Source: Octopus sinensis (Eukaryota). From it: DNA of 64,000 bases. Shown piece by piece: positions 1 to 64,000 of this stretch. Where the stretch lies: contig NC_042998.1 in NCBI RefSeq assembly GCF_006345805.1, positions 19,592,001-19,656,000 on the forward strand, read 5' to 3'. Within the stretch, counting starts at the first letter, position 1. The number at the start of each line of letters is the position of its first letter. The notes beneath the pieces were generated by a model. That model was not told the origin of the DNA. It worked only from the letters and a program-made list of their open reading frames with translations, and searched no databases. Both the position numbers and the translations under genes were made by a program.

Positions 1-281
1 CCCGTCTCCTCTCATAAGCTCGTCCTCCTAGCGTTCATAAAAATATTCGCTTTGCGAATCACTGTTTCAGCGAAGTTGCGTATTGTCCTTGCCCTCGTTA
101 CACGGAGTAGATGAAAAAGGGACAACTGATGAAGGGGAATATTCTTTATGTTGCATATATCGTTTCTCTCTTCGTTTTTTTTCATAATTCAAAAAAGTGC
201 GTTTTGTATGTTTTTGTTTTCGTTTCTCATTGTGTTCAACGTTTCTTGATGTAGGTATGTACATATGCGTATGTATATATA

Positions 282-340
<59 letters not shown>

Positions 341-924
341 ATGAATAGAGAGAAAGTGAGAAGGGAGAGAGAGTGACTGAGTGATAGTTGAAGAAGAAAT
401 GTCAGATATTTCAATAGTATGTGTGTCTATGTATTCTAGTTTTTATCCAAGCTTTTAGATGTGGCCATTGAATGAACATATAAGAGTCAATATTCTGTTA
501 TCAAAGATGTCTGCTTTTTTTCAGTATTTACGAACAGAATCATATAGAAAAATTATTAAAGTGAATCAATCCGTCATGAATCTTAATTCAATTGACAGAC
601 CGATGTCTTACTTATTATCATGTCTTACTTATTATGGAAAAATTGGTTATATGTATTAATGAAAATGCCACGTGTAAGCAGATGAAATGTGAAATCCAGA
701 ATGATTACTCTAACTACCCAGTATCTTATCTATCAATCAGCTTTGGTATCTACCTCTTAATCTAATAACTTGTCAAACTTCTCGATTTATCAATATGAAT
801 GTGTGTCTGTTAGTACGTATGTCTCCGTCCGTCTCCAGCGATATGTCTGTCACTGTAACTCCATCTCTGTCTGGGTGTGTATACATTCAAACTATATTTT
901 TCTGCTTCAGTCACAAAATTTTCT

Positions 925-954
925 TTTTATATACATATATATATATATACATAC

Positions 955-1032
<78 letters not shown>
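925..1032. repeat. (TA)n/(TACA)n microsatellite
   Basis: Direct reading. Confidence 0.95.
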
Positions 1033-1035
<3 letters not shown>

Positions 1036-1574
1036 TGTGTATGTATTATGTGTATATGTATGCACACGCGTACACCTCAATCAAAAAGTTCTCTTCTGAT
1101 AATGAAACGCACGTTGCCTTAAGATGTGCAATGATTGATGTGTAAGATAGGGCATATTGTAATAATAATTGTTTTCAGATTTTATAAAAGATTACCATAA
1201 TAGATAGTTCGTTGTTTATTGTATTCCAATTAAAATTACATTTAACCCAACCCAATTTTTAATCAATATATATATATATATTTTAATTATATACAAGCCA
1301 ATATTACTTATTTTCTCTTTATAGAAAATAATTTTGTATATTTTTTAAACCAAATTTTGTTATTTAATTTTATCCGCATTTTTTGGTTAGAAAAAATTTA
1401 AATAATCGATAACTTTGTTTTCGCCTAGGTGTAGGTTTCTAGTTTGATCATAAAACTCCTATCAAACGATATATTTTGAAGATATTTGGGTCTCGACATT
1501 ATTTTTGATTTTTCCCTACTGAATATGAATTACATCAGTAGAAAAAATTAGCATTCGATAATATTCAAAAATTA

Positions 1575-1882
1575 CATTATCGTCATCATCATTATCGTTA
1601 TTAACATCAGCATCATTATCGTTATTAATATTATTAGTGTTATTATTGTTATTGTTGTTATTATAGTTATTATTATTATAGTTGTTGTTGTTGTTGTTAT
1701 TATTATTATTGTTATTATTATTATTGTTATTGTTGTTATTATTATTATTATTATTGTTATTGTTGTTATTATTATTATCATCATCATTGTTATTGTTGTT
1801 ATTATTATTATTATTATTGTTGTTATTATTATTATCATCATCATTGTTATTGTTGTTGTTATTATCATTATTGTTATTATCA

Positions 1883-1912
<30 letters not shown>
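1575..1912. repeat. Compound (ATT/GTT/ATC)n microsatellite
   Basis: Direct reading. Confidence 0.95.
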
Positions 1913-1914
<2 letters not shown>

Positions 1915-2030
1915 TTCTGTAATGCCCCACTCTTATTGCAGCTCCTACTTGTTCCACGTACTTCTCAAGATTTTTACTCACTGTTCTCAGAGCTCCGACA
2001 ATTATTGGTACTACTACCACCATCCAGTTG
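1913..2030 (-). mobile_element. R4/Dong-like fragment (same family as 17126-17325)
   Basis: VVVPIIVGALRTVSKNLEKYVEQVGAAIRV, abutting (AAT)n. Confidence 0.75.
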
Positions 2031-2279
2031 CCCCCCACCTTTTTTATTTTCTAATTTCCTTCCCTTTCCTCACTGAAATTAGTAGTTCTGCCTCTTTTTG
2101 AACAGACTACCGTTTGTTTCAGTTCTTGCAACCATTCAGCATCCTTCTTTGCTCCAGATGTCACCCCCAAAAAACGTTGTTATCATTATTATTATTACTA
2201 TTATTATTAATATTATTATTATAATTATTATTATTATTATTGAGTGAGAGAGAGAGAGCAGTGCAATCATCATCATCAT

Positions 2280-2423
2280 AACATCGAAAAATACCTTAGG
2301 TTCGATTTTTCCCCAAGACACTTGATGAAAGCGGGAGGGTATATCAGCCGGAACGTTGTGTTAACAAACAAGACGAGGACAAGTAAATAATGTACATAAT
2401 TCCACATCTCTTAAATATAGAAG
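2280..2423 (+). mobile_element. Degenerate H1 element copy (HHR remnant 2317-2362)
   Basis: gacac-ttgatga-aagcgggagggtatatcagcc-ggaacgttgtgtt, followed by tail aataatgtacataattcc..aaatatagaa matching 13795-13942. Confidence 0.75.
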
Positions 2424-3890
2424 TGTATTATGTGTTGAGTTCAAACTCCACCGGATTTGATTTTCTATTCATCTTTAAGGGGTCGACGAAAGAATTAGCA
2501 TTCGAGCACTAGGGGTGGTGTAGTCGACTAATCCACCCCACCCCCTAAATGTTCAGGCATTTTGCATATCGTAGGAAGTACTATGCTTGGTTTTGTTTTT
2601 GTATTGTTGTTCTGTTCGGTTATTGTGGGAGTTGTATAGTGCCGAAGCTGAACATGTCTGAGAAGTTCCGTGTGTTTGCGACTTGTTTGCCTTTCTATAA
2701 TCTGTTTTTGATTACTTTACTTTTCTGCTTTGTGTCTTGAAACAATTCGTTCTTTTATTCTACGGGGCAAAATGTTAAAACAAAGTAAATTTTTCGAAAA
2801 AATAAAAAATTTCAAAATCGCGTGGTCTTTGTCATTAACTCAGGAAGGTTATGGATTATCAAGGTGAAAACATTTTTTTCGCATTCACCTCCTTCTACAA
2901 AAGATTAGAGATCTAGCAGTAATTAAAAACAGTAGGGACAACAACAACATTATCAATTTGAACAATAACCTCGATAGTAAGAACAACAAAAACATTGACA
3001 TGTCAATCAAAGTTGCTCGCAAAAAACCACCGGGAGCAGATTATCGTGCATTGAAAACACTCATAGCATCAATCTGTTAAAAGTACAACCGAAATAATCT
3101 CTAGCACCTGATCCAACTCCAGCACCACCAAATCAATAAAAAGTAATTACGGTAGAAACAACGAAAATAATAATAACAACAACTGTTGTGAAAGCACTGT
3201 AAAATTATTTCTTTATCAAGATAAGTTAGTCTTCAGTTCTCATCGTACTAGAGATAAATCACATGAATATTAGAGGAGGTGGAGAACCATATGAATGTAC
3301 TCTAACAGAGAAAAGGGATACTCAAGGTAATGTCACTAAACAGAAAGGAAAACAAATCTTTATCGATACGTATAGCGGAAGGTACAAATTAGTGTTTTCG
3401 CCTTCGGATGAAGCTGAGCTCTGTGCACGAAACATACCGCAATACAGTACATTTGTGTGATATGCCTATAAGCCCCAATATATTCAAGTTATGTTCCAAT
3501 GGAAAACTACAACCTAGGAGTACAGAACCATCCCCGAAAACAAGAATTTGAGATTTAACATAAAATCGATTTCCCATGGAAAGGGATCTCATTAAATTTT
3601 CCAACCTTAGGACCAGAATTAATCTCCGGATTGTTTTAGATCCTAGTACACTTCTAAAAATTAAAGAAATTTAGGAAACATAATTGTTTTGGGATGTTGT
3701 TGGATCCTATGATTCAGATGAAAACTGAAACGCAAGAAAAAAAAACTTAAGCATATCCCAGGATGGCTGCAACTGTGAGAGATATTGGAATGTAGAATGC
3801 ATTAATGCTATAACTGAGGGAACACTAACCACCTAAATACCTCTGGGTCCAACACAAGAAAATAATATCTGAAAGATACCATGCAATATT

Positions 3891-4126
3891 TATTTATTTA
3901 TTGCCCGCAGGGGGTTAAACATAGAAGGAACAAACAAGGACAGACAAAGGTATTAAGTCGATTAAATCGACCCCAGTGCGTAACTAGTACATAATTTATC
4001 GGCCCCGAAAGGATGAAAGGTAAAGTCGACCTCGGCGGAATTTGAACTCAGAACTTAACGGCAGACGAAATACCGCTAAGCATTTCGCACGGCGTGCTAA
4101 CGATTTTGCCAGTTCGGCGCCCTGCT
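3891..4126 (-). mobile_element. tRNA-derived SINE family A
   Basis: Matches 19420-19648. 10-bp TSD atgcaatatt at 3881-3890 and 4127-4136. Confidence 0.9.
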
Positions 4127-5170
4127 ATGCAATATTGTGAACCTACAACTTTTAGAACTACAATAGCAGCCATGGAACAAACAACCGTAGCAACTACAGC
4201 AACAGTGATTTCAGTACTAGTTGAGAGACAGAAGGCAGGATCGTCAGCAAGAGCGATAACAACAAAGGTGGAACCAATAGCAGCAAAAACATATTAAGGT
4301 ACACCTCCCTCAAGTGCCATCATATCAGCAGCAAAAACTGTTGCTGAAATCTCCCAAACGACAAACAGATGGCAATAACACAATGAGCTTCGAGACTTAT
4401 TCTGCTCGACTCGGGTCGCCCAGAAATACGACGAAGGTACCGAAGAGGAGACTAATGACAACACCTTAGTAATACAAAGAAACGAAAAAACACACCAATA
4501 CAAGTAACTGGAAGATATAAACAAATGGCTAGGTGGTTGAACAACGACAGTCCAACACCTACATCACGAGAAGCAGCAATACTTAAGTACGATCCACGCA
4601 AGCATGCCATTCCCACTATCACCACTAAAACTGCAATTGCGACTTAATTTATACACACAAAAGCAGTCAGAAATTACAGTCCAACACAAACAAAAATGCG
4701 TCAACTTAACGGCTATAAACAAGCAATAAAGAACTAATGGATCACATTAAGGCCATGCAGCATACAAAATAACTGCATTATCTTAACAAAATGTTTTCCA
4801 GAAAACATAAAAATCACCCAGGTATTGCAACACATAAAACGACTTTAAAAAATAATGTCCCAAAGGAGTAAGAGACTTCGAGAGAAATATCAACAACAAA
4901 AATACTATTGTAAGAACTATTTGTAGGGGTGGGTAAAAAAGCAATCGAAAGAAACTGAAAACATTTCTATTCACAGGGTTAGCGTAAATGGTTCTTTGTT
5001 ATGTTTCACTTACCACAGAATTTCTTGTATTGAATGAGCTATATATAAGCATATGTTATATATATACGCTGACATCGAAAAGTGCATCTAAGTTCCTGTC
5101 ACTCACTATTTCTATCGAGAAAACTTCCTGATATCTAAAGTTATTTTGTTGCACTTAAGTTTATATAATA

Positions 5171-5555
5171 CTAGCAGTATCGCCCGGCGTTGCTCAGGTT
5201 TGTAAGGGAAATAACTATAAAGCATTTTTAGAGAGTTATAGCCAAAGAATAGCAAAAAAATGGAAAAAAATGATGGTAAATTTTTTTTTGATAGTTAAAA
5301 AAGGTGGAGTTGCGTCCCCTACACAGTTTGTGGTTTGTGTTCCTGATTCTCGACCCCATGTCGAATTTATCGATTTTTTTCAGAACTGGGGGAACTTTTC
5401 AAAATTTTCACTGCGTTAGTTTTGAATTATGACATTGTGCTATGTGTGTGTCAAGTTTCATCAGAATCGGTTGAAAGCCGTGGTCAGGGTGAGGGTACAA
5501 GCAAACAGACACACAGAAACACGCACAGACAAACTGCCGTTTATATAGAGAGAGA
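5171..5555 (-). mobile_element. Non-autonomous Helitron
   Basis: Minus strand 5'-TC...subterminal hairpin...CTAG-3' inserted between A and T. Shares ends with 27827-28291. Confidence 0.85.
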
Positions 5556-6916
5556 TTTCACTAATATGACGAGTGTTTATTAAGAATTCTCATGTAATCC
5601 TGCAAATGTTAAGGATTTCCTTAAATTAAAATGGACCATTCATGAATGACTTAGGAGCGACTCTGTGTTTGAACGAGATGAGTTTGAACACTCTCTCCTA
5701 ACGGACTTTCAAATGTTGGAAGATGGACATGAAAAATAATTTGCCATAGGCAGTTCTTTTCTGAAGTTTAACGTTGAAAATTAAGGTACTACACTCTTGA
5801 GAGACATTTTTGCTTACAAATATTTGCTGAGTATGTAATCAAACTGATAGCTTTTGAAGAAAAACGTAAATAAATCTGCAGAATAAAGACATGTTAACAA
5901 TAGAATTTCACATATTGACTCAGTCAGAAACATGGAAATAATTGGTATCAGTATCTAAAAGATACATCTCTTTTCAAATGCTTACTTCCAAGTTTTCGAA
6001 GCTGGTTTAATCTCAAATACTTACGCATCTTGCTTTGAACTGTGTGCAGAGATGAATATAGTGGTTGCTTTCTTCTTTAGACCATGAAAAGAAAAAGAAA
6101 ATAGAAATTATGGAATATCAGAATACAAACAATTCTCTTATTCTGCACACTGTAAGGACTTGATAATGTATGTGCAACTTTCATGTAAAAGAAAAGTGCA
6201 TAGCGAAGCCAGTTCTTGTATATATGTATTGTCATCATACGTAGTATTTTCCATTATTTATACAATGGGAAATATAAATACAATAGATTTCTGTCGATAT
6301 TGCAATTCAGAATTGCTACAACAACAATAACAACGACGACGACGACAATAACAACAACAACAATAAAACAGAGTTGCAAATTTAATAGAATCTGAATATA
6401 GAATTACCATCAATCAATCTACAGTTTTGGCGACAAGGTTTCAAATATATAAACACCATTAGCATCGCAATATTCAAACGGTTATATAAATAACTGCGGC
6501 ATACGCTTTAGTTTTAAATGGAAGAAAAAACGTAGAATATTACTAAAACCCGTTTTATCAGTACGGTACGAGTCGTGAATTATTATATTTCTCAAAACCA
6601 CTTGTATGCATGATAGATGAAATATATTCTTATAACAGTAAATATAGGCATAAGGATTACTAGAAGTCGAGGAAGGTATTTGCATAATGATGCAATACAA
6701 TTGCAATGTGTACGTTAAATGCCTTTAATTAAAGGAAAATACGCCTATAAGGCAGAATAGTATGCGAGAAGTAATTACGCTTAGATTTTAGCTTACTTTA
6801 TTGAGTGAGCGATTATTTATGTTTGTTCGACTGCGTGCGCGAGCATCTATAGCGTCGTGTGATTAGGGACGTGTGTATGTGTGCACATGTGTGTGAGTAT
6901 TTGTCATTGAACGTAA

Positions 6917-6963
<47 letters not shown>

Positions 6964-6969
6964 TAGATT

Positions 6970-7140
6970 GCTAGCCACTGCACGTTCTTTATTTTCTCTC
7001 TTTGTTTCTTTCTGTGTTTCTTTCTGTGGAAGAGCGTAGGCTCGAAACGTTAAAGACTTTTTTACTTCCCGTGCGTTACACTAATATATCTGTTTGTTGT
7101 CTAAACCACCTGTCTTCGTCTTTTTTTTGTGAATTCTCCC

Positions 7141-7142
<2 letters not shown>
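6970..7142 (+). mobile_element. Penelope-like element 3' end/pLTR fragment carrying HHR H2, between (TA)n tracts
   Basis: Homologous to 53045-53231, which follows a GIY-YIG-like fragment. A shorter 3' piece lies at 25380-25456. Confidence 0.7.
7019..7056 (+). ncRNA. Minimal type-I hammerhead ribozyme, A6U core variant (family H2)
   Basis: UCUUU-CUGUGGA-A-GAGC(GUAG)GCUC-GAAA-CG-UU-AAAGA. Helix I UCUUU/AAAGA, helix II GAGC/GCUC, palindromic helix III ACGU. Confidence 0.75.
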
Positions 7143-7172
<30 letters not shown>

Positions 7173-7508
7173 ATGAGTTAGTGGTTCAGAAACCATCTAA
7201 AGGGTATTAAATATCCAATATACTACTAGATGTGTACCTACGTATTTTTAACCAAGTGCTTACTATTGCAGGGCAATATTGCAATTGAATACTAGGTATG
7301 GGTGGGAGTAAATTGGAAATTTACCTACGATTTATAAGGCAAATAACAAAATGGAGAAGATATAAAATCGACAAACATCAGCCAGTAAACATTCCTTTAT
7401 ACCTATTTATTAAATGATATCAAAAATGTGTCTAAGTAATACACGTAAACGAATGGGGTCAGCAAATGAATACGTCAACAGATATATGTATAGACACACA
7501 CATATATA

Positions 7509-7553
<45 letters not shown>

Positions 7554-7682
7554 ATATATGGCAAATTAGAAAATGGTGAGATTATAAAATCGACAAACAT
7601 CAGGCAGTAAACAATCCATTATATCTATTTATTAATTATCATATATATATAAATTTATTAATTTATATATATATATATATAT

Positions 7683-8318
7683 ATACAAAATTTAAAGGAC
7701 TGACCACTAAATGTGGACGGTCAACTTGCTAGATATAGACGTCAAAATCGCTATTTTCTACGAAGAATGTTTTCTCAAATAAAAACTCAGCACAAACCAA
7801 AGTGTAAAAAATAAGCAAGACAAATGAAAATATACGAAATAATAACGAATACCTATGTACCGATCAGTTTCGATTGTTAATATCCACGCATATGGATACA
7901 TGGAAATCTGAAATCTCGTCAGCATAGTCTGTCGTATAGAAATACAATTTGCAGGACTAGATAAAAAACGTTTGACCGGAGTCCCGCATGCATAGGGTCC
8001 AACAAATTATGTTTATGAGTATCCTTCAAATGCCTTCACTTTGGCGTGCCTGAGATCGGAAATCTACCCTGCAGTTTATTAACTGCAGCAGTCAATTTAC
8101 CGGTTAGAGAACATTTTTTTATTATTTAAAATTGAATAAGGGTAGAAATTGATATTAATCAATTAAAACCAGTGACCTAGCATGTTAAAAAAATCCGAAG
8201 ATTAAAATATTTTTACATACAAAATTTAAAGGACTGACCACTAAAAGTGGACAGTCAACATGCTAGATATAGACGTCAAAATTGCTATTTTCCACGAAGA
8301 ATGTGACCGTCCACTTTT
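7683..8318 (-). mobile_element. Non-autonomous HHR element (retrozyme/PLE-like): 534-bp unit plus about 85-bp repeat and short terminal inversion
   Basis: 7683-7768 is repeated at about 8217-8302. 8305-8318 is an inverted copy of aaaagtggacggtc. The element adjoins (TA)n. Confidence 0.7.
7853..7927 (-). ncRNA. Type-I hammerhead ribozyme (family H3)
   Basis: Minus strand CUAUG-CUGACGA-GAUU...AAUC-GAAA-CUGAUCGG-UA-CAUAG. Canonical core, helix I CUAUG/CAUAG, near-palindromic helix III ACUGAUCGGU. Confidence 0.8.
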
Positions 8319-9749
8319 GTGCGTCTATAGTATCTGCTTATATTTGATTAAAGCAGCGACTAAACCGACTATTTCTGGACATGTCCAAAGTGTGGTGTAT
8401 GTGGGCAGTCGTCATGATTTTTTAAAGGAAACCTGTTAAAAGCAGATAAATGTCTCCAAGGCACACTGGGGAGATGTGAAGAATCATTATTAGGCGAGTA
8501 AGCAAATAAAGTGAATTTCCATCAATATTAATTTCTATATTGGAGCGGTTTATGCTTTTAAAACGAGAGTACGTGATGAGAGGAGTAAAAAATGATTGAT
8601 GAATGAAAGTGAAGTGCCTCGACGACAGAATAGCTGCGGGAATTCCACGAGTTTAATAGATACATTTCATGCATTTAGTATTATCGAAGAAATGGCCTGG
8701 CGTATTCATCTTAAATCATTGTTAGGGCAAACTGAATAGAATTGCTTCACTTGGAAACGAAATGCTGTTTAACATGAAACCTTATCAAATACTCTTCCCT
8801 GTCAAGAAATTAAATTCGTGGAATCGTAATTAAATTCGTGGAATTGTAGAAGTATAACACTTGGTTTTCCAACATTATCAAAACGGATAAATCAACATAT
8901 TTGCTTGTAGGTAATATTTCTTAAGTGACAAAAGCAAGTAATTCTTACGGCAAATTGAAATTGAGATCAATCTCCCTCACAGTAGGGTGACATCATGAAA
9001 TGAGAAATTGAAATGGCGAAACGAAACGGAGAATTTATTGCCAGACCAGTATTTAATAGTGTTGCCTTCTACGATTACATGTTGTAGCTATTTTTTTTTT
9101 TTGCTTTTAAGATCAATATTCCTCTTCATTATGCTACCTAAGAAACTAATCATATGGGCCTAACATTGATAGTTAAAAAATGAAAGCATTCAGAGAGCTG
9201 TGGTGCACTTGACAAAAGTAATGCTTGCGAAATCTACGAGGAAAATAATTAGAAAATGAACTTCATACAGACGCGGGGGAAAGTTGATTCAACATGTCGT
9301 AAAGCGAAATGAAGTCACATAGCTGTGTAATGGATATCTAATCTTAAATACATGTCTATGTAATTACGTGAAAAAAACATCAGTGATATCTAAATTAAAT
9401 TGCAGTATGTATGATAACACGTTATTTATTCGTAAAGCTATTTGCCAGATTTGCCTCCAGGTATGGAAATTATGCCAATGTTACTTTATTGAAACACATA
9501 ATTGAATCATATATATATATAATATATATATATATATAATTATTATTATTATTATTATTATTAATATTATTATATGTCTGTGTGTGTGTGCGTGTGTATT
9601 TGTATTATCATGGGTTTGAGAATGTAAATTCGTATGCATATTGTCGAGTTCAATTGGTTTCTGGTCACCTCAGCTTTTGCTGCACCTCATGTGTGATAGC
9701 GATTAGCGCTGAAAAATGTGTTGAATACTGTACAATATTTTACGCACTT

Positions 9750-10330
9750 AAGGTAGCGAACTAGCAGAAACGTTAGCACGCAGGGCGAAATGCTTTGCGG
9801 TATGTCGTCTGCCGCTACGTTCTGAGTTCAAATTCCGCGGAGGTCGACTTTGTCTTTCATCCTATCGGGGTCGATTAAATAAGAACCAGTTACGCACTGG
9901 GATCGATATAATCGACTTAATCCGTTTGTCCGTCCTTATTTGTCACCTCTATGTGCAGCCCCCTGTGGGCAGTAAAGAAATACGAAACGTTAGCACGCTA
10001 GGGGGACATGCTTAGCGGTATTTCGTCTGTTTTTACGTTCAGATACCGTGGGCTGGGGTTGATGTATTAAACTGACCCCTCCCCACAAATTTCAGGTCGT
10101 ATGCCTAGAGTTGAAAAGAATATTTTACGCACTTAATGCGGCGTGCTGGCAAAAATGTTAGCACGCCGTGTGAAATGCTTAGCAGTCTTTATGTTCTGAA
10201 TACATATTCCGCAGTCTTTATGTTCTGAATTCATATTCCGCCGAGGTCGACTTTGCTTTTTATCCTTTCCTGGTCGATGAATTATGTACCGGAGTCTTGG
10301 ATTTAAGTAGTGATCAAACTCGATCACTAG
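9750..10330 (+). mobile_element. Cluster of SINE family A copies (one full, partial and rearranged neighbours)
   Basis: Repeated gcagaaacgttagcacg..gagttcaaattccgc..gaggtcgacttt motifs. aatattttacgcacttaa is duplicated at about 9734 and 10119. Confidence 0.85.
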
Positions 10331-10691
10331 ATGTTTTCCACTACATATTAGTGTGATATTTTCGGGCCCTGTAATCGAAGTTATTTAGTGCTCCATAAAC
10401 TCCAGTGTATAATTTTCAAATAATGTTTAGTATTTACTGGCCATTTAAGCAAACGGTTCGTGGAAGATTATGGGGTTAGATAGGTGCTGATGAAGAGGAA
10501 AAAACTACATAGTAATTGTGTATATTCTAATTACCCCTTTTTTCATCTGTGTTTCGTCATCGATCTCATTGTTCGTTTTCATCCGACATTTCGGATATGA
10601 TACGTCTTAACAAAATCATAATGTCTAGTTATGATTTCTATAGAGATAACTTTAACATTAGTAAACCATGCACACATACTTTATAATGATG

Positions 10692-11006
10692 TTGTTTTGT
10701 TTTTGTTTGTTCATTCTCGAGCCATGCCTGGCTCATAAGGGCCGGTTTCCCGATTTCCTTGGGGTATAGGTTCCACATCTGGACGGGACGCCGCTCCGTC
10801 GCAGGCGAGCTGCAAGATGCAGGACGAAAGAGTGAGAGAAGTTTGTGGCGAAAGAGTCAACAGAATTTCGCCATTACATTCTGCTGAAGCCGCGTGGAGC
10901 ATAGGTGTTTTGCTCAGAAACACACACATCGCCTGGTCTGAGAATCGAACCCGTGATCCCTCGACAGCGGGCCCGCTGCTCTAACCACTAGGCCATGTGC
11001 CTCCAC
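10692..11006 (-). mobile_element. SINE family D (family C head plus V-domain-like tail)
   Basis: Head homologous to 32300-32480, tail ctgcgacggagcggcgtcccgtccag. TSD-like tttataatgat on both flanks. Confidence 0.88.
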
Positions 11007-11659
11007 AGTTTATAATGATAATTTTATCATTTCAGAAGTTATTACTAATGCTTTATTGTATACGCACAAGTCGACAATATTTGGAAAGGCAACAGACTCC
11101 GATGCAAATGAACTGGGAATGTATTTCCTCACACTCGGAAGAATAATAGGGGTCACCGGAGACTGAATGTTAAGAACGCATACAACCTGTTTAAAATCAA
11201 TAAAATATTTTCCCGAAGCTCTAAAGACTCTAGCAATCAACCGTCCAAGAAGTAATAGATAAGATCAAGTAGCTGTGTGTAAATGCGGAGTAATCACAAT
11301 CAATACATTACCTGACAAATGGAAGCAACCTTGAACCTCGATTATCAACACAAGAGCGTTGGATCCCAGATGATAAAATAATGGAACTAAGAACTTTAAA
11401 CCATTTCGTCGCACGTTTTACTCTTTCTTGTCATTTTGTGGGTTGAATTGATTGTGGTATTGACACGTTATTGTTGAATAAGATTAAAAGTAATTGTCAG
11501 GAGTATTAAGAAAGGTCAAATCAAAATTTCAAACCAAAAAGAGAAAAGAGGGAATATTTTCTTGTATAGGCTCAAGGCATGAAAATTTATGGGCGGAGTT
11601 GGGGTGGGGGAGGGGTAGTTGCTTTCGGGGTAGTTGCTTTCATCTGGGTTCAGTGTTCC

Positions 11660-11690
<31 letters not shown>

Positions 11691-12541
11691 AATAAAAATA
11701 TAAATTTTAATATAAATAATAATAATGATAACAATGATAATAATAAAAATATAAATTTTAATATAAATAATAATAATAATAATAATGATAATAATAAAAA
11801 TATAGATTTTAATATAAATAATAATAATAATAATAATGATAATAATAAAAATATAAATTTTAATATAAATAATAATAATGATAATAATGATAATAATAAA
11901 AATATAGATTTTAATATAAATAATAATAATAATAATAATGATAATAATAAATATATAAATTTTAATATAAATGATAATAATAATAATAATAATAAAAATA
12001 TAGATTTTAATATAAATAATAATAATAATAATAATGATAATAATAAATATATAAATTTTAATATAAATGATAATAATAATAATAATGATAATAATAAAAA
12101 TATAGATTTTAATATAAATGATAATAATAATAATAATGATAATAATAAATATATAAATTTTAATATAAATAATAATAATAATAATAATGATAATAATAAA
12201 AATATAGATTTTAATATAAATAATAATAATAATAATAATGATAATAATAAATATATAAATTTTAATATAAATGATAATAATAATAATGATAATAATAAAA
12301 ATATAGATTTTAATATAAATGATAATAATAATAACAATGATCATAATAAAAATATAAATTTTAATATAAATAATAATAATAATAATGATAATAATAAATA
12401 TATAAATTTTAATATAAATAATAATAATAATAATAATGATAATAATAAAAATATAAATTTTAATATAAATAATAATAATAATGATAATAATAAATATATA
12501 AATTTTAATATAAATAATAATAATAATAATAATAGTAATAA
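11660..12541. repeat. AT-rich minisatellite, about 20 units of 39-45 bp
   Basis: Unit (aat)n-gat-aataataaa(a/t)atata(a/g)attttaatataaat. Unit lengths vary in steps of 3 nt. Confidence 0.95.
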
Positions 12542-12969
12542 CACATGTTAATGCAACTACATTGTGGTGTTGCCTATGATGGATATGATGATGTGAAGAA
12601 GACGGGGAGGAGGAGGGGGAGAAGAGGGAGGAGAAGGAGGTGATGGCGATGATGATGATGATGATGATGATGACGGCGTGGATCATAAAGATAGTGGTAA
12701 TTATTAGCCGGCGGCCAAGATGGCGATTGCGTTGATGATGAAGCCGGTCGTGTTGTAAGCAATTAATATTAGGCCGCACGTCGTAATAAGTATTAAAGAT
12801 TATCAATATTCTGTTAGATTTGTAATTTTCGAATGTCGCTTAGCGAGGGAAGGAGTGAGGGAAGCGCTTTCAATAATTGATGAATATATGAATTAATAAT
12901 TCGCTGTGATTTGCTGGAATTCATGAGTGGTTCGATAAGGAAATGCATGGTTCCCAAATAGTTGCATAA

Positions 12970-13277
12970 TGCACGGTTTACGTAACTGAATTAAGAAAAT
13001 ACGGTAAAATTACAGATTAACACCCGCACGATTTTCACTAAGAAAAAAAAATCGGATCTTTTGCGTGGAATCAAGTACCCTGACCTCCTAATATGCTGGA
13101 AATCCCATATTTTGGTTCGGAATTGTTCCGGAAGGGGAGTAACTCCCCCCCCCCCCGGAATTTTCACACCAAAAAGAACTTTGATTTTTTTTTTTTTTAG
13201 TGAAAATCGTGCGGGTGTTAATCTGTAATTTTACCGAAAATACTTTCGGTTCAGTAAAATACGAAAAACGTTGCACG
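12970..13277. mobile_element. Foldback/MITE-like element with about 100-bp imperfect inverted arms
   Basis: cggtaaaattacagattaacacccgcacgattttcactaa (13002-13041) is inverted at 13197-13236. Confidence 0.75.
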
Positions 13278-13470
13278 CCCGCGCGCCCGTGTGCAAGTCT
13301 TCTCATGTTTTACTAAAAGAAAATTACGTGTTATGAAACGAAAGAGAAAGCAAAGTCAGCAAGTTTAGAGTTTAGTCCCGTTAAAAACGACGGGGTCTGT
13401 GTTAACACAAATATATACATTTTGGTTACACGAAATTTAAGAAATTAAATAAATATAAGGACCTGGAAAG

Positions 13471-13756
13471 TAAACATTACTTACATTATTTTTATTTGAC
13501 GGATATTTGTCCTCATCTTGTTTGTTGTTAACACAACGTTTCGGCTGATATACCATCCAGCTTTCATCAGGTGTCTTGGGGAAAGTTTGGGCATATGGCG
13601 TTGTTGTTAAGTGCGCGGGATACTAACCCCAAGATTTCGAGTTCAATTCCAGGCAGTCACCTTAATAATAATAATAACAACAATGATGATAATAATAATA
13701 ACAACAATAATAATAATAACAACAATAATAATAATAACAACAACAACAACAACAAC

Positions 13757-13788
<32 letters not shown>

Positions 13789-13942
13789 TAATAACATCGA
13801 AATACACATTCGGAATGAGAATCCTGATGAAGGCTCTAGGGTATATCAGCCGAAAGGTTCTGTTAACAACGAACAAAATGAGAACAAATATCACCAAATA
13901 TAAATAATGTACATAATTCCTCATTTTTTAAAAATATAGAAC
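13471..13942 (+). mobile_element. tRNA-headed, HHR-bearing short retroelement (H1) with an inverted partial copy at its 5' end
   Basis: A-box-like TGGCGTTGTTG at 13596-13606 and B-box-like AGTTCAATTCC at 13640-13650, then (AAT/AAC)n, then a body with CTGATGA..GAAA (13824-13855) and a tail shared with 2280-2423. 13471-13588 is the reverse complement of the HHR/tail region. Confidence 0.65.
13530..13575 (-). ncRNA. Minimal type-I hammerhead ribozyme (family H1)
   Basis: Minus strand GACAC-CUGAUGA-AA-GCUGG(AUGGUAUA)UCAGC-C-GAAA-CG-UU-GUGUU. Confidence 0.75.
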
Positions 13943-14289
13943 TAGAAAGGGAAATACAAACGATGTGGCATCTTAAAGCGAGAACTGTTCCTGGTACTGT
14001 GGGTGCCCTTGGTAGGATGCAAAATGAATGTCAGAAATATCTAGATACTATCCCAGGAGAACCATGTCTCAGAGAAATCGAAAAGATTTTGCTGACAAGT
14101 CCTGCCCACATCCTTATAAAAACCCTATGAATTTAAATGTATGTGATATATTACGTGAAGATATTTCACTTCTGCCCATGTCACTTCTCCTCCCTAAGCT
14201 TTCAGTCATACTGTAAAATCACTTATCCTTCATTTTCCCTAAGACACTGGTTGTTTCTGGACAAGTGATTGTAATAAACAAGCAGATTA

Positions 14290-14700
14290 AAAGTAAATTT
14301 AGGGGTGGTAAGTGATCGACTGCTAATTCCTTTACCCAACCCGAAAGAATGAAAGGCAAAGGGGTCTTCAGTGGAATTAGAACTGAGAACATGAAGATAG
14401 ACGAAATGACGCTATGCATTCTTCGCGGCGTAGTAACGATTCTGCCAGTCTTAGGAATGTGTCTTTGTGTCAGCCTCTGCCCGCCTTAGTAACTTGACAA
14501 CCGATGCTAGTATGTTTAGTACACGAAATTTGCGGTTCAGAAAAAGGATCCATTACACTAAGTACCAAACTTTAAAAAATAGAAAAAAGAAAACGAAGTA
14601 GTGTGATTGATTCTTTCGACTAAAATTCTTCAAATCGGTGCCCCAGCATGGCCAGAATCTGATGACTGAAACAAGTAAATGATAAAAGCTGAAAGATAAT
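14290..14700. mobile_element. Degraded SINE A (minus, about 14290-14450) and SINE B 3' half (plus, about 14490-14700)
   Basis: Recognisable family motifs (gaatgaaaggcaaag; ccccagcatggcc..gactgaaacaagtaaa). Confidence 0.7.
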
Positions 14701-15752
14701 GATCTGATATTTATTTGAATTACAATGGATGGCATTGTCTTCGGTTATTGAAAATCAAAATGGCAATATTATGGACACATTTTCCAAATGTTCGATCTGC
14801 GGAAAAGATTATTTCTCACAAACATTCACTTCCTGTCAAATAGCAAGGCCGTGTTTCAAAGATGCTGAGTTCATTATGACTGCTTTTCTCTCACAAATTC
14901 TGTTCAATGTCATCAACAATGATAGAAAAATTTGCAACAATATATTGTATTTTACGTGGATTTGTGTACACATTACTTTTACCTCATAACATGATGACCC
15001 TGAAAAACCTCTACCAGATATATTTGATTCTAAATACGAAATGGTGAATGAAAATAATAACCGGTTATCACCGTTGTTAATTGTTGCGAATATTTTGTAT
15101 GAGAATGTATTAGTACGGGCAAGAGAGGTAGTTTTGTAACGTGTTCAAAGTAACAATATTTTCGAGAGAAACAAAGAAACTTAAATATAAATACGGAATA
15201 ATGTTCATATCCTCCATTACCTATAGTGTAGAATCATCTAGGGTATGTATTTGTTATATAATTTTTTCCATCTAATGTATATATCAAATGTGTGTTAGAT
15301 AAAATTACATATATCATTATAAGAAGATATCAGTGAGTAAAATACTTATTATGTTCCCTTCCATCTTCAGATCCCATTTTATCATTGCAATGCAGTTTTC
15401 AGTGAGCTATTCAGATCTCAAGTAACCATAAGCTTGCAAATATCCATTCTAGTATATACATATGCGATGTAATACTCTCAATGAATATCGATTTTTATGT
15501 AAGGGAAAATAATTTCAGACTGCTCTTTCTGACGGATTGCACAGTCTATATTATCTCTTTTGAATAAGATCCAACATTGTACCATTAATTTCGAAGATAA
15601 ACGAACCTATAAAATCTTTACAAATCGGTTTTTCGTGTAAAATACCTGTAACTCCAGTTTAGTGATTGGTTTGTGGTTCATGTAATATTACGTCGTTTGC
15701 AGACCTTAATGTTCTTAGTTTATAAGAAAGGAATACAGCATATATCCAGCAA

Positions 15753-15787
<35 letters not shown>

Positions 15788-15794
15788 TAATAAT

Positions 15795-16294
15795 ATGGAA
15801 GTGGTATCATGTACATTGTTTTGTCTTGGTATAAAAGATGGGCTACAGCAAATATTCTGCTCAATACCACAGATTTGCTTGTCAGTTGTTTGACCTTAAC
15901 CAGTTGACCATGTCCCTTATTGGCTGACGATATGTGCATCTCTGATCACGAGCAGAAGTAGTGGGGAGCATCATGGCCGTGTGTTGAAAGGAACTCTTGG
16001 AGGTTTGGATAATTCACCTTTGAAAACATGGATGATTCGTTCAACCTCCTTAAACAATCCTTATTCAGGGACCTTTTGAGTAAGATTGGCTACTCGACCA
16101 GAAGCAAATTCTAACTGGGCCCCACCTGCAAGGTCATGCACTGTTAATCTTGATAGATCACGATATCGCGTACATATTGTTGTGATGCATGTGCCTGGTG
16201 TACTCTTATCAGAGGGGTAGTCATGATGGGTATACTGGGCTTCATATATTTTACCCCAGTGCCACTTTGATTGCATGCACTGCTCTCTCACTCA
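15795..16294 (+). mobile_element. Unclassified interspersed repeat with (AAT)n tail
   Basis: Flanked by (AAT)n. Its 3' end gcactgctctctcactcaataat recurs inverted at about 2240-2265. Confidence 0.55.
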
Positions 16295-16329
16295 ATAATA
16301 ATAATAATAATAATAATTTCTACTATTGG

Positions 16330-16505
16330 GGTTTGGAGAATGTCCATCACATCGACCCCAATGCTTGACTGGTTCTTAATTTACCAAACTTCAAAGGATG
16401 AAAGGCAAAGTCGACCTCGGCGAAATTTGAACCCACAAAATAGCGGCAGACGAAATACAGATAAGCATTATATCTGGCGTGGTAACGTTTCTGCCAGGTC
16501 GCCTT
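16330..16505 (-). mobile_element. SINE family A, partial
   Basis: ggatgaaaggcaaagtcgacctcggcgaaatttgaac. Confidence 0.8.
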
Positions 16506-16561
16506 ATTATTATTATTATTATTAGTAGTAGTAGTAGTAGTAGTAGTGGTAGTAGTAGTGC

Positions 16562-17085
16562 TTTCTTTATTGGTCATAACGACCGAACACAAAACATAAT
16601 GTACAATACACAGACGAGGGACAGTGTGGCTATACGTGTAAACAGGAAAACAACAATTAACAGTGAAATTTACTCAACAATATATAATTCCTCAATAGGG
16701 GAGATCCATCGGGAGTCGACCAAATGAAGTACCCTCTTTGGGATCTAACATCAAGGATACTCAGATATGTACCCATCTCGTCCTCACTGTATCTGGCCAA
16801 CAGGTACACACTTAGACTAGGCCCATTCACACGGGCCACACTTGCTACATTCACCCACCTTTCGACAAACTTACTGAGTGACAGCACCTCCCTCTCTGGT
16901 CTCACCTACCTTTTCGGGTGGAACCTGAAAATGTCAATGAGGACTTGGCCACAGAGGAAGGTGCCAGTCTTCAAACCTTTCAACCCCATCCACCATACAA
17001 CCTCTTTCTTCGTAGCCACAAGAGAGAGAAAACCTGCCTTTCATTCTCGGACATAGGAAGGAGGTAGGGCAATCTTCACAGTATT
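16562..17085 (-). mobile_element. 5'-truncated LINE (Tx1/L1-like) 3' end
   Basis: Minus-strand translation ..KEVVWW..FRFHPKR*VRPEREVLSLSKFVERWVNVA.., then a 3' UTR ending aataaagaaag next to (CTA)n. Confidence 0.65.
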
Positions 17086-17125
17086 AATAGCAACAACAAT
17101 AATAATGATAATAATAATAATAATA

Positions 17126-17325
17126 AGTGAGCAAAAATCTCGTGAGGTACGTGGAACAAATAGGGGCAGCAATAAGGGTGAAGCACTTGCAGAAAACAGC
17201 ACTGCTTGGAACCGCTCAAATACTCCGGAAGGTGCTCGAAAAATACGAGGTGTTATCTTAGTTCACTGGTAGTGAACAGCTGACACTGTAGTACATCTCC
17301 AGCGTTAAAAACTATGCAAAGGCAA
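17126..17325 (+). mobile_element. R4/Dong-like RLE non-LTR element 3' end within (TAA)n
   Basis: VEQIGAAIRVKHLQKTALLGTAQILRKVLE matches the RLE C-terminal LQK..LLGTA.ILR.VL motif. (TAA)n on both sides. Confidence 0.75.
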
Positions 17326-17327
17326 TG

Positions 17328-17359
<32 letters not shown>

Positions 17360-17825
17360 TTAGTACTTTATTCTATTTTCCACCTGGTTCATAACATATA
17401 AATTTCTAAATTATAAACTCTTCGTGATTATATTTGAACAATCGTGTGGGAAAGAATTTTATAAATTGCCTTGTTTGACGTGTTTGATGAAGTCATCTGA
17501 AAAGAATCATACCAGTATTGAAGAACTACGTAAGGAACCCAATATTTGCTGAATCATTTATATCGATTTCGATCAGAAGTCACATACACGTGGATGGTCT
17601 TTTAGTGGACCGAAACTTAATCATCTTTTTCATCTGCAGATCTACTGTCATAATTCAAAGTCAGCGATTATTTAAATGAAAAATGGCATTAACGTTACTA
17701 TCGAAATTGTTAACCAGTCAAACCATTTAATTTTACTCAGTATACAATCAAGAACATATGTGTATTCAGTTAGCGGTTTGTAAATGTGACATTGTATTGT
17801 GCTAGTGGATTAAATTATAATATAT

Positions 17826-18037
17826 ATTTCTTTAATGCCCACAAGGGGCTAAACATAGAGGGGACAGACAAAGGGATTAAGTCGATTACATCGAATCCAG
17901 TGCGTAACTGGTACTTAATTTATCGACCCCTAAGTGATGAAAGGCAAAGTCGTCCTCGGCGGAATTTGAACTCAGAACGTAACGGCAGACGAAATACGGC
18001 TACGCATTTCGCCCGGCGTGCCAGTTCACCGCCTTAA
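17826..18037 (-). mobile_element. SINE family A
   Basis: Homology to 19420-19648. About 20-bp TSD gtg(g/a)attaaattataatata. Confidence 0.9.
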
Positions 18038-19419
18038 GTGAATTAAATTATAATATAATAAAGCAAAACGAGTCTCCCTTTCAACAGTCCTTCTTCATAA
18101 TTAAACAGTTGGGCGCTTTAATTTCTATGTATTTATTTATCCATGTATTTTTATCTTTTGCCCCAAGGAAATTTTGACTCCGCTCTTGAGACTAAGCATA
18201 TGTTATACTTGACATATTTTATGCTATTACAAGTGTTTATACTATTCACCATCAGTTCCCCATACGAATGCTCGTAATCCGTTGGCCGGACATGAAACCT
18301 GGATCATGCTGCTACCCCACTGTTCTCTGCAGTGACATACGTAGATATCGTAAGATTATCATTTATCTGCATCTCTGCTCAGAAGATATTGACGTCAAAA
18401 GTTGTACAACGTTATTAACAACGGAATTTCGATCATATTAATCATAATAAATACGACAACATGTCTTTTTAGTGCATTAATATCACAGGATAACTTCGTT
18501 ATCCTTATACAATAAAGTGTTATTAAGTCCGTTATTAGTGATCTCTGCAAATCACTGCTTCTTATATTGTTTATTTATTCAAGTAACACCATCAATTTCT
18601 CATGCAAACCCAACAATCATGTAAGAAAATAAAATAATAAATCACATACCAATGCAAATAATCTTTTGTTATTTTCTTTGTTATGGAACTAGATCAGAAA
18701 CTAAAGACCAATCACATCTGTTATTGCATTATGCTGAAGTATTTACAAAGGCGACAAAAATAATATATAGAGTTGATGAATTCAATTTATTTGTGTCATA
18801 TTATATACTTATTGATAATTATCTCGATGCAGATAAAAGCAAATAAAACAAATTAATAAATACAATATTGATTCATTTTAACTGAGCAAATCACAGGTTC
18901 TAAACGGATAAGTGTTTAGATGTATGCAACTTCACTCGAAGTGTGCTATTTCGTATTTCTTTCAACCGTGGAGCTTTACATACTAATCATGAAATATCAC
19001 ATTCGATCATTACAAAACTTAGTAGACAGTAAGTTACAAATCTTTAAAGTTTGTAAGTTCTGCGAAAGGGGAGCTTCTCTTTCCGACGCACCGGATGTCA
19101 CAAGTGCCATGTTTTGACGATAAGGATATGAAAATATAATCCGAAACCATAAAAGAAATGCTTGTTTGATTATTCTATATTAAATAAGAAAAGGATCACG
19201 TGATAGAAAATTAAAACAACTAAACCTTTATCAAGATTTTTAAAAAAACAGCAATGTAATAAAATGAAATCATTATATACTTTTTAAATTAAAAAACAAA
19301 TATGTTTTGAAACTTATAGATCCCATCTGAAAGAAAGAAAACAAGTCGACGGCCGTTTTTCGTAAGAAGTCTTAATTTTCATACCTGCGTCCTAACTGTA
19401 ACCCTTATTTAAACTTACG

Positions 19420-19648
19420 CGGCGAGCTGGCAGAATCGTTAGCGCGCCGGGCAAAATGCTTAGCGGTATTTCGTCTGCCGGTACTTTCTGAGTTCAAATT
19501 CCGCCGAGGTCGACTTTGACTTTCATCCTTTCGGGTTCGATTAAATAAGCACCAGTTACGCACTGGGGTCGATGTAATCGACTTAATCCCTTTGTCTGTC
19601 TTTGTTTGTCCCCTCTATGTTTAGCCACTTGTGGGTAGTAAAGACATA
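19420..19648 (+). mobile_element. tRNA-derived SINE family A (reference copy)
   Basis: A/B-box-like head (tggcagaatcg; gagttcaaattcc), core gaggtcgactttg.ctttcatcctttcggg, 15-bp TSD cttatttaaacttac. Confidence 0.92.
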
Positions 19649-20750
19649 CTTATTTAAACTTACTCATAAAACTAAACATGAAACTGAATACTAAATCATA
19701 AATTATAACCGTAGACCTAAATTAAACCTCTGCACCCTGATCCCAATCCATAAACCTAAAGCCTAAAATCCTGTCCATTTTTTCAAATTCGTTTTCAAAA
19801 ACTGAGCAGTTCTAATCAAGTATTATAGAGTGGAAAGCCATCTTTTCAATTTCCCCGTTTTCAGGAATTAATTTCTTTAAAATTTTCCAAAATAACATTA
19901 ATTATATTTTGTTCTGCTAGCAAATGTATACGGTTATTCATCATAATTATATCTTTCTTGATTAAATGTTCGACAATGCCTCCGACTGGTTACGTGTCAC
20001 GACTGATTTTTTTATTACCCACGTGGGGCTACACAGAATGGACAGTACAAACATTGAGGACACAAAACATCACAATTACATATATATGGGTAAAATGAGT
20101 TAATGAAAATGATATATGAAAGTGGTGCTAACGGCCCCATCCGCTAGCTATTACGTGTCACGACTGGGCGAACGATGCAGTTTTAAACAGATACTGAAAA
20201 ATTAGTTATACAAACGCTAATAAATACGAGCGTAAATTTTATTCTAATCTTACTGGTGCACGCATGCTCATTAATGAATACATTTGAATAGAAAATTCTC
20301 TTTTAGCTCCCTGGTGAATTACTTAGATTAGAAAGGCATAAACACCCCATAAATAAAAACAAAACTTGCAGCAGTCTATTAAGAAATTAAATAATAGTAA
20401 GACTAATTAAGTAATAGTATGACCATCCTTTTAAGATAATTTTCCTACAATGACACGGAATCATTTAATGTAAGTGATGAGTTTATTCGATCGGCAGAAA
20501 GTATGTCGTCTACCTTAGAGCGGTGTCTCGACAGAATCTTTTGATCGTAAGATGAAGAAAAGCATTGCGAGTTATATTCTAGATTTTTTTTTATATTCTA
20601 ATTTCAAATCAAGATGTGTTTAATATTGCCTTTCGTGCCTACAAGGACGGTGTCACATTTACAAGTGAAACACTGGGTTGACAGAACCAATAGATCGCTG
20701 ACACAAATGATTTGACGCCATCAGTCTTTCACATTTCTACGGGATCGATA

Positions 20751-21466
20751 TACAGGTTCCGAAAGTATTGTTAACTCCTAAATATTGTTTATTATCGCCT
20801 TTATTATCACTATTCTTTGTTTTAGCATCCCCCACCTCACATGTAATGATTTGGGCTGCCGTATCGAGTAAGCAGCTGATAGGACCCTATTTCTTCGAGG
20901 GCATTATTAACCAGCAATCTTACTTAGCCATGTTAAGAGAGTGGTTTGTTCCACAGCTCCTGAAGTTGAATGTTGACCGGAATGATTGTTGGTTTAAATA
21001 AGATGGTGCCCCACCTCACTATGCTATCAATCTCCGGGAATACCTAAATGAAGCTTTTAGGGATAGATGGATAGTGCGCGGATGGCAACAACTTCCAGCA
21101 ACTATCGACTGGCCTCTCAGAAGTCCAGATCTCACGTCTTGAGATAACACTCTGTGGGGTATTTTCAAGGAGAGAGTTTCACATGAACAACACCAGAATA
21201 CCCATCAGTTGAAGGATGCCGTTCGAAGAGCCATTGTAACAATCACCAAAGTACAGCTTCGAAAAATATCACACTGGACATGGCGCCGCATCATTTTGTA
21301 TCACGAAAATGATGGTGTTTATATAGACCTTCTCGATGTGTGACAGCGTCAATGAAAGTGAATAAAATAAAATCAAGTTCGTGTTTTGGATTACTGCATC
21401 ACTTGTTCTTCTATTGTTCTCATTACATTTTGGTAGGGGTTAACAAAATTTTCGAAACACCCTGTA
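20751..21466 (+). mobile_element. Internally deleted Tc1/mariner element, rosa/DD41D-like, pseudogenised
   Basis: TA-flanked TIRs (tacagg..ttccgaaagtattgttaac / gttaacaaaattttcgaaacaccctgta). Translation VMIWAAV..IGPYFF..*DGAPPHY..WPLRSPDLTS*DNTLWG. Confidence 0.9.
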
Positions 21467-21945
21467 AATTACCTGGCAAATACTGAAATCTACCACATTT
21501 CGTGCCTTATATCGATGTCAGAATCAACAATTCACTTGCAGAGTGATAAACGTGACTCCGATAAAATTAGAATAAGAGCGACAAAACGAAATCCTGTCAA
21601 GCAGTCAGAATCCATGTAATGTCGAGATGTTTTATATAGGAAGCTACAAATGGAAATGTTTCAAAACAGTGAGATACAAGATGAGATGTCAGTAATTCTC
21701 TTAAGCATAGTAGTGTTTAAAATATTTTATTGTAAAAGAGTAAAACGCAAGTGTATCATTAGCTCATTATGGAAGTGCGCATACACTCCAGAAAATTTAG
21801 ACCGCTTTTGAAAGACGCAGTTACTGGTTCGATTTCACTAAGCAGAAGCTTAACTAAATTTCTTCTATGATAGCCGCGTGCTGCAATGATCCCAGTATGA
21901 GAAATTTGCTTCATAATCATTGTTCGGAAGCCTATAAAGTGTATG

Positions 21946-22181
21946 CACAGTCGTAGCCAAAAGTTTGGAACAGAGGTTTGAAAATTAGAATTTTTATATT
22001 AAATGCCCGAAGTTATATTTAATTTGCAATATATTATTATTTGGCCAAAAGTTTGGAACATAGGTTTGGAAATTAGAAATTTTATATTTTACGCTCAAAG
22101 TTATATTTGTTTCAGAGCGTATATTGGACATATTAATTTTAATCTTTAGAAAAACGATCCAAAATTTTGGCCACGACTGTA
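21946..22181. mobile_element. Tc1-type MITE
   Basis: TIRs cagtcgtagccaaaagtttgga / tccaaaattttggccacgactg, with an internal duplication of about 40 bp. Confidence 0.75.
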
Positions 22182-24508
22182 AGTGTTTATACATGAATAC
22201 CCTACTGGATTGAGCTGTGTCAGTTTTACCCAAAAATGTACATCAGATACTCGGGACTTGTTACAGAAGCGCGTAGATATTTTGGACGTCCCACTGTATT
22301 CTTCATTTGTCATGAGGTTTTTATTATAGATTCAGCTTCACCAGCGCTTTATGAGTTAAAAACGACAGCAAGCTCGTCAAACTGTGCGAAAATTTGTTGT
22401 ACATGCAGGCGCACGTGCACACCATTAAGCAATCGGGACAATAAAATTCTGTCAAACGCTCTCTATTAACAACACTTGGCAAACCAGATCGACGAGTGAC
22501 AAACGTTGTGGTCTACATTGTTTTGCGCTTGCTTTCCTATTCCCCTTCGTACAGTAAATTCAATGATCACTTTTGGAAATTTCAAAGTGTAGAATAGAAA
22601 GAAGCGTGGAAACTACATGTTTTTTTTTACTTCATAAATTGTTATCCATAATTTACGTAAAACTTGTGAAACGCTCGTAAGCGAATTATGCATATATATA
22701 TATATATATATATTATATCATATGTGCGTGTGCGTGAGTGAGTGTGTGTGTGCGCATATGAATGTATAGGTGTGCGTGTGTGTGCGTGTGCATATGAATG
22801 TATAGGTGTGTGTGCGTGTTTATTTACCAAATTCCATCTCTTTCTTTCTCTCTCTCTCTCTTTGTCTCTCTCTGTCTCTAGCAGCTATGCATGTAAATAT
22901 GTGCATTTCTAATCATGGGAATTCTTTCTAAAAGGAAGATGCAAAATCCATCTCTCCTCTCTGGAATGAAGATAACAAAAACACTTCCACATTTTGAACT
23001 CGAGAAAAAATGTTAGATAATTTACGGTTTTGATTGCCACCAAGGCATTTACAAATTAAACAAAAATCACCAATCATACTTTGTATACTTGCGCATTTCT
23101 AATTTGGGTATAGAAGGAAACGGTTTCGAAGCAGTTGCCCGTCGTTAATCTCTTCCACATTTTCTTCAAGATATATTCAGATCAGCTGGGTATGTGATTT
23201 CAATGTTGATATATACGTTTTCTTTTCTAACGTAAAGAACTATAATCGGATCTGTTAAGTTTACCCTTGGTAGAAATTTTGATGGGAATGTTCCACCAAC
23301 ATTCTTGCTGTTGATGTTTATGTATGTATTCAATAACAACAGGATTCTCTATATTTATTTCAAAATCATGTTGGTTTTTTTTTTTTCGGATGGCCTAATA
23401 TGTTTTACAGGAGAAAAGAGAGACGCCTCATCATTCGGATTTTACTTGCAAAAGTACGTTTAGGCAAAACTTCTAGATAAATGAGAATGTTATTGAAACA
23501 TTATATACACCTCGTTGTAAGACGCAGGTACCACTCACATGATGAGATTATAGTTACGGCTGAAGTAGAATATACGAAAGCACCACACCGCCACATCCCC
23601 TATACCAAGAGTTTACAAGCTGGCTGGTTGGCTGATTAGCTGGCTTGCCAATTACTGGCTGGCCGGCCTCTGGCTGGCTGGGTAGCAGAAAGAGCCTATC
23701 AGCATGTATTTGTGTGCGCATGCAAATACTTTCCATATTTTTTTCTTCCATGTTTTTCCCTCGAATTCATCCATTTATTTCCTCTTCTCTTCTTTCTAGC
23801 ATGACCTAAAGTACTTACGTGCGCGCGAGCATGTGTATGGATGTGTATGGATATGTATGTTCGAGTGTGTGTGCGCACCTCTAGCTGAATATGCACTGGA
23901 TAAACTGTTTTTCTGTAGATTCGCATCGCATTCTTTCACCAACGATCTTCGGTTAAAAGCAGGCTCATGAATTCACCTAAATTAAACGCGCCATTATATC
24001 TGTCGTCACACTAGGCCGTCTTTGTCCAATGTACATTCAACTCAACAGCGGTAAAGAAGCAACTGGGGAAGGTCAATGAAACTATTATCCGCTACTCTGG
24101 CATCATTTACTTTTGCGTGCAGGCATATGTGTTGGAGTGCGTTTCCTTGTACTATATATATATATATATATATATTTGCGTGTGCATGTGTGTTTGTGTG
24201 TATACATACATAGAGACAGACAGACATATAGATAGATAGATAGAAATATAGATAAAGAGAAAGAAAGGTAGATACATACATACATACTTACATAACTGAA
24301 GCGGTGATATCTTGTAGCACATGTGCTTATACCAGTACTCCATTATTGTACCTTTTGATCCTCTGTCCGAGGAAATTTTAATAGAAGTTATCTTCCATGT
24401 ATCCCCTACATGTACAATTTGTGATCTCTATTGGCAAATGAAACCGGTGAAATAGTGGATAAATACTACCAATTTGTGCATCGAATCTCCTATTTACTGT
24501 GATATGTG

Positions 24509-24549
<41 letters not shown>

Positions 24550-24649
24550 ATAATAATAAAGGGTAAAATTGGATTAATTAATAAATAATTAATAATTCCA
24601 TCAAGTAGTATTCGGCATGTTAAAAGGACCATTTACGGTAAACTTAAAC

Positions 24650-24840
24650 AATATTTTTTATAATTATGAATATAATTAAAAATAGGGTTTGGCAAAAAAA
24701 GTTGCTTAACCACATAGCGAACTTTAGAAATAGCAGCCAAATTACGTTCTTTCGCTGCTTTTTCTAAAGTTCGCTATGTGGTTAAGCAAGTTTTTTCCCA
24801 AACCCTAATTATAATTATATTCATAATTATAAAAAATATT
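24650..24840. repeat. Inverted repeat, about 87-bp arms with short spacer
   Basis: ttgcttaaccacatagcgaactttagaaa / tttctaaagttcgctatgtggttaagcaa. Confidence 0.9.
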
Positions 24841-25262
24841 ATATATATATATATATATCAAAATAAGAAACAAGGATATCCTAGGTAGTGTAGTACAATC
24901 GTTTCATGTTACTTCATTTTATTAAACACTGTAAGTATTACATCAGTTTTAAAATGTCGAGCAATCTTCAGTCACATATAGAAGTTTTTTTAACTAAATG
25001 GACAATGAACATTTTTATACTTATTTCCTTTGCCAACATTACAAAGAGGGTAGATATATAGACAGAGAGGTTAATTTCATCATTAAGAACATATTGGTAG
25101 TATGTCCTTCTTGCCACTTAAATGTGGCTATCTCTTAAGGGTGAATGCTACTGTAGTTTGTAGCCCCAGGAGGACACCTCCAGCTGGCTATTGACAAATT
25201 TTTGTGCCCTATCAGTATTTGCAAAGGGAAGCAATCCTTCCCATCTCCAACCTGATATGATA

Positions 25263-25307
25263 CACACAGACCTAAGTTCCTGGGTATTGACCCGCCATCA
25301 GCGTGTG
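25263..25307 (-). ncRNA. Degenerate hammerhead-like motif (family H8)
   Basis: Minus strand CACACG-CUGAUGG-CGGG(UCAAUA)CCCA-GGAA-CUUAGG-UC-UGUGUG. Helices are present but the core has substitutions. Lies in an about 465-bp insert (24860-25325) between (TA)n tracts. Confidence 0.5.
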
Positions 25308-25324
25308 ACAATCACCGGATATCG

Positions 25325-25381
<57 letters not shown>

Positions 25382-26599
25382 GAACGTCAAATTAATACAC
25401 CTGTCTGTTTTTTACACACCTGTCTTTATCATTTGTCTTTTTGTAAATTCCAACTATATATATGATATATATATATATATATATATATATAGTGTGTGTG
25501 TGTGTGTGTGTGCGTATGTGTGTATATAGATGCATATGTATTGTCGTCCAAACTGGAAGTGAGCACTGGCATGCTTGGGCAATTGTGAAGGTCTTTTCGT
25601 AGGAAACCATTCATTGTTTTGTTGACCCACAAGTAATGAATGTTCACTCGGCAATGCGGTGTTAAGCGCACGTTTTCACTGCCCGATATCATCGCATACA
25701 TATAATTGCATGCATATAATTGCCTATATGTGTGTCTGTGTGCTTGTGTGTGGATGCGTGTGTAAGTATCTATGTATAAGTGTTCTTTTTCTGAAATTAA
25801 TATTTTGTTAGCTTAAAAGTAATTAAAGTCTATTAAATACCTGTTATTACTTTGTATATGGAATTCAGCTTGTGTATGAATTTCGCCTTTATGATTCTGA
25901 GTAGATTATGCATTTAACATCGCTGGCAGACAGCTTCACTTTCCTTCTAGTTTTCCATTTCACCGTTCTTCAACTTACTCGAATGAGAGGCATAAGATGA
26001 AAATACATATCGTGTAAATATAACCACTTCGCTTAGTTAAAAACTTTGACACATACGAAATTGATGTAAGTTCAACACAACTGTGTAATGGGATTTCTGT
26101 TGACGTACGTATTTATTGTTAAAATATCAACAGTTTTGCATGTAACAATAATAAGCGTTGGTGTATTTCGATTTCGAAGAACACCTTCTTTTACAAATAT
26201 GTTCATAATACCCTCGACTGGAATAATTGTGTTCTGACTGTCTTGTGTATCTTCAGTTAAATACACAGCTAGATCGATGAATCCAAACAATTCTATGGTG
26301 AACAGACATCGTCTAAATAGAGAAGTCGCTCGCGAAAACGTTATATAAGTGTGATTCTTATGCTCTCATTTAAATGCCGTAGCTTATTCCGAATAAATAA
26401 CTGTGTCATCGTTTCTATTCTCAGTGTTTTCCGTGCAAATGTTATTTTACTCACGGAATGGTAGACATCAACACATAACACCACAGTTCATTTGCTGAAC
26501 TGTATTGCGTCATTTACCCAGTGTCTTGCATAAGTCATCAAATATGTGTGTCTGTGTGTGTGTTTGTCTTCAAATATGTTTGTGTGCATGTGTTTGTAT

Positions 26600-26644
<45 letters not shown>

Positions 26645-26848
26645 ATGCATAATACGATTATACACAGTTTACAATTGGTTTAATGTGAGATGCACAACTT
26701 ATATTTTTCTATAGATATACCCTATGATTTCCGAAAGTATGCAAAATGAAATGAATCATTAGAGCTCCCTCATCCGTGAAGTCTTGCAGAGATAAGTTTG
26801 CCTGAAAGGTATGGCTCAAAATGATATTTCATTGTATTAAATGAGATG

Positions 26849-27750
26849 TACGAAATGGTGACGAAAACTTGAAGAACTATTTATATTCAATAAAATGTCA
26901 TCTATTTAGCTTAGTTTCAGCACCATTTCCTTATTAAATTCTAACCATGCTCAGCAGTACAACAGCTCCAACGTTCCTCCTACGTTTGGTGTCAGGCCTG
27001 GAAGTCCTTTTCCGTAAGCGAGTCGAGGACCTTCTGCGATTCGTGCTTGATCTTCATAGCGGTGTTGAAACGGTGTATTTTTATCTTGGGGAAGAGATTG
27101 ATGTCTGCAGATGCTAAATCTGGCGAATACCTGGGGTGCGGAAGCGATGTCATATTGTTTTGGCTAGAAACTCATAAGTGAGAAGGATTCCGTGAAAGTG
27201 TCCATTTCGTTGTGTAGAACCCAATTTTTCGCGCTCCAAAGACCCAGTCCTCTTCACCGAATTTCTTCCATCTAGCGCTTCAAGCTGATTGATAGTCTGA
27301 TCCTGTGGAGAGAATTTGCGATGTACAATACTATATTCTTAGGGGTAACACTCGTGGCAGGCCTTCAATATCACTCCTTATCTTCCAGAGAAGTTCTGCT
27401 TTTGAATTGCCAGTGTCATTCGAAATATTGCGTACGACCCATAGACTCATCGCCGTAAGCTTACCGAAGAATGTTTAATGCCTCCGTAACAGACCTCTCA
27501 AGTTTAACGCAAAATTTCACGTTGGCGCTTTGTTCTTGACCACGACAAAATCGCAGACTACAGCATACACATGATGATAAAAACAAAAATTTCACAACTT
27601 GCCAAGTAAACACAGCAATGTCAGTCAGCACACCAACTCATGAGAGCCACATGAAGTGCACTCCTAGCTCTCACTACGTGCGCAACCGTATGCTATTTAT
27701 AGTTGGCGCGCTACAGAACTAGTCAGGAAACGTATTGTTACCACCTCGTA
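26849..27750 (-). mobile_element. Decayed mariner element
   Basis: Degenerate TIRs tacga(aa/gg)tggt.ac. Minus-strand remnant of NMTSLPHPRYSPDLASAD..FPKIK. Confidence 0.8.
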
Positions 27751-27826
27751 TATATATGTAACAGTTACATTGAATACTCAGACTGTTAAAATCTGATTAC
27801 ATTTTATATTAATTTTTAATTTTACA

Positions 27827-28291
27827 TCTCTCTCTATATAAACGGCAGTTTGTCTGTCTGTGTGTCTGTGTGTCTGTCAGGTTGTACCCTCACCCTGACC
27901 ACGGCTTTCAACCGATTCTGATGAAACTCGACACACACATAGCGCAATGTCATAATTCAAAACTAACGCAGCGAAAAGTTTGAAAAGTTCCCCCAGTTCT
28001 GAAAAAATCGATAAATTCGACATGGGGCCGAGAATCTAAGCTTTTTATATGCAACACATTTTCTGAGCTGTACGTGGGCTGTTCACGCGTTGGGAGGCAC
28101 AATGATGTTTTCATGTTTTCACCCAAAGGGACAGCTAGGAACATCGTATACACAGAAGTATTCGAGTGAAGAGAAGACATTGCAACCTACACATGCGCCT
28201 TCGTTCCCTAGAGGGAAAGCACTAGTTTGGGATTAGTCGTTGCCTACTAGGGGCTCTTACATACCCGGGCAACGCCGGGCTATGCTGCTAG
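27827..28291 (+). mobile_element. Non-autonomous Helitron retaining the RepHel helicase C-terminus
   Basis: A|TC...cccgggcaacgccggg..CTAG|T. 28059-28169 encodes FSELYVGCSRVGRHNDVFMFSPKGTARNIVYTEVFE* (PIF1 motif VI LYVA.SRV and NIVY.EV). Confidence 0.9.
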
Positions 28292-28992
28292 TTTAACTAT
28301 ATATCATAAATACTTTACATGAGACGAATACGTGTTTCAAGGCATAGAAACATTTACCTTTTAATATATATCATAATGGCTTTTATAAACAAACGTGATA
28401 TTAAAAACACCATATGTCAGACTAGTAATAATCACAGCCTATTATTTTCAACCTGAACACTTTAACATCTTATGAAATAATAGTTGGGAAAATTGTACAA
28501 TAAAAGTATTTCAATTTAAGCCTATCAGTATAATGCGTCATAGAAAGTAAAACCGTTTCGTACGTCAAGCTCAATAGTTTTCTTTATTTTGTCCTGTCGC
28601 AATTACCGCACACTCAACACGTATAATAATTTTAATTAAACGTTTATATAGTGTAAGGATCTGTGGATTTTACATGGCTTCTTTAGAAAGAAATAACTTA
28701 TGTCGCCTACATTCTCAGGTTTTTCCATTTTCAACAACAGTTCACAGCGTAATATGTGTGAATATTTCATTTATGAATACAAGTCTAATACAAGTCTCTT
28801 AGAAGAAATTAGTGGAAGACTTCACTGTGCAAATATCACCATGTCTCGAAACTGAGTACTTAAAAATTGTCATTGGCTGTCATAGTAGAATATTAACATA
28901 TATAAAACATCCATACACACATACACGAACGCTTATGTTTGTTTGTATGTATATATATGTATGTGTGTGTGTGTGTGAAGGTATATATGTAT

Positions 28993-29216
28993 GCTTAGTA
29001 AGTGGGATTGATTCAGTGCACAGCCTTTCTTCACTTTAAAAAAAATCTTCTTCCACAGGCATTGCACGATAACATTGTTCATGATTGTTGATAGTGCTGT
29101 GAGTCTCAACTGAATGGCTGGCTGTAGCCTTAAAAAGCAAAGAAAATTCACATTCGATCACAGCACCAATAACAGTTGAGCTTCGTGCAATGGCCATAAT
29201 CGATAATGAGGGGGCA

Positions 29217-29223
<7 letters not shown>
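28993..29223 (+). mobile_element. 3' fragment of the same element as 38899-39450
   Basis: gcttagt.agtgggattga.tcagtgcacagcctt..ggggcagcca, followed by (TA)n. Confidence 0.75.
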
Positions 29224-29257
<34 letters not shown>

Positions 29258-32092
29258 CATATACGTGTATAATATGCTAAGAAATGCAAATATTTCTTTT
29301 GAAATAAATACCAGAGAATTTGTTCCGCGCAAATGCGTCTTGATAAATGGCGCGTGGTAAGAAATCATGAAGAGAGCTGAACTAAAGCTGTTCAAGCTAA
29401 AAAAAAACAACACTCATACAGGTATTTCGGCCCCTACCTTCGTTGTGTCAAAGGGGGTTGGGCCACATCCAGGTCATGATTTCCTGGTGCCCTTCTGTTG
29501 ATGCAGTTTAGCCACTTAAGTGTTGGAGCCTTGTGCATATAAACCGCTTGGCGATTCAGTTAACTCCTCTTCGTTGACTCAGCTTACAAACTTAATAAAA
29601 TTGCTACAAAGCTGCGTGATAATGGCGTCAGACGTGGCATGTAGACCATCATGCATCTTGCTTGACTTTCTATGTTATACATATTTTCCATTTTTCTTTG
29701 ACATGCGCATTACATTTTTATTCTTGTCTTCCGTTTTACGAATTCAACGTGCACATGCGCATTGCGTGTTTATTCCTCTCTTTCCGGTTCCCACTGAAAA
29801 CATTTTATAGTTCACAACCATCTCATGAACTATGTTCGTGAAGAGCGCATCGCTCTCCGATGCTTGTGAAAAAAAAAGACGTCGGTTGTCATAATGACGG
29901 TTAAACTTCAAAGCTATCACAATGATACGTCATAGTTATTTCCCTTACCTTTAAAATACAGAAATATTACATTCAAATCGTTTGGCGGTTGATTTGTTCA
30001 TATTCGGCCACATCAAGCTAGAACAGCTCTCTGCCGCAATCCCTCCTTCGCTCTCAGTCCTCTGTGTATGTCTTTCTCAACCTCTCATCCTCTCACTGTC
30101 TGCCTGTCGTTCTCAACGCTGTCACTGTCACTCTCTAGCCTGTCATCTCTCAGATTGTCTGTCTTTCTCAACTGACCGCCTTCTCCGTAATCCCATCTGC
30201 CTTGTTACCGTCTTTAGGGTTGTGGTCCTGTTCTTCATAAAGACTTGGAGTTGTTTTATTAGAACCAATTTTGCTGCACCTCCTGCAACGTTAAATTTTG
30301 TTTTGTTTTTAAATCGAAACTGTTCTTATAAGCTAACTGACTATTCCATCCAACGCGGTCCATCTGTTCATCAATTTCCTTTGTTATATTTATCTACTCA
30401 TTATTCAATATCATTTATCATCTATATTAATTGGAGAAATCTAATTAAGGAATCTGTAGCTAATTCCCATTTATCAGATGTTATTGTATTTTATATATGA
30501 ACAACAGACGACAACAACGGTTTAGCATTTTCATGGCAGATATAGGTTATCTATCACACAGTGCATCTAATCCTTGTTTCTCTGTAAGTTGTTTGAATTT
30601 TATGCGCATATGTAGTAGTGTTGTAGTTTTTAAGCCCCCCCCCCTAACTAATGCAAACTCCAAAGATTCTGAATCTAAAGCTGATTAATATTTTATTCAA
30701 TATTATTCAATCAATGTGACTAGAAGCAAATTGGCTGCCCATTTTGCCTATAATAGCTGAACATATTGACGATTTAGCTGCGTAGGTTTCAAGACTAATT
30801 AGAGAACCAGGTGTTGAAACAGATAATATCGCCCCGCAACAGAACATTGCATTATTTTAATTGCATCAGCACATTAAGCTTAGAATACAAATGTCACAAT
30901 GCTGTTTCAGTAAGAGGTTTTCCTCGTCTGCAACTATATACAATTAACCCAATGAAGCACTCAGTTTTTTTTTTCTTACAATATCCAAATAAATAAAACA
31001 CAAGTTATTAAGTTTTTTTGTCAGAATATGAGCGAATCTTTCGTTTTCGGATTTGGTCTGCAAGATTCTTTATATGAGTTCTTGTGTCGAAGCATATTCT
31101 CTTGTTTCTGGGAAAAGTCATTTTCTTTTTGTGCCTTATTATGTAACACACTGAAAACTATTGAGTCAAAACTATCGAAAAGTTTGCAAGACGCAACGAA
31201 AATTTTAGAACAATAAAAATAAGAAATAAGTCGAAATTTTACCGGTGAGTGTCTTACATAATAAGGCACAAAAAGAAATGACTCTCCCCTGACACAACAG
31301 TATGAGCGAATCTTGCTTCCTGAAAAGTTGAAAGATTTTTAGAGTTAATTCTTATCCCTACTCCTGGGGTATATTTTGAGGAAGACTTGTAAACATGCAT
31401 ATTATCAATCCAATGGAGTTATACACTATTTTTTTATACCTGGAATTAATCTACAAAAATTGACATTCCATTTCTAAATCTAAATGACCATCATTATATT
31501 TTCAAGTGTTATTCAATGTTTTTTTCTCCTGTGAAGTAATATTATTTCATAATATACAGAATGAATTTACATGAATTCCGCACAATTAGATTACAATAAA
31601 ATTTATGAAATAAAATGGAAAATTTCTGTAGTTGAGTGTATTAATCAATGGTATATTATCTATAAACAATTGATGTGGCATCACTTATGTTTATATAAAA
31701 CAAGAAATAAGTAATAAAATTGGTGTTATATTTATTCAGGCAGTCAAAATATTTTATTGACTTTTAATTTTAATATATTCGGTGTTGAAATGAGAGTGAC
31801 ACTAAAGAAACGTTAAAATTTCATCGCTATTAATCAAATCTCGGAGAAAACATGAAATTAAATTTTAAATGGGGAACCCACAGATGATGGATGTTGGATG
31901 TTGGTTTATACAGTAATAATCAAATTATAAAAAAGGAAAGAGAAAGTCCTAAAGACAATTAAGTTTGAGAAATGTTCTATAGAAATAAAGAATATACTGG
32001 AATGGCAAAAATGAAAATTCGTGGGAGGAAAAAAAATAATTGGTTTGACGTAAATAAAATATAGCTACATATATGAGTGAGTAAAAAAGACT

Positions 32093-32480
32093 GGATGGAA
32101 GCACTCCGTCGGTTACGACGACGAGGGTTCCGGTTGATCCGAATCAACGGAACAGCCTGCTCGTGAAATTAACGTGTAAGTGGCTGAGCACTCCACAGAC
32201 ACGTGTACCCTTAACGTAGTTCTCGGGGATATTCAGCGTGACACAGAGAGTGACAAGGCCGGCCCTTTGAAATACAGGTACAACAGAAACAGGAAGTAAG
32301 AGTGAGAGAAAGTTGTGGTGAAAGAGTACAGCAGGGATCACCACCATCCCCTGCCGGAGCCTCGTGGAGCTTTAGGTGTTTTCGCTCAATAAACACTCAC
32401 AACGCCCGGTCTGGGAATCGAAACCGCGATCCTATGACCGCGAGTCCGCTGCCCTAACCACTGGGCCATTGCGCCTCCAC
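32093..32480 (-). mobile_element. tRNA-derived SINE family C (about 390 bp; possibly octopus OR1)
   Basis: Head gtggaggcgcaatggcccagtggttagggc..ggtttcgattccc, 12-bp TSD gtaaaaaagact. Confidence 0.9.
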
Positions 32481-33639
32481 GTAAAAAAGACTAATCCCTA
32501 CAGGAAATACAAGATGTTTCGGATTGAAATTTATCTCTTTGTTAAAGGAAGAAAATAAAATGTCAGTGACAATTGTTAAGGACTCCGGCAGAAAAAAGAG
32601 GGAGGTAATTTTAATAAATCACGAATTAATCTCTGAATGTTAATTTCCATATTTATGGAAATGAAGTCGGATCCTTCTAGACAAAAAACAACCAGGAGTA
32701 ATTTTGGTCTATTACACGTCATAAATATAGCCTACTGTCATATGCAAATACAGATGAATTAATACAAATTTACATATTGACTGGAGAGAGTGATATAAAC
32801 CTACAGACAATTGTTCAAAATACCAAACGGAAGGAGAAAATTTCATAAAATTAAAAAGTGATTTCCAGAAAGTTCTAAGTGGAGTTTTTGGGGTTTTCAG
32901 AGACTGATACCTAAGCGGCATTTTTTTCAACCTTTTCATTGTTGTAGGGACACATTTTCCAAGTTGCATACGCTATCGTGACTGACTCGGATTTTGTTGC
33001 TCTCCTAAATATCCTATCACCCAAAATACATAAATTCCCTGCAAGCCAAACAGCCATTGTGTGCTTCTAAGATTATCTAAGAATAGAGAAGGTACCTGAT
33101 TTTTTTCTCCTACATTTCAAGAGGTTGGTGTCTAATTGAAGCGTGATTTCATAGTTATTTCTAGTAGAGTAAGTTTGGAGTCTCTCACTTTGACAATATT
33201 ATTATTATTCGGCAGAATGATTAGAGTTTGTATGAAAAGATCTGTATTGCTGTAGCTACGCCGTGTAGCTCTAGGTACTTCTTAGTAACGCTAACATTCC
33301 TGATACAATACATCACATGTTTCTTTTTGCATCTATGTTTAGTTTGTCCTTTGCCCATTTGCGATTTCAAGAGGTTTTCTTGTGGAGAAATTTTTAAAAA
33401 AATTTCCAGACGTCTACATCGACTTCATTAACGTGTACTAAAATTTTAACATAACAATTATAAACAGCAAAATCGATCAATACTCAATTAAACAAAAATG
33501 GAAGCAGAAAGGAAAAGTTAAAAACATAATAGTATCTCTAACAGCAATTTTTTTTTATTTCTGCCGCTTAACACTTCTGGTGCGCAAAATTGATGTTTTT
33601 CACACACGAGGCGTATTTAAGGGAAAATCTGACATTCCA

Positions 33640-33949
33640 TAGGTTACTAGGACGGGGTTTCCAGTTGAGACGACCAACGGAACAGCCCGCTCGTAAAATT
33701 ATATTACATATGACTCAACACTCCACAGATATAAGCACCCTTTGCGTAGGTTTCGGGAATATTAAGTGTGACACAGTATGCGATGCTGGCCTTTTGAATT
33801 ACAGGTATAATTTATGTTTGCCAACTGAGTGGACTGCAACAACGGGAAATTAAACGTGATGCTCAAGTACAAGAGGCGGCACCGGGAATCGAACTTACGA
33901 CCTTACGAACGGGATCCAAATATACTAACCCTAAGCTACACGCCTTCAC
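33640..33949 (-). mobile_element. Older SINE with family E head and family C tail
   Basis: 33820-33949 aligns to 63705-63846, and 33650-33810 aligns to 32115-32280. Confidence 0.75.
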
Positions 33950-34323
33950 TATTTAAGGATATAAGTAAAATTGGTGTCAAATTTTGGCACAAGGCCAGCA
34001 CTTCTGGAGAAGTTTTTTTTTCAACAATCTAAATTTGTCAAGAGGTTTCCCGACATGAGTTCTACTCACTTGTCATGTTTCATCAAAATCAATCAAACGA
34101 TGCAGGAGAAATTAGCTAACAACGCCACAACCAAACACACACCGGTTCCCCACATATGTTGTAGACTAGCTGACGTACCCGGTAATTCCAGGGAAAGTGG
34201 GGCTTATCCTTTGATTCCGTTCTCACAATTGTTTCGCTAATCCAATAACAACAATACAAAGTATGTAGCCCTTAAAACAGTTATTGAGAAAACCGAATTG
34301 TCTCAGAAAACCGACATCAGTGC

Positions 34324-34466
34324 TCAACTGGTACTTATTTTATCGACCTGAATGGATGAAAAGCAAAGACGACCTTGGTGGAATTTGAACTCAGAAGGTA
34401 AAGACTGACTAAACATTGCTAACCATTTTGTCCGGCGTGCTAACGATTCTACCAACACACCGCCTT
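34324..34466 (-). mobile_element. SINE family A, partial
   Basis: ctggtacttattttatcgacc..ggaatttgaactcagaa..gctaacgattct. Confidence 0.8.
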
Positions 34467-35719
34467 CAGGATATAAGTAATATTGGCGAGATATTTCGTT
34501 CTTGTATTTCACTTAAGATTACAAACTAATTATGGTAAAATATCGGCTTCACGTAAACGCAAGTCTTTCAGTTGGATAGATGAGAACGGTTTGTAAGTCC
34601 ACTATAAGGATATTACATTTTTCAGTGTGGTCGATCTCCTTAAATGCCAGATTCAACTTCCCTATCCATGGTTTATGTGATTGTAATGAAAACCTCTTTG
34701 TTACAAAGATCAGACCAAGGATTCCATTCTAATGAAAACTCTTCATGTTCCTGCTAGCATTGCAATCCTCGAATATGTTCTGGCGCTGACATTTCTCCTT
34801 ATGAATTGCAAATGTAAACCTTGGGGAAATTTTACAAAATTAACCCAATTATAAATTAAACAGCCTTCGCTGTACTTTTGTACACAATATCTCTTTATCT
34901 TATCACGCGGTTATTTATTGATTTCAAGCCTATACTTGTAAGTATATCAAGTATTCTATATCTTTTACAGCAATGTTGAACCTAGGGGGAATTTTACTTA
35001 AAACAACGAAATACTAGACACTTTAACTAATTAATTTTGTCTCTTATTTTACTTTTTGCAATATCACAAGCGACAGGTAAAGACATAAATAACATCTACT
35101 GGCTGTCTCGCACATGTATGCATGTGAGTGCGCTGTTATATATTACAAAATATGTGTTTATGTGTATGGATGTATATCTGTACATATGGATTTTTACGGT
35201 CATATATACAGAAAACAATTTCTATAATAGCATGGACATATGTCAGTAGGTGAATGCTAGGTGAAAAATACCTGTAAGGTCGAAGTTCAGAACTTCTTGA
35301 GACATATGAATGTATTACGTGACACTATACTTAACGTCTTGACACGTGATGAATGTTTTGTTGTTAGAGAAAAAAAGGACAATTTCTGAGAAAGGTATTC
35401 AGTGTAAGGTATAAGCTTGGAAATAAAACAGCCAGCCGTGTGATGTTATAAAAGCATCGCAGCGGAATGATCCGTTAGAGAGTAGTTTTATGTGACGAAT
35501 ATCGATTTTCTATCGAGTATGATTCATAGTATTCTGTTAATTCCATTATTCAGTACACAACAACGTTGAAGATACTTTCAAGACTTCAGAACGATGGATA
35601 TATTTTTTATTTTTCTATGGAAGTAATCTCTAGGATTATGGAGAGAAAAAAAATACATACATAACCACATAGTCGCTCGTACAAATACACACAAAAACAA
35701 GTTCTTACACACAGACACA

Positions 35720-35881
35720 CACGTATATATATGCGTATAAATGTGTGTGTAGAGATACATACAAATATTTGTGAGTATATATATATATATATATATAATA
35801 TATATATACAAATATGCAGATATATACATTATATATATATATATACAAATCTACGAATATACAGATATATACATTGTGTAT

Positions 35882-35958
<77 letters not shown>

Positions 35959-36127
35959 CACATATATATATATATATATACACATATATATATACGCATA
36001 TATATATATATGCATATATATACACATGTATATATATATATACATATACATATATATATATATATACACATATGCATATATATATATATACACATATGCA
36101 TATATATATATATATATACACATATGC

Positions 36128-36158
<31 letters not shown>

Positions 36159-36260
36159 CGTATTTATATATACACATATACATGCATCTCAAACACCTAC
36201 TCATATGTATGTGTGTGAGTGTGTATGTGTGCGTGTGTGCACGTGTCCTTGCGTGTGTGT
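35720..36260. repeat. Long compound (TA)n/(CA)n/(TG)n tract
   Basis: Direct reading. Confidence 0.95.
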
Positions 36261-37048
36261 AATCAGCGGCTGTCTGCGAATAATATTGCAAAATGGTGCG
36301 TTTAAATTGGATAATATATAGACTTATTATTAGTGGATTCAAGAAATCACTCCGAAAATACGCCGTCACAGCTGCAACGCGACTGTAGCGGAAACGGCAT
36401 TGCTGGTAATAAGAATTGTATCTACGGCTCTATGTTCAACTAAATGTCTATACAAAGAAGAACTCATATGTTAAGATATATTTCATTACCTTATGATTTG
36501 GGGAAATATTAGTACACATAACACAGCAGTATCATTTGTGCTCCAGAGGGAAAATTGGGAAGTGTAACTATAATCAGAAGAAATGTCATTTCATAATGGA
36601 AAGTATCCACCCAGCAAATCGACTCTTACATTGATATGAATTGAATCCAAGGAGGGCCGACGTAGAACCCATACACCAAATCTACAAACATTTAAGTATA
36701 CCATCTACTGACATGAACCGCGGAAAGTGGAGCACACACGTGATTGGTGTAAACTTTGACCTCATGGCGGTATCTCGATATTACCACCGAATGCAACCCT
36801 AGAGTTTATCCCTTACTTGTTTCGATCATTAGACTGTGGTCAGGCTGGGGCACCACTTAGAAGAAATTGTAATCAAATGGATCGTTGCTAGTACTTATTT
36901 TATTTTATTTTAACACAGAGTATTTATTCTATCGTTCCCTCTCGCCGAACTGGTATATTACGTGGACACAAAAACATCAACACCAGTTTTCAAGCGGTGG
37001 CGCGGAAAAAACACAGGCTCAAAGACGTACACGCACACAACCTTCTCA

Positions 37049-37096
<48 letters not shown>

Positions 37097-37103
<7 letters not shown>

Positions 37104-37583
37104 TTAACAATTAAGGATAACTTCTTAATAAGGAATCTTAACAAGAAATTATCAGGTAGATAGCGTGAAAAACCTCATAAGAGAAAAATTTCGAAAATAA
37201 TTCTTTCTTATTGAACATATTAATTTATATATAGAGGGCATTATTACACATACATGCCACACGCTAAGAGGGACATTAGTCATTTCTACCAAAAAATTTT
37301 ACTAATCATACCCAATGCAATTTTTTCAAAGCCAGACATTTAAAAAATGAATTTAGTCTTGTATCACCTGTGATTTCGTACTTACCGCAGTTGCGACCGT
37401 ACTCATCAGCAAGACTGATTCTGAACATATCATAAATAAACGACCTCGCACCGTCAAAGCCGAACAGCTATCTGCTCGACTCCAACGAAGCACATGGGGA
37501 AGTTTACATATAATACATCCGGTAGATGTAAGAATTATTAGCGTGTGGCATGTATGTGTAATAATGCCCTCTATATATAAATA

Positions 37584-37590
<7 letters not shown>
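37097..37590 (-). mobile_element. Non-autonomous HHR element H4 with about 44-bp inversion, flanked by (TA)n
   Basis: 37224-37267 and 37538-37581 are inverted copies. (TA)n lies on both sides. Confidence 0.7.
37355..37416 (-). ncRNA. Canonical type-I hammerhead ribozyme (family H4)
   Basis: Minus strand AGUCUUG-CUGAUGA-GUAC(17 nt)GUAC-GAAA-UCACAGGUGA-UA-CAAGACU. 7-bp helix I, 4-bp helix II, helix III AUCAC/GUGAU, intact core. Confidence 0.9.
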
Positions 37591-37627
<37 letters not shown>

Positions 37628-37634
37628 TATATAT

Positions 37635-38850
37635 ATAATTTGAGGATATACCTTTTTTGGGTCATTGCTGCATTTTTTGCTAACTCTGCATAATCTTTGA
37701 TTCAGAAAATAATAATGGCAGACCCCATAGCTTACTCAAGAAATGAAGGGGCATGCTGTTATTCTGGTTATAAAGGCTGGGCATACCGATTTAAAAATAT
37801 CTCGATTTTTAAAAGTTACTAGATCTTTAGTCTACAAAGTGTGTAATGAGCTAGAGACTGAATATGGAAACGTATCGCCAGTATCAAAACATAAAAAAAC
37901 ACTGTAAATCCCTGAAATCATCAGAACACCTGAATTTATCCAGCAAGTTTAACAGACCATTATTTACAATCCTAGAAATCCATAAGGTCAATTGCAAAAG
38001 ATCTCCATGTGTCATAAATGACAGTCAGAAATGTTGCCCGCGAAGACATCAGGTATGAGTCTTATATGATAAACAAAGATCAATTTGTCAGAGAAAGCAA
38101 ATGAAAATCACTACATCAAATCTAAAAGGATCTTAAACAAACTGAAAAATCCAGCAGATTTAACTTCGACCAAGTTCAAAAGGTTACCCAAAAAAATGAC
38201 AAATGGCTACGTGCATACCCTCCTGGGGTTCCAAGTGTTATGCATACAAAAGGTCCTGCAACTGTCATGGTTCTAGGGGCTTTCAGCAATGAAGGACATG
38301 TGATGTCTCCTTACTTCTTTCCACAAAGCCTTAGAGTTAACACTGCCGCCTCGGTCTAGGTCCTGGAAATAATTGTAAATCCCTAGATAGACAGTGCATG
38401 CAATGAAAGGCCATATCTGTTTCAGTAAGACTGTGCACTATTATACATGGCTCTACAAACACAGGAATGGATGGCAGTAAATGTTCATGTTCACATAACC
38501 CCTAACATTTGAGGTCCTAATTCCCCAGATCTCAATCCCTGGGATTATTACATATGGAGAATTGTTGAGAGAGAAGACAATGAACGCGCCCATAACACCA
38601 AAGATACTTTGAAAGCTGCCATAGTCAGAGTGATGACGAAAATAAACCAGGAATACTTAATACGAGGATGAAGGCGGTTTAGATCTCATATACAAGCAGT
38701 TATTGAAGCTGAAGATGGCTTTATTAAATAACTTTATAGAAAAGAAGATATATTTTTATCGTCGTACCATTTTTTGATAAATAGAGTTATCTTCTTATAT
38801 GTCTTTTTTATAAACATATATAGGTCCTCAAATATCTTACGCACCCTGTA
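37635..38850 (+). mobile_element. Decayed Tc1/mariner element, maT/DD37D-like
   Basis: VMVLGAFSNEGHVM..PYLFQ*DCA..PNSPDLNPWDYYIW..AVIEAEDGFI. 3' TIR cctcaaatatcttacgcaccctgta. Confidence 0.88.
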
Positions 38851-38898
38851 TGTATATATGTGTGTGTGTGTGTAAATATATATATATAATATATATAT

Positions 38899-39448
38899 AT
38901 GGTGGCTGCCCCTTCGTTATCGAGTGTGGCCATTATACGAAGCTTAATCAATGTTGTTATCGTGCAATGCCTGTGCAAGAACATCTTTTTTAAAGTGAGG
39001 AAAGGCTGTGCACTGAGTCAATCCCACTCACTAAGCAACAGCAGCCTTAATCCGAAAAGAAGAACAAGTCAACATCATCTGTAACCACTGCGCCGCAGGT
39101 TTTATGTCGGAATTATCCCAGTTTCCTGAGTTACCTTCTCCTAGAAGGATGCCCTAACAAAGGCTAGGAGTCCTTCACTCCCAATGGTTTAACCGTGCGA
39201 TCGGGTATTCAGTACGATTATTTCTATGTCCCCGCGCATGATACATCCTTAAAGCATTTATTGGATGGCCGTTAACTCTCAAGAGTTCGTCCCCCCTTTG
39301 ACGGGTTTTGTTTTTCATCCCGCAGGGTGTCCAATAAACACCCTCCTCACCAAGCAAGCTTGGTGGGGTTGCCGGTTTAGTCGCCAACGACCCGACCATG
39401 CAACAGGTTGTACTGGGTTACATGTTACCAGTAGCACTCGAAAGTGAC

Positions 39449-39450
<2 letters not shown>
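38899..39450 (-). mobile_element. Non-coding retroelement, probably a bipartite RTE derivative
   Basis: Contains the RTE-5'UTR-like motif gggcatccttctaggagaaggtaactc. Its 3' part is also found at 28993-29223. Flanked by (TA)n. Confidence 0.55.
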
Positions 39451-39503
<53 letters not shown>

Positions 39504-41259
39504 CATACGATGGGACTTTTTACAGATTCCCTCTACCAAATTCCTTCACAAGGTTTTGATCGGCTCTAAACTATAGTAGAAGGCACTTGATCAATGTACA
39601 TATATAGTGGGACTGAACCCTGAGTTTTGTGGTTGGGAAGCAAACATCTTACCATCACTCACACCTGCGCCTATGCATCTATACGTACTCACTGTTATTA
39701 GTTGTGTGTATGTAAGTGTTTGTCTATGTAAACGTCTGTGTGTGTGGTGGGGGTGGGGTGCTGGATTATACTGGTGTTTATAAGTGCGCGTGTGAGATGT
39801 ATCTATCTTACCTGAGTAAGATTGTACGTAGATCAATAGATTATATGAACTCTGCACATATATGTGTGTGTATACAGTGTGTGTACACAATTAAATATGA
39901 ATTACTTATATGTGACCGTACGTGAACCGTAATAAAACGGCTTGTTCTTGACCCACAAGAGTGGTTGCCTTGGAGATTAATTGCTATTTAAACGCACTCT
40001 CATTTTATTCAGGTGAAGATGTCAACATCTTATCTCATATCTTATATAGTCTCATATTCTAATGGAAGATATTGTGTAATCAATTTCTGCCACTAAGCCA
40101 ATAAGAAGCCATTGTTCATACCTTTTTTGTCATGTTTCCAATAAAGAGAAAGTGTGTGTACGTTGTGTCTGCGTATCTATATGTATGTGCGTGTAATCCA
40201 TTGTACGTATGGTTTATTGCGATACGCATTAATGTTTAAGCTTCAAATATTTGTAATTCTTGCTAACTTCATCTTTCATATTCTATTTGTTTCTGCTGTG
40301 CTTGACATCCATTTTATTTTGAAAAGTAATTTATGTATTGCTTCTAGCATTACTTCAGTTTTTGTGCAAGTTAATCTTTGTATGGAAGATTATCGATACT
40401 TTTTAATTAGGACCTCTTCATTCATCTTAATAAATGTAAGGAAGGGAATTATTTAATTAATTGTTTAATTTCCAAATGAATAGCATACATTTACGTATTC
40501 CGTTTTGTTTGGTATTCTCACGAAACAAACATGGCAACTGCTGGATTTAAGCTAAATTACATTAAGTTGTTTTTCTGTCATAAGATGTTTTCCATAATTT
40601 AATGTGAATAAACATTTTGAAATATATACCCGAGTTGCTTGGTGAAGCAATAATCTTTAAAGGAAATTAATAATCGGTGTAAAATTGAGGTCGTTTTCAC
40701 AAGTATCTATAATTCTTCCTGGCATGTCTAACATCAAACGTTTTATTGAAAAGAGGTACCTACACAGCATTATTTAAGTTTAAATATATGCTGTTATTTT
40801 TCTGTATAGTTTGTATAATAAAGCTCTTCCAGCCATTGGTCTATTCATTTACGCTCTAATTGTTTCGTATTTTTAAATGTACTTTAAATAGAGGTAATAT
40901 TCGTATGAGAGACATAGTTATAACGTGTATAGTATCGATATTTCCTCTGTCCTTTGTATTACCAGAAGCATCATATGAGAACAGATTTCAAACACATCGT
41001 AGTATCAATAGCATTACAAGTCATCTGCTTTAATATATATCACATGGCTAAAAACATTTCACAGTACTTATGAGTTTGTTCTAAGAAGCAGAAACTAGTG
41101 CAACTCTAAACAGATTTACTTGTGTGTAATACAGTCTTCGGGAAAATATTGACGACTTTTTGTGTCTTTTGTATTGGAAAGTAGTCAACGTTGTTGGAAT
41201 GCATAATGATTAAAGCTGCGGTTGAGAAAAAGTTAATTAGCATGAACGACTCTAAATTA

Positions 41260-41655
41260 TTTTCTACTCTAGTCACAACGACCAAAATTTTGAGGGGGAG
41301 GGCCAGTCGATTAGATCGACCCCAGTAAGCAACTGCTACTTAATTTATCGACCCAGAAAAGATGAAAGGTGAAGTCGACTTCAGTGGAATTTGAACTCAG
41401 AACGTAGCGGCAGACGAAATACTGCTAAGAAATTCGCCCGGCATGCTAACTTTTCTTATTTCTTTATTGCCCACAAGGAGCTAAACATAGAAGGAACAAA
41501 CAAGGACAAACGGATTAAGTCGATTTCATCGACTCCAGTGTGTAACTGGTACTTAATTTATCGACCCCGAAAGGATGTAAGGCAAAGACGACCTCGGTGG
41601 AATTTGAACTCAGAACATAGCGGAAGAGAAAGCAATTCATTCGGCATGCTAACGG
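41260..41655 (-). mobile_element. Two tandem SINE family A copies with different tails
   Basis: Two repeats of acttaatttatcgaccc..ggaatttgaactcagaac. Confidence 0.85.
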
Positions 41656-41881
41656 CAAGAACTGTACACGAACCAACAAACGATATTCCGATAGCTACCA
41701 AAAAGACAACTTACGACTTCCTGCGATTAACGCCGACTCATCTAACTCAGATAGCCTATTCTCCCATGGGCTGTGACCCTCGTCACAACAATATGGAATT
41801 AACATACATACATACCACGCACACACACATATATATATATGTATATGTATAATATATATTATGAATATATATATATATATA

Positions 41882-42216
41882 TAATGATAATAAATATTAG
41901 GGAATAAATCCAAACTTACAGGGAAAAATCAGATTTAGGATCGAATCCAATTTTATAGTAAAATATTATATTATATTAAATTAGAGACAATTAGTTCATC
42001 GTTTAAAACTCGCCAAGAAAAATTTTGAAACCACCTGATGAATGACTGCGACTCAAAAATTTAAAGACAGCAGGCAGGAAACGATCGTAGTGGTTATTAA
42101 TTATATTTTTAATAATTGTTACATATTTAAATAATATAAATTAATCATATCTATTGGCTTAAGTCTTTCATTGTTTGATTTGCCTAATAGTGGTTTTGTC
42201 TCTAATTTAATATAAT
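41882..42216 (+). mobile_element. Non-autonomous HHR element H5 with inverted 5' fragment, flanked by (TA)n
   Basis: tattatattaaattagagacaa (about 41969-41990) is the inverse of ttgtctctaatttaatataata (about 42196-42217). Confidence 0.65.
42029..42095 (+). ncRNA. Type-I hammerhead ribozyme (family H5), helix II partly decayed
   Basis: AACCAC-CUGAUGA-augaCUGC...GCAGgcag-GAAA-CGAUCG-UA-GUGGUU. Helix I AACCAC/GUGGUU, palindromic helix III ACGAUCGU. Confidence 0.75.
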
Positions 42217-42379
42217 ATATATATATGTGTGTGTATGTGTATATATATATATATGTATGTGTATATATATATATATATATATGTATGTGTATATATGTAT
42301 ATATATGTATATATATATGTGTATATATATGTATATATATATGTATGTGTATATATGTATATACATGTATATATATATG

Positions 42380-42422
<43 letters not shown>

Positions 42423-42499
42423 TATAATATATATATATGTATATGTTTGTGTGCCTGTGTTTTCCCCACACCCCCCACACACACACATCATTGCTTGAC

Positions 42500-42750
42500 A
42501 CCCTATGTTGCTGTCCCCGAAACTTTCGACTGAACAGGCGGAAGGCCGCATTCTCCGTCTATATCGCGGTCCTGTGGAACAAGCTACCACAAGAAATCAT
42601 TCAACTGCCCAACACTCCCTTGTTCAAAGACGCTCTGGACAACTGTGGTAATTATGTATAAAACTGTATATAACAATGACTTTTTTGTCTTTTAGTTTTA
42701 CATAGATTAAGAACATTAGCTATTTTACTGCCAATAAATTTGATTTGATT
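42500..42750 (+). mobile_element. CR1/L2-group LINE 3' end
   Basis: [23 protein letters not shown]...FKDALD, with tail aataaa(tttga)n. Confidence 0.8.
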
Positions 42751-43158
42751 TACTCTTTTACTCTTTTACTTGTTTCAGTCATTTGACTGCGGCCATGCTG
42801 GAGCACCGCCTTTAGTCGAGCAAATCGACCCCGGGACTTATTCTCTGTAAACCCAGTACTTATTCTATCGGTCTCTTTTTGCCGAACCGCTAAGTGACGG
42901 GGACGTAAACACACCAGCATCGGTTGTCAAGCAATGCTAGGGGGACAAACACAGACACACAAACACACACACACATACATATACATATATACATATATAC
43001 GACAGGCTTCTTTCAGTTTCCGTCTACCAAATCCACTCACAAGGCATTGGTCGGCCCGGGGCTATAGCAGAAGACACTTGCCCAAGATGCCACGCAGTGG
43101 GACTGAACCCGCAACCATGTGGTTGGTTAGCAAGCTACTTACCACACATCCACTCCTG
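42751..43158 (-). mobile_element. SINE family B
   Basis: Near-identical to 46321-46750. Confidence 0.92.
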
Positions 43159-43292
43159 ATTTGTTCACCGATAGAATAAATACTAGGCTTACGAAGAATA
43201 AATCCTAGGGTAGATTAGTTCGACTAAAACCGGTGTTCCAGCATGGCCGTAGTCAAATAAAAGTATAAAATAATGTGTGTGTGTGTGTGTGT

Positions 43293-43323
<31 letters not shown>

Positions 43324-43749
43324 CCGTATATGTGGCGCTCAGTAGATTATTTAACCCTCTATTCCTACACACAACTTGTTGAGGAACGAACCGTTGTATC
43401 TCCGGATAGACTAGTGTGCAGGATCTGACAGAGACTATGTAATTCTTACCTCCAAAACTATACAAAGCATACAAGTTGCTGCAAGAGAATATCACCGAGG
43501 ACAATTTCGCCTTCAATTCTTTCGCACTCGAAAAAAATCGAATATCAATGCTGTTCTGGGTTTGACTTACCCACATCCACCCAAAAATATCGACATTCTT
43601 CCAAAATCATCAGTATCATCATCATTACTATCGTCATTGTCGTCATCTTTCTTCCTTCCTCCTCCTCTTCATTATCGTCATTATCCTCATCAACAACAAC
43701 AATTGCTTCATTATTATTATTATTAGTTTGTTTTACTTATTTTTTTTTT

Positions 43750-43975
43750 TTACTCTTTTACTCTTTTGCTTGTTTCGGTCACTTTACTGTGGTCATGCTG
43801 GAGCACCGCCTTTTAGTCGAGCAAATCGACCCCACGACTTACTCTTTGTAAGCCTAGTACTTATTCTATCGGTCTCTTTTGCCGAACCGCTAAGTTACGG
43901 GGACGTGAACACACTACCATCGGTTGTCAAGCGATGTTGGGGGGACAAACACAGACACACAAACAAACATACATG

Positions 43976-44012
<37 letters not shown>

Positions 44013-44176
44013 GACGGGCTTCTTTCATTTTCCGCCTACCAATTCCATTCATAAGGCTTTGGTCGGCCCTAGGCTATAGCAGAAGACACTTGCCCAAGGT
44101 GCCACGCAGTGGGACTGAACCCGGAACTATGTGGTTCGTAAGCAAGCTACTTACCACAGAGCCACTCCTACGCCCT
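43750..44176 (-). mobile_element. SINE family B
   Basis: Full-length homology. Confidence 0.92.
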
Positions 44177-46298
44177 ATTATTAAGCTGCGTCTTTATACG
44201 GAAACACTAAGTTTTTATCCGATTAAATATTCTTGTTATACAAAGGTATAATCTAATTGCGATAAGAGAAACACCAACACATTGACTTTTCACTCTGTGG
44301 TTGATACTTTAAGTACCAATTAAAACTTCATCTGATTTCGCCTCTAACATATTACAAATCTGCGCAAATTTAGAAATCGTTATTGGTACTGTAGTTAATT
44401 GTTTAGTGGAGGAACAACAAAAAGACGAAATTTCAAGTTAATTATCAGGAAATCATTATAACGAATATATAAACGCATGTCTTTCTTGAAGACATGTTTG
44501 AGTCCAAGAGGCCTTTTCTTTCGTATAGGTGCAATTAATATAAAAAACATAGCTAAAACTTTTAGTCAGAAAAAAAGGAGATAGCTCTAATGGGATGTAA
44601 ACGATGTAGGATCCTTCTACATTAATTTTGCTGATGCCATCATTTGCCGAAAGCAAATTAAATGAATATTTGATGTAGCAGTAGTATTATTCGATAAGAA
44701 CGTTACTACAAACCATTGACAGAATACAGGAAATTAATTCGAAAAATCATGCAGCAAATGAACTTCAATTCTCAACATGCATATTTCAATTTATAAATAA
44801 TAGAATGCCCTCTTGTACTGCCTAATGAAAGTCATAGTGAAGCAGGTGAAGCGATTGATTAAAAGACATCCGTTGCTGAGAGCTTCGATATTATTGGCGC
44901 TCTGATGCAGAATAGATAAGGAAATTAAATGATTTTCTGAAAACCTCTAATAAATTCAGTTGAAATAAAACGTTATTACATGATGTTTCGTTGCATACCA
45001 ACCATCATAATTACTTTATCATAGATTGAACATGCTATATACGTAAAATTAACGAATCTAAATAAACTGTTATAAATAATAAATAACCATCTGTCTCTAG
45101 GAATGAGCAAGAATATTTCTTTTCTGAGAACTTTTCCAAATGATATGTAACTCTTCGACAATGTTAGAGACCTAGACTACCGAATTATTAATATATCATT
45201 CAAGCTGTGAGTACATTGGACAAAATGCCTTTGTAGCATCAGGATTTATTTCACCAGTCTACTACTCTACATTCTGAATTCAAATTTTTATCCGACATGA
45301 TAAGTTAATAATCAAATTCTGTTGTCGATGGCACCGACTAATCTCTCCCACCTATGGGTGTATGAGTTTGTGTATCTGTGTGTGTGTGTGTGTTTTTGTA
45401 TGTGTCTATGTATGTGTGCATATCAGAGTATCTGTGTATGTATGCCAACTGTAAAATCGACAAAAATGGTATAGTGAACTTGCTGAGAGGGAAAAGTTGA
45501 AAACAGACCAACATTAGCTTCTTTGGAGTCTTTTTTGGTTACACACACGAGCACACAAAACACACACACACACAAGCACACACATAGATACATATATACG
45601 TACGTAATACATGCATACATGTATGCATACATACATACATACATACATACATACATACATACATACATACATACATGCATGTGTAGTTGAGTTGTATTCT
45701 GTTAAGAAGGTATTTTAGCTGATTTCGTAAAAAAGTGTACCCAATCCATTTATTGTAGAAAAAAAAGATACCTTCCATTCTTTTATAGCAGAGCATGCTT
45801 GCGAAGGAATTTAACTTAGGGTTTGAGTACAAGGAGGAAAGATCACGCATTTATATTCTGTTAAGAAGGTGTACAAAATAGAGCTCGTTCACCGTTAAAA
45901 TTATGAGATACAAGGCAGTATAACGGTATACTACCAATGCTAAGTTTAGTCATTCCTCGTGTACGTGAGTGTGTGTATGTGTTTGTGTCTGTATGTGTAT
46001 GGATATGCCCATAGGTGTAATGGTATATCTGTGTGTGTGATTGTATAAGTATGAGCGTAGGTGTGAGTGTCTTTGCGAAATAATAAAATTTAGCATGAGC
46101 AGCCTCACATGTGAAGCAATGTAAAGAGACAACGTACACAATGCCGCTCATGTCGAGCACGTAGAGGTACGCCCACACCGAGCGGATTGGAACTGTCAGC
46201 GTTTGCTAGATTCAAAGGAGCCAGTTGGATATGATAGCATCGAAACCAAACATTTTCTTACGGAGGAGATATAACTAGGTCCTATTATACAGGTAAAC

Positions 46299-46486
46299 AG
46301 GCGCAGGAGTGACTGTGTATAGGCGTAGGAGTGGCTGTGTGGTAAGTAGCTTGCTAACCAGCCACATGGTTCTGGGTTCAGTCAAACTGCGTGGCGTCTT
46401 GGGCAAGTGTCTTCTGCTATAGCCCCGGGCTGACCAATGCCTTGTGAGTGGATTTGGTAGACGGAAACTGAAAGAAGCCTGTCGTA

Positions 46487-46524
<38 letters not shown>

Positions 46525-46757
46525 TTTGTGTGTATATGTTTGTATGTCTGTGTTTGTCCCCCTAGCATTGCTTGACAACCGATGCTGGTGTGTTTACGTT
46601 ACCGTCACTTAGCGGTTCGGCAAAAGAGACCGATAGAATAAGTACTGGGCTTACAAAGAATAAGTCCCGGGGTCGATTTGCTCGACTAAAGTCGGTGCTC
46701 CAGCATGGCCGCAGTCAAATGACTGAAACAAGTAAAATAGTAAAAGGGAAAAGAGAG
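46299..46757 (+). mobile_element. tRNA-derived SINE family B with internal (TA)n(TG)n (reference copy; first about 22 nt duplicated)
   Basis: Head ggcgtaggagtggctgtgtggtaag..gggttcagtc, CORE-like cttgggcaagtgtcttc, tail gactgaaacaagtaaaa. Confidence 0.92.
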
Positions 46758-47603
46758 TTACTTGATTTAAATTTAAATCCTGTAGATATATGGATCTATG
46801 TTGTATCGAAACATCTGTAGCGACCATTAAACTGCTGTCGAATCGAACTCCCTCTTACTTTTGACTCTATTTATTCTTTCCCTTTTACATAAATGCGCAG
46901 GCACGTGCGTGCATGTATATGCTTACCTCCACATTTTCATAAGCAGCTTCACAGAAACTCCTACTTAACCATATATATTATTATACTACGTTATTTCTAT
47001 GGCACAGTTAGAGAAATAGGGGCCAAATCTCCATCGAAGTACATTTGAATATATTTTTATCTGGTTCTGAGAAGAGATAATAACAGGCAGAAAACAGAAA
47101 TTAAGTAATATTACCAACAACAATACAAATAAATGTTTGGAAGTGTTCTAGTTTCAGTAAATGATATATCTAAAAATAATCTTGCCACTCATTTTTTTCG
47201 TCATCCATCAATCTTTCTTAACCTTTATTTGATTTTCTTTCTGTTTTGCTGAAATACTGGGTTACACAGATATAAAGAGATATAAAGACCTTTATGGAGG
47301 AGATACGAATACAGATTGATGGCATCGGTTTGTTTAAACGTCCATCATTATTCTAAGGTAACTTTTTATGAAGCTGATTGCATTTCAATGATACGAATTT
47401 ATAGAAAAAGTAACCAAATGATTATTTAGTCACACGCAAATGTCTCCTGTGTGTATATAGATGTGTGTATGATCCAGTGTGGGTAGTTCTGCATTTTAGA
47501 AGTAAATGCAACTTTCTCTATTATTTTATACTATGCAACTTTATGTTCTTTCTATACACGCATGGGCCAATGCTGGAATCTCAAAATTTTATGAAAGCAG
47601 AGA

Positions 47604-47854
47604 AAAATAGTAACCAAATGGCAAACGGATTACAATGAATCTTATGTATGCGCCATTGTAGGTCGTTACTAACACAACATTTTATGTACAGCTGATAAAA
47701 ATTAAAGGCAAATATCACCTACAAACAGAAATAGTAACTAAATGGCATCGGATTACAATGCATCGTATATATGGGCCATTGTAGGTCGTTCGTAAAACAG
47801 CATTTTAGGTACAGCTGATAAAAATTAAAGGCAAATATCACCTACAAACAGAAA
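47604..47854. repeat. Tandem duplication, 2 x 123 bp
   Basis: ctgataaaaattaaaggcaaatatcacc at 47692 and 47815. Confidence 0.9.
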
Positions 47855-48523
47855 CTACTAATCTGTAAGTGCCAATGATAGTATATAGAAATTGTAATGA
47901 AATTTCTCTGAAGTCAGACACGATTTCATATGGGTCAACAGGATAAATCACAGTACATAGCTTGACAGGTTGAAGATAGCAAAACAAAATTCATCGACCT
48001 TTAACTATGTTTCTATTACAATAGAGTTCGACAACCTTACTGCACAAAGTTCAGTCACTTAGGGAACACTGTTGAATCGAAATGATCTGCTATTTGAACT
48101 GAAACGGCTCTATTTTCTTGTCAGATGAAGAGTATCTACAGTTATCAATACAGCGCCAAATAGATAGGAAGTAACGATACACTCACACATACACATAACT
48201 CTCTCACACGCACACACACAAACACACGCACACACATAAACACACGTGATCACAAACACACGCTCACACAGCCACATAAACACATACACACACATATCAA
48301 GTTAAGCAGAATGTATATAAACATTGTGTAGCTATGTATGTACGTAGGTAAGTATAAATGTATATATTTCTATGAAGACATGTAGGTGTGCCGGAATTTA
48401 CATTGTAGAGTTTATCCATAAAAGACATAATGTTCCTTTCTTTATGCTTCCATGAGACTTTCTCTCTTCTGTCTATTTTCTTGTCTATATAACTATAGAC
48501 AAACACGTGAAAGCACAAACACT

Positions 48524-48591
<68 letters not shown>

Positions 48592-49744
48592 CATACACAG
48601 TGATTCATGAATATCTATGTGTATATATGTATACATAAATACATCGTACATACATACATACTTACATACATACATACATGCATACATACACGCAAGGGCC
48701 CGGAAACAGGAGGAGGAAGGGGTGCGCACTTGCAGCCCCTAGAACTTTTTTGCGGGTACAAAATCAAACTTTGAACACACACACACCACATACCTTTGCC
48801 AAGTTCGGAAAATAGTATTTAAAAATTGATCTGTAAAAGTTAGATTACTTCTCAAAACATAAACAAATAACAAAATAAATAGAAAAAGACGATACTGGTC
48901 TTAAAATTTCCAAGGAAATTTATGACTTGATTCAAAGCCAAAGCAATCAATATCAAAAGTATGTGGTAACAACAACAGCAACAACATGACCTCTCTATAA
49001 CTTTGAAATACCTCACTGTCACTTCTTTGTATTGGTGTCGTTAAAGAGCGACCACACGTTTGAATGGATTTCACTGTTTGACCTCAGTCTAAAATTTAAA
49101 ACCCTTTCAAAATTCTTTGTAAATCAGATGGGTTCTTCCATTCAAAGGAACAAAATAATTTATTTCCTCTTTGATATCTAACGCTCATTGTTACATTGCT
49201 GGATTTTGGTGGGATTATCTGTCCCATGTAAGTTAGAATTTCTACCTATTCACCAGGATCTTTCGTTGCTTCGTTGACTTATTATTCAAATAAGCTTTAA
49301 ATCCACGCACACGCACACTCACGCCCCCCCCCACACACACACACGCATACACACACTCACACGTGTGCATAATTCTTTTCTAAAATCTTTTGAACTGGCG
49401 AAATATTTGTCCAAATGCCTGAAATGTGCGTTATAGAAGAACTTGGGTAAAATGGTTTTTCAAAAAGAGACTTTGAAAAGAAACAATTAATTACAAATTA
49501 TGACAGCTAATTTGCGAAGTTTCAACAAGATATATATTCGACAATATGAAAGGAAATAATGGTTGACAAGAAGTAATAAACTAAATAAGTTATTCTGCTG
49601 GCCATGCTTGTTATTTAGTTTAGAAAATATTGTTTGGAATGAGAACGGTTACGATTATTTAGCTAATATACATATGGCCATGTTAAAATATGAGCGTTCT
49701 GAAAGAAATATAAAATTTTTGATACATCTTTACACATTACTCTC

Positions 49745-49956
49745 TCTCTTTACTCTTTTACTTGTTTCAGTCATTTGACTGCGGCCATGCTGGAGCAACG
49801 CCTTTGGTCGAGCAAATCGACCCCGGGACTTATTCTTTGTAAGCCCGGTACTTATTCTATAGGTCTCTTTTGCCGAACCGCTAAGTGACGGGGACATAAA
49901 CACACCAGCATCGGTTGTCAAGCAATGCTAGGGGACAAACACAGCCACACAAACAT

Positions 49957-50001
<45 letters not shown>

Positions 50002-50162
50002 TACCACAGGCTTCTTTTAGTTTCCGTCTACCAAATCCACTCACAAGGTATTGGTCGGCCGGAGGCTATAGCAGAAGACATTTGCCCAAGATGCCACGCA
50101 GTGGGACTGAACCCGGAACCATGTGGTTGGTAAGCAAGCCACTTACCACACAGCCACTCCTG
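49745..50162 (-). mobile_element. SINE family B
   Basis: Full-length homology. Confidence 0.92.
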
Positions 50163-50189
50163 ATAACATTTGCATTGAATTACAATTAC

Positions 50190-50920
50190 ATGCGTAAATA
50201 TAAAAAGGAAAACAGGGCATACAACTGCATAATAAGAGGTTAGACAAAACAGATCCCTTCTGCGGTGTTAGATCGATGCAGCTATTTTTCTCGGTCGCCA
50301 AGAATTATCATTTTAAGTCCTTTTGAATCCGCAAAATCCAATAAATGTGGAAATTATAAAGAAACCTTATATTCAATCAGTAAGTAAGATGGCAAAAAAA
50401 TCTACAAGCTAACTTGCTACAGTTTCTGTTTTTCAAAAGGACTTCATTGAAGCAGTTTAAAAAGTTACGTTGGATGAAATAGGAAATGAACTGAAGCAAA
50501 CTAAATTTGTTGCCATCCGTGTAGATGAAACAACCGATGTATCGAGCTATTCACAACTGTCAACTGTTTTACATTATGTTACAAAAGATTGTGCAATTAG
50601 ATAATGATTTATAGGTTTTAATGATGTAGTGCAGATCGTACAGCAAATCTTTTCTCTGAACATGTTTTGAGATGCATTGAAACGTTAAAGTGAGGAAACA
50701 AATTTATTGCACAAATCTATGATGGTGCTGCTGCAATGGTAAGACAATTAAACGGGTTGCAGTCAAAAGCGGGAGAGAAATATAAATGTTGTACTCAGAC
50801 CCTAAGTTGAATTCCTTCGCAAGAATGCTCTGCTATAAAAGAATGGAAGGTATCTTTTTTCTACAATAAATGGATTGGATATATTTCTTTACGAAATCAG
50901 CTAAAAGTACTACTTGTACT
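50190..50920 (+). mobile_element. Decayed hAT transposase (ZMYM1/DUF4371-like)
   Basis: FVAIRVDETTDVSSYSQLSTVLHYV ... IAQIYDGAAAMVRQLNGLQSK, with stops and frameshifts. Confidence 0.85.
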
Positions 50921-52647
50921 AAACAATCTACTCAACTACTCTCTTCTCCAAAGTTTCGAATCTTGTGCCTTTAGTAGAAAGGATTATTCTATTGATATTC
51001 TCTTTGAAGAACCACTGGAATACGGGACACCACTTCTGAAGCGGTAATGACTCACACACACACACAAACTAACACACCTACAAGTTTATCTATTTAACTA
51101 TCTGTCTATCTATCTGTTTGTTTATCTATCTATTTATTTATCTATTTATCTATCTATCTATTTTTACACACACATATGTGTGTGCGTAAAAATAGATAGA
51201 TAGATATGTAAGCGGATAACGTCCAAGCACGCTATTATAATCCAAATGATGGCTGCCTTGAATAGTATAGAAATTCCGGGTAAAACAATCCCAATGTATT
51301 TCATCGTTTGGGTCAATCTTGGATTCGCTTCTTTAGATTATGAATAGATTACTGATTGTATATCTAGGACAATTCAATGAACAAGGGGAACAATAAAATG
51401 TACAATGTCAGAGGGAAAATATAGCGTACTGGCATGTGATTACGTCTGAAAACATTTTACTATTTATAGTGGAGCATACTCGACCTGATTCAAGGCGTGT
51501 AGCTAATCATCCTAGCTTCATTCAGGGATAGAGAGAAAATCCATAGCACAAGCGTCAATGGGTTTATTTGATATCTGATACAGAATGGGAAATATTAACT
51601 CTGATACAGAATGGGAAACCATAGACGGAGCAAGGCCTTACGCAATCGGAAGTAATATATACAATTTATGCTTATACGAAATGTTCCATATGTTCACGTA
51701 AAAATTCCAGTTATAAATAACAATAAGGGATCAACCCCAAAATGCTTGCACATTCACAGAAAAATAGACATTCAAATATTCCCCTTGATAAAAAGTGCCC
51801 GAGGTTACACGGTAAATATTAGTTCAATATTTTGCGCATTTTCTGGTGGTAATGCTTTTCCAAATAATTAGTATTCTTTGTATATAATATTTCATCGACG
51901 GAATATTCATTGACAACAATCAGCAAATATGCATTACTTGATTATGAATGTGGGAACAGATGGGATGATATTTTTCCAGTAGATAAATTCTGTAGGTTCA
52001 CATGACACTCAGAGTGAACACCATGAACGTTTCTTTCCATTTCAATTGAGACGAAATAGTGTGTTGCACACAACGGGCAACTATAGTACAAAATAACGCA
52101 TGTAAAACTATTTTGCTAATAGAGCGAATCAAGCTGGACAACAGGTGAGCGCATAATTTGTCGAATACATTTATAGGGTCTAAGTAGTCATAAAATTTTA
52201 ATGTTATTAGTGTGTAAAATACGCAAACAATTTTGCCCCCTTGAGGCATTTGCTTGCATAATGTCTTCTGTGAGTATTGTGTACACCAGATCGATAAACA
52301 TAGCATCAGACCATTACCGGATTTAGCTATTACATGTTCAAAAGTTGGGAAACAGTTAACAAAAATCTGTGCATATAGATTTTTCACAAGGAAATTGAGA
52401 GACCTATATGTCGCCTTACGAATATATGAATGTTTGCTGAAGAATAAATGCTAAGATGAACGTCCGCACAGCGCCTCATAATTCTTTCGGGGCTATAGAA
52501 TACTCTACAAAATGAAACTTTTCTCACTGAGACTAAGTCAAGAACCTCACAACAAAATTATTTAGGCACAGGTCTGAAGACAGCTAGTGTTCAAGCCTTT
52601 CAACCAAAACACAATTCATCTAGTAGTAGTAGTAGCGTTATTAACTC

Positions 52648-52769
52648 TGCGAGCTGGCAGAATCGTTAGCATGCCGGGAGAAATGCTTAGCGGTATTTCG
52701 TCTGCCGCTACGGTCTGAGTTCAAATTCCGCCGAGTCCGACTTTGCTTTCATACTTTCGGGCGCGATAA

Positions 52770-52771
<2 letters not shown>
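52648..52771 (+). mobile_element. SINE family A, 3'-truncated
   Basis: gcgagctggcagaatcgttagc..gagttcaaattccgccgag. Confidence 0.85.
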
Positions 52772-52805
<34 letters not shown>

Positions 52806-52889
52806 TTATATATGTAAATATATGCATACATGCTTCTCTGCGTATTTGCGCATATGTGTACGGCCAGAAGCTGCTGTGAATGGTTCAAA

Positions 52890-53231
52890 TTTGCCGGACG
52901 CAGCGTGGTTGACCGGTTAGCGGCACACCTCCAAGACCTCAGACTCGGCAGCGACACTCCAGTCTCGCACCATCTCCGCTCTTCCGGTCAGTTTTTACAT
53001 TATCTCCCCTTCTTCCTAGTCTCCTGTGTGACACCTCTGTCCGGCATCCACTAAACCTTTTTTTTATTATTTTCTCTCCCTATTTATTTTTAGGTTCCTT
53101 TCTGTTGAAGAGCGTAGGCTCGAAACGTAAAAGACACTCACTACCCGAGCGTTAAACTAATACATCTGTTTGTTGTTTTACACACCCGACTTCATCTTGC
53201 ATTCTTTTTTTTTTTGTGAATTCTCACTATA
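52890..53231 (+). mobile_element. Penelope-like element 3' fragment: GIY-YIG endonuclease remnant plus 3' region with HHR
   Basis: Translation GRSVVDRLAAHLQDLRLGSDTPVSHHLRSSG matches the PLE GIY-YIG pattern (G.T.R.L..R..EH...I.....PV..HF). HHR H2 lies about 110 nt downstream. Confidence 0.75.
53098..53133 (+). ncRNA. Minimal type-I hammerhead ribozyme, A6U core variant (family H2)
   Basis: CUUU-CUGUUGA-A-GAGC(GUAG)GCUC-GAAA-CG-UA-AAAG. Confidence 0.75.
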
Positions 53232-53233
53232 TT

Positions 53234-53482
53234 ACATCATCCTCATCATTGTTCGACCGTGGTCGAGACAATGGAATTTACCATGCTACGCCAGACTTCA
53301 CGGTTCATCATAGTATTACGGAGGTCCTGTTGCTGGATGCCTGTATCCCTGGAGATTACATCAGGGTAGGAGAGTGTGCGCCCTCTGGCATTGCGAGTAG
53401 ATGGCTTCCAGAGGAGAAGAGTAGAAATTGTCTCGTTTTCAGCTCTACAACAATGTCCAGCAAACTGGACTCTCCTACCTTG
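53234..53482 (-). mobile_element. RTE-group LINE 3' end
   Basis: GRRVQFAGHCCRAENETISTLLLWKP..RDTG..MMNREVWRSMV..EQ*, followed by a (GAT)n tail. Confidence 0.8.
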
Positions 53483-53587
53483 ATACTGTGTGGACTAAGA
53501 TCCTCGTTGACGGGCCGCTGTTATTTATAGAGTGTTAAACACTTTCGGTATGCAAATTAGGAACTCATTCATAGAGTAACTGTAGCA

Positions 53588-53846
53588 TAAGAAGCCCGTC
53601 GTATATATGTATATATATGTATGCGTGTGTGTGTTTGTGTGTCTGTGTTTGTCCCCCTAGCATTGCTTGACAACCGATGCTGGTGTTTTTATGTCCCCGT
53701 TACTTAGCGGTTCAGCAGAAGAAACCGATAGAATAAGTACTGGGCTTACAAAAGAATAAGTCCCGGGGTCGAGTTGCTCGGTTAAAGGCGGTGCTCCAGC
53801 ATGGCCGCAGTCAAATGACTGAAGCAAGTAAAAGAGTAAAAGAGTA
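53588..53846 (+). mobile_element. SINE family B, 3' half
   Basis: agaagcccgtcgtatata..gactgaagcaagtaaaagag. Confidence 0.88.
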
Positions 53847-53872
53847 TATGTATATATATATATATATATATA

Positions 53873-54299
53873 GATCAATAAATGGTGAGGTTGTGTTGAC
53901 CGCACGTGGAGAAATGATAAGCAATGAAAAATTGTATAAATGCAGAATGCTCGATTGAAAGAAAATTCTAATGAATTGAGAAAATGAAAAAATATAGAAA
54001 TATATATTTATTCAAACCGGTTTTCGTCATAGTTTGACTTATCAAGAATAGTTAGGTGAAAAGGTTTTTTTTAAAAATGAGAAAGGGGAAAAAAAGTTGC
54101 ATTGTTTTTTGCAAAAGAATAATAGTAGTAAATATGTATAAAAATTTTAAAATAAATACTCCGATACATTGTGAGTTCGTTGTGTATCTTGAGTTTAATG
54201 ATTGTTCATGAAAAAATTACCTTGAGGTATTAGGATCCAATGGGATTAAGGCCATGTGTTGTTTGGTTTAATTTAGGATGTTGGCAACATCCTAAATTA
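53873..54299 (-). mobile_element. HHR element H7 ending in a 31-nt palindrome
   Basis: Starts at (TA)n and ends in taatttaggatgttg-g-caacatcctaaatta (54269-54299). Confidence 0.55.
54009..54050 (-). ncRNA. Minimal type-I hammerhead ribozyme, U3-A8 core variant (family H7)
   Basis: Minus strand UAUUC-UUGAUAA-GUCA(AACUA)UGAC-GAAA-ACCGGU-UU-GAAUA. Palindromic helix III AACCGGUU. Confidence 0.75.
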
Positions 54300-55002
54300 T
54301 ATTATATATTGAGATGATATCTTATATATCGTTATATGTCCATGCATATATGAATGCCGTAAACACATATTGTACTTTTATAAAAAATGCTCAAGCACAC
54401 ACGTATACATGAAGAAAATGGTTATTTCATAGTTACACATATTATGAATGATAACAGTTAGAAACGGTGGTGCATGTGTGTTTTATTTATGAGTTTTTGT
54501 TCCTTTTTTGTGTGTGTGTGTGTGTTTATGTTTTTTGTGTGTGTGTAAGTATATATTTAGTATGCATATATTGTGCTTGATATTAGTAATCGCAGTGCTG
54601 CTGCTACATGATACAAGGACAGTTATATAAGATTATTCGAATTACAATATGAAAGTAATAAGTACTTAAATGCAAGAAAGAGCCGCCTAAACAGACTTAT
54701 CAAATCGCAGGTGTTAGCGATTTATCATTTGCGAAATGAAATTACGCCATTATCATTATATAGGTATAGAGTATAAAATCATTTGTTGCTACATTTGTGT
54801 ATAGGATTTTGATATATAATATGTACATAAATGTTTCTGTGTAGAATTGTGTTTGCGTCAATATAAATGTGTACCAGCAAGGGCAGTGAAACGTATTGTG
54901 TATCTACCCTTCATAATACCAACCAAGATAGAAATTACTTTATACACTGGTCTAATTATGACAACAATCGTGAAAGAACTCGATATTTCGTACTATTTTT
55001 CA

Positions 55003-55150
55003 CGTGTAACTTAGCGGGTCGGCAAAAGAGAGACCCGATAGAATAAGTGCTAGACTTACAAAGAATAAGTTCTTGGGTCGATTTTTCGACTAAAGGCGGT
55101 CCTCCAGCATGGCCGCAGTAAATTGACTGAAGCAAGTAAAAGAATAGAAG
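55003..55150 (+). mobile_element. SINE family B, 3' fragment
   Basis: taacttagcgggtcggcaaaagagagacc..ccagcatggccgcag. Confidence 0.85.
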
Positions 55151-55740
55151 TATGAAAGAATATATCAACTCAACAAACTTTTCGGAGCATATATGCACAT
55201 GGAGATAATGCAACATATTGAAAATATGATTTCTTTGCTAATACACATTTACAGATAGAAAGTCGGAGCGTGAAGGGAGGAAATACGAACATGAGTGGTT
55301 TGAAGGAAAACGAAAGGGTTTTAATTGAAATATATCCAGCAGGTTTAAATTAATACATGTTGATGCCTAGAACAAAGATATTGTATAGAAATTCATAGGG
55401 GAACATATTCCAATGCGCATTACAAATCACTTAGTTAAGACTTCTTTGAATAAGAGTGATTGAGAGAAAGATGGACAGATGAGAGAAAATATATTTTCGA
55501 GTCGCATTAAATATAAGAGAAAAGACATGGCACGGCGCCCCAAATGATATCGCAATATTGTATCTAATATCAATAAAGAAGTCGTGTGTAAATGAAGGGT
55601 AAATTAACAAGAAATCCTAGGAAGAAATCTTTTCTGCTCAGTCAATGCCGGCTTGTTTCTTGCCATTTGTAATTCATTTGCATTTGAACTACTCTCATTT
55701 TCTGTCTATTCTGCAAGCACCTATTTCTCTGCCTCTCATG

Positions 55741-56110
<370 letters not shown>

Positions 56111-56879
56111 TTCGTATATACGTATGTGTGTATGTTTGTATGTATTTCTATCTGCATGTATATATAAACGAAGAAATGTATTAGGGATGGAGATAGAAAT
56201 ATAGAAATAACGTTATAGAAAGAGAAAAACAAATGTTCCCCTTCAATGGTATTTTTCTCTAAAGGCTTTGTACGGATTGTGTTTCGTGCGAATCCCATAT
56301 GCTTTATATACAGCGATGACTACTCATCAATACGAAGGTCTAAATATGATTTAACCCTGTCGAGCATTGTTCTCTTCGGTAAATATTTTTAAAGTCATTG
56401 AGGTAGTTCTCTTAATGTGTGTCGAGAGCGTTATCGTAATGCGTCCATAATTTAATGCATCGTAATGTCTCCTGCGGTACCACTGGTATGCAATGTCTGT
56501 GTTGGGACAGACACCTACTAAAGTAAATATATAATAAGGCATTGAAGGTTGTCAGCAGACACTGGGTTATACAGAAGTTGTGCCTGATAAAAACAAGATA
56601 AAAAAATAAAACACACACGTACACACACACAGTCTTTATTATAACTACCGCCAGATAGCAGAGTGAATGGGCAGAGAGATAACTGACTAAATTTGTATTT
56701 TTTACTTGTTTCAGTCATTAGACTACGGCCATGCTGGGGCATCACCTTGAAGAGTTTTTATTTTAATGTATCGACCCAAGTACTTGCTTTTTAAAACCCT
56801 GGTACTTATTCTATTGGTCTTTAATGACAAACCCCTAATTTCGGTGATGTAAACCCACCAGCAACGGCCATAAACCATT

Positions 56880-57025
56880 AGATTTACTTCAACATTTGTC
56901 AGACTATTTTCCTTGCTTTGAAACCGCGACCTGTTCACTGACAAAATTCCGTCAGTAAACAGGTCGCGGTTTGAAAGCGACGAAAATATTTTGACAAATT
57001 AAATTAAAATGTTGAAGTGAATCTC
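56880..57025. repeat. Imperfect palindrome, about 65-bp arms
   Basis: aaaccgcgacctgttcactgac-aaaattcc-gtcagtaaacaggtcgcggttt. Confidence 0.9.
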
Positions 57026-57150
57026 ACGGTTTTTGTGTGTATTTATATGGCTTCTAAAAACCTACCACGCTGCAATTGTGTTTGGTCAGCACATGACCTC
57101 AGATCAAGTTACTTGCTACCCAAGTACATCTCCATTATATATATACATAA

Positions 57151-57267
<117 letters not shown>

Positions 57268-57285
57268 TATGTATATATATATATA

Positions 57286-58012
57286 TAATAATAGTTATCG
57301 CCATACTAATATGGCATTCTTATAAAAATAAGAATAAAGCTGTCCGCTTATTAGCTCCATGAGGCCATCGCCTTAAGTTAGCTATTTGATACACAAACTG
57401 TATCCATATAACCTTCGAACAAGGGAGGCCAGTCGCTCCACACTACTTGACCTCCCTTGTTCGAAGGTTATATGGATACAGTTTGTGTATCAAATAGCTA
57501 ACTTAAGGCGATGGCCTCATGGAGCTAATAAGCGGACAGCTTTATTCTTATTTTTATAAGAATTCCATATTAGTATGGCGATAACTATTATTTTCCGGGA
57601 ACGCTGCCGCTGTTCTCTTTTAGAGAGACTTAGTAATTTTAATATTTCTAATATTGAAAACAAGTGGATGTATTCCAACGAAACTAGGTAAATAAAACCA
57701 TCGAACAGAGATTGTCGGAAGCGACACCTACTGGCTGGCTACGCTGCATTGAAAAGGGGCAATACCCCGAAACGCGTCTGTAGCTGCCGGTCAAGTAGTG
57801 TGGAGCGACTGAGCTCCCTTGTTCGAAGGTTATATGGATACAGTTTGTGTATCAAATAGCTAACTTAAGGCGATGGCCTCATGGAGCTAATAAGCGGAGA
57901 GCTTTATTCTTATTTTTATAAGAATGCCATATTAGTATGGCGATAACTATTATTTTCGGGGAACGCTGCCGCTGTTCTCTTTTAGAGAGACTTAGTAATT
58001 TTAATATTTCTA
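57286..58012 (+). mobile_element. HHR element H6: inverted about 165-bp fragment plus about 1.55 tandem copies of a 362-bp unit, in (TA)n
   Basis: 57453-57650 is repeated at 57815-58012. 57286-57452 is the reverse complement of about 57789-57954. Confidence 0.85.
57743..57784 (+). ncRNA. Minimal type-I hammerhead ribozyme, U3-A8 core variant (family H6)
   Basis: GCUGCA-UUGAAAA-GGGG(CAAUA)CCCC-GAAA-CGCG-UC-UGUAGC. GUC cleavage triplet, palindromic helix III ACGCGU. Confidence 0.85.
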
Positions 58013-58015
58013 TTA

Positions 58016-58066
<51 letters not shown>

Positions 58067-58224
58067 ATATATATGCATATGTATATATATATATATATTA
58101 TATATATATATATATATATCCATATGTGTATATATATATACATATGTATATATATATATATACATATATGCATATGTATGTATATATATGCATATATATG
58201 TATATATATACATATATGCATATG

Positions 58225-58268
<44 letters not shown>

Positions 58269-58345
58269 TACATATGCATATATATACACACACACACACA
58301 CATGTATATATATATACATATGCATATGCATATATATATATATAT

Positions 58346-58392
<47 letters not shown>

Positions 58393-58396
58393 ATAT
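58013..58396. repeat. Compound (TA)n tract
   Basis: Direct reading. Confidence 0.95.
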
Positions 58397-59640
58397 ACGA
58401 GGGGCTTCTTTTAGTTTCCATCGACCAAATTTACTCACGAGCCTTTGGTCGGCTCGAGGCTATAGCAGAAGATACTAGCCGAAGGTGCCACACAGTGAGT
58501 TTGAACCCCGAACCAAGAAGTTGGGAAACAAGCGTTTTAGCATGCGACCACACCAGCGATTACGTTGATAATATGCCATTCAAGCTTAATATAAAATTCA
58601 AGGAATGTATGATCTGCTTTCTATGCTAATTCTTTTGTTATATGATTTAAAATATCATTATTCTTTTAAAAGCATAATCTTCGTCATTTTCTCGGTATTA
58701 AAGTATTGTGTGTGCTTTTATGACTTTCTGTTTTAAATTTACGATTTTGGATAGTTGTCCATATGGGACTATGCAAGACCTGCTGCATGGAATGCAATTC
58801 TGAGAGATGTACATTGCATAATTATCGTTTACGCATTTTTGCAAAAGTCCACTTCCGGTATCGAATAGAAAAGACGTAATTTCCAAATATCTCTCTGTTT
58901 TATAACCTTGGAATTAATGCAAATTGTTTCTGTGGTGAAAGTGCAAAGAAGAAAGAAAAGAAAAACTAAGAAAAGAAGAAAAAAAAAGAAAAATAATACA
59001 CGACTTCTTTCTTGCTCTTTTGTTTTCCTTTCTAATGCGTTCTCTTTCGCTTTCTCTTCTGTTCCAGGCTCTGTGTTATTTCCCATTTAAGTCTCACATT
59101 CGCTTCACTCTAAAATTAATGATCATTTCGCAAATAACGATAATTCTATTAGCAGTTCTGATAATAATAAATGACATTAGATTTAACTATTTCGACTTGA
59201 CAATTTTAATAATTTTCTAATATTTTATCTTTTGTTGTCAATTATTTTATACAGTGTAGGGTGAAAATCCTGTCTGTTTGTCATATTCATTCACCAGTGT
59301 CCTATATTAATGAAATTTGCATTTCACTAATGAAGTGAACGGCTTTTACTTGAGAGACTGAGATGTAATAGTAATAATATAATTTTATCTTTATATTAAA
59401 AAAAAAATTACAATCAATATTGATTGTATCTAATCTTTCGTTACGTTGCACATTTCAGGAAGATTATTTATTTCGAAATAGGTTTCAGAAACAAGATAGC
59501 AGAACAGATAAGGCTATTCATTAATTTGTCGTGAACAGAAATACTTTAAACACATTTCGTTTTCGTTTCGTCTTAATATGTTTCTAGAAGAAGATATTAC
59601 CGAACAATTTCTCAGTTCTGCTAACACCTAGGCATAGTAT

Positions 59641-59967
59641 GTTTATTGCTTCTCGAGCCATGCCTGGCTCATAAGGGACGTTTTCTCGGTTTCCTTGGCA
59701 TATAGGTTCTGGGTGGGACGCCGGCTTGGCATATAGCATCTGGATGGGACGCCGCTCCGTCGCAGGTGAGCTGCAAGTTGCAGGAGGAAAGAGTAAGAGA
59801 AAGTTGTGGCGAAAGATTCAGCAGAAGTTCGCCACTACCTTCTGCCGGAGCCTCGTGGAGCTTAGCTGTTTCGTTCATAAACACACACATCGCACGGTCT
59901 GAGATTCGAACCCGCGATCCCTTGACCGTGAGTCGGCTACTCTAACCACTAGGCCATGTATCTCCAC
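59641..59967 (-). mobile_element. SINE family D
   Basis: Homologous to 10710-11006, with an internal duplication of gggacgcc. TSD-like tag(g)catagtat. Confidence 0.88.
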
Positions 59968-60739
59968 TAGCATAGTATAGTAATACAAAATTTGTTTTGA
60001 CAACGTGACACGTTATTTGTGAATAGGTGTGAATTTTGCATTCCATTCCCTAAGATTTGTGTTGAGACAAGCGCAAGGTAATAAACTCCGCAGAAAAAGC
60101 AAGTTCAATGGAATATTTCGAACGTTTGGCATGCGCATTCACAGCATCGCAAGCAAACTTCTGAGAAGCGTTAAAGCACATTTTTCAGATTTGCGTCGAT
60201 ACTTTTCCCTTCATGGCTAAAATATTTCATATATATATATAGTATGACATATTCGAACCAATAAGATAACGTCAAAATAATAGCAATGATATGACATAAA
60301 CTGCTGCCATATCTTCTGCAGATAAGACTCTAGCGTCTTAGAAAAATGCAAGAACATAAGGATACATGCTAATGCATAATACAGAAATAGAGATTATTGA
60401 ATGGATGTCATGAAAGCTACAATAGAAATGTCATTTATTACGAACCGCAATAACCAGGTCTAAAATGCAGATAAAATATAACCAACAAAATCCATCTTCC
60501 TATAAACAAATAATATGCATTTGCTGTTAGGAAAAGATAATATATCTGGTGACGCATTATAGGAGAACCGAGTGTGCGGATGTCTTCATTGAATTGAGAT
60601 GGATTTAGGAGAGATAGTTGTCCAAGATTATTGTAATTTTATGTCCCCATTACTATATATCTATTAAGCTAATCTGCCAATATATTCATTCCAGATAGAG
60701 GGAGACAGCTCTGACAACCTTTTTCAAAAACAACCTACT

Positions 60740-61330
60740 AACCTCTATATGATACATCTAACTGGTTTGCAGAATGCAACCCTGACTTGAAGGCAATTTG
60801 GAAGTTGGCTCTGCAATAAACTTTTGTAGTAAACTGAGCAAAATTGTAAAGACATTTGTGTAAATTTTCAGACTGCTTAGGGATGAGCTGAGCTTCTGGT
60901 TTTCGTTGGTAAAAGCGACCAGGCAGACCAAACTCACTCATGATGATGCCCTCTTTCGACAGCAATAACACAATCTACATCTACTGCTTTCCCACTGGTT
61001 TGACGGTCAACAAAGTGTACATACTGGAGGTTTCTAAAGGGAGAGGTTTAGTCGCAGATGCCCAGAGCATTTGTAGCAGGACAAATTTCCCTACGATTTC
61101 ATTCAAGTATCCAAATGGGTATAGAATCCATCCTTCACCAAACCTATTGCCCAGACCTTGCTCCCTGTAACATTTGGTTGTTCCCCAAGATGAAAGAGAT
61201 GAAGGAACCGGTGAAAATTTTCAGGGACAACTTTACTTTGGATAATCTCCATGAGGCTTTCATGAAGTGGTTGGAGCGCCACAACAATTCTGCTTTGAAC
61301 GAGTATTGCGAGCTAACGTTTCTGCTAACA
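60740..61330 (+). mobile_element. Decayed mariner transposase fragment
   Basis: GLTVNKVY and HQTYCPDLAPCNIWLFPKMKE (YSPDLAP motif). Confidence 0.8.
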
Positions 61331-61702
61331 CACTGCGATAATATGTAAACATTCATTTTAGTAATATATTTTTATCTTAACATTATTGCTTGGGACGTTA
61401 CTTCCTATTTAATTCTTCACTTTCTGACTTTAAATGTTATGACATTTCACCTCATAACTTTTTGTATTAATTTTTGTTCAATGCAACCAACGATTCTGAA
61501 TTCCCTATGCATTTTTCTATGATTTAAGTCTACAAAAGGTATATTTTTATTTTAAAATATAAAAAATAAATGTCAATTGAAGATGACAATTTATGACAAA
61601 ATGTAGCAGAAGAGGTTTCCTCTTCAAAAGTGTTAACAGTTTGCAATTTAATTGAGAACTGAATTAGTTGTGAAGCTTGGAAGCTCCCGCTATTGACGAA
61701 TA

Positions 61703-61860
61703 CATAGGACGGGCTTGTTTAGGAAATCTACTCACAAGTCACTGGTCAGCCCGAGGCTATGTTAAAAACCAGACAACCAAAGGTACCACTCACTGGGACT
61801 GAACCCACAACGGCGTGGTTGGAAAACAGGTTTTTCACCTCACAGCTAAGCCTGCTCCAG
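61703..61860 (-). mobile_element. SINE family B, degraded 5' half
   Basis: aaatctactcacaag..ggtcagcccgaggctat..gggactgaaccc. Confidence 0.75.
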
Positions 61861-62015
61861 TATGCTAGCTTCTTCATAATATTGATTTCAGTGTAGATGG
61901 ACAGAGGGAGAGAGAGATAGAGAGAGAGAGAAGAAGAAAGAGATGAAGAATAAGAGGGTTGGGAGAAGTGTATCATGAACATAAATCTGCAAGGCATATT
62001 AATTATAATAATCAT

Positions 62016-62057
<42 letters not shown>

Positions 62058-62974
62058 ATACATAATACTTATAGATAGATAGTTCTTACTCGAATAATTT
62101 ATATCCTCTATGACTAAAACATAAAATATCACAAAACAATAACCAGTGTATCAGCTCCAATCCAGCTTTTAAATCCTGAAAACAAATAAATCACATCGCA
62201 TTCGAAAACAGCTATAGGCTATTCATAAATTTTTGTACAGTATTTTGCTTTCCTTCTCCCGGTTCCCATTGGGTAAAAAATGAAATAATATTTTAGGAGC
62301 GCCAACAAAATTTATAAGGAAGGGTGTTTTATGTAAATTTCGCGCTTTATCTGTGATTGCTAACTATTCAAGATCTATATTTCTACACAGTGTATTCAGG
62401 ACTCTACTATCTAATATATCACCCCTTTTATAATGAAAAGGTAGCTCGTACATATTTTCTCGCTATTTCTAACAGGTCAACTGTCTAATTAGAGGTTCTA
62501 TTCGTGTGTAGCAAATATCCATATGACAATCCACATGGGCCGGTCGATATGTTATTTTTTTATTTCCCACATTACAAATTAACAGGTACGGTGCTGCATG
62601 ATAATTTGCTGGTTTATTGTTACCTTATGCATTATTTGCATGGCATATGATGCCACGTAAAAAATGCTAATTTCTATCATTGCACTTATTAAAATTTCAA
62701 AGAATACAGCTGTAAAAATTCATACTTCAAATCTAACAATGACTTGAATGATTTCCAATACACTTTACAAATATTCTTCCATTTTTCCGTAACGCTCTGC
62801 CTCTGAGATGGATTAACCTGTTCAAGTGTATAATTATTGAACCATTATAAAAATATTTCTTTACAAATCACTAAATGCTTACAAGAAAATGTTAACGCCT
62901 ATTGACAAATGCATGACGTACAAATTTCTCTGTCCACTCGACGTTATGTATTACTAATGGTTTCAAATCTTCGC

Positions 62975-63135
62975 ACAGGCCTGTAATTTCGGAGTAGGGG
63001 AATATTCGATCCCAGTGCTCAATTATCATTTATTTTATCGGCCCCTAAAGGAGTGAAGGGTAAAGTCCACCTCAGCGAAATGTGATCTCAGAATGTAAAG
63101 ATGGCCAGCGTGCTAACGATTGTGTCAGCTCGACT
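62975..63135 (-). mobile_element. SINE family A, degraded
   Basis: tattttatcggccc..taaagtccacctcagcg..gctaacgatt. Confidence 0.65.
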
Positions 63136-63589
63136 CCCTATGTTTTGTACTAATAAAAATAATAAAGCAATATAGCTCGAGACCATAACATAGTAGACAG
63201 TAAATTGATTAATTTGTAATTCTGCTTGATGCAGAAATAGAATATACAAAAGTGATTGCTGATGTTTCATCCAGGAGTAACCCTGATCAAGCCGATGTGC
63301 GACATAAACGTCGTCATTATAGCGAATTAGACGTAAGAGCCAGATAGTCTATACATTGGGCATTTAAGCTCACACGCTATACCACGAAAGGAAACAAGTT
63401 GCCACGGTAGGATCTAAGTGACAGTATGACAGTAGTAGTGATCACTATGTCCTTTATGCATATATTGTGGAAGAGTATTTATGAATAGATTTCAATACAG
63501 GGAAATGGCACGTGATAGAATTTGATCTCAGAACATAAAGAATAAAATTTTCTGGCACTGTGACCGACGGAATGAATATCATTTAAAAT

Positions 63590-64000
63590 AAATATAAATG
63601 CGCTCTTTTAAAGCCTAGCTAGGCTCATGGGCCCGGTTTCCTGGTTTCTATGGCGTATGTATTCCCCAGCTGGACGGGCCGCCAGTCCATCGCAGCGTTA
63701 CTCATTTTTGCCAGCTCAGTGAACTGGAGCAATGTGAAATGAAGTGTTTTGCTCAAGAAAACAACGCGTCGCCCAGTCCAGGAATCGAAACCACAATCTT
63801 ACGATCATGATGCTGACACCCTAACCACTAAACCACGCGCCTCCACAAATAAATGCGCCCTTTTAAAGCCTAGCCAGGCTCATGGGGACGGTTTCCCGGT
63901 TTCTATGGTGTATGTACTCCCCAGCTGGTCGGGACGCCAGTCCATCGCAGCGTTACTCATTTTTGCCAGCTGAGTGGACTGGAGCAACGTGAAATTACAA
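63590..64000 (-). mobile_element. SINE family E, two tandem copies (63590-63846; 63850 to window end)
   Basis: tRNA-like head gtggaggcgcgtggtttagtggttaggg and V-domain-like ctgcgatggactggcg.cccg.ccag. Confidence 0.88.

What the first reader, a model, noticed from the sequence alone, without database searches (positions are those of the whole stretch)
13471..13942. tRNA/Pol III-headed SINE carrying a hammerhead, with a Penelope-style 5' inversion
Seen: a tRNA-like head with A/B boxes (13589-13660), an (AAT)n spacer, a body starting aacatcgaaa, an HHR core and a tail. An inverted copy with the better-preserved HHR (13530-13575) abuts the head. A second body copy at 2280-2423 also follows a trinucleotide tract and appears to carry a different internal deletion. 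Established: SINEs are normally moved by LINE target-primed reverse transcription, and HHR-bearing tRNA-related repeats are known mainly from schistosome Sm-alpha. Inference: this is a Pol III-transcribed SINE that uses PLE machinery and self-cleavage.
Basis: partly seen in the sequence, partly recalled or inferred. Interest (0 to 1): 0.85.

Follow-up and report, generated by a model that had tools for sequence, protein, structure and literature searches.

The report
Penelope retroelement with tRNA-type promoter
This is a short, decayed copy of an abundant protein-coding Penelope-like jumping gene that carries a tRNA-derived sequence just ahead of its start codon, which likely serves as its promoter, so that RNA polymerase III would make its coding RNA, something I found described only for short non-coding elements.

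Summary
In detail: head, (AAT)n spacer, hammerhead body and inverted arm are real and linked genome-wide (29 of 29 other head loci). But it is not a separate SINE. The same unit is the terminal repeat of an autonomous Penelope/Poseidon-type element (RT + GIY-YIG ORF of about 835 aa). The tRNA-Arg(ACG)-derived head follows the stop codon in 28 of 30 ORF-end loci; the 'body' is the ORF's first ~55 codons, with the minimal hammerhead inside. Insertions show the Penelope one-sided tail (42 of 46 inverted pairs), and short copies have no diagnostic mutations of their own. New: 24 of 30 copies that span the head's first base stop within ~10 nt of it, and the 2.65-kb sense strand has no TTTT terminator (about 5 expected, P about 0.01). 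The head is therefore probably the element's own Pol III promoter; this is inferred, and RNA-seq was uninformative. I found no such element in nine literature searches; Repbase/Dfam were not checkable. The scan noted a similar idea for a LINE in another genome (e1-7807155).

The parts
13475..13587 (-). Inverted arm: 5'-truncated copy of the body (body positions 40-151), ending at the 'short' 3' end, head-to-head with the direct arm
   Evidence: 92% identical to a family copy
13530..13575 (-). Intact minimal type-I hammerhead motif; predicted cleavage between 13535 and 13534
   Evidence: matches the min-HHR features in PMC4209133; activity untested
13589..13662 (+). tRNA-Arg(ACG)-derived head with A box (13596-13606, two changes from the family consensus in this copy) and B box (13640-13650); acceptor stem lost
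13663..13792 (+). (AAT)n/(AAC)n spacer, variable in length, part of the element (5' UTR of the ORF)
13793..13943 (+). Body = 5' end of the PLE ORF; start codon at 13815-13817; damaged hammerhead core from 13824
13910..13943 (+). Penelope-type 'tail', present only on this arm of the pair
   Evidence: tail described in PMC8557442 and PMC11167929
2280..2429 (+). Second, independent insertion of the same family, truncated in the spacer, no head, damaged hammerhead

Best explanation
The feature is a short head-to-head insertion of an abundant autonomous Penelope/Poseidon-type retroelement whose terminal repeat holds a tRNA-Arg-derived head, an AAT tract and the start of its reading frame with a minimal hammerhead motif, and the head likely acts as the element's own RNA polymerase III promoter. 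Shown: unit order head - (AAT)n - ATG/hammerhead - RT - GIY-YIG - stop - 29 nt - head; two alternative 3' ends about 35 nt apart; a sharp pile-up of 5' ends at the head; no TTTT in the sense strand. Inferred: Pol III starts 0-8 nt upstream of the head and reads the whole 2.65-kb unit and the 3' repeat up to the first genomic T-run. The encoded protein nicks both strands of AT-rich DNA and primes reverse transcription at two internal sites about 125 and 160 nt into the ORF sequence (by analogy with Poseidon of Anolis). Priming in the 3' repeat gives ORF-bearing copies; priming at the identical sites near the RNA's 5' end (or on RNA from a short copy) runs off at the head and gives the SINE-like copies. 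Two cDNAs joined at their ends, sometimes through fold-back at a small hairpin, give the inverted pair. The hammerhead is predicted to work only as a dimer or with protein help and need not be required for insertion. This copy is dead.
For: Head follows the ORF end in 28 of 30 loci; 365 exact ORF-head junction 24-mers. In-script consensus gives one ORF of 829 aa plus a 6-aa start, RT and C-terminal GIY-YIG with CxC and two His. Both copies in which the 5' repeat reaches the head (L201, L216; 2 of 30 N-terminal loci) begin exactly there, L216 with a fold-back. 24 of 30 position-ordered copies spanning the head's first base stop within ~10 nt upstream; the other 6 run 39 to ~390 nt into the ORF, i.e. 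about 6% expected per 10 nt. 222 exact fold-back palindromes centred 1-2 nt upstream of the head. No T4 run in 2648 nt; synonymous shuffle mean 2.9, P=0.027; base-frequency codon draw 4.9, P=0.003; 50 non-redundant related PLE ORF segments (of 62) predict 4.9-5.2, P about 0.01, and all 9 of 2 kb or more have at least one; 77 individual copies carry 0.50 T4/kb, as neutral decay from a T4-free source predicts (0.55). The genome's own tRNA-Arg genes end in T4 runs (4 of 4 shown). 0 of 41 related PLE 3' regions have an A/B-box pattern while 29 have a hammerhead-like motif. Long/short asymmetry in 42 of 46 inverted pairs. A homologue at 59% identity keeps the hammerhead-coded peptide at its N-terminus (P0012).
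Against: No direct evidence of polymerase or start site. RNA-seq of a related species showed no place where many molecules begin or end, balanced strands, and 79-84% of reads running on into unlike DNA. The T4 result is modest (P 0.003-0.03), one family, and the comparators are other organisms, not other PLEs of this genome; G4 runs are also absent (though only about 1.3 expected). The 29 nt upstream of the head resemble a decayed inverted copy of it (P=0.0065), so a hairpin could help stop or fold the cDNA there, although it is weak (z +1.07). Only 2 full 5' repeats were seen. An uncapped Pol III RNA would need cap-independent translation, and Pol III is held to be poorly processive on long templates (PMC10886601, passage). 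D. virilis Penelope uses a LINE-type Inr/DPE internal promoter (PMC2377424, passages).
Confidence: 0.5

Rival explanations
1. Pol III uses the head only to make short head-spacer-body RNAs (a SINE generated from the element's own terminal repeat), while the ORF mRNA is made by Pol II from tandem or host read-through.
For: Explains the 5' pile-up and the roughly 4:1 excess of head over ORF-end copies (about 7,500 against 1,900, rough); a solo long-tailed copy has promoter, hammerhead and both priming sites; avoids uncapped translation.
Against: Does not explain the T4-free ORF or that L201 and L216 start at the head; no diagnostic positions separate 52 head-first from 23 ORF-linked copies, which independent SINE masters would be expected to leave.
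Confidence: 0.22
2. The head is a passive tRNA or SINE remnant once captured between stop and start codon; the element is an ordinary Pol II-driven PLE; 5' ends pile up because nascent cDNA snaps back at the small hairpin, and the lack of T4 is chance.
For: The leader looks like an old inverted copy of the head; 222 exact fold-back palindromes; acceptor stem and anticodon are lost; RNA-seq shows no start.
Against: Most head-first junctions are not fold-backs but joins to the other arm or to flank at 0 to -7; the hairpin is no more stable than shuffles; stalling would be expected at the hairpin's 3' base inside the head, where the few ends seen are scattered; A and B boxes fit the recalled consensus; needs a second coincidence for T4.
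Confidence: 0.2
3. The RNA's 5' end is set at the head by another route: Pol II initiation at the tRNA-like boxes, or RNase P-type cutting of a longer Pol II transcript.
For: Also gives a discrete 5' end; a Pol II start would allow capping.
Against: The acceptor stem cannot pair and many copies keep 2-7 leader bases, unlike an RNase P cut at +1 (recalled); neither route explains the missing T4 runs.
Confidence: 0.08

Closest known systems
Penelope/Poseidon clade of endonuclease-positive PLEs, e.g. Poseidon_Ac of Anolis (PMC11167929, parts 1-2 of 4 read; PMC8557442, introduction and passages)
   Same: Single RT + C-terminal GIY-YIG ORF, pseudo-LTR overlapping the ORF start, hammerhead inside the first codons, inverted 5'-truncated arm, 30-40-bp tail on one end.
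   Different: A tRNA-derived A/B-box head and an AAT tract fill the space between stop and start codon; 5' ends pile up there; no T4 in the sense strand. D. virilis Penelope has an Inr/DPE-type promoter instead (PMC2377424, passages).
Minimal type-I hammerheads of metazoan PLEs (Cervera and de la Pena 2014, PMC4209133, parts 1-2 of 4 read)
   Same: 5-bp helix I, extra base between 9 and 10.1, G10.1-C11.1, palindromic ACGU in place of helix III; mostly found as solo truncated copies.
   Different: Nothing in the ribozyme itself; this part is ordinary.
Schistosome Sm-alpha/Sj-alpha SINE-like hammerhead repeats (as summarised in PMC6765202, passages; the original paper was not held)
   Same: Pol III-type promoter plus hammerhead in a short repeat.
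   Different: Those are non-coding, often tandem, with cleavage freeing monomers; here the unit is the terminal repeat of a coding element and occurs as solo or head-to-head insertions.
TRIMp3 elements Cassandra, Helenus, Ajax (Kojima 2024, PMC10886601, passages)
   Same: Small-RNA-derived Pol III promoter inside a terminal repeat.
   Different: Non-autonomous LTR elements of 0.3-1.3 kb; the paper expects their autonomous partners to use Pol II. Here the promoter-like part is in the autonomous element.
Non-LTR retrozymes (PMC7229834, passages; bioRxiv 10.64898/2026.07.22.740005, parts 1-2 of 5 and term search)
   Same: Short hammerhead-bearing derivatives of PLE terminal repeats.
   Different: Defined by head-to-tail tandems and circular RNA; no tRNA head or Pol III mentioned (term counts 0, for Pol III).
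Octopus tRNA-derived SINEs OK, OR1, OR2 (Ohshima and Okada 1994; not held; OR1/OR2 listed as CORE-SINEs in PMC4824008 and PMC4758252, passages; tRNA-Arg origin recalled)
   Same: Possibly the same tRNA-Arg ancestry; the short copies could have been catalogued as a SINE.
   Different: No sequence comparison was possible; this head runs straight into the AAT tract, leaving no room for a CORE domain.

Membership tests
EN+ PLE, Penelope/Poseidon clade | RT domain in a single long ORF | tested here: met
   RVT_1 E=2e-8 on a natural fragment; in-script consensus ORF of 829 aa; profile of relatives hits TERT among solved structures
EN+ PLE, Penelope/Poseidon clade | C-terminal GIY-YIG endonuclease with CCHH motif | tested here: met
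   Motif visible; natural fragment aligns (E=4e-17) to the Pfam GIY-YIG region of P0022; the fragment itself gave no Pfam hit
EN+ PLE, Penelope/Poseidon clade | Pseudo-LTRs with a minimal hammerhead | tested here: met
   Same unit 5' (L201, L216) and 3' (28 of 30) of the ORF
EN+ PLE, Penelope/Poseidon clade | Inverted 5'-truncated arm and one-sided 30-40-bp tail | tested here: met
   46 inverted pairs in 112 loci, 42 long/short
EN+ PLE, Penelope/Poseidon clade | No extra Zn-finger in the RT-EN linker (against Neptune, Nematis) | tested here: met
   Inspection against the definition in PMC8557442
EN+ PLE, Penelope/Poseidon clade | RT tree placement with named elements | not tested
   No named reference PLE proteins were at hand
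tRNA-derived SINE (SINE2) | tRNA-derived head with A and B boxes | tested here: met
   49 of 73 identical to own tRNA-Arg(ACG); box consensus recalled
tRNA-derived SINE (SINE2) | Non-autonomous family distinct from its partner, sharing only a tail | tested here: not met
   Whole unit is part of the autonomous element; no diagnostic positions, 23 against 52 copies
tRNA-derived SINE (SINE2) | LINE-type target-site duplications | tested here: not met
   8 nt or more in 7 of 62 solo loci, controls 2 of 62; one clear 13-nt case, L050
tRNA-derived SINE (SINE2) | Transcription by Pol III | not testable with these tools
   Indirect only: 5' pile-up, no T4; RNA-seq uninformative
Minimal type-I hammerhead | Core CUGANGA / GAAA / UH, helices I and II, palindromic helix III | tested here: met
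   Inverted arm intact; core pattern intact in 43 of 92 copies; position 7 is the only subfamily-level variant in the core (U 74, A 16)
Minimal type-I hammerhead | Self-cleavage | not testable with these tools
   No read ends at the predicted site; needs an assay
Non-LTR retrozyme / Sm-alpha type | Head-to-tail tandem arrays of a non-coding unit | tested here: not met
   Copies are solo or head-to-head
Octopus OR1/OR2 CORE-SINEs | Sequence identity with the published families, CORE domain | not testable with these tools
   Paper not held; no SINE library available

The most novel reading that the evidence does not exclude
An autonomous, protein-coding retroelement whose 2.7-kb mRNA is made by RNA polymerase III from a captured tRNA-Arg promoter, kept free of T-run terminators, translated without a cap, and which throws off SINE-like copies directly from its own RNA because its reverse transcriptase primes internally near the 5' end.
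Probability: 0.4. Interest if true: 0.85.

Novelty: new variant of a known kind. Interest (0 to 1): 0.68.

Why it matters
Autonomous retroelements are assumed to use Pol II (or Pol I read-through) and Pol III promoters to be confined to short non-coding passengers. A Penelope-like element with a tRNA promoter ahead of its ORF would break that split and pose a testable question of cap-independent translation. It also offers a direct route to SINE birth without a separate fusion event, marks the RNA 5' end of a PLE from genomic copies alone, and confirms on tens of thousands of natural insertions the two-site priming seen in vitro. In practice, these copies are likely split between 'SINE' and 'Penelope' in repeat annotations.

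Tried and rejected
Rfam and ARAGORN found neither head nor hammerhead. The repeat finder was swamped by microsatellites. A random sample of 330 kb (33 stretches) held 0 copies, where roughly 2-4 were expected from the rough estimate of 33,000 arms; copy numbers are therefore uncertain and the unbiased tallies rest on position-ordered exact-motif loci, all from the first part of contig C1. No larger random sample and no same-genome control PLE family were obtained. Run search: no RNA holder listed. Reads of three RNA runs of a related species and one contig set showed no start or end pile-up. The first automated junction classifier was too strict and was replaced; there the script called 7 of 30 loci ORF-linked, and I count 6, because L104 scored 31 against 56-118 and shows an inverted tail by eye. 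A search for short inverted tails at solo copies gave 2 of 62 against 1 of 62 controls: not general. Chance juxtaposition in a microsatellite, an independent SINE, LINE-type insertion and tandem retrozyme were considered and rejected as above. Search of earlier findings by sequence returned only poly-asparagine matches; by place, nothing. Papers not held: Ohshima and Okada 1994, Albertin 2015, Ferbeyre 1998, Lunse 2016. Repbase, Dfam, SINEBase and the Zenodo library of PMC13282606 could not be seen and may already hold this family; no supplements were read.

Full report
Observation. A second, headless body lies at 2280-2429. Rfam and ARAGORN see none of this. The genome is 2.72 Gb; I take it to be an octopus from recall of its repeats and its size, which no call confirms.

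Linkage. Of the 29 other top head loci, all have a same-strand body downstream, 26 within 250 nt. Of 30 loci taken in genome order by an exact head 24-mer, 24 do within 1.5 kb; two misses are fold-back stubs and four are broken by other DNA, two of them by another retroelement in the AAT tract. Exact 24-mers occur 5394 (hammerhead), 1414 (head) and 686 (ORF end) times, controls 0; scaled by the exact-match fraction this is roughly 33,000, 7,500 and 1,900 arms. Against this estimate, 330 kb of random DNA held no copy. Copies are about 91-92% identical to the consensus.

The head is tRNA-derived. A T-arm motif search found 108 matches, most in one tandem array; the five loci taken all hold tRNA-Arg(ACG) genes. 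The head consensus matches at 49 of 73 positions, score 71 against 28.5 +/- 4.6 in 1000 shuffles. A and B boxes fit the consensus as I recall it; acceptor stem and anticodon are lost.

The unit belongs to an autonomous Penelope-like element. Several heads were preceded by GIY-YIG coding sequence. A search with that ORF end gave 30 loci, 28 with the head directly behind the 29 nt that follow the stop codon; the exact junction occurs 365 times. At the other end, among 30 N-terminal loci, the body runs in frame into the ORF: the start codon is body position 23, and the hammerhead lies in the first 30 codons, as in Poseidon of Anolis (PMC11167929). An in-script consensus gives one ORF of 829 aa plus the start, RT then GIY-YIG with CxC and two histidines, no linker Zn finger. 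Database relatives reach 57-72% identity, and P0012 keeps the hammerhead-coded peptide. In L201 and L216, the only two of those 30 loci whose 5' repeat reaches the head, it starts there. 52 head-first and 23 ORF-linked copies have the same consensus, with one position at P<0.02, a CpG. So the 'SINE' is the pseudo-LTR.

Insertion pattern. Among 112 non-duplicate loci, 46 hold head-to-head body pairs, and in 42 one arm has the long and the other the short 3' end, the one-sided tail described for PLEs (PMC8557442) and explained by two internal priming sites and extension of both strands (PMC11167929). The window's pair fits. TSDs of 8 nt or more appear in 7 of 62 solo loci against 2 of 62 controls.

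What is unusual. First, 5' ends pile up at the head: 24 of 30 position-ordered copies that span its first base stop within about 10 nt upstream, while the 6 others continue 39 to about 390 nt into the ORF, about 6% expected per 10 nt (binomial P about 1e-24; the loci come from one contig and the rate rests on six breaks). 222 exact fold-back palindromes sit at this point, but most junctions are joins to the other arm or to flank. Second, the 2648-nt sense strand has no run of four T, which ends this genome's own tRNA-Arg genes. Expected counts are 2.9 (synonymous shuffle, P=0.027), 4.9 (base-frequency draw, P=0.003) and 4.9-5.2 from 50 non-redundant related PLE segments, 12 of 62 dropped as near-identical (P about 0.01). 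Individual copies carry 0.50 T4/kb, matching neutral decay from a T4-free source. G4 runs are absent too, but only about 1.3 are expected. Third, 0 of 41 related PLE 3' regions show A/B boxes, while 29 show hammerhead-like motifs.

Mechanism. The simplest reading of all three is that the head is the element's promoter, read by Pol III through the whole ORF, and that internal priming near the RNA's 5' end yields the short copies (confidence 0.5). Rivals are Pol III for short RNAs only (0.22), a passive remnant with hairpin fold-back (0.2; the leader resembles a decayed inverted head, P=0.0065, but folds no better than shuffles) and another way of fixing the 5' end (0.08). Some Pol III role thus has about 0.7. 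RNA-seq from a related species did not help: no start or end sites, balanced strands, 79-84% of reads running into unlike DNA, as expected for an old family read through in host transcripts. Hammerhead cleavage is untested; the core pattern survives in 43 of 92 copies, metazoan minimal hammerheads cleave weakly and as dimers (PMC4209133), and cleavage was dispensable for insertion in vitro (PMC11167929). That the A-rich tract aids cap-independent translation is speculation from recall.

Literature. Nine searches and 13 papers opened found no PLE with a tRNA-derived promoter. Read in part: PMC4209133 (parts 1-2 of 4), PMC11167929 (1-2 of 4), bioRxiv 10.64898/2026.07.22.740005 (1-2 of 5), PMC13282606 (1-2 of 3), PMC8557442 (introduction, passages); passages only: PMC8967140, PMC4758252, PMC4824008, PMC10886601, PMC5786205, PMC7229834, PMC6765202, PMC2377424. 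Four papers were not held and repeat databases could not be seen, so the family may already be deposited under a Penelope or SINE name. Earlier notes of this scan describe a tRNA-headed, T-run-poor LINE and tRNA-bearing Penelope-type repeats in other genomes; these are unchecked and I had noted the idea before seeing them.

Verdict. Real feature; ordinary PLE ribozyme and insertion pattern; a new variant in its promoter region, with an indirect but coherent case for Pol III transcription of an autonomous element. Interest 0.68.

Noticed in passing
L010, L105, L141 (spacer of the element); similar inserts in L008, L022, L104, L117: The AAT spacer is often hit by another retroelement; three inserts translate to a restriction-like endonuclease C-terminus of the Dong/R4 kind (name recalled), which splits head from body by 0.5-1.4 kb or more.
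   Followed up: partly
G000:C2:3121924-3157900 (L301-L304): About 90 matches to the tRNA-Arg(ACG) T-arm motif in one array, mostly 206 nt apart; the loci taken hold intact tRNA-Arg(ACG) genes.
   Followed up: partly
window 13001-13240: A near-perfect inverted repeat of about 40 nt with ~150 nt between the arms, MITE-like; not found in other fetched loci than those overlapping the window.
   Followed up: partly
body positions 30-41 of the family (deleted in the window's direct copy; present at window 2298-2310): An 11-nt stretch identical to the tRNA-Arg T-arm, a possible second B-box-like motif inside the ORF start; at least L067 shows a deletion joining it to the head's own T-arm.
   Followed up: no
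window 11661-12541: A 51-bp AT-rich minisatellite, 17.6 copies, 90% matches.
   Followed up: no
window 14290-14500: A different abundant repeat; it matches 39 of the fetched loci.
   Followed up: no
L221-L299 (metagenome contigs): 29 of 41 related PLE ORFs with enough downstream DNA have a minimal-hammerhead-like motif 29-474 nt after the ORF match.
   Followed up: partly

What the first reader, a model, noticed from the sequence alone, without database searches (positions are those of the whole stretch)
52890..53231. A6U hammerhead variant directly linked to a PLE GIY-YIG fragment
Seen: both H2 copies (7024 CUGUGGA, 53102 CUGUUGA) have U at the normally invariant A6 plus an extra A before helix II. 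This copy lies just 3' of a GIY-YIG-like reading frame. It is the in-window link between the HHRs and an autonomous Penelope-like element. The shared A6U suggests a family trait rather than decay.
Basis: partly seen in the sequence, partly recalled or inferred. Interest (0 to 1): 0.7.

Follow-up and report, generated by a model that had tools for sequence, protein, structure and literature searches.

The report
Penelope relic with U6 hammerhead core
A short remnant of a likely Penelope-type jumping gene carries a hammerhead-ribozyme sequence with U instead of the usual A at core position 6, as does a second copy in the window; the change is likely inherited and likely weakens self-cutting, which makes it a modest new variant of a well-known pairing.

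Summary
The RNA observation is right. Copies at 53102 and 7024 both fit a minimal type I hammerhead, with U at position 6 and an extra A before helix II. The descriptor found 2 matches in the window and 0 in 300 shuffles. The extra base is not unusual: it is the published consensus of Penelope-like (PLE) hammerheads (PMC4209133). The upstream 52-codon frame has the Arg...His...His spacing of the second half of a PLE GIY-YIG domain, closest by eye to Neptune. It got no profile or database hit, lacks the GIY/YIG half, and has lost the conserved Glu and last His. No reverse-transcriptase motif was found. So this is a 5'-truncated relic, not a link to an autonomous element. U6 is probably inherited (my estimate about 0.7), but n = 2 and no further genomic copies could be fetched. 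Published data say A6 changes cut activity and that PLE transposition in vitro does not need cleavage. The best reading is a weakened or dead ribozyme carried along by its family. I found no report of natural A6U, but could not read the largest survey (Lünse 2017). New variant of a known kind; interest 0.3.

The parts
52896..53054 (+). Decayed C-terminal half of a likely PLE GIY-YIG endonuclease frame (52 codons plus TAA). Arg at 52899 and 52914, His at 52926 and 52971; Ala in place of the conserved Glu (52923) and Gln in place of the last His (52989). True 5' end of the insertion uncertain (about 52860-52896).
   Evidence: Translation; motif test; by-eye comparison with the published PLE endonuclease alignment (PMC8557442 Figs S2, S7). 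No profile hit.
53055..53097 (+). Pyrimidine-rich stretch between the stop codon and the ribozyme, likely 3' UTR; its last part aligns with the 7024 copy
   Evidence: Sequence; alignment; 23 of 31 columns identical to the 7024 copy
53098..53133 (+). Minimal type I hammerhead motif: helix I 53098-53101 with 53130-53133; core 53102-53108; extra A 53109; helix II 53110-53121; G12-A14 53122-53124; palindromic helix III half 53125-53128; A17 at 53129
53105..53105 (+). U at hammerhead core position 6 (consensus A)
53134..53232 (+). 3' tail shared by all three copies of the repeat family in the window
   Evidence: BLAST; alignment; nhmmer
6989..7145 (+). Second, shorter copy: UTR end, hammerhead (C3 7024, U6 7027, G7, U17) and tail, between TA tracts; no endonuclease sequence
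25379..25459 (+). Third copy, tail only, truncated 3' of the ribozyme, TA tracts on both sides; says nothing about position 6

Best explanation
This is likely the 5'-truncated 3' end of a Penelope-like retroelement, probably Neptune-type, whose minimal hammerhead has U at core position 6, a change likely inherited from a source element and likely leaving the ribozyme weak or inactive. Shown: the motif, its U6 in 2 of 2 ribozyme-bearing copies, the shared tail in 3 copies, the TA-tract context of two copies, and a decayed frame ending 48 nt upstream. Inferred: the copies arose by target-primed reverse transcription from the 3' end that stopped at different points (about 80, 160 and 340 nt). A normal ribozyme of this kind would cleave after position 17 only as a dimer paired through the palindromic helix III. 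U6 would lose A6's contacts in the uridine turn and is predicted to let U4-G5-U6 pair with positions 15.1-16.2, zipping the monomer into a rod. The family could still spread because cleavage is dispensable for PLE insertion in vitro, with the stem structure possibly kept for protein binding.
For: Anatomy matches the published PLE min-hammerhead consensus in all but position 6 (PMC4209133). The frame matches the Arg/His/His spacing of Neptune and Naiad endonucleases by eye. A loose pattern occurs 0.24 times per shuffled window, so about 0.001 for lying within 300 nt upstream of either ribozyme. An endonuclease directly 5' of a ribozyme fits C-terminal-endonuclease clades, not Naiad. TA-tract insertion is reported for Neptune (PMC8557442). 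Two independent A-to-T hits at this site have probability 1.6e-4 to 2.5e-3 under the divergences tried. All single mutants in the CUGA turn had low activity in one deep scan (PMC9901934). Natural A6C is slow in Mg2+ (PMC3088659; PMC7151607). Ribozyme-dead mutants of an Anolis PLE still inserted in vitro (PMC11167929). Predicted G5:C15.2 pairing rises from 0.06 to 0.95 and from 0.01 to 0.58 when A6 becomes U6.
Against: Only two copies inform position 6. The posterior for inheritance was 0.07-0.88 over 12 parameter sets, below 0.5 in 6 of them. The peptide had no true hit in any library, so the Neptune label rests on a by-eye match. The block is better conserved than its flanks (Fisher p 0.04 against both flanks, 0.09 against the tail alone), which hints at selection and is not required by a dead ribozyme. 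The folding effect is uneven: the open-core fraction falls 0.118 to 0.007 in one copy but only 0.11 to 0.061 in the other, and C6 or G6 lower it too. The dimer calculation gave opposite signs in the two copies. The scan cited used a type III ribozyme without protein; no A6U rate was seen for a PLE ribozyme.
Confidence: 0.58

Rival explanations
1. U6 is a selected, working variant. The dimer cleaves in vivo with help from the element's own protein or from Mn2+, and the U6 rod keeps monomers switched off.
For: 36 of 38 columns are identical across the ribozyme block, and the two differences fall on the free positions 7 and 17. Natural A6C keeps good activity in Mn2+ (PMC7151607). An Anolis PLE ribozyme cleaves only with its protein present (PMC11167929). 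The rod fold is predicted in both copies.
Against: The conservation signal is marginal (p 0.04-0.09). No compensatory change is seen elsewhere in the core. No double mutant rescued the CUGA turn except the C3-G8 swap (PMC9901934). All 56 published PLE representatives have A6, though their descriptor fixed it.
Confidence: 0.17
2. The family has an ordinary A6 ribozyme and the two copies hit U6 independently, or share it through one minor dead sub-lineage.
For: The copies are old or divergent (15 of 86 tail columns differ). A shared hit at any of 13 core sites has probability 0.006-0.09. The conserved residues of the upstream frame are also decayed. The 4 other hammerhead-like motifs in the window all keep A6.
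Against: The change is the same transversion at the same site, in a block with only two other differences. The 53102 copy has only 3 private changes in 81 three-way tail columns.
Confidence: 0.2
3. The upstream peptide is a chance look-alike or belongs to a different, adjacent insertion, so the ribozyme has no direct endonuclease link here.
For: There is no database or profile support. The strict pattern with Glu does not match. The patterns were relaxed after seeing the peptide. No second copy of the frame lies in the window.
Against: It is the only match of even the loosest pattern in 64 kb, on the same strand, and it ends 48 nt before the ribozyme, where PLE structure predicts it.
Confidence: 0.07

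Closest known systems
Minimal hammerheads (min-HHR) of metazoan Penelope-like elements (Cervera and De la Pena 2014, PMC4209133)
   Same: Type I layout, short helix I, an unpaired base between A9 and G10.1, the G10.1-C11.1 pair, a palindromic loopless helix III, and a position at the 3' end of mostly truncated single copies.
   Different: U at position 6; all 56 listed representatives have A6, though the search fixed that base. The core variants I saw there affect positions 3 and 8.
Neptune-clade PLEs (Neptune1_Ap, Neptune1_Nv, Penelope1_XT in PMC8557442 Figs S2, S7)
   Same: Arg-x4-Arg-x3-His, then Pro-Val-x-x-His at similar spacing; endonuclease at the 3' end before the ribozyme; TA-tract insertion.
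   Different: Only half the domain is present. The conserved Glu and last His are lost, the distance to the C-terminal Gly-[Ile/Leu]-Asn-like motif is about 20 residues short if that motif is real, and there is no RT or linker zinc finger.
Natural A6C hammerhead of phage Bcep176 (PMC3088659, PMC7151607)
   Same: A natural substitution at the same core position.
   Different: C rather than U; one phage locus rather than a repeat family. Its activity was measured (slow in Mg2+, good in Mn2+); this one is untested.
Stem III-deficient hammerhead variants associated with PLEs (Lunse, Weinberg and Breaker 2017)
   Same: By its title and my recall, the same class of dimer-cleaving small hammerheads.
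   Different: The paper is not held; I saw only its citation, so whether it lists U6 cores is unknown.

Membership tests
Hammerhead ribozyme (type I) | Core consensus C3 U4 G5 A6 N7 G8 A9, G12 A13 A14 | tested here: not met
   All positions match except U6 in both copies. It is filed as a variant motif, not a consensus member.
Hammerhead ribozyme (type I) | Helices I and II around the core, A15.1-U16.1, H17 | tested here: met
   4-bp helix II, 4-5 bp helix I, H17 = A or U
Hammerhead ribozyme (type I) | Match to an Rfam hammerhead model | tested here: not met
   No hammerhead family among the hits. The A6 motifs of the window were also missed, so this says little about U6.
Hammerhead ribozyme (type I) | Self-cleavage after position 17 | not testable with these tools
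   Needs an assay; folding calculations were uneven
PLE min-HHR | Unpaired base between A9 and G10.1 | tested here: met
   A at 53109 and 7031; published consensus
PLE min-HHR | Palindromic positions 15.1-16.1 without loop (dimer pairing) | tested here: met
   53125-53128 and 7047-7050 are self-complementary
Penelope-like element (EN+) | GIY-YIG endonuclease domain | tested here: inconclusive
   Motif-level match to the C-terminal half only; no Pfam, NCBIfam or PHROGs hit; the CDD PLE profile is not available
Penelope-like element (EN+) | Reverse transcriptase in the same ORF | tested here: not met
   The frame starts inside the endonuclease; no Y[IV]DD motif in six frames of the window. This is expected for a 5'-truncated copy, but it rules out 'autonomous' for this locus.
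Penelope-like element (EN+) | Pseudo-LTR tandem arrangement | tested here: not met
   Three solo 3' ends, 18-28 kb apart, with no tandem
Neptune clade | RT phylogeny and CX2-5CxxC linker zinc finger | not testable with these tools
   Those parts are absent from the window and no full-length relative could be fetched
Neptune clade | CCHH zinc finger within the endonuclease | tested here: inconclusive
   The Cys half is absent; first His at 52971, Gln at the expected second His (alignment)

The most novel reading that the evidence does not exclude
An abundant Penelope-like family, probably of an octopus, has fixed a U6 hammerhead core and keeps it under selection: U6 locks monomers into an inactive rod, and dimers cleave only with the element's protein or Mn2+. 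It would be a natural A6U hammerhead family hidden from all searches that fix A6.
Probability: 0.15. Interest if true: 0.6.

Novelty: new variant of a known kind. Interest (0 to 1): 0.3.

Why it matters
Hammerheads next to PLE endonuclease remnants are common and long known, so the link itself adds little. The U6 matters either way. If a successful family carries a dead core, that is genome-scale support for the view that PLE ribozyme cleavage is dispensable, which so far rests on one in vitro system (PMC11167929) and on clades lacking the motif (PMC8557442). If U6 works, the accepted core consensus is too narrow and descriptor searches miss whole families. A tally over one genome plus one cleavage assay would settle which.

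Tried and rejected
Peptide searches with no support: Pfam, NCBIfam, PHROGs, PDB sequences (only SufD at E 0.38 and 1.2), ESM Atlas (23, 78; one unnamed cluster at 0.76), the 5.8-billion set in 'longer' and 'near' modes (16, 58), and phage tblastn (one hit at E 6). The search of 1.84 billion representatives gave 2 hits. Both were rejected as repeat artefacts: one has a tape-measure Pfam domain, the other no family. Their cluster look-up could not be made. I tried to read position 6 from spurious translations of other copies in the protein set: 0 hits among 12 candidates. A pattern scan of prokaryotic genomes gave 3 GC-rich loci without helix I or the tail, judged chance. Plasmid blastn: no match. 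The viral and metagenome contig collections stayed unchecked, and no eukaryotic genome collection was available. An alternative register starting at U7 (a U3-type core with A6) was rejected because it destroys helix II, mispairs helix I and does not fit the 7024 copy (sequence). A Naiad origin was rejected because Naiads have the endonuclease at the N-terminus and lack canonical hammerheads. The dimer folding calculation was set aside: the energy model did not form helix I in the constrained dimer and the two copies disagreed. Supplement searches for the family's consensus in PMC8557442 and PMC13282606 found none.

Full report
Setting. The window is 27-40% GC in 2-kb bins and rich in microsatellites. 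Its repeats look to me like those of an octopus genome; that label is recalled and no call established it. PLEs make up 6.83% of Octopus vulgaris in 190 families (PMC13282606 supplement), so such fragments would be expected there.

The ribozyme motif. Numbering shows C3 U4 G5 U6 N7 G8 A9, an extra A, a 4-bp helix II, G12 A13 A14, a self-complementary 4-nt helix III half, H17 and a 4-5 bp helix I. A descriptor with positions 6 and 7 free matched these 2 sites and none in 300 shuffles; I wrote it after seeing the motif. Rfam found no hammerhead here, nor at the window's A6 motifs. BLAST and nhmmer found 3 copies of the family at E below 1: two with the ribozyme and one tail-only copy at 25379. 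So position 6 is U in 2 of 2 informative copies. The 4 other hammerhead-like motifs seen (2322, 13570, 13824, 37409) all have A6.

The extra A. It is ordinary. [quoted passage not shown]

Is U6 inherited? The 38-column ribozyme block differs at 2 columns, positions 7 and 17, both free in the consensus. The tail differs at 15 of 86 and the 5' flank at 8 of 31 ungapped columns; Fisher p is 0.04 against both flanks and 0.09 against the tail. Two independent A-to-T changes at this site have probability 1.6e-4 to 2.5e-3, but a shared hit at any core site has 0.006-0.09. The posterior for inheritance ran from 0.07 to 0.88 over 12 settings and was below 0.5 in 6. I put it near 0.7, because the block is less diverged than the rates used and because a source element with a dead core can still spread; that figure is a judgement. 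Attempts to get more copies failed. The viral and metagenome collections stayed unchecked and no eukaryotic genomes were on hand.

The reading frame. It ends in TAA 48 nt before C3. By eye it follows the published PLE endonuclease alignment: Arg-x4-Arg-x3-His, then Pro-Val-x-x-His 15 residues after the first His, closest to Neptune1_Ap with 8 identities by my count in that stretch (PMC8557442 supplement). A relaxed pattern matched once in the window and never in 300 shuffles; a looser one occurs 0.24 times per shuffle, about 0.001 for this position; the strict pattern with Glu did not match. The patterns were relaxed with the peptide in view. Every library search was negative or spurious; a 40-58 residue decayed query has little power, so this neither confirms nor refutes. 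The GIY and YIG motifs are absent and no RT motif was found in the window by pattern; only 8 of the window's many frames were scanned with Pfam. The copy has only 3 private changes in 81 tail columns yet lacks conserved endonuclease residues, which suggests (inference) that its source was already non-autonomous.

Mechanism. The three copies share a 3' end and differ in 5' extent, and two sit between TA tracts, as expected from 5'-truncated target-primed insertion (established PLE biology; TA bias for Neptune in PMC8557442). Minimal PLE hammerheads cleave weakly and as dimers (PMC4209133). In one deep scan all single mutants of the CUGA turn had low activity and only the C3-G8 swap rescued (PMC9901934). 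Natural A6C is slow in Mg2+ but good in Mn2+ (PMC3088659; PMC7151607). In an Anolis PLE, cleavage needed the protein and was not needed for insertion in vitro (PMC11167929). Folding predicts that U6 pairs the core with positions 15.1-16.2 (G5:C15.2 0.95 and 0.58, against 0.06 and 0.01 with A6), but the loss of open core is large in one copy and small in the other, and the dimer calculation was inconclusive. I therefore favour an inherited, weakened or dead ribozyme (0.58) over independent decay (0.20), a working variant (0.17) and a chance peptide (0.07).

Novelty. Searches for 'hammerhead' with 'A6U' gave one paper, where the term refers to twister. A search with U6 core strings listed no relevant paper among the 20 of 39 shown. 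'Octopus' with 'hammerhead ribozyme' listed 4 papers, none on this by title and abstract. The supplements of PMC3088659 held no such string, though figures there may be pictures. The largest survey of these variants (Lunse 2017) was not available and may already hold U6 cores; bioRxiv supplements were closed. So absence from print is not established.

What I read. PMC4209133: parts 1-2 of 4 of the text and parts 1-2 of 3 of the supplement PDF. PMC8557442: passages, supplement searches and supplement parts 54, 55 and 59 of 59. PMC7151607: parts 1-2 of 4. PMC3088659: passages, section 8 and a supplement search. PMC13282606: passages and a supplement search. Passages only: PMC11167929, PMC9901934, PMC6765202, PMC11014351, PMC11662667 and bioRxiv 10.64898/2026.07.22.740005. 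Lunse 2017: nothing but the citation.

Verdict. The feature is real. The PLE link and the extra A are known; 'autonomous' is overstated; the shared U6 is the one new point and is unresolved at n = 2. New variant of a known kind, interest 0.3.

Noticed in passing
window 2322 (+), 13570 (-), 13824 (+): A second hammerhead-bearing repeat family, three copies 73-89% alike, all with A6 but decayed elsewhere; the last two lie on opposite strands about 250 bp apart, an arrangement described for PLE remnants.
   Followed up: partly
window 37230-37575: A unit of about 345 nt with a 38-nt direct repeat at both ends and an A6 hammerhead-like core at 37409 on the minus strand, near TA tracts; may be a small non-autonomous PLE or retrozyme-like element.
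   Followed up: partly
window 25379-25459: Tail-only third copy of the studied family with TA tracts on both sides.
   Followed up: yes
window 53025-53051: The last codons of the studied frame resemble the C-terminal end of Neptune endonucleases (compare Penelope1_XT) but sit about 20 residues too early; an in-frame deletion or chance.
   Followed up: partly
window 13882-14127, 20711-20998, 38126-38356, 61052-61345: Frames that look by eye (recalled) like the end of a restriction-endonuclease-type retroelement and like Tc1/mariner transposase pieces; no Pfam or NCBIfam hit below E 0.1.
   Followed up: partly
window 52640-52805 and 53640-53840: Dispersed repeats followed by ATT or TA tracts that flank the studied locus and resemble octopus SINEs (recalled, not tested).
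   Followed up: no
window 11500-12550: A long, very AT-rich tandem array with a period near 51 nt built from AAT-type units.
   Followed up: no

What the first reader, a model, noticed from the sequence alone, without database searches (positions are those of the whole stretch)
57286..58012. Young retrozyme-like insert: 362-nt unit, 1.55 tandem copies plus inverted fragment, U3-A8 hammerhead
Seen: near-identical repeats with a 362-bp period, one HHR with core UUGAAAA and a GUC site, and an inverted 5' piece forming a hairpin with about 140-bp arms (57287-57427 vs 57452-57592). Inference: a more-than-unit-length permuted copy is what reverse transcription around a 362-nt circular RNA, or of a pLTR tandem, would leave. 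The fold-back would give long dsRNA, a potential ADAR or siRNA substrate.
Basis: partly seen in the sequence, partly recalled or inferred. Interest (0 to 1): 0.8.

Follow-up and report, generated by a model that had tools for sequence, protein, structure and literature searches.

The report
Hammerhead mini-element with Penelope-type insertion
A 730-base insert in a TA microsatellite holds about one and a half copies of a 362-base non-coding unit with a predicted hammerhead ribozyme, plus a mirror-image fragment, and is likely a small parasite copied into place by the enzyme of a Penelope-like retrotransposon, a known kind of animal mobile element.

Summary
Observation confirmed: 362-nt period (1.57 units), one type I hammerhead with a U3-A8 core, and a 166-nt inverted arm, all between (TA)n tracts. 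The unit is a family trait. In public-run contigs the seam that closes it is crossed by copies 11-13% diverged, and no RT or endonuclease ORF was found. Copy ends are not free permutations. They fall at two CTATTAT sites 63 nt apart, 176 and 238 nt past the predicted cleavage site. With the inverted 5'-truncated arm and the microsatellite target, this is the published insertion signature of Penelope-like elements (pLTR partial tandem, inversion, tail). Best reading: a non-autonomous, retrozyme-sized PLE derivative, inserted in trans by PLE RT-endonuclease from a multimeric or circular RNA. This copy has one hammerhead, so it fails the two-ribozyme test for an active retrozyme. Circle, cleavage, expression and ADAR/siRNA use are untested. 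The class is known (Cervera 2014, 2020; Craig 2021; Li 2026 preprint). The scan noted similar anatomy in other genomes, not this sequence. New member of a known kind; interest 0.33.

The parts
57169..57286 (.). Left (TA)n tract, the insertion target; a target-site duplication cannot be read in it
57287..57452 (-). Inverted, 5'-truncated copy (166 nt) of unit positions 57789-57954; starts at end site 1 (CTATTATT), no tail
57448..57452 (.). Head-to-head junction at the 5-nt microhomology TGACC, shared by the reverse strand of 57789-93 and the forward unit at 57810-14 (as it stands in copy 1)
57448..57654 (+). Upstream partial unit (pLTR-like 145 nt plus 63-nt tail)
57585..57592 (+). 3'-end site 1, CTATTATT (again at 57947-54); inferred RT start without tail
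   Evidence: a run contig ends into (AT)n at 57587
57593..57655 (+). 63-nt tail between the two end sites; highest summed depth in all 4 runs and shared with a related family
57655..58016 (+). One full 362-nt unit, about 41% GC, no ORF of a known family; predicted highly self-paired
57727..57798 (+). Predicted type I hammerhead, U3-A8 core, palindromic helix III (predicted to work as a dimer); predicted cut after 57778
   Evidence: PMC4209133
58010..58016 (+). 3'-end site 2, CTATTAT, running into (TA)n; inferred RT start with tail
   Evidence: 33 contigs of run X1 leave the unit into (AT)n at the equivalent place, 57654
58017..58397 (.). Right (TA)n tract

Best explanation
The insert is one copy of an abundant 362-nt non-coding repeat carrying a predicted hammerhead ribozyme, and it was likely pasted into a (TA)n tract by the reverse transcriptase-endonuclease of a Penelope-like element acting in trans. 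Shown: unit length, 1.57-unit direct part, 166-nt inverted arm, two fixed 3' ends at a CTATTAT motif 63 nt apart, a 5-nt microhomology at the head-to-head junction, and the same unit seam in diverged copies from two coded organisms. Inferred: the PLE protein nicks both strands of the AT-rich target and primes two cDNAs at the two CTATTAT sites inside the RNA, the motif pairing with the nicked TA target. One cDNA runs 166 nt; the other runs 569 nt, past one unit. Their far ends are joined by microhomology. Inferred: the template was longer than one unit, either a multimeric transcript of a tandem master locus or a 362-nt circle made by dimeric hammerhead cleavage and host ligation. I put the circle at about 40% and cannot separate the two here. 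This copy, with a single ribozyme, could not release a unit-length circle by itself.
For: Anatomy matches the published PLE pattern: partial tandem, adjacent inverted 5'-truncated copy, tail at one end only, (TA)n bias (PMC8557442; PMC3846280). Two internal RT starts that define the tail, extension from both strands and AT-rich cleavage were shown in vitro for an anole PLE (PMC11167929). (4 of 24 listed runs, contigs only): all 28 bins covered in 4 of 4 runs. The seam 57654/57655 is bridged by 31 or more letters on both sides by X1 record 5 (57611-57791, 23 differences in 181) and X3 record 30 (57612-57694, 9 in 83). 33 X1 contigs leave into (AT)n at 57654, 1 X16 contig at 57587, and single contigs leave into unique DNA at 57650 and 57651. 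Another strand switch (57472/57614, 1 contig) lies elsewhere, so inversions differ between copies. 20 of 24 listed runs, in 12 studies and 7 coded organisms, hold half or more of the words. The unit is structured beyond the ribozyme: z -5.6 without it, against -1.6 to +1.7 in 8 control stretches; as a circle z -5.8, 62% paired. Of 35 listed variable places, 1 lies in the 42-nt ribozyme core region, and it keeps a G.U pair. No RT or GIY-YIG hit in 195 of the 227 open frames scanned.
Against: The autonomous partner was not found. No genome is held and only 24 of 181 loose ends were shown, so a rare coding version is not excluded. The tail is 63 nt, longer than the 30-40 bp quoted in PMC8557442. 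Contigs cannot show multimers, RNA ends or circles. One core variant against about 4.5 expected at the rate of the rest of the unit is weak evidence. Metazoan PLE hammerheads cleave poorly in vitro (PMC4209133), 8 of 9 Xenopus retrozyme dimers did not cleave (bioRxiv 10.64898/2026.07.22.740005), and hammerhead cleavage was dispensable for insertion in PMC11167929. PMC3846280 explains head-to-head junctions by self-priming on an antisense template, a different route from my two-nick model.
Confidence: 0.75

Rival explanations
1. The insert is only the 5'-truncated end of an autonomous, coding PLE, and the 362-nt period was made at insertion by joining a partial pLTR+tail to a second truncated cDNA.
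For: This is the commonest state of PLE copies (PMC8557442; an unchecked scan note, e1-7858391, reads a similar case so). The hammerhead lies in the pLTR and the tail overlaps the ORF start in known PLEs. 157 of 181 loose ends were not shown.
Against: A seam made at insertion should be private to one locus, yet contigs 11-13% diverged, in two coded organisms, cross it, and a predicted hairpin spans it. None of the 24 loose ends shown was supported as a common continuation other than (AT)n, subfamily variants or single flanks. The 43-aa frame across the tail found no longer relative (weak evidence). A 1-nt deletion at 57610 in 9 contigs of three runs would break that frame.
Confidence: 0.12
2. 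The insert is a classical retrozyme copy made by rolling reverse transcription round a 362-nt circle, entered at a random point by any RT (e.g. a LINE), with the inversion as an accident.
For: More-than-unit length; size, GC and predicted self-pairing as in mussel and axolotl retrozyme circles (PMC7229834).
Against: The 3' ends seen fall at two sites with one motif, not round the unit. The arm duplicates the 3' end, whereas LINE twin-priming inverts a non-overlapping upstream part (recalled).
Confidence: 0.07
3. The structure arose at DNA level (local tandem duplication and fold-back of a solo pLTR), or the hairpin is an assembly artefact.
For: The Li preprint proposes local amplification of solo pLTRs. 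PLE inverted structures trouble assemblers. No listed contig piece spans the whole unit or shows this locus's own inversion junction.
Against: Arm and direct part end at the two separate family end sites. The arm holds 21 nt (unit 57789-57809) absent from the adjacent copy and has its own letter at 57429, so it is not a mirror of its neighbour. The seam is family-wide.
Confidence: 0.06

Closest known systems
Metazoan non-LTR retrozymes (Cervera & De la Pena 2020, PMC7229834; Li, Clavereau & Pollet 2026, bioRxiv 10.64898/2026.07.22.740005)
   Same: 150-450-bp non-coding repeat under 50% GC with a type I hammerhead of canonical helix sizes (6 and 4 bp, short palindromic helix III); predicted self-paired; PLE origin and mobilisation already proposed. 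Mussel units are 350-390 bp.
   Different: This copy has one hammerhead, not two or more; its core is U3-A8; it carries the PLE inversion and tail, which the sections I read do not report for retrozymes; circles and cleavage are untested.
Endonuclease-bearing Penelope-like elements, insertion anatomy (Arkhipova 2013, PMC3846280; Craig 2021, PMC8557442; Frangieh 2024, PMC11167929)
   Same: Partial tandem forming a pLTR, adjacent inverted 5'-truncated copy, tail at one end, hammerhead upstream of the RT start sites, AT-rich or microsatellite target.
   Different: No RT-GIY-YIG ORF: the tail runs straight into the hammerhead region. The tail is 63 nt rather than 30-40, and both end sites share one 7-nt motif.
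Non-autonomous PLEs such as Chlamydomonas MRC1 (PMC8557442) and pLTR-mediated trans-mobilisation in Adineta (PMC3846280)
   Same: Non-coding units that form pLTRs and head-to-tail copies through PLE machinery in trans.
   Different: Most Chlamys elements lack canonical hammerheads; the host here is an animal, octopus-like by its repeat landscape (recalled, not tested).
U3-A8 hammerhead variant of Schistosoma Cercyon PLEs (PMC4209133)
   Same: Same core covariation, mostly single motifs; the paper also reports dual minimal hammerheads 100-700 bp apart on opposite strands.
   Different: Those are minimal hammerheads (helix II 7-8 bp, an extra unpaired base, no helix III). This one has a 4-bp helix II, no extra base, a 2-bp palindromic helix III and an extended stem I.

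Membership tests
Non-LTR retrozyme | Short (150-450 bp), low-GC, non-coding repeat unit | tested here: met
   362 nt, 41% GC; longest frames under 75 aa, no family hit
Non-LTR retrozyme | Type I hammerhead in the unit | tested here: met
   By structural descriptor and folding; no Rfam match
Non-LTR retrozyme | Two or more consecutive units with complete hammerheads (active retrozyme, Li 2026) | tested here: not met
   One hammerhead in this copy, so I do not file it as an active retrozyme; in that scheme it would be a monomer
Non-LTR retrozyme | Multimeric arrays elsewhere in the genome | tested here: inconclusive
   The unit closes on itself in 4 of 4 runs, but contigs cannot tell 1.5-mers from multimers; no genome
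Non-LTR retrozyme | Self-cleavage and unit-length circular RNA in vivo | not testable with these tools
   Needs a cleavage assay, northern blot or RNase R; only contigs were available
Non-LTR retrozyme | Highly self-paired predicted circle with the hammerhead free to fold | tested here: met
   z -5.8, 62% paired, stems I and II formed in the circular MFE; prediction only
Autonomous EN+ PLE | ORF with RT and GIY-YIG endonuclease | tested here: not met
   None in the insert; no RT or GIY-YIG Pfam hit in 195 of the 227 frames of the window
PLE-mobilised non-autonomous element | Partial tandem forming a pLTR | tested here: met
PLE-mobilised non-autonomous element | Adjacent inverted 5'-truncated copy | tested here: met
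   57287-57452; another switch point in X1
PLE-mobilised non-autonomous element | Tail at one end only, from two fixed 3' ends | tested here: met
   63 nt, longer than the published 30-40
PLE-mobilised non-autonomous element | Microsatellite or AT-rich target | tested here: met
   (TA)n on both sides; (AT)n flanks in X1, X10 and X16
PLE-mobilised non-autonomous element | Shared 3' end or pLTR with an autonomous PLE in the same genome | not testable with these tools
   No genome; a related family shares the tail in 4 of 4 runs, but its coding state is unseen

The most novel reading that the evidence does not exclude
This family is a true circular-RNA retrozyme whose copies are written by a PLE enzyme that enters the circle at two motif-defined sites (CTATTAT) by pairing with nicked (TA)n DNA and often stops at the hammerhead-cut 5' end. 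Both cDNAs here end only 10 and 31 nt short of the predicted cut. Its thousands of likely copies would then be a genomic record that directly links retrozyme circles to PLE target-primed reverse transcription, a link so far argued from co-occurrence and phylogeny, and show that a U3-A8 hammerhead can drive it.
Probability: 0.25. Interest if true: 0.6.

Novelty: new member of a known kind. Interest (0 to 1): 0.33.

Why it matters
The class is published, so the locus itself is ordinary: two more hammerhead inserts sit at (TA)n tracts in the same 64 kb. Its use is as a test case. The retrozyme papers propose PLE mobilisation from co-occurrence and pLTR phylogeny; this family shows PLE insertion marks (fixed double 3' ends, tail, inversion) directly on a non-coding retrozyme-sized unit, and a census of its ends could decide between circle and linear-multimer templates. 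My seven literature searches of an open-access library listed no paper describing a cephalopod retrozyme family. Subscription journals, Repbase/Dfam and the supplement of PMC7229834 (unreadable) were not seen and may list it.

Tried and rejected
No whole genome is held, so no copy census. Rfam: 0 matches at gathering score; 21 weak matches at E<=10, none a hammerhead family, the best being miRNA-like hits to the hairpin or (TA)n. A pattern scan for the ribozyme core gave 1 metagenome and 2 viral loci, all the same 25-nt chance match without stem I or other similarity; rejected. Pfam on 195 of 227 open frames (32 were not sent): 4 weak hits below cut-off, no host gene and no PLE ORF, so whether the locus lies in an intron is unknown. 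Protein search with the 43-aa frame over the tail: no candidate. Expression: no RNA holder listed on record; X10 and X16 are only guessed to be RNA and hold flank-bearing contigs, so nothing is concluded. Editing: A>G places 3, 3, 4 and 1 in X1, X3, X10 and X16, no excess, contigs only; no conclusion. A splice-like acceptor (AG 57622-23) and donor (GT 57688-89) would make a 64-nt exon with the ribozyme in the intron, but no such joint was among the 4 listed; left as an idea. The idea that 5' ends mark the cleavage site fits this copy (10 and 31 nt) and loosely two other ends (unit positions 57458, 57472), but not ends at 57614, 57618 and 57635; RT arrest at the ribozyme hairpin explains it equally. 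The 57812-to-57452 joint was not counted as proof of periodicity, because this copy holds it too. The scan's notes hold no look-alike by sequence or in this genome.

Full report
Observation. The insert lies between two (TA)n tracts (57169-57286, 58017-58397). It has a direct part of 569 nt with period 362 (57448-57654 = 57810-58016, 98%) and an inverted arm of 166 nt (57287-57452) that is the reverse complement of 57789-57954 (98%). Its outer 145 nt also pair with 57448-57592 across a 16-nt loop. No other copy lies in the window.

Ribozyme. A descriptor for type I hammerheads gave 3 cores in 64 kb and none in 10 shuffles. The one here has a 6-pair stem I, core UUGAAAA (U3, A8), a 4-pair stem II, the palindrome ACGCGT as helix III and a GUC triplet (cut predicted after 57778), plus a distal stem I. 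Stems I and II fold with probability 0.98 or more in isolation, in the direct part alone, and in a transcript that stops just after the ribozyme. At equilibrium in the whole insert, the arm pairs with copy 2 and stem I falls to 0.05. Two copies of helix III pair as a 6-bp duplex, the dimer mode described for metazoan hammerheads. Rfam did not detect it. The U3-A8 core is published for Schistosoma PLE hammerheads (PMC4209133; I read parts 1-2 of 4: results and discussion). The helix sizes here are those that paper calls canonical, not minimal.

Is the unit real? No genome is held. 20 of 24 listed runs, from 12 studies and 7 coded organisms, hold at least half of the words. I laid one non-redundant unit (57452-57813) on 4 of them, all contigs: 3911, 1665, 22 and 18 contigs were laid and 28 of 28 bins were covered in each. 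The informative seam is 57654/57655, where the tail meets the hammerhead region; under the truncated-PLE reading it would be private to this locus. Among the 32 of 5750 pieces shown, it is bridged by 31 or more letters on both sides by X1 record 5 (23 differences in 181) and X3 record 30 (9 in 83), and crossed more briefly by others. Summed depth is of the same order on both sides (1e5-1e6 in the DNA-like runs; the tool warns that this is no copy number, so high abundance is an inference). The unit is unusually structured even without the ribozyme (z -5.6; 8 controls -1.6 to +1.7), and as a circle (z -5.8). One of 35 listed variable places lies in 57743-57784 and it keeps a G.U pair; about 4.5 were expected, which is weak support.

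Ends. The arm starts at CTATTATT (57585-92 / 57947-54) and the direct part ends at CTATTAT (58010-16), 63 nt further on. Of the 24 of 181 loose ends shown, exits into (AT)n or unique DNA fall at 57654 (33 contigs), 57651, 57650 and 57587, that is, at these same two sites, 176 and 238 nt past the predicted cut. 5' entries vary (57458, 57618, 57635), and a second strand switch lies at 57472/57614. A related family shares the tail in all four runs, and the tail has the highest summed depth. The head-to-head junction here uses a 5-nt microhomology. Against the majority letters of the runs this copy has private letters at 57564, 57651, 57678 and 57813; with the other differences between its pieces that is about 1%, so it is recent but not brand new, or carries assembly errors.

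Mechanism. PMC8557442 (passages and section 15) and PMC3846280 (passages) describe partial tandems, an adjacent inverted 5'-truncated copy, a tail at one end and microsatellite bias as PLE hallmarks, and report non-autonomous and trans-mobilised units. PMC11167929 (parts 1-2 of 4) shows in vitro that a PLE protein cuts AT-rich DNA on both strands and starts reverse transcription at two internal sites that bound the tail, downstream of the hammerhead, without needing cleavage. I infer the same here: two cDNAs, 166 and 569 nt, primed at the two CTATTAT sites and joined head to head. The longer one needs a template of more than one unit: a multimeric transcript or a circle. PMC7229834 (passages and parts 2-4 of 6; supplement unreadable) shows circles for coral, mussel and axolotl retrozymes and names PLEs as likely mobilisers. 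The 2026 preprint (parts 1-3 of 5; supplements not seen) derives animal retrozymes from pLTRs, defines active ones by two or more ribozyme-bearing units, and found cleavage in 1 of 9 dimers. This copy fails that definition. Against my model: the partner PLE is unseen, the tail is longer than published, and PMC3846280 prefers self-priming on an antisense template for such junctions.

What was not shown. No RT or endonuclease frame was found in the insert or in 195 of the 227 frames of the window, and the frame over the tail has no longer relative (weak). Expression, circles, cleavage, editing and small RNAs are untested. The fold-back would give about 145-166 bp of duplex if the locus were transcribed, which holds for any inverted PLE insertion. 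The host looks like an octopus by its SINEs and microsatellites; that is recalled and comes from no call.

Verdict. It works like a PLE-mobilised, non-autonomous, retrozyme-sized element (0.75). It is not an autonomous PLE and not, as this copy, an active retrozyme. The class and each anatomical feature are published, and the scan's unchecked notes report similar anatomy in other genomes but not this sequence. New member of a known kind; interest 0.33. The bolder reading, a circle entered at motif-defined sites and ended at the ribozyme cut, stands at 0.25 and can be tested by a census of copy ends.

Noticed in passing
window 37230-37575 (- strand; core at 37409): A 345-nt insert at a (TA)n tract with 38-nt perfect terminal inverted repeats and a canonical C3-G8 type I hammerhead with a stable helix III; no other copy in the window and no similarity to the finding. 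Either a PLE-type insert with a short inverted arm or a MITE-like element carrying a ribozyme.
   Followed up: partly
window 53873-54299 (- strand; core at 54045): A second U3-A8 hammerhead motif with palindromic helix III (ACCGGT), in a segment that starts with a near-perfect 31-nt palindrome (54269-54299) and ends at (TA)n after an AC-rich stretch; probably an older PLE end.
   Followed up: partly
window 57622-57689: A splice-like acceptor and donor frame a 64-nt segment over the tail and the seam, which would place the ribozyme in an intron; PLEs are known to keep 5'-UTR introns. No spliced joint was seen.
   Followed up: partly
window 57733-57738 / 57787-57792, tables 3, 5c and 7: A subfamily in runs X1 and X3 differs on both strands of the distal stem I in ways that look compensatory; the two sides come from different contigs, so their linkage is inferred.
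   Followed up: partly
window 56880-57025: An imperfect hairpin of about 145 nt, MITE-like, sitting inside a SINE-like repeat just upstream of the finding; read by eye.
   Followed up: no
window 11664-12541: A 51-nt AT-rich minisatellite of 17.6 copies.
   Followed up: no
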